From the NCBI GenBank assembly GCA_048213135.1, contig PS015249.1, positions 80,537 through 100,536 of the forward strand: a stretch of DNA of 20,000 nt. The letters run 5' to 3'. This stretch comes from Reclinomonas americana ATCC 50394. Taxonomy: Eukaryota. The notes under the pieces were generated by a model. The model was not told the origin of the DNA. It worked only from the letters and a program-made list of their open reading frames with translations, and ran no database searches. Each line of letters starts with the position of its first letter. Within the stretch, counting starts at the first letter, position 1. The position numbers and the translations under genes were made by a program. Below, piece after piece: positions 1 through 20,000 of the stretch.

Positions 1-57
1 TTTCTGATTTTTGTTGCGCTACTGTGACTCGCTCACTCACTCTTGTTGTGACCGCAG

Positions 58-2421
58 TGCAATTTGAGGCCTTCAAGCAACACCTGTTGTCGCGCTACGA
101 CATTGTGTTGGTGGAGGGTCTCGTCCCCGCTCTGTTCGATGGGGCACGCCGGCCGCGCCCCTTCACTCGTTCTGGAGTGACGAAGGGCAAGGATTCTTTC
201 GCCGCCGACACAGACGATGGGCAAGACGATGATCTGGGTGACGACGACGGTCCCGGTTTCGACGACGACCTGTCGTCCATGAGCCCTCCTTCGGCTTCGA
301 TGGCAGCACTGGGTGAGTGGAGGAAGAGAGAGTCACACCCGCGTCACGACAGGAGATTGACATCACGCTTTTGCTCCCCTTCGCGCAGTGCTTGCCTCCG
401 ACGTTCCGCATCTTGAGCTGCCGCACAAGCGCGCATCGCCGCCGCCGCTTCCGTCGCAGAATCCGCCGCCTCTGGTGGGTTCTGGTGTCGTTTCATCCGG
501 CTTGACGCCGCGCCTGCGCAAATCACGCAGCGATCAGCAGCTGCTGTCGAGTGTGAACGAGTCGTCTTCGACCCCGCGTCGCCAGCTTGGCGACGCGGCA
601 GGTGTCGTGATGGGCGCGAGTCGCAAGACACGCCGTGTTGGCTGGGAGGACGACGGCCCACCTCTCGTCATTCACACTGTCGATGCCAATGCACGTTTCG
701 GAGAGTTCCCGTGGCCCGGCAGTCCCCAGTCCAGCATTGCCGACACACCTTCTGGTGTGCCGTTGCTGAACGCGCCGACCACCCCGACACCCTTCTCCTC
801 CTCCTCCAGCACCACCCCGGGTGGACCCGCAGAGACCACATACGGTCGCCTCCGGTGGGAGGACGATCCGGATGCGATGTTTGTGGGCCCCGATGGCGAT
901 GCCGATGAGCGTGACGGGCCAACGCTGCAGAATGTGCTCGATTCGACTGCCTTGTTGCCGTCGACCATTGTGCTCCGTCCGGGCGTTGCGTTGCTCATTG
1001 ATTCTGCGACCGAGTCACTCTTTGATTCGTGTGCCTGACTTGTGGCTGTTGTGCGCAGGTGTATTGGCCATTTACTGTTCCACTGTCGGCCAAGACGCGC
1101 ACGGGCCGGCTCACCATTGCCGCCGAAGTGCCACGTCATACGGTTTGTGTGGCCAAGGGGTTGGATATAGCGGAAGATGAAGAAGAGGGCTGCCTGCTCA
1201 CCTGCTGTGCACGTCAGATTATTCGAGATCGGCCTGTGCAACACGATACGTTTATCGACGTGCCAGATATTGCGCTCCCGGTGACGCTGGTTTGTGTATA
1301 TCGGTCGGCGTGCTCGCCGCCTCTTCATTTCCTCACCACCGTGGAAACTGTGCAGGATCTGGTGAAGCTCGCCGATGTGTCGGTGGAGATGTCGTTGGAT
1401 CGCATCGAGATTGCCGGCTTGGTGCTTGACTCGGACGAAGCGAGTGTGCATTTCACCGAGGGTGTTGGCGCCCCCGAGGTCAGTCCATTGGAAGTGATAT
1501 TAATGTGTGCGTGTGTCTGTCTGCCTCGCACTCGCACTCACATTTTTGACCACCCAGGGCTTTGTGGAGCTGCTGCTGCTCGACAACGCTTTTTGCCGCC
1601 CATCCAATGTGCTGGGCGCGCCTTGCGTGGAGCGGCACGATCGAGTGCGCGTGGTGCAGAATCTGGCCATTTTTGCCGGCGAATGGCACCCGGCCAAGCA
1701 TCTGGCGGTGGTGCAGGATGAGCGTGAGGATGTGTTGCGTGCCTTTGCTCGTGACATGGGTGTGTCGGCGGACGCGATGGACGAGAAGTCGACTGTGGAG
1801 TTTATTGACACGCAACTGAGGTGCGTTGCCTGTCGTCGATTGCTTGTGGAGGAGTCGAGTGCTCACTTCACCGCCATTGTGCAGTGAGAAACTGAGTATT
1901 GCCGTGGACAAGAAGAAACCCCGTGGCTGCTGGGGACGTTTCTTGCAACGATTCAGAGGTGTGTTTGGGGTGCAAGCTGAATCGCGTCTTGGTGCTCACC
2001 GTGCTTCCGCGGAACAGATCGCACACTGCCGTACGTCATGACCTACGTGCTGTATGCCATCTCGTGGGGCATTGGTCTCTTCGCGTCCTACATGACGCTG
2101 CTGACGTGCGCCAACTTGATGGAGACCAACGGCCAGTTCTCAGTGCTGAAGGCCACGGTATGTGTGCATCGTCATACAAGGCACTCTTTTCATGTCGTTT
2201 ACAACATGGACACAGGTTATTGCGGCTCTGGAGGACGGGCTCATCAACGAACCGGTGAGTGTGTGTGCGCGCGCGAGGTGTTTTGGTGCGTGTGTGCTCA
2301 CACATGTGGTTCTGCCTGGGTGCAGCTCAAAATCCTTACGCTCGGCCTCTTCTCCTGCTGCGCTTGCCTCGACTGGATCTCCACCGACGGCATCCGTGCA
2401 TTGACGGGTGGCGCGTTCTAA
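58..2421 (+). CDS. Hypothetical protein, 5'-partial, with Pro/Ser/Asp-rich low-complexity region and C-terminal hydrophobic (TM) segments
   Basis: Hand-spliced exons: 58-312, 389-984, 1059-1478, 1558-1820, 1885-1958, 2018-2157, 2216-2254, 2326-2421(TAA). All introns are GT-AG and preserve the frame; the donor at 985 (GTTGCG) is the least certain. The C-terminus reads ...DRTLPYVMTYVLYAISWGIGLFASYMTLLTCANLM...LKILTLGLFSCCACLDWISTDGIRALTGGAF*. No family recognised. The start lies upstream of the window. Confidence 0.75.
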
Positions 2422-2472
2422 TCCCCCACTAAAGAAGTGTAGATACTATGTTTGTTTATTCTTACATCAACT

Positions 2473-4380
2473 TCACCTCGCCGGCTTGCGCTCCTGCAGC
2501 GTGAAGCGACGCCACTGATTGAGAGTGTGCCAGTCGTGCACCGCGCGACCACGCAGACAGGAGGCTCGAGCCGTCTGCTTCCACTTGTGAAACACAGGTT
2601 CGGCACTCAGCTCCTGCATGCACACTCCGTGATCGAGCACCCACAGCGGTCGCCTGCGTGATGAATGCGGATTCCAGGCGGCCGCCACGGCCGAGAAGGT
2701 GGAGCCGGCCGTGAGTACCAGCTGTGATGGGTGGGGGAGAATGGGAAAGAGAAAGAACAAAAAAAAAAAACAAACAGGATGCGGGGGTGAGCGCAACTTG
2801 TTCGGCGCGGCTGAGAATCACCAACTCGACAAAGGCGTCCATGTAGCCACGCGCCGAGTCGCGGCTGATCGAGTGCGCCGGCAGCAGCACTCTGTCGTGA
2901 CCAAAGAGCGTCGGCGCAAGGTCGCGAAATAGTGTGCTGTCGGTGGCCACGAATACGCGCACACGATCGGGATGGTCGAGTGGTAGCTGGTGCCGGCCGA
3001 GCCAGTCGACGCAGTGACGAAAGGTGGCCAGGTCGGCCAGCGTCAGCTTGTCGCCGTAGTCGCGCTTGCCCTGAGGCGAGGCAAAGGGTGGGGGTGGGGA
3101 GAGGGAGGAGAGAGGGAGAGAGGGAGAGGGAAAGGAAGAGAGAGAAAGGGACAGGGAAAACGAAAAAAGGAGCGATGAAAGGAAGAGAGAGGAGACAAAG
3201 AAAGCAAAGGATGTGTATATCGCGCAGAAGGAAAAGAAGAGAAGAAAAGAGGCAGGGAGAGGAAGCAGGAGAGGGGAAAGAGAGATGGATTGTGCACGTG
3301 CTCTCATGCAGGAGCGATCAAAGGCATCCAGCCCTGAGTCAAAGCAAGGGAGTGAGAATGAGGGACAGGGAAAGGAAGAGAGAGAGAGAGGAGAGAAAGA
3401 AAGCAAAGGATATGAGTATCGCGCAGAAAGAAAAGAAAAGTAGGTCGAGGGAAGAAAAGAGGCAGGGAGAGGAAGGAGGAGAGGGACAAGAGAGGATAGG
3501 ATGTGGGCCACGAGTTGCAGATGTGCCCTCACGCAGGAGAACAAGAGGAGCGATGAATGGCGACCTGCAATACTCAAAGAACATGGCAATGAATGTGGAG
3601 AGAAAAGGACGTGACCCACACTTGCACGTGTGCTTTTCAGTCGGAGAAAGAGGAGCGATAGTAAGCAACTGACCATGGAGTTGGAGCGAACGTGAATGCC
3701 GACGAGCGATGTGTTTGGCGGCACAGAGGTCGACAGGTACTCGTCGACGCGTTGTCGTATCTGCAGAGCGTAGAGGGTGAGACAGTGATGGAAACAATCG
3801 TGGGCAGTGGGAGAACCGACCTCGGCGCGCACTGCAAAGAGCGAGCGCATCACGTGAAAGAACAAGCGATCGCCGTAGCGCCCAAACACGCGCTGGAACG
3901 GGAGGTGGGGATTGTGTCGCAGTACCTCGACATGATACTGATCGCCCCACGACACCATCACTCGTCGCTGGTGCGCACTGTCGACCATGCCGTCAGTGTG
4001 ATCACAATAACACGACGGACGACACGGTGAGGGCGTGTACCTCGTTACATCATCGCAGATGAGCTCTGCCAACGCCGCCTCGCCGTAGTAATGCGTATTC
4101 AACTCACTCTGCTCGCTGCGGGAGGGAGGGAACAAGAGAGAGGGAGGAGTGAGGAAACGAGAGTAGAAAGGGGAGGAGTGGGTGATAGCAGAAGGGAGGA
4201 GTGCGAATGGAAGTGAACGGGAGTGAGAGAGGAAGGTGAGAGGGAAGGAAGGAAGCATGAGAAGCCAATGAAGCAAGGCAGGTAGAGGGTTGTGAGAAGC
4301 GATGGAGAACAGAGACCGAGAGAGTGGAGAGAACGAGAGAGGGTGAGAGGGAGAGAGGAAAGATGAGCCACAGCGCCTTC

Positions 4381-4414
<34 letters not shown>

Positions 4415-5069
4415 CCTTTCCCTTCTGCCACGCAACGTGACATTGTTGAAGAGCACCGGCACGGTCCAATCGATTCCGCTGGCACCCTCCACCGGCTCAA
4501 ACACCGAGTGAAAGAAGTGCGTGTGCTCCGTCTCCACTTGCCCCGCCTCCCAGTCAATCTACACAACACACAAGTACATGTCGGCCACGAGCCACGCACG
4601 ACGAACGCAGGAGTTGTCTCGTCCCCCATCACACCAGAAACACTCGTCGAGTGAGCACGGCCAACACGAAGCTCGCCACCGCCGCATGAATGCGATTGCC
4701 CAAGCCCAGATACTCATCGTCACGATGCAACAGCACCGGCACCGACGCGTCACGTGCATCCACTCGCAGTCGCGCGACCATTGATCGATGCCAGTGCGCG
4801 TACTCATCATCAGCGTCACACATCGCTGCATGATGACACGCACATGCTACGCAGAATCGTCCACACTCATCCACTGACAACGACGATGGCGATGACAGTG
4901 ACAGATGCGTTGTATCTCCAGCTGCGATCGCGACGGAGGGGCTTTCTTCTGGTCGCTGCAGTCGGAGAAGAGTGGAGATGGTGATGATGGCAATGATCGT
5001 GGATAGAGCGAGTATGCATAGGCGCCATCTCCACGATGGTGCAAGTGCGAAGGAGGAAGCACTTCGCAT
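2473..5069 (-). CDS. Type II membrane fucosyltransferase-like glycosyltransferase (GT37/GT23/GT11-type GT-B motifs), about 465 aa
   Basis: Exons (minus): 5069-4635, 4558-4437, 4115-4041, 3977-3821, 3760-3674, 3070-2798, 2721-2473; total 1398 nt, in frame. N-terminal signal anchor (LCILALSTIIAIITISTLL). GLGNRIHAAVASFVLAVLTRRVFL resembles the GLGNR...LLTxRxLLV segment of plant xyloglucan FUTs. The three conserved FucT motifs are present: VGIHVR, VFVATDS and ELVILSRAEQLVLTAGSTFS. Confidence 0.85.
3090..3500. repeat. Purine-rich intronic region with an imperfect direct duplication (period about 200 bp)
   Basis: AAAGAAAGCAAAGGATxTGxxTATCGCGCAGAA...GAAGAAAAGAGGCAGGGAGAGGAAG occurs at about 3197-3265 and about 3396-3475, inside FucT intron 3673-3071. 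Confidence 0.75.
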
Positions 5070-5443
5070 GCGTTCGTTGGATGGGAAGCGATCGTCCTAC
5101 ACGATGGACCCGGAACGAAGTCAAGGCGGAAGGTGTGCAAGGAGGCGCAAGATGCGTAGTTGTTCATGCAGCCTCGACAGTGAGGATGACGACAACAGCA
5201 GCTTGCAAGCTTGTTACCTGCAATTGCGACTTCAGATTCGAAGTTGCACATGCAGTCACAAGCTCGTACGTTGCCATTCTCCGCTTACAGTCTCGCTGAC
5301 CAACCAAGAAGAAGAGGAGGAGGAGGAGGAGGAGGAAGGCGCATGAGAAAAACACTTCCGAGACAACTTGTGCTTGCGCATGCGTCCTCGTCCAAATCCA
5401 TCATGCATTTGCCACTCTCATCCCGCCCCCACTTTACACGCGC

Positions 5444-7624
5444 ATGCGCACCACCACACGTGGTGACAAGTCCTCAGCAACCGCCTCTCTGAGTGTGTCT
5501 CGCAAAAGCGCACAGGTAGAGGCGCGTGTAGACAGCGCAGAAGGCGTCATGGCAGAGGCGAGCGCGAAAGTGACACCAGCGGTCAGTGTGTGTGTGTCTG
5601 TCTCTCTCTTGTGCGTGTGTGTGAGCATGCATTGTGACTTTCATACCTCATGGTCGCCACTGGGAAAGTCAATGAGGAGGCTGTCGGAGGCAGTGGCGCA
5701 GGTGCAGCGCACACTGGTGGCCAAGATCGAGCAGGCCAAGGAGGACGCCATCTCGCTCCTCGATGAGCGCTTTCATGCGCTCACTGACGAGTGCGCAGAG
5801 TCCTTGTCTCGCACGCAGCAGGTGTGTGTGTACGCGCGCGCGTGTGTGTGTCTACAGTGTCTCACGCGCAGAGAGGAGCAGAAGCTGACGCTGGAGATGA
5901 CGGCGACTGCCAATGGCGGAAGCAATGGGAAGGAATCTGTGTCGGCCACGGTGTCTTCGTCCTCTTCTGGAGGCTCCTCCGCGTCCTCCTCTGACGAGGC
6001 GCACAAGAAGGACGATGATGCTGAGGAGCGCGAGGAGCGGCGGCGACGCGGCTTGCGTCGCAAGGAGTTTGTGCCGCGGGAATCGGTCTTGTCGGTCATG
6101 CTGCAGGAGGAGTCGTTCCGCACCATTGCCAACATCGCCATTGCCTCGCTCATTGTCTTTACGCTTTCCGTGCTTATCACCGACTACACGGAGACCGGGC
6201 GTCTCATTGATACCACGCTCCTGGAGGTTTGCTCCCGGGCACTCGCACCACTCACGAATTGTGATGGCGCTGACGCGTGTGTGTGTTTGCCTGTCGCAGT
6301 GGGTGTTGGAGATGATGCCGACTTTCATGCGCTTCTGGTTGTGCCTCTACCTGGCCTCGTACCTCGTGCTGGTGCTGGCACACAAGGCCGCCACCACCAC
6401 CGGCTGGCAGCGGAAGTTGTGGTTGACGACGTACATTGCGTTCCAGTTCTCCACCTTTGTCTCCAGCGCGTTCTTCGTCCTCAACCTGAACTCGCGACCG
6501 CCGCTGGCCGCTGCGCTGCTGGCCGAGCAGGCGCGTCTGTGCATGAAGGTGAGCAGTTTGCAGATTCGCATTGGTTGTTTTCCTATATCTGTGGGTGTGC
6601 GTTTTGGAAAGCCTGACACTGCTGTGTGTGTGTGGCGACGCGTCACAGATGCATGCGTACTTCCGCGAGAAGCTGATGTGGAAGACGATGAAGCACTCGC
6701 CGCCGCCAGTGACGCCGGCAACGTGGCATTACATTGGCTCGGAGATTCGTCTGTACACCTACTTTTTGTGGGTGCCGACGCTCGTCTACCGCTCCAGCTA
6801 CCCGCGCACGGCGCGCATCCGCTGGGGTGCCGTCGTGCTGCGCGTGCTGGAGGCGCTGGCCACCATGCACATGACGTTCCTCATCTTCAAGGTGAGTTGT
6901 CTTCCTCGCCATTGATTCTTCCAGTCCGTGCCGTGACATTTGTGTAGGCCGTGCTGCCGACACTCGGACGGGTGGAGCGCATCACCGATGTCAGCTCGTT
7001 CCTGACGACGTGGTTTGCCCACATGGGCCCTGGCATTGCGCTGATGTTCCTGACGCACTACGTGGTGCTGCACGCGTGGCAGAACCTGTTTGCCGAGCTG
7101 ACGCGCTTTGCCGACCGCCAGTTCTACGAGGACTGGTGGAATGCGCGGACGTGGGAGGTGCTTTTTATTTCCTTTGCATTGTCGTGCCGGGTGGTGGTGG
7201 AATGGTTCTCACGGCGGTAATTTTGCAGGATTTCTACCGCAAGTGGAACGGCCTGGTGCACGACTTTATCAAGGAGTACGTGTATCTCGACCTGCATCTG
7301 CTGCTGCACTGGAAGCGCGCGGTGGCACTGCTGGCGGCCTTTGCCATCTCGGCCATTGTGCACGAGTTCATCATGTCGTTCGTCTTTGGCTACTTCTACC
7401 CGATCCTGTTTGTGCTGTTCGCCGGCCCCGGCGTCATTCTCGTGTGGCTCACTCGTCGCGTGCGCAACCGCTGGTGGAATGTCTTCATGTGGTTGTCGCT
7501 GTCGGGCGGCAACGGCCTCATGATGGTGCTGTACTCGCTCGAGTGGCACGCACACAAGAATCCGCGACCCATTACCGAGTGGTGGCATTCGCTGCTGCCG
7601 TACTCGTGGCGCGCGCTGGTGTAA
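5444..7624 (+). CDS. SOAT: MBOAT-family sterol O-acyltransferase (SOAT/ACAT-like), about 577 aa
   Basis: Exons: 5444-5581, 5669-5821, 5882-6226, 6300-6548, 6649-6891, 6948-7157, 7229-7624; total 1734 nt. Motifs: KEFVPRESVL, MK|MHAY, YFLWVPTLVYRSSYPRT, FAELTRFADRQFYEDWWN, FYRKWNGLVHDF and the catalytic His in SAIVHEF, all typical of SOAT/DGAT1-type MBOATs. The start codon and the first two acceptors are less certain. Confidence 0.92.
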
Positions 7625-7785
7625 CTACAGCGCATGGCTCTCTCTCTTTTTCTGTCTCCTCCTGTGTGTGTTTTCGTGCCTGGAGTGACAACCAAGTGCC
7701 TGAAAGAAGTCCAATTGAAGCACTGCTCTCTCGAAAACAACAGCAACAACCTTGGTCTATTTGAACTATTATCAAGAGCACCGGC

Positions 7786-10700
7786 TCACTCCTGTTTTCT
7801 CCGCGCCGCACGCAAGCGACGGCGGTGGACCTTGGTTGCCTCGCGCCAGTAGCGGTACACTGCAGAAGGTTGACGTGAGAGGAGAGAGATGAAGCAGTGA
7901 TCGTGGCAGTAGCAGCGCGCTCACCGACAAAAAGATAGTACGCAAACGAGCAGAGCAGGATGCCGGCTGCGAGATGGAGGAAAAAGTCAGGTTCCGCAAT
8001 AACGATGGGGATGTACACACGGATCGGCACCAACCGAGCGGGTAGGTGGCCAGCGACGGTCGCACATCGCAGTACGAGTCGCAGTCGATAATGTCGTTAT
8101 TTTGGCCGTACGTGAATTGGGAGGCGTTGAGGCGCAGGTGATCGCACAAGCCAGTGAAGGACTTGGGGCCGGTATTGGCGCTGCAGCTGTAGTGGATGGG
8201 CAGGAAACCGATCGATAGGTACGTGGACATGAGCATGCCGACCAGCACGATGCCGCCGACCAAGTGGAATAGAGCCACGCCTGCGTGTTGCGCGACAAAG
8301 AGAGAGGGAGGGAGAGAGGGAGAGGGAGGGGCAAGGGAGAGAGAGATAAAGAGAGAAGGAGGGAGAGAGGGGAGAGAGAGGGAGAGAGAGGGACGCAGAG
8401 AGGGGGAGAGAGGGACGCAGAGAGGGGGAGAGAGAGGAAGGCAGAGAGGGGGAGAGAGAGGGAGGCAGAGAGGGAGAGAGAAGGGAGAGAGAGAGAGGGA
8501 GTGTGTGTGATTTGTGAGGGTGTAGTGAAAATTGAGAGACGCCGAGTGAGCTGTCGACTGACCCAGACGATTGTTGACAAAGGCTGTTTGGCACAAGGAC
8601 GGGTGAGGCGAGGACGAGAGGTTATTCGGGAAAACGGCAGCGACAACGCACCCACAGTGTATCGCAGAATAATCGCAGTCATGAAGATGGTGCAGATGCA
8701 GGCCGTCGCGACCACAAACGAGTCTGTGCGCGGAAAAAATCAGACAAGCAGGACGACTCGATTGGAGAGAGCGGTGACGAAACAAGCAAATGGCAAATTG
8801 TTGATGCGCGGTGAGCACACGGATTGTGTCATGGTCAACGACGGGATGATGTTTTCTGGCAAAGCAGGTGAGAGCAGAACAACCAAGCGGTTCCAGAAGG
8901 ATGCAGCAGCGTACCGAAGGCGCCGCAGTTGACGGTTGGAGTCATCAGCAGAATCGACATGGACGAGAGGGAGATCACCAGCTTGAACAGTGCGCTTACG
9001 TCCTGCACAATCGCAAAGGCCACTCGGAGACGACTCTGTCGCTTCTCCAACTCCTTGACGGTGATGGCCACTCGCACCTCGCCGCCTTTCCAGTCGCCAG
9101 TCGTCTCCCCCTCCATCGACGACTGATCGCTAATGTCATCGTCGTCGCCATTGTACCTTTGCAGGTCTCTTCGCCGGCTCTCCATCTCCGTTTCGGCGTC
9201 TGCGGCGGCGCTGGTGCCAGAGTAGAGCGACACACCAGATCCGGTTTCCAGCAGGCGCGCATCCTCTGCCGACGGGGTCACATTGGGCTCGGGAGTCACG
9301 TGCGGACGCCGACGGCGACCGCATCCGCAGCAGGCGGCCACACCGGCCTGCGACGGCGGCATGGGGCGCTGGTACTCGAAGGCCAGGTACGCCATGTACA
9401 GGGTGCTGAAGATGAAGCTGAAGGCGAGCATGTAGACCTTGTAGAGGGAAGGGAGATTAAAGAGGGGTTCACAGAGATACAAGGCAGGAGAAGGCAGACA
9501 GCGAGGACTCACCTCTGGGGCATTCCTCGGGCTGCATCTGTGGGGAACAATGCAAAGCACGGACAGGATGAGGTCTTCTCTCACCATGCGAGAGACCAAC
9601 ACACACAAACACACCCATTGCTGCAGCCGTACTGCGCGGTGCACGGCTGCCCGTTGGACAGTGGACATGAAAACTGCTGCGATGATGACGCGGCGGTGCA
9701 GCCGATATCGGGGTACAACTGCGTAATGTTCAGCGACAGCTGCAAGCTGAAGCATTGGTCGGAGATGAGCTGTGCGCACACACATAATCACAGGGAGGGT
9801 GTGTGTGAGAGAGAGAGAGAGGGCCACAGAAAGACAACGCGGAATGCAAAGGCGAACAAACCACTGGATCCTCGCAGTGGTACCCCGGCGCCAGCAGCAG
9901 CGTGTAGAAAATGGCGGAGATCTTTGCAATGCCAAACACCAGTGACAGCGCGGTGATCCCGTAACTGACGCAGGATATGATGAGCGACAGCACCACTGAA
10001 AAAAAATCGACACACGACGCACCCAATGAAGACGGCCCATCGCTGGAACCACCCGAACGTCTTCAACAGAATCGAGAAGAAGAAGAAGATTTGGTTGGCG
10101 ACGACGAGGGCGATGAAGACGTCCTTAAGCGCCGCCACGTCCACCTTGACGTTGCAGAACTGCGAGGAGGAGGAGGAGGAGGAGGAGGAGGAGGAGGAGG
10201 AGGAGGAAGAAGAAGAGGGAGGAGGAGGAGGAGGAGGAGGAGGAGGAGGAGGAGGAGCAAAATGGGAAGAAGGGAGATAAGCAAGGAGGAAGGAGATGCA
10301 ACGAGAAGAAGACGCAGAAGAAAAGGCGATGGAGAAGAAGAAGAACAAGAACAAACAAGAACAGGAACAGGAAGAAGAAGAAGAATAAAGAGAAGAAGAG
10401 GAATAAGGAGGAGGAGGAGGAGGAGAACAAGAACAAGAAGAACAAGAAGAAGTAGAACAAGAACAACAAGAACAGCAAGAACAAGAACAAGAAGAAGATT
10501 AGAAGATACAGAACACGGACACAGTGGAGAAGATGAAGGAGGAGGGCGAATGGGAGGGAGAGGAAGATGAACAGCAAGTCAGTGAAGAACACAGTGCAAC
10601 GACGCGCAAGAGCCACACTCAACGTTGGGATTACCGCGCATCTCTGCACCGGTAATGACCTTGGTGGTGGGCCGGTTCAGTGAATCACAAAAGTACAGAC

Positions 10701-10880
10701 TAAAGTCCGAGCATTGCATCGCCTCGTCGCTCCTGCATGAAGAAGAAGAAGTAGAATCAGAGAGAGAGGAAAAGGGAAGAGAGAGAGATGCGTCATGAAT
10801 GATGAGATACGTGTGACATTGCATCCTTGTGTGTGAGAGAGAGAGTGTGTGTGTGTAGGGGTGTGTGTGTGTGTGCGGAG

Positions 10881-10914
<34 letters not shown>

Positions 10915-11350
10915 GAGTGTGTGTGAGTGAGAGAGTGAGAGAGTGAGAGAGTGAGAGAGTGAGTGAGTCAGGGAGTGTGTGAGAGTGAGTGAGAGACAAT
11001 GAGTGAGTGAGTGAGTGAGCGTGTGTGTACCTGTGTGTAAGTGTGTGCGGAGGTGTGTGTGTGAGAGAGAGAGAGAGGAGGAGTGTGAGTGAGTGATTGT
11101 GTGTGTGTCTTTGTGTGGTGTCTTTGTGTATCTTTGTGTGTCTTTGTGTGTGTGTGTGTGTGTGTGTGTGTCAGTCTTCGCAACTGCAGGAGCAACACAA
11201 TGGAGATTGCAGTCAAGAGCGACTTGAGCTGTCAATCACACATGTGAGTTGCATGACACACTCACTCACTCACTCACACTCGTACTCTCTCACCTGCACA
11301 GTGATGTCTTGTGCAAACATAAACACGCGGTTCCATCGCGAAGACAACAT
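7786..11350 (-). CDS. Uncharacterised 8-TM membrane protein A (two tandem 4-TM units with Cys-rich loops), about 559 aa; paralog of 11426-15672
   Basis: 14 exons (minus): 11350-11294, 11228-11185, 10732-10624, 10159-10023, 9964-9862, 9769-9615, 9537-9513, 9437-8915, 8855-8784, 8723-8652, 8583-8563, 8280-8035, 7966-7925, 7859-7786; total 1680 nt, in frame. Starts MLSSRWNRVFMFAQDITVQLKSLLTAISIVLLL and ends VYRYWREATKVHRRRLRAARRKQE*. The model is cross-validated by end-to-end alignment with the paralog. Confidence 0.85.
8297..8500. repeat. GA-rich low-complexity tract (intron of membrane protein A)
   Basis: Nearly all-purine GA/GGA run containing a repeated GGGACGCAGAGAGGGGGAGAGAG unit; it is a polypyrimidine tract on the sense strand. 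Confidence 0.85.
10164..10570. repeat. (GAG)n/(GAA)n/(GAACAA)n compound microsatellite (intron of membrane protein A)
   Basis: Directly visible; lies in intron 10623-10160. Confidence 0.9.
10828..11171. repeat. (GT)n/(GA)n/(GAGT)n compound microsatellite with a duplicated GTGTGTGCGGAGGTGTGTG...GAGGAGGAGTGTG unit
   Basis: Directly visible; the unit occurs at about 10869 and about 11041; lies in intron 11184-10733. Confidence 0.9.
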
Positions 11351-11425
11351 GATTGCAAAGAGAAACACGAGAGGACAAACCCCAGTTTGTGAGGAGTGCT
11401 CTCTCTCTCTCTTTGTCCTCTTGTG
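11351..11425. promoter_or_regulatory. Putative bidirectional promoter / 5' UTR spacer between head-to-head paralogs
   Basis: 75 bp between the two divergent ATGs. Inverted repeat CACGAGAGGACAAA (11366-11379) / TTTGTCCTCTTGTG (11412-11425) matches at 13 of 14 positions. Small internal stem ACAAAC-ccca-GTTTGT (11375-11390). Promoter function is inferred from position only. Confidence 0.6.
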
Positions 11426-11556
11426 ATGGTGTCTGCGTTCTGGAGACGCACTTTTATCTTTGTGCAAGATGCGAGTGTTATGGTGAGAGAGAGTGTGTGA
11501 GAGAGGAAACTGACAAGATGCTGACACTGTCATGTGTGAGATGAGTGTGTGTGTGT

Positions 11557-11632
<76 letters not shown>

Positions 11633-11984
11633 TAGAGTAGAGTAGTAGTAGTACGTACGTACGTACGTACGTACGTACGTACGAACGTACGTACGTACGA
11701 CGTACGACGACGACGACGACGACGAACGTANNNNNNNNNNNNNNNNNNNNNNNNNNNNNNNNNNNNNNNNNNNNNNNNNNNNNNNNNNNNNNNNNNNNNN
11801 NNNNNNNNNNNNNNNNNNNNNNNNNNNNNNNNNNNNNNNNNNNNNNNNNNNNNNNNNNNNNNNNNNNNNNNNNNNNNNNNNNNNNNNNNNNNNNNNNNNN
11901 NNNNNNNNNNNNNNNNNNNNNNNNNNNNNNNNNNNNNNNNNNNNNNNNNNNNNNNNNGACGACAAACGAACAGACGAGTACGAC

Positions 11985-12050
<66 letters not shown>

Positions 12051-12196
12051 TACATACATACATACATACATACATACACACACTCACTCACTCACTCACT
12101 CACTCACTCACTCACACAGAGAGAGAGAGAGAGACGAGTGATGGGAGAGAACTGACTGCTTGCAGACTCAAACGATGCGGAGTGACATGCGCACAG

Positions 12197-12238
<42 letters not shown>

Positions 12239-15200
12239 AGTGATGAGAGAGAACTGACTGTACAGCCTTAGAATGGTGCAGAGTGACTGTGTAGACTCAT
12301 CATGCGCACACACTGAACGTGAAACATCGCTCCACTTCCTTCTCTCTGACTCTTCTCTATTTCTCTCTCTCTTATCTCGCTCAGGCCAAGTCGTTTCTGT
12401 CATCGGCGGCCGTGTTCCTCGTGCTTCACAATCAGGAGGCGGTAAAGTGCCCCGACATGACGTTGGGGTTTTGTGATTCGAAGCAGAAGCCGGTGTTGCG
12501 GACGATTTCTGGGTCTGATCTGCAGCATTCGCCGTCGGTGAGGAGGGAAGGGACAGGGACGGGGAGGCAGAGGGAGGATCTCTCTGTATGCTCACCTGTC
12601 TTTGCAATTGTCGAGGTTTCTTTGTGACTGTTTCTTCTTGCCCCTCTGGCGTTCTTTGCATCTGTCTCTCGAATCTCAGTGGCTTGTATGGCCTCACGTT
12701 CTTCCCCTTCTCTTGTTCTTCGTGCGTGTCTCTCTCCTCTCGTCGTGGTCTCTCATTGTCTTTGTGATTGCTAGCTTCTTCATTGCAGCTGTTTCTCTTC
12801 TCTCTCTGTCTTTCTTCGGCTGTTGCTTTGTCTGTCTCTCCTGCCTCCGTGCTCAGTGTTGCCGTTGTCGAGGAGACGCTTGGTATGACTGTCATCTCGT
12901 TTCCCTTCTTCTGCTCTTCGTGTCTGTCTCTCGTCTCTCCGTTGTCTGTGTGGCCACAGTCGATATGACTGCTGGTTTCTTGGTATGGCTGTTATCTTCT
13001 TTCCCTTCTCCTGTTCTTCGTGTCTGTCTCTCGTCTCTACGTGGTCTGTTTGGCCACCGTCGAGCACGTGCTAGCTTCTCGCTCTGTGGCTGGCATCTCG
13101 TCTCCTTTCTTCGGCTGTGACAGTGTCTTTTCGTGGCCTGTGTGGCACCGTCATGGTCTTTGCGACTGCGGGTATCTTCGTTGCAGCTGCTTTTTCTTCT
13201 CTCTGTCTTTCTTCGGCTGTTGCTTTGTCTGTCTCTCCTCCCTCCGTGCTCAGTGTTGCCGTTGTTGAGGAGACGCTTGGTATGGCTGTCATCTCGTTTC
13301 CCTTCTTCTTGCTGTGACTGGCATCTCGTCTCCTTTGTCTCACGTCTCTACGTGGTCTGTGCTACGAGCTTCACGGCTGTGTGGCTGCCGACGTCTTGAT
13401 ACGGCTGTCAACTTTTTCCTTTCTCCTGCTCTTTGCGTCTGTCTCCGTGGTCTGCTTGGCCACCGTCGAGCACGTGCTAGCTTCTCGTTGTGGCTGGCAT
13501 CTCGTCTTTTTTCTTCAGCTGTGACAGTGTCTGTCTCCCGTCTCTTCGTGGTCTGTGTGACACCTTCATGGTCTTTGCAACGGCGGGTATCTTCTCTTCT
13601 CTTCTCCTCTCTTTGCTGATTTCAGCCTCTTCCTTCCTGGTCTGTTCTTTGACCTTCCTCCTCCTCCCTCCGCAGTACTGCAACGTGGTGTACGACACGG
13701 CCGGTCTCATGGAGACGTACGTGGTGCTGGCCGTGGCCAATCAACTCATCTTTCTGACGGCCATTCTGTTGCGCACGTTTCGACCATTCGCGGCCGCCGC
13801 CACCATCATCGGGTGTGTGCGTGTGTGACAAATCGCAAGAAGAAATGATGATCTCTGATCCCATTTCATCGCAGTTACACGGTGACAGTGTTGTCGGCGT
13901 TGTTTGGTGTGGCACAGTACTCTCTGGTGTACTACCTGCCGTTCCTGAGGGCACGTTTCAAGTGCTATGTGGATCAGGTGAGTCGCCGCCGTTACCATTT
14001 CCCCTCTCTTTGTCTACACATTGCCTCACTCGCGTGTCCAGTTTACCAGCACCAACTGTACCGGCTTGATGATATCGATGAATGTCACGCAATTATATGC
14101 CGACGTTGGTTGCTCGGGCTACTACGGCAGCCAGACGCCCATATGTCCATACACCAACAACTGCATGACAACCTATTCGTGTGGCAAGTGAGTGAGTGCA
14201 GTCTGCGAACATAGAGCAAGAAACGCATTCTCTCTTACTCTGCTTTTCACAGCTGCCAGGCCTTTGTGCCGACCGAAGTGTTTCTGCTTTCCGTCGCATT
14301 CCTCGTCTCCTGTGAGTATGCCACACACACTGGCACTCATCGTGCTTTTCCTATCTCGCCTTACAAGTTCGCGTCCCCCTTCACCGCACGCGCAGCGTTG
14401 TATGTGGCGTTCCTGGGCTTCGAGTACCAGCGCAAGATACCGCCAGACATGGAGTGCTCGTTTTCCGACTTTTGGCGCGACTGCACGTGTCGGCGGAGGC
14501 GAAAGAGTGCCAAGGATCGCGATCAGCTCTTGGACGGTGACAATGCCGCGGTGGTGACTGCCACGGTTGCGGGTATCAATCAGCCCGCCGACGGTGAAAA
14601 CACGGTGGTGGCGGTGGTGGCGACTCCCTCTGCAGCAGCAGTAACCGCGGCGGCGGCGGCGGCGGCGGCAAGAGATCGGCAAGAGGAAGAGGAGGAAGAC
14701 GATGATGGACAGGAGGGCAAATTGCTGGCGATTACCGTGCAGCAGCTGGAGATCCGCCAAGGCATTCTCCGCCACGCCTTCGGTCTCATGTCGGACATTA
14801 CGTCGCTCGCCAAACTCGGACTCACGCTCGTCTCCATGTGGTTCCTCACGTTGAGCCCGAATGTTCACTGCTTCGATTATCGTACGTTCATCTACTCCCT
14901 GTCTTTCATCAGACGGTGAACTGACTGCATTGCCGTGGCTCGCAGAGGGCGTTATTGCCGGCTACACCATCCAGAGCAGTGTTTGCAGACCGTTCACGCT
15001 CAACAACCTCCCCGTGGCCTACACTTTCATGGTGGGCACGGCGTGCATTCTGCTGCTGTTCATCTCGTGCATCGTATTGAACTACACTGTCGCGTTCGTG
15101 GAGAACCGTCTCGGTGAGTGTGTGGCACGGGCGACTTGGCCATCGCTGTGGACAGGGAGATTTATTATTTGCATGTGCAGGTGTCGCGCTGTTCCACGCC

Positions 15201-15672
15201 GTTGCCGCCACACTAATGTTGTTCCTCCTGCTGTCCACCTACATTACGGCATACTTTGTGCCGATGTTGTACGAGTGTTACGGTAACAGTCCGACGCGCA
15301 CGTATGGCGGCATCTGCAAGCACAAGAAAGTCGACGCTACGACGCTGAAGGTTCCCGGCGTCACCGGCACCATCGACTGCGACCAGCAGTGCACCATGGG
15401 CGTCTCATCGGCCACTCTTCCACTCAGTGCGTGCCCTCCCTCGCTGTGCGTGCTTGTGTTTTCTAATGTGGCTGACCGTGCTCCGCAGTTGCCATTGCCA
15501 TCTCCTCGTACGTCTACATGCTTGTGCTTTGTTGCGTCTGCTGTGCATTACACCGACTGTATTCGTGTCATCTCACCGTCGTCATGTGCGCCACTCAGTG
15601 TTCCGGTACTGGCTGTCAGCGAAGCGAGTGGCTATCCGGCGGCATCGTGAACTGGCAAGGAAACTGGCATAA
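11426..15672 (+). CDS. Uncharacterised 8-TM membrane protein B (two tandem 4-TM units with Cys-rich loops), about 556 aa; paralog of 7786-11350
   Basis: 11 exons: 11426-11482, 12385-12537, 13676-13812, 13875-13977, 14042-14187, 14253-14311, 14396-14881, 14946-15113, 15181-15426, 15489-15530, 15599-15672; total 1671 nt, in frame. Starts MVSAFWRRTFIFVQDASVMAKSFLSSAAVFLVL and ends LFRYWLSAKRVAIRRHRELARKLA*. Six exons have the same length as in paralog A (57, 137, 103, 246, 42, 74 nt). Confidence 0.85.
11544..12260. repeat. (GA)n, (CA)n, (TACA)n, (CACT)n microsatellites flanking an assembly gap (intron 1 of membrane protein B)
   Basis: Directly visible. Also a short duplication GAGAC[G/A]AGTGATG[G/A]GAGAGAACTGACTG at about 12131 and about 12233. 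Confidence 0.9.
11731..11957. other. Assembly gap (N run)
   Basis: 227 N, intronic under the proposed model. Confidence 1.
12620..13620. repeat. Degenerate tandem repeat, unit about 400 bp, about 2.5 copies (intron 2 of membrane protein B)
   Basis: A block of about 105 bp (TCTCTGTCTTTCTTCGGCTG...CTCGTTTCCCTTCTT) recurs at about 12803 and 13200; TTGGCCACCGTCGAGCACGTGCTAGCTTCTCG at about 13050 and 13456; CATGGTCTTTGCxACxGCGGGTATCTTC at about 13152 and 13567. Confidence 0.85.
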
Positions 15673-16013
15673 GGATCACATAGAATGAATAGCAACAATC
15701 AAACAAGAGTTGGCAAGGGACGCAACCCTGCTTTCGTTGACCATTCCCGTGTCTCCTTTGACCCTTGTGCATCTCCCAGTGACCCTTGTACCCGGCCGTG
15801 CATCGATCCTGGCATCTATGACTCTTCCCTTCGCAGGACAACTTAGAGGTAAAGGTTGGTCAAAGAATCGCGTGTTTGCAACAACATACGGGCTTCGGAT
15901 CCAGATCGTACGCACACAGCAGCACTTTTCAATCACAGTCCACCTGGAGGCATCTTCTCCAACAAAACGTCGCGTCCGATCGCATCCATCGCATCTTTTC
16001 GTCGATCGCAATC

Positions 16014-19000
16014 ATGGGCAACGCGTGCGGCGCCAGTGTGCCTCGCGTATCCGTTCGCCGTCTCGCCCTGCACTCCGTCCCCGCAGAAAGCGCCACTGAC
16101 ACAGGCGACTCTTCAACAGATGCTCTCCGAGTTGCTTATGACAAAAGACCCGCTCTCTCTCCTGCTCACTCTCTCACTCTCGCATGACAACAGTCGGGGC
16201 ACGTGGCAGTGGCCATTGACGCACATCGCGTTCTCATGTTTGGCGGGCATGTGGAGCACAAGTCGTCGACTTCCAATCGTCGACACGCGCACCAGCGCAG
16301 TGATGGAACGGGAGCGCCTCCAACGCGAGTGGAGTGTGAGATCACTGATCATCATCATCATCACAACAGTAGTCATGCAGGTCTTTCATGAAAACAACAC
16401 AGTGACAGATAGTGTGTTCGGATCTCTGATGTGAATGATCGTGCAGTGGATCACACCGAGGCAACGTTCTCCAACGACCTGATGGTGATCGACACGGAGT
16501 TTCATGAGAGAAGGCGAGTGGCGTGGAAGATGGAGGCGGGTGAGGCGCCACCGGCTCCGCGAGCGCGATGCACGTTGACGGCGTTGGAGTTGGGTGGCAG
16601 CAGTGGATTTGTGCTGTGGGGTGGCCAGTTGGGACCGAGGGCGTTCAGCAATGAGACGCTGTGGTTGCAGTTTGCTGATGGTGAGCAGAGGGGGGAGAAA
16701 GGGGGACAGGGGTAAAGGGGAAGGGAGGAGAAGGGAGGGAAGGGAGTAAGGGAAGAGGGAACTGAGATCATCTTGGGTCGTCTGTTTAAATTATGCTCTT
16801 CGCAGTGAGTGCCACCGAGATGCAATGCAAGGCCATACAATTGGAAGGCGCGGTTCCAACGCCACGATGTGGTCACTCCTGGTGAGTTTCTCTCCCTTGT
16901 TCCAATTCCCCCCCTGTACCACTTCATTCCTCACTCACTGCGTTTCTTCAGCGTGAGGTATCATGACAAACTGGTAATATTTGGTGGCTACGACGGTCAG
17001 CAGCTCCTGGCCGACATGTACAGTATCGATATAGGTTGCGTCACTCTCTCTCCACTGCCCCCTCTAAGAAGAAGTGCCGCGCCTCACCCGTTGCGAGCAG
17101 AAGCACGCACAAGCGAGGTGCTGGAGCCGCATGGCACACCGCCAATGGCTCGCTGTGGTCACGCGGCTGCGATGATATCTCCCCACGTCATGCTCGTGTT
17201 TGGTGGCATGCAGCCGGAGTGGCCGTGGGCACCGCGAGCGCACGTGTACGATTTTGGTTCGTGGGATTTTTCCTATTTCGCTCTCGTCTTTCTCTCACAT
17301 GCATCCGCCTCTGTGCAGACAGAAAACGATGGCGTGCCGTGCACTTCCTTGGACGCATTCCACCGGCCGTCGCATACGCCTCGTTCACCAAGGTCGCCGA
17401 GGGTGGCTTCTTGCTGGTGGGCGGCGAGACGGTGCACATGACGGCCAGCGAGCATCTGCATTATCTGTCGGTGGACGGCATGCACTGGTCGCAGGTGAAG
17501 CATTCGTGGCGGCGCGGAAAGGCACCGCGTCGTTTCGGCGAACAGGTGGTCATGCTCGGCACGGATCGCGGCCTGCTGTGCGGCGGCGAGGATGACTTTG
17601 GGCCGTCGGACGACGTCTACGAGATTCGCCTGGGTTTGTGGATTGGCGAGCTGTTTTGTTTCCCCATGCTTATTATTAACACGTGCGTGTTACAGCGTCA
17701 AGTGTGGCCGCAGCACGAGCAGCAACCGAGCATGGTAGGCGTGCAATCTCCACCGGTGACACGGCATTTCGCTTTACTTACACTCTTCTCTTCGTCTTTG
17801 CGCAGCGGAGCACACGGAGAAAACGGCAATGCACATTGCGCGCGTCGTGTCACGTGGCTCCCTAAACCACTTGGTCATGGAATGGGATGGTGCACGTCTG
17901 CCCAAACACTACACGCAGCTGCGCGTGCTGCACCGAGCGCCCGGAAAGATGGCTTCCGGTGTGTGCACCACCACCACCGCCACTCGTTTGACTTTTCCCG
18001 TACTCACACTACGCTCACAGTGGCCAGCGAGGCCGTCATCACACCGGGTGCGGGGGAACATAAGCGCCTGCGTGTGGAGCTGCCGCTGCATGAACCCGGC
18101 ATCCACATGCTTCGGCTGGAGGCCTTGGCGCACGTGCCAGCCAGTCGCAGTATCACAATTCCCATCATGGCCGGCACAACGGGTGCTGCGTCTGCTGCTG
18201 CCGCCGCCGCATCACATGCAACCACGATCGGCACGCTTCCGCACTCGGACGATTCCACCGCCGCCGCCCTCGCCTCCTCCTCCTCCTCGACCTCGGCCAC
18301 CGACGTGTGGCTGCTGCGACACATGTCGTCGAGTGGCGGCGGCGGTGGTGGCGGCATGGAATCTGCGCCGTCGCTCGAGTGGATCGCCTCACCTTGGGTC
18401 CGCATCCGTCGCCGCAATCGCGCCTTCCGCGACGGAGTCGAGCACGAAAATGAGGGAGACGACGACGACGATGACGACGACCTGGAGCTCGACGAGACAT
18501 CGCCCTCCCCACCAGTCAAAGGNNNNNNNNNNNNNNNNNNNNNNNNNNNNNNNNNNNNNNNNNNNNNNNNNNNNNNNNNNNNNNNNNNNNNNNNNNNNNN
18601 NNNNNNNNNNNNNNNNNNNNNNNNNNNNNNNNNNNNNNNNNNNNNNNNNNNNNNNNNNNNNNNNNNNNNNNNNNNNNNNNNNNNNNNNNNNNNNNNNNNN
18701 NNNNNNNNNNNNNNNNNNNNNNNNNNNNNNNNNNNNNNNNNNNNNNNNNNNNNNNNNNNNNNNNNNNNNNNNNNNNNNNNNNNNNNNNNNNNNNNNNNNN
18801 NNNNNNNNNNNNNNNNNNNNNNNNNNNNNNNNNNNNNNNNNNNNNNNNNNNNNNNNNNNNNNNNNNNNNNNNNNNNNNNNNNNNNNNNNNNNNNNNNNNN
18901 NNNNNNNNNNNNNNNNNNNNNNNNNNNNNNNNNNNNNNNNNNNNNNNNNNNNNNNNNNNNNNNNNNNNNNNNNNNNNNNNNNNNNNNNNNNNNNNNNNNN

Positions 19001-19775
19001 NNNNNNNNNNNNNNNNNNNNNNNNNNNNNNNNNNNNNNNNNNNNNNNNNNNNNNNNNNNNNNNNNNNNNNNNNNNNNNNNNNNNNNNNNNNNNNNNNNNN
19101 NNNNNNNNNNNNNNNNNNNNNNNNNNNNNNNNNNNNNNNNNNNNNNNNNNNNNNNNNNNNNNNNNNNNNNNNNNNNNNNNNNNNNNNNNNNNNNNNNNNN
19201 NNNNNNNNNNNNNNNNNNNNNNNNNNNNNNNNNNNNNNNNNNNNNNNNNNNNNNNNNNNNNNNNNNNNNNNNNNNNNNNNNNNNNNNNNNNNNNNNNNNN
19301 NNNNNNNNNNNNNNNNNNNNNNNNNNNNNNNNNNNNNNNNNNNNNNNNNNNNNNNNNNNNNNNNNNNNNNNNNNNNNNNNNNNNNNNNNNNNNNNNNNNN
19401 NNNNNNNNNNNNNNNNNNNNNNNNNNNNNNNNNNNNNNNNNNNNNNNNNNNNNNNNGTGTGTGTGTCTTTTCTTGTCTGGCAATTGCTGACCCCCTTTTC
19501 TCACAACAGGAAGCCGCAGCACTGGTGCGTCCCCGTACAACTCACTGTCGCGTGTCGGCAGCCGCGCGCGCAGCCGCAGTCGCGACGCTGCAGTGGCGCG
19601 TCGTCTCGGGACATCTGCCGACTTGGTCCTCATTGAGCACTACGTCGACAGTGGTGCCTCTGCGCCAGTCGCTCCCGCCAACGCCAACGCAGGTGCAGTG
19701 GTGGTGGGAAGCCTCTCCGACAGCAGTCTGCAGGGAAGCCCTGTGGAGCAGGGCCGTCTGCCTGCCGCGTGTTAG
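16014..19775 (+). CDS. Kelch-repeat (six-bladed beta-propeller) protein with N-terminal MGNAC acylation-like motif and low-complexity C-terminal region
   Basis: Exons: 16014-16130, 16194-16335, 16447-16680, 16806-16881, 16952-17034, 17101-17256, 17319-17633, 17696-17734, 17806-17958, 18021-18521, then the gap, then 19510-19775. Six kelch GG motifs (MFGG, LWGG, IFGG, VFGG, LVGG, LCGG), several preceded by PR-x-x-H-type motifs (RSGH, PRARC, PRCGH, ARCGH). The last exon joins in frame across the gap if 18522 is a donor G; further exons could be hidden in the gap. Confidence 0.85.
18523..19456. other. Assembly gap (N run)
   Basis: 934 N, inside the kelch gene. Confidence 1.
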
Positions 19776-20000
19776 TCACGCGCAGCAGCAGCAGGTGCAT
19801 CCGATGGGCGATGCATTTTGGGGTGCGGGTGATGATTTGCGCAGATAGCATTGGCTTGGGGGGAAGGCTCGCTACCTCCCCCGCTCAGTGTTTCTCTACG
19901 CGCGCGCTCGTGTTTTCTTCTTGTTGATTGTTGGAGGGGCATTTTGGCGATACAAAATGGATGGATCACACCCTCTCTTTTTTAATGCTACTTGCGCCGC

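Follow-up and report, generated by a model that had tools for sequence, protein, structure and literature searches.

Two neighboring genes in the window (the whole 20,000-nucleotide stretch of DNA that was analyzed) are probably both intact and derived from one old inverted duplication. Each would encode two tandem modules of four transmembrane (TM) helices, with the topology predicted below and with no detectable family. The spliced gene models confirm the observation of two real, intact protein-coding genes, intron-rich and divergently oriented, whose products are related proteins of eight predicted TM helices. Spliced by coordinates (Table 1), gene A on the minus strand has 14 exons and encodes 557 aa, and gene B on the plus strand has 11 exons and encodes 556 aa. 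Their start codons lie back to back, 75 bases apart. A reading of the letters by themselves (the sequence-only reading) had given the length of B correctly and that of A slightly too high, at about 559 aa, and had rightly remarked that the small exons hide both genes from the ORF track. Fourteen of the 16 peptides that it quoted are contiguous six-frame translations, each found at a single place within 7786-15672 and on the strand assigned to it. The other two, 13 residues long and ending in ...GVALFH, straddle an exon junction; their halves are present, and the full strings appear once the exons are spliced.

The splice models are based on the sequence and on the comparison of the two paralogs, so the exon boundaries are predicted ones. 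All 10 introns of gene B are GT-AG, as are 12 of the 13 in gene A. The remaining A intron is GC-AG with its donor at exon 2 (GC at 11187), and a weak GT lying 9 nt upstream of that GC would keep the frame too. Weak donors among the introns of the two genes are GTTGAG, GTTTCG, GTGGTT and GTTGCG. Two introns, one in each gene, are in frame and free of stops (Table 1). A 27-nt intron ahead of A exon 5, using a nearer AG, was rejected for breaking the frame, and a last B intron of 32 nt, or read-through at that place, was rejected for losing a conserved C-terminal motif. The models stay open across all 557 and 556 codons, 25 exons together. GC at third codon positions (GC3) is 0.78 in A and 0.74 in B versus 0.52 for intron GC, which supports the coding sequence in both as real. 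An assembly gap falls within B intron 1, and no residues are lost there in the alignment of A with B.

Table 1. Exons of genes A and B, the spacer between them and the assembly gap, with positions in the window.
Feature	Position	Strand	Content and remarks
A exon 1	11294..11350	-	Start codon 11350-11348, 19 codons; phase-0 GT donor; homolog of B exon 1
A exon 2	11188..11228	-	Most of TM1; AG acceptor, GC donor, donor uncertain; its intron not in B
A exon 3	10624..10732	-	Loop 1 (two of three cysteines); from splicing and A/B alignment
A exon 4	10023..10159	-	Third loop-1 cysteine, TM2; 137 nt, as B exon 3
A exon 5	9865..9964	-	TM3; chosen acceptor makes the intron 58 nt long and brings back homology to B
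A exon 6	9615..9769	-	Cysteine-rich loop 3, conserved N-glycosylation sequon
A exon 7	9513..9537	-	25 nt; followed by 75-nt intron, in frame and without stops
A exon 8	8915..9437	-	TM4, long acidic low-complexity linker (predicted cytoplasmic), TM5
A exon 9	8784..8855	-	Loop 5
A exon 10	8652..8723	-	TM6
A exon 11	8563..8583	-	21 nt
A exon 12	8035..8280	-	TM7 and loop 7 (4 cysteines); 246 nt, as B exon 9
A exon 13	7925..7966	-	TM8; 42 nt, as B exon 10
A exon 14	7786..7859	-	Basic C-terminal tail; stop codon 7788-7786
Spacer between start codons	11351..11425	.	75 nt; 14-nt inverted repeat
B exon 1	11426..11482	+	Start codon 11426, 19 codons
Assembly gap (N)	11731..11957	.	Within B intron 1
B exon 2	12385..12537	+	TM1, loop 1
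B exon 3	13676..13812	+	TM2
B exon 4	13875..13977	+	TM3
B exon 5	14042..14187	+	Cysteine-rich loop 3
B exon 6	14253..14311	+	Start of TM4; followed by 84-nt intron, in frame and without stops
B exon 7	14396..14881	+	End of TM4, low-complexity linker (predicted cytoplasmic), TM5
B exon 8	14946..15113	+	Loop 5, TM6; best-conserved block versus A
B exon 9	15181..15426	+	TM7, loop 7
B exon 10	15489..15530	+	TM8; donor preferred to more obvious GT sites downstream, which give a broken frame or a 32-nt intron
B exon 11	15599..15672	+	Basic tail; stop codon 15670-15672

The two proteins align end to end, as had been claimed. A blastp comparison pairs A residues 1-555 with B residues 1-554, with 218 of 573 positions identical and 328 of 573 positive (E 3e-132), a similarity far beyond chance. 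Nine of the ten B introns match A introns in position and phase, and exon lengths of 137, 246, 42 and 74 nt are the same in both genes. Nineteen cysteines are aligned, from 22 in A and 21 in B, in keeping with the earlier remark that the cysteines had been kept despite divergence; the open spliced models and the roughly 40% identity agree with its view that both frames are intact and the duplication is old. Identity between the copies is 0.52, 0.63 and 0.43 at codon positions 1, 2 and 3. Conservation is thus highest at the second position and lowest at the third, as expected if there is protein-level constraint on both copies. There is no third copy within the window, where tblastn returned the two loci and two chance matches (E 0.35 and 0.98). 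The inverted repeat in the spacer matches in 13 of its 14 bases, with arms within 11355-11379 and 11412-11436, and a match of that quality was reached in 1 of 1000 mononucleotide shuffles; all other inverted repeats near the start codons proved to be microsatellite matches. In the proposed history, one intron-rich ancestral gene would have given rise to A and B by an old inverted duplication with its center within the 75-nt spacer.

Profile comparison indicates that A and B are each an internal tandem duplication of a four-TM module, a feature new relative to the sequence-only reading. With profiles of two sequences each, hhalign matched the N-terminal half to the C-terminal half over 193 columns with a probability of 89.9, E 1.7e-6 and a score of 46.9. 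Two reversed controls scored 14.5 and 15.0, and 30 column shuffles all scored 16.7 or less. When the halves were cut into blocks, matching sub-blocks scored 34.7 and 26.1, crossed ones 14.5 and 14.0, and within-half comparisons 9.9 and 12.9. A four-way MAFFT alignment of the modules placed TM2-3 wrongly against TM6-7 and was set aside for the hhalign alignment. The module duplication would be older than the split of A and B and would account for 4 + 4 = 8 TM helices per protein of about 557 aa. Each module would open with a brief amphipathic segment, followed by a helix bearing a conserved Asp and Lys, and would present two loops with conserved cysteines on the same side of the membrane. The cysteines would fall one after helix 1, one before helix 2 and one after helix 3, with a C-x3-C pair before helix 4, and the module would close with an aromatic/basic motif past helix 4.

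The TM segments were called by a simple method, a 19-residue hydropathy window with a cut-off of 1.6. All eight helices that had been proposed lie above the cut-off in A; in B this is true of six of the eight homologous segments, while TM1 (1.49) and TM5 (1.53) fall just under it. An Ala-rich low-complexity stretch in the cytoplasmic loop of B exceeds the cut-off and was judged spurious. The odd-numbered loops of A contain 3, 7, 2 and 4 cysteines (16 in all) and the short even-numbered loops none. By prediction the cysteine loops, 35-80 aa long, lie on the outer or lumenal side of the membrane, and loop 3 carries an N-glycosylation sequon common to A and B. On the cytoplasmic side would then lie the N-terminus, the C-terminal tail, which is strongly basic (10 K/R versus 2 D/E in A), and the linker that joins the modules, a long acidic low-complexity segment of about 110 residues. 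We infer, rather than observe directly, that A and B are glycoproteins of the secretory pathway or plasma membrane with ectoloops stapled by disulfides. Conserved polar residues occur in the helices: Asp and Lys in TM1 and TM5, Asn-Gln in the middle of TM2 and His at the start of TM7. These residues, as the sole basis, make a role in pore formation, transport or ligand binding appear somewhat likelier than a tetraspan-like structural scaffold, with a smaller share left for other roles.

Exon-level searches detected neither a relative of the pair nor a named family for it, in line with the earlier statement that the family was not recognized. The homology queries were single exons of 23-174 aa, short enough that a known fold could escape, as could a distant relative sharing about 30% identity. 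None of 17 A and B exon pieces reached the Pfam cut-off, which a 131-aa MBOAT exon and a Kelch ORF of the same window did reach. The sub-threshold Pfam matches were judged compositional or due to chance: Ribosomal_60s (21.5 bits versus a cut-off of 28.1) lay on the Ala/Glu-rich linker, and the others were GDSL-like lipase, DUF4337 and DUF3606. The exon queries found nothing below E 0.4 among PDB sequences. A word-index protein search gave no significant match among 3646 candidates for B exon 7, probably through low-complexity crowding, nor among 144 for B exon 9 and 9 for B exon 8. A HMMER profile of A exon 12 and B exon 9, run against 1.84 billion representatives, had a sole match, to a 158-aa protein (E 8.6e-4) that was rejected as repetitive and of low complexity. 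In the ESM Atlas, B exon 9 reached at best 0.89, to generic transmembrane fragments and under the 0.9 level of a lead, and A exon 8 had no usable match. In scans of metagenome, viral and prokaryote contigs, 0 of 335, 0 of 83 and 0 of 63 pattern matches were confirmed. A fourth scan confirmed 1 of 24, a 22-residue helix-only match antisense to a 335-aa bacterial ORF, which we attribute to chance. The window's own proteins are absent from the protein collections searched, so the organism is apparently unrepresented there, perhaps with its lineage, and the lack of relatives may reflect sampling.

We consider it unlikely that A and B share a bidirectional promoter, are expressed together from it and form parts of one candidate heteromeric channel or cell-cell junction complex, although several features are suggestive. 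At 75 nt between start codons the regulatory sequence of the two genes is necessarily shared or overlapping, and the inverted repeat lies between them. Both copies are still intact after an old duplication, and the loop cysteines are retained where other loop residues differ. There is a precedent in the collagen IV pairs COL4A1/A2, A3/A4 and A5/A6, which the cited passages describe as head-to-head paralogs with a short bidirectional promoter region and co-assembling products (PMC12141075, PMC2120565). One head-to-head collagen IV pair is, however, reported in such a passage to be differentially expressed (PMC2120565). A and B are likewise head-to-head paralogs, but the proteins are unrelated to collagen, a mere 75 nt part the two start codons, and co-expression and co-assembly, established for collagen IV, would be putative for A and B. 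The head-to-head position by itself would be weak evidence for a heteromer, because a simple inverted duplication yields this layout directly and needs no selective explanation. Each protein already has two modules, so that a pseudo-dimer could form from a single chain, and the 17 exon pieces give no link at the Pfam cut-off to connexin, innexin or other junction-protein families.

Comparably doubtful is that A and B belong to a known family or superfamily (claudin/PMP22, tetraspanin, MARVEL or a large-pore channel class) that weak exon-wise searches missed. The queries were short, and the plan of the module, with four TM helices, two disulfide-bearing ectoloops and cytoplasmic termini, is in the accounts cited below the general plan of several four-TM families. 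Against this, exon-sized pieces of neighboring genes were recognized in the same Pfam scan that recognized none of the 17, the sub-threshold families are unrelated ones, and the ectoloops show no CCG or GLW and no connexin-like cysteine spacing. Less probable again is that one copy is non-functional (untranscribed or a recently decaying pseudogene), or that splice sites fitted to the paralog have made some stretch of a model artefactual. The non-canonical or weak donor of A exon 2, the other weak donors, the partial guidance of the models by the A/B alignment and the gap within the B gene all lean that way. They are opposed by the open frames, the equal exon lengths and nine shared introns, the high GC3 of both genes and the codon-position pattern. 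We prefer two intact genes from an old inverted duplication. A bolder extension, to which we give little credence, would make A and B an unrecognized pseudo-dimeric 4+4 TM family from a poorly sampled eukaryotic lineage, in which the ectoloops with the Asp/Lys and Asn-Gln residues form a pore or docking surface and the two proteins are the subunits of a single heteromer that serves as a channel or in cell contact. A membrane protein of an ordinary kind, specific to its lineage and duplicated in place, fits the present evidence equally well; lineage-specific orphan membrane proteins and families are common in under-sampled eukaryotes, as are inverted duplicates.

If the proteins are truly unrelated to known families, they represent a new architecture of two fused four-TM modules with cysteine-rich ectoloops. 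They would thereby join the few known kinds of tetraspan-type membrane protein, among which are several that act as channels, junctions or membrane scaffolds. The pair would also offer a clean case for asking whether head-to-head paralogs are regulated together as subunits when 75 bp part their start codons.

In the passages cited, a plan of four TM helices with disulfide-bearing loops is described for connexins, innexins, CALHM, tetraspanins and TM4SF (PMC2132700, PMC5146279, PMC8560582, PMC10814125, PMC13539156). The A/B module resembles these families, as well as pannexins and claudin/PMP22, in its four TM helices and, by prediction, in its cytoplasmic termini and two extracytoplasmic loops with conserved cysteines. 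It differs from them in that one chain fuses two modules through the cytoplasmic linker, in the numbers (3, 7, 2, 4) and spacings of the cysteines and in sequence, which gives no match at the exon level; their signature motifs are missing from the ectoloops. Connexins have three conserved cysteines at fixed short spacings in each of two extracellular loops, whereas here loop 1 reads C-x7-C-x22-C, loop 5 C-x16-C and loop 7 C-x12-C-x20-C-x3-C. The connexin loops are given as about 34-37 aa in the passage cited (PMC2132700). CALHM is described with four TM helices and with two disulfides made by four conserved cysteines on the extracellular side (PMC8560582). Each A/B module has at least five conserved loop cysteines, and the exon-level Pfam and PDB sequence searches gave no match. 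Innexins and pannexins have two conserved cysteines per extracellular loop; here only loop 5 has two, and there is no Pfam match. Tetraspanins have a small first loop and a large second one bearing a CCG motif. The lone CCG here, at residue 244 of A, falls in the linker predicted to be cytoplasmic; B has none, and there is no Pfam match. The W-GLW-C-C type motif of the first extracellular loop in claudin/PMP22 has no counterpart, GLW being absent from both proteins, again with no Pfam match.

The label "Cys-loop" applied by the sequence-only reading should not be taken to mean the pentameric receptors, which have a large N-terminal extracellular domain with a signature disulfide loop followed by four TM helices: in A and B, TM1 begins at about residue 16, with no N-terminal ectodomain and no Pfam match. 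Two-pore and TOK-type potassium channels also have eight TM helices, with pore loops carrying a G-[YF]-G selectivity signature. The one GYG here, at A residue 115, lies inside TM3 and is not kept in B, and Pfam gives no match. A literature check, though not an exhaustive one, brought up no description of a 4+4 family with cysteine-rich loops, and none is known to us. Most of the known internally duplicated membrane proteins are transporters or channels whose helix numbers differ from those seen here. A and B resemble the pseudo-symmetric ones among them in having homologous halves of equal predicted orientation, from which it would follow that the two modules pack as a parallel pseudo-dimer.

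Proteins A and B, the spliced products of the head-to-head paralogues, are each built from two copies of one module. Helices 1–4 (module 1) are homologous to helices 5–8 (module 2) in each protein, a repeat that went unnoticed in the sequence-only reading. Profile–profile alignment of the halves gave a probability of 89.9, an E value of 1.7e-6 and a score of 46.9 over 193 collinear columns, as against 14.5 and 15.0 for two reversed controls and at most 16.7 for thirty column shuffles. When the halves were split in two, scores were 34.7 and 26.1 for corresponding blocks, 14.5 and 14.0 for crossed ones, and 9.9 and 12.9 for pairs from the same half. Together with the alignment of the halves, the block scores identify the repeating unit as a module of four transmembrane (4-TM) helices. 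Common to all four module copies are Phe, Asp and Lys at the onset of the first helix, one cysteine past helix 1 and one past helix 3, a C-x3-C pair preceding helix 4 and an aromatic/basic motif following it. The internal duplication is older than the A/B gene duplication.

That the two proteins align end to end had been seen from the sequence, and this observation of the pair is confirmed and sharpened. Fourteen of the 16 peptide strings cited for it are contiguous translations at single sites in 7786-15672, on the strands assigned to them; the remaining two cross an exon junction, with their halves flanking the intron in each gene. The match is full length (218/573 identical, E 3e-132), and over the aligned columns of a global alignment the identity is 218/538, or 40.5%. 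The conservation of cysteines also holds, 19 being aligned between the 22 of A and the 21 of B. Nine of the 10 B introns match A introns in aligned position and phase; the differences are three extra introns in A and one displaced by ~12 codons. This paralogy lies far beyond chance. Identity between A and B is 0.52, 0.63 and 0.43 at codon positions 1, 2 and 3, and GC3 values of 0.78 (A) and 0.74 (B) contrast with 0.52 in the introns; both look like coding sequence kept under protein-level constraint. There is no third copy elsewhere in the window.

The DNA of the window is eukaryotic: its introns are short and of the GT-AG type, its third codon positions rich in GC, and its microsatellites numerous. 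The exon boundaries of A and B are inferred from this sequence. GT-AG introns make up 10/10 in B and 12/13 in A; the exception, which follows A exon 2, requires a GC donor in the present model, and an alternative weak GT donor 9 nt upstream keeps the frame at the loss of three helix 1 residues. The frame-restoring splice sites bring back A/B homology as well, and with them exon lengths of 137, 246, 42 and 74 nt are equal between the genes. We rejected a 27-nt intron ahead of A exon 5 (frame broken), a 32-nt last intron of B (too short) and read-through at that intron (conserved C-terminal motif lost). Two runs of N mark the window as draft scaffold. The first conceals no coding sequence, because the proteins align ungapped there. 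The long introns are largely microsatellite (8299-8501, 10164-10498, 10877-11171, 12879-13063), with arrays that are (AG)n-like, (GAG)n/(AGA)n and (GT)n/(GTGA)n, and B intron 2 carries 1.9 copies of a 100-nt unit; these microsatellite-filled introns account for the strong GC and AT skews of the window. B intron 6 (14312-14395, 84 nt) and A intron 7 (9438-9512, 75 nt), ~12 codons apart in the alignment, are both multiples of three and lack an in-frame stop; their retention would add 28 and 25 residues, respectively, in or beside helix 4 with the frame intact.

Features of the window and of proteins A and B
Feature	Position	Strand	Remarks
Gene A	11350 down to 7786	minus	14 exons, 557 aa; splice model by coordinates
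Gene B	11426 to 15672	plus	11 exons, 556 aa; splice model by coordinates
Cys/Arg cluster	A residues 244-247; B residues 239-250		A exon 8; B exon 7
Assembly gap (N run)	11731-11957		B intron 1; adjoins (GA)n, (GTAC)n and (AC)n arrays
Second assembly gap (N run)	18523-19456
MBOAT-family acyltransferase gene	6948-7166 and 7229-7621; stop codon 7622-7624	plus	Pfam: last exon E 4e-13, preceding exon E 0.003
Kelch-repeat ORF downstream of B	16809-17438	plus	Kelch_1 22.2 bits (cut-off 20.1); several Kelch/beta-propeller families match
Two conserved-looking coding pieces	2777-3073 and 3686-3988	minus	Within a 698-codon open frame

Hydropathy in a 19-residue window finds eight segments in A above the cut-off of 1.6 and six of the eight homologous segments in B, where segments one and five peak slightly below it, at 1.49 and 1.53. 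The odd-numbered loops of A carry 3, 7, 2 and 4 cysteines (16 in total), and its even loops are short and have none. Loop 3 has one N-glycosylation sequon common to A and B, the C-terminal tail of A has 10 Lys/Arg versus 2 Asp/Glu, and the linker between helices 4 and 5 is ~110 residues long, acidic, low-complexity and indel-rich. From charge, hydropathy and the cysteine/sequon pattern, the cysteine loops are predicted to be outside or luminal, and the termini and linker cytoplasmic. A little past helix 4, on what is predicted to be the cytoplasmic face, both proteins have a three-cysteine cluster followed by four arginines, which may be a lipidation site or a membrane-apposed patch.

A and B would be glycosylated and reside in the secretory pathway or at the plasma membrane, and their two modules might form a parallel pseudo-dimer, with as many as eight disulfides stapling the loops. 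Polar residues conserved within the helices, namely Asp/Lys in both helix 1 and helix 5, Asn-Gln halfway along helix 2 and a His where helix 7 begins, make us lean, tentatively, to a role in a pore, transport or ligand binding; a pure scaffold is the somewhat less probable reading. The sequence-only reading proposed A and B as candidate subunits of a heteromeric channel or junction, which we consider unlikely. All that speaks for it is that both copies have been retained and that they have in common a spacer of 75 nt between start codons, so short that their promoters must share or overlap sequence. However, inverted duplication alone would give the head-to-head layout, and such an event centred in the spacer fits its 14-nt inverted repeat, with 13/14 bases matching (equalled by 1/1000 shuffles). 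Head-to-head pairs can also be differentially expressed, as in the case given in PMC2120565. The function proposed for the pair is unsupported rather than refuted.

The family had been called unrecognised, and exon-level searches of Pfam, PDB sequences, protein collections and contigs agree, placing A/B in none. All queries were single exons or two-row exon alignments. None of 17 exon pieces (23–174 aa) reached a Pfam family cut-off, and four sub-threshold matches were to unrelated families; the same scan identified an upstream-gene exon of 131 aa as MBOAT (E 4e-13) and the downstream ORF as Kelch. Four exon queries had no match below E 0.4 among PDB sequences. Word-index searches of a 5.8-billion-cluster collection found no match, nor did the window's own proteins come up in them, and the ESM Atlas gave none of at least 0.9. 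An HMMER profile built on an 81-aa exon pair and run on 1.84 billion representatives had a sole match (E 8.6e-4), to a low-complexity repeat protein. When contigs from metagenomes, viruses and prokaryotes were scanned by pattern, 0/335, 0/83 and 0/63 matches were confirmed, and 1/24 in a fourth scan. This one (L001, 5001-5066 of a Planctomycetota MAG contig) is 59% identical to helix 2 over 22 residues and runs antisense to a bacterial ORF of 335 aa; we take it as chance. These searches exclude close relatives from the collections covered; distant ones may be present, because an 81-aa piece at ~30% identity would score sub-threshold. Sampling may account for part of the blank, as the protein collections seem to lack the organism. 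In eukaryotes with thin sampling, orphan multi-pass proteins are common, as are local inverted duplicates. At the level of exon queries, the family is unplaced.

Upstream, the MBOAT gene ends 162 nt before the A stop codon, tail-to-tail with A. The Kelch gene downstream of B probably starts near 16000 and extends into the second assembly gap. The two minus-strand coding pieces are divided by a Ser/Leu/Pro-rich repeat translation, and neither matched Pfam at E <=1.

A pentameric "Cys-loop" receptor is ruled out, as A and B are without the N-terminal ectodomain. A single GYG in A is not kept in B. Signature motifs such as CCG and GLW are used as membership criteria for 4-TM families; the A/B ectoloops have neither, and no exon piece gave a profile match to connexin, innexin, CALHM, tetraspanin or TM4SF. 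Nothing at sequence level places A and B in any of them, with the comparison less telling for CALHM. The cysteine counts and spacings of the ectoloops, compared by sequence only, are unlike those of the known families. The plan of the A/B module is that of 4-TM families with disulfide-bonded ectoloops, among which these five are described.

Follow-up and report, generated by a model that had tools for sequence, protein, structure and literature searches.

A near-identical 14-nt element in the 75-bp spacer between two head-to-head paralogues of Reclinomonas americana

How can two genes be expressed in opposite directions when only 75 bp lie between their start codons? This question is raised by two predicted genes near the middle of the window, the 20,000-nt stretch of Reclinomonas americana DNA analysed here, which is intron-dense, rich in simple repeats, of eukaryotic character and interrupted by two runs of N (11731-11957 and 18523-19456). 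Gene L (7786..11350) is on the minus strand and gene R (11426..15672) on the plus strand. Reading of positions 11100-11700 confirmed the start codons given by the initial annotation: gene L starts with the ATG that reads CAT on the plus strand at 11348-11350, gene R with the ATG at 11426-11428, and the spacer between them (11351..11425), read directly from the sequence, is 75 bp long. The initial annotation proposed that this spacer is an extremely compact bidirectional promoter and possibly the centre of a fold-back duplication. Such a promoter, which generally serves a divergent gene pair with common regulation and start sites less than 1 kb from each other, is plausible here from the sequence features described below, as are 5' UTRs that are very short or overlap; the duplication is the firmer part of the proposal.

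Two diverged paralogues in mirror arrangement

The models of both genes were built from tblastn matches in combination with splice signals, and both have complete open frames. Gene L is predicted to have 13 exons and 12 introns and to encode about 577-581 amino acids, depending on the choice of exon 1; gene R has 11 predicted exons encoding 556 amino acids and 10 introns, all of the GT..AG type and eight of them 62-84 nt long. The model of gene R comes with the caveat that its exon 1 is linked to exons 2-11 across a scaffold gap of 227 N (11731..11957) inside intron 1. Among the donor sites of the two models, three are of a GTT type and follow exon ends other than G: GTTGCGT at 15531 and GTTTCG at 8783, both after T, and GTTGAGT at 10623 after C; a fourth GTT-type donor, GTTGGT at 8034, is preceded by G.

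When the minus-strand ORF pieces were compared with the right half by tblastn, the matches were collinear and ran outward from exon 1. The two predicted proteins are identical at 215 of 539 aligned residues (39.9%), and six pairs of exons are alike in length and phase (137/137, 100/103, 155/146, 246/246, 42/42 and 74/74 nt). Each protein has seven hydrophobic segments of 19 residues, one of those in R being a poly-Ala run, and cysteines are frequent in both (25 in L, 21 in R). The sequence identity, the matching exon pairs and the shared hydrophobic and cysteine features all argue that a single membrane-protein gene underwent an inverted duplication long ago. By these measures, L and R are old, diverged paralogues of a putative lineage-restricted, cysteine-rich, multi-pass membrane-protein gene in head-to-head arrangement: they are homologous, lie on opposite strands with facing 5' ends and have mirrored exon orders about a centre of 32 bp (11380..11411). 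This centre is unique sequence, would represent the junction or loop of the inverted duplication and has no mirrored similarity apart from simple GA/CT runs, as judged from exact-match diagonals.

There is good support for the suggestion that an ancient inverted duplication has its centre here: the paralogues are mirrored about 11380-11411, and their similarity starts exactly at the two 14-nt arms that flank this centre. The duplicated unit would have included at most about 14-29 bp of 5' flank. A blastn search for mirrored DNA similarity beyond the 5' ends returned a single match, 46 bp of coding sequence. The coding DNA of L and R is 52.6% identical over 1617 aligned nt, with third codon positions at 43.2%, and 103 of the 211 identical residues other than methionine and tryptophan share their codon.

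Both copies of exon 1, both 14-nt arms and the centre are on a single uninterrupted stretch (11172-11730). Among the 24 sequencing runs listed for 7900-11730, none had half of the query words and none was an RNA run. Two DNA contigs match gene L, one at 9959-10155 and 10506-10575, the other at 9532-9788; all other contig matches are pieces of 18-38 nt on simple repeats, and the spacer is bridged by no contig.

Searches for related proteins were done on single exons. Eight exon translations of L and R gave no Pfam match above the cut-off and two sub-threshold matches on low-complexity stretches, and a word-index protein search, covering longer proteins, returned 403 candidates, none at E <=0.001. 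A profile search of 1.84 billion representatives, with the alignment of the last large exon as query (its last ~25 columns being intron), had one match (E 1.6e-06, in seven stretches) to a tandem-repeat protein of 1351 amino acids, which we judged to be spurious. With the alignment trimmed, a scan of metagenome contigs found 335 pattern matches and confirmed none, and the best score in the ESM Atlas was 0.89, below the meaningful level. By these single-exon searches L and R could be placed in no known family; a relative at the level of the fold may exist.

Start codons and first exons

The start codons of L and R look real: each has a purine at -3, and the start context of gene L, GCAATCATG, recurs exactly at the likely start of the next gene (16008-16016). 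In the frame of gene R, a stop codon at 11390-11392 is followed by no ATG until 11426, which is the first in-frame start, and ATG is absent from the whole spacer on both strands. The first exons of L and R are identical at 9 of 19 residues and at 36 of 57 nt; together with the purines at -3 and the in-frame stop of R, this supports their coding nature.

The sequence GTGAGA is present 57 nt after each ATG, at 11293-11288 on the minus strand and at 11483-11488 on the plus strand, and the initial annotation had read the two sites as the donors of mirror-image first exons. The positions were correct, and for gene R the exon (11426..11482) is also in phase, being in frame with the acceptor 12384/12385. 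The mirror breaks down on the side of gene L: exon 2 has two strong acceptors (AG at 10827-10826 and at 10734-10733) that both need two bases from exon 1, and a 57-nt exon in phase 0 would fit only a weak, purine-preceded AG at 10724-10723. The region 11274..11350 on the minus strand offers two further donors, after 65 nt (GTACGA at 11285) and after 77 nt (GTGAGT at 11273), and exon 1 of gene L is in open frame with either of them; the long version restores the sequence YLIIHD, which aligns with FLVLHN of R. We regard a first exon of 57 nt as likely for R and as doubtful for L.

The 14-nt inverted repeat

The spacer has a G+C content of ~49% and, on the plus strand, is rich in purines in its left half and rich in pyrimidines in its right half. 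The 14-nt inverted repeat that the initial annotation reported in it is real: of the 14 positions in the arms (11366-11379 and 11412-11425), 13 are complementary (93%). Read in the direction of its own gene, the right arm is TTTGTCCTCTTGTG on the plus strand (11412..11425) and abuts the ATG of gene R with a distance of 0 nt, and the left arm is TTTGTCCTCTCGTG on the minus strand (11366..11379), 15 nt before the ATG of gene L. Both copies had been placed just upstream of an ATG; of the two, only that of R abuts it directly. Its different distances from the two ATGs argue against a strictly distance-dependent role, for example as a Kozak-type context. The initial annotation had further described one shared cis-element; what the spacer contains instead are two sense-oriented copies, one for each gene.

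Of 5000 shuffles of the spacer that preserved its dinucleotides, 15 contained some 14-nt inverted repeat with no more than one mismatch; this figure of 0.3% overstates the significance, since the motif was chosen after the fact by a reader seeking oddities. Such a repeat was also present in two of the 737 other 75-bp windows of the 20 kb, both within a self-complementary GTAC repeat. The motif TTTGTCCTCTYGTG occurs three times in the 20 kb when up to two mismatches are permitted, compared with 0.37 expected occurrences, and one of 200 shuffles reached three; the third occurrence, at 5956-5969, has two mismatches. Within the window the 14-mer is too rare to be a common by-product of CT-rich background, the possibility that had been named as counting against it. 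The inverted repeat is more than chance, and the observation is real and non-random.

Also present, as originally described, is a perfect 6-bp stem with a loop of 4 nt (11375..11390), formed by ACAAAC (11375-11380) and GTTTGT (11385-11390), which overlaps the left arm. This hairpin is the centroid of the predicted DNA fold and is not significant on its own. A plus-strand transcript with both arms would form a 14-bp stem directly abutting the ATG of R (MFE -29.8 kcal/mol, z -2.14, matched by 5 of 200 shuffles), and the best predicted fold of the minus strand is without this stem. Rfam returned 18 matches over 11100-11730 at E up to 1, all far below the gathering score and most of them in the GTAC repeat; the sole match over the spacer had 18.1 bits, with a gathering score of 70.

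With two 14-bp terminal inverted repeats, complementary at 13 of 14 positions around a 32-bp core, the 60 bp from 11366 to 11425 have the shape of a miniature inverted-repeat insertion that could have landed between adjacent start codons. The flanks differ and carry no target-site duplication, the 20-kb window has no further copy, and the arms are at homologous positions before homologous exons, all of which speaks against an insertion. The mirror arrangement could alternatively be an artefact of assembly, and there is a scaffold gap 305 bp to the right; however, the two gene arms are, at 52.6% identity, too diverged for a chimeric fold-back, which excludes this explanation, and the centre, the exon 1 copies and the motifs are all on the uninterrupted stretch 11172-11730. 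Taken together, insertion or artefact is extremely unlikely.

The initial annotation had stated that the repeat is better conserved than the flanking coding DNA, and this is borne out: 13 of 14 positions agree between the two copies, compared with 36 of 57 in exon 1 and 52.6% over the 1617 nt of coding sequence. Only 10 of the 1461 gap-free coding windows of 14 nt reach an identity of at least 13/14, and all 10 belong to one cluster, the FEYQR region; in its conservation, the non-coding 14-mer therefore equals the best spot anywhere in the 1.6 kb of coding sequence. The match is sharply bounded and occupies the homologous place in both genes. MAFFT misplaced a 15-nt indel between the two 5' regions, and exact-match diagonals were used for this comparison instead.

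Could the pair nevertheless be a relic without function, the last recognisable piece of non-coding DNA from the duplication, or a coincidence helped by the CT-rich sequence, with promoters that are diffuse or elsewhere? There are two copies only to compare, the motif was chosen post hoc, the context is low-complexity CT/GA sequence in which 15 of 5000 shuffles produce such a repeat, and one copy is 15 nt farther from its ATG than the other. On the other side, with third codon positions at 43.2%, codons reused at 103 of 211 identical residues and one single coding cluster at 13/14, unconstrained DNA of this age should be unrecognisable, and neither the sharp edges of the match nor its homologous place in both genes are expected of a relic or coincidence. 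We consider this explanation quite unlikely. The 14-mer has probably been kept almost unchanged as a tiny control element, a function that we infer from the conservation of two copies only; the start sites given below and any factor that might bind the element are likewise putative.

The 14-mer could also be read as in-frame coding sequence, with Cys-Pro-Leu-Val in both genes; this was rejected, as the stop codon of R at 11390-11392 is without a later ATG before 11426 and there is no credible acceptor. A different reading of the same sequence is that the exons with the ATGs are not the first ones. Each gene would then have an upstream non-coding exon within the partner gene, or a trans-spliced leader, spliced to an acceptor within the spacer; the 14-mer with its many pyrimidines would be part of the 3' splice region or of the leader. 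The spacer does have AGs upstream of both ATGs, for example the CAG at 11383-11385 on the plus strand, and the genome is very intron-rich, with 10 introns in R and 12 in L. However, the pyrimidine tracts follow the candidate AGs instead of preceding them, the candidate acceptors on the minus strand are preceded by a GA repeat, and the candidates on the two sides are in different phases and hence not homologous; moreover, the in-frame stop of R at 11390-11392 makes 11426 the first in-frame start. Upstream exons are very unlikely on these grounds.

Candidate start sites in and around the spacer

The arrangement that we prefer, at about even confidence, is one of two minimal promoter or leader elements that are placed back to back and face outward, with start sites inside the spacer. 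Each copy of the 14-mer TTTGTCCTCTYGTG would serve its own gene in cis as an element proximal to the start site, either as initiator or core promoter, by forming the main part of a very short 5' leader rich in pyrimidines, or in both ways. Transcription would proceed outward from start sites within the spacer and produce leaders no longer than about 45 nt, and the 75 bp would be two minimal promoters back to back instead of one shared element. One sense copy per gene is what is expected if each copy serves its own gene.

Several findings bear on this arrangement. Both gene copies are intact and at most 14-29 bp of 5' flank were duplicated with them, which leaves the spacer, the transcribed 5' part and the partner gene as the places where the start signals can be. 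A plus-strand transcript that started to the left of 11349 would carry the ATGs at 11303 and 11349; the latter opens an upstream ORF of 25 codons, the TGA of which overlaps the start codon of R. From 11533 to 11350 the minus strand is free of ATGs, and the argument from upstream ATGs for a short leader is thus limited to R. The genome appears compact enough for tiny promoters, as the distances downstream of both genes are short: the stop codon of gene L (7786-7788) and that of a convergent MBOAT gene (Pfam E 2.4e-13) are 161 bp apart, and the stop codon of gene R is 341 bp before the next likely start codon. It is the combination of intact copies, upstream ATGs and a stem at the start codon of R, an ATG-free spacer and a compact genome that makes us favour two minimal, outward-facing elements. 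Against this arrangement count the 32 bp between the copies, which give two initiation complexes little space, the unequal distances to the ATGs, the best minus-strand fold with its unused 14-bp stem, and the scaffold gap between exon 1 of R and the remainder of that gene.

The main competing possibility is that the two genes have overlapping divergent transcripts, each starting beyond the ATG of the other in the partner's exon 1 or intron 1. Both 14-mers would then be part of both leaders and act through an RNA hairpin and translational control, or they would be binding sites for a factor. Ordinary nucleosome-free bidirectional promoters have start sites that are 100-200 bp apart, and the 32 bp between the copies are less than the room needed by two conventional pre-initiation complexes, a tightness that favours overlapping transcripts. 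So does the predicted 14-bp stem of the plus-strand RNA, and the ATG-free minus strand from 11533 to 11350 means that a long leader of L would be tolerated.

A further point for overlap is the sequence CATGTGTGA, which occurs in intron 1 of both genes, in L at 11236..11244 on the minus strand, 106 nt after the A of the ATG, and in R at 11531..11539 on the plus strand, 105 nt after the A of the ATG. At about 182-190 bp upstream of the partner ATG, the mirrored copies could be flanking promoter elements. The window has three copies of CATGTGTGA with 0.33 expected, and none of 200 shuffles reached three; when the two intron starts were shuffled 3000 times, a 9-nt match at equal offset came up 51 times (1.7%), a modest significance for a match that was noticed post hoc and lies in GT-rich simple sequence, and we regard the mirrored pair as suggestive. 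Weighing against overlapping transcripts are the modest standing of this match and, above all, the leader of R, which would hold the ATGs at 11303 and 11349 and a strong hairpin at the start codon, both of which normally lower translation. Overlap is, all in all, unlikely but far from negligible.

A more specific idea is that the fold-back itself created a self-sufficient palindromic promoter, with two 14-nt initiator-like elements pointing outward across 32 bp. With at most about 29 bp of flank and both genes intact, the start signals of such a promoter would be within about 30 bp of the ATG or in the transcribed part. The transcribed part would in this case be exon 1 and the mirrored CATGTGTGA in intron 1, and the 5' end of each gene would double as the upstream region of its partner. 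We put this forward tentatively, as an idea that is on balance unlikely and still worth naming.

How does the locus compare with known head-to-head genes? Divergent pairs of histone genes are driven from a short common region. At polypyrimidine initiators of the TCT/TOP type, transcription starts in a pyrimidine run that becomes the leader; unlike these, the L copy of the 14-mer is without the arrangement of a C before a T run. The collagen IV promoter is the reported subject of Poschl et al. 1988. Head-to-head paralogues of the collagen IV type (COL4A1/COL4A2) with a short bidirectional promoter are the classical case (PMC12141075). Like them, L and R are divergent paralogues with adjoining starts on opposite strands and a very short 5' region in common, an old arrangement that has been retained. 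They differ from COL4A1/COL4A2 in that their 75 bp separate start codons instead of start sites, in that a 14-nt inverted repeat close to the ATGs is what has been conserved, and in that their family has no recognised relatives.

Head-to-head pairs with a common promoter region are also described for Mucorales (PMC12957363), and working head-to-head intergenic regions of 153, 177 and 30 bp are reported for Giardia (PMC1885649). The similarity to Giardia is in head-to-head genes that are tens to about 150 bp apart; leaders there are very short, and the core elements are located where transcription starts. The differences are that the elements of Giardia are AT-rich and degenerate, while L and R have a specific pyrimidine-rich 14-mer in a spacer of ~49% G+C, and that Giardia has almost no introns, compared with 10-12 per gene here. 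Among 11 yeasts, the lower limit for inter-CDS regions that contain a promoter is 80-255 bp, and old, short divergent inter-CDS regions are taken as true bidirectional promoters (PMC3128071). Measured by this range, the 75 bp of L and R are at or under the limit, which counts against the promoter reading; in contrast to the yeast regions, they separate a pair of paralogues that arose from an inverted duplication.

A literature search, mostly of records, surfaced no conserved inverted element that abuts the start codons of head-to-head paralogues. The locus is a further case of a known arrangement of head-to-head paralogues; what sets it apart is that the start codons are extremely close, that the setting is rich in introns and that one 14-nt element has outlasted the divergence of the two copies.

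Should transcription begin somewhere else, the site would be no more than a scar left by an old inverted duplication. If the fold-back did create a palindromic promoter, this would be among the smallest bidirectional RNA polymerase II promoters in an intron-rich eukaryote and a natural case of a promoter born from a palindrome. And if the two 14-mers are working start-site elements, then an inverted duplication that brought along hardly any upstream DNA would have given rise to two lasting, expressed genes, and L and R would provide a natural minimal system of two genes, a 75-bp spacer and one repeated element, in which to examine what minimum of DNA suffices for a eukaryotic promoter and what determines direction in a genome that is compact and yet rich in introns.

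Start codons and reading frames around the spacer

The exact 9-mer GCAATCATG has two copies in the window: the one at 11348-11356 (minus strand) lies at the start of gene L, the minus-strand member of the head-to-head pair of paralogues, and the one at 16008-16016 (plus strand) lies at a likely start codon of a gene whose predicted product has the N-terminus MGNACG, which is of the myristoylation type. GCAATCATG may represent the favoured start context of this organism. The start codon of gene L on the minus strand is overlapped by a plus-strand ATG at 11349 (CATG). From this ATG a 25-codon plus-strand ORF (11349-11426) spans the entire spacer between the divergent start codons and terminates in a TGA that shares sequence with the start codon of gene R, the plus-strand paralogue.

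The element CATGTGTGA is present in intron 1 of both paralogues, at 11236-11244 (minus strand) in gene L and at 11531-11539 (plus strand) in gene R, 106 and 105 nucleotides past the respective ATG, and the two copies are mirror images of each other. It occurs three times in the window (0.33 expected), and a match at the same offset was obtained in 51 of 3000 shuffles. A minus-strand ATG within the right-hand copy opens a 61-codon frame (11533-11351, minus strand) that is antisense to exon 1 of gene R and in frame with the start codon of gene L. As gene R has no counterpart of it, this frame upstream of gene L is probably caused by chance.

Neighbouring genes

A gene of the MBOAT family (plus strand) is convergent with gene L (minus strand) in the region 7622-7788: its last ORF ends at 7624 and the stop codon of gene L is at 7786-7788, with a stop-to-stop distance of 161 bp. 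The 3' ends of these two genes must be very short or overlapping. Downstream of gene R, a plus-strand ORF at 16809-17441 has Kelch repeats (Pfam E-value 3.3e-12, under the cut-off of that model; Kelch_1 is over its cut-off) and may belong to the gene starting at 16014.

Introns of the paralogues

The gene models of L and R contain GTT-type donors (slash: exon end) at 15531 (T/GTTGCGT), 10623 (C/GTTGAGT) and 8783 (T/GTTTCG), all with an exon end other than G, and at 8034 (G/GTTGGT), preceded by G. A DNA contig from sequencing run X1 perfectly matches the window at 9959-10155 and 10506-10575, with about 112 letters between the matched blocks compared with 350 in the window (10156-10505). This mismatch spans a GAG/AGA repeat in intron 2 of gene L and reflects either differing repeat length or a collapsed repeat.

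Intron content is unequal between the paralogues (compared were 8563-8855, minus strand, with 14946-15113, plus strand, and 9438-9512, minus strand, with 14312-14395, plus strand): a single 168-nucleotide exon of gene R corresponds to a region of gene L with two additional introns, and one intron position is offset by 33 nucleotides between gene L (phase 0) and gene R (phase 1), indicating that introns were gained, lost or slid after the duplication.
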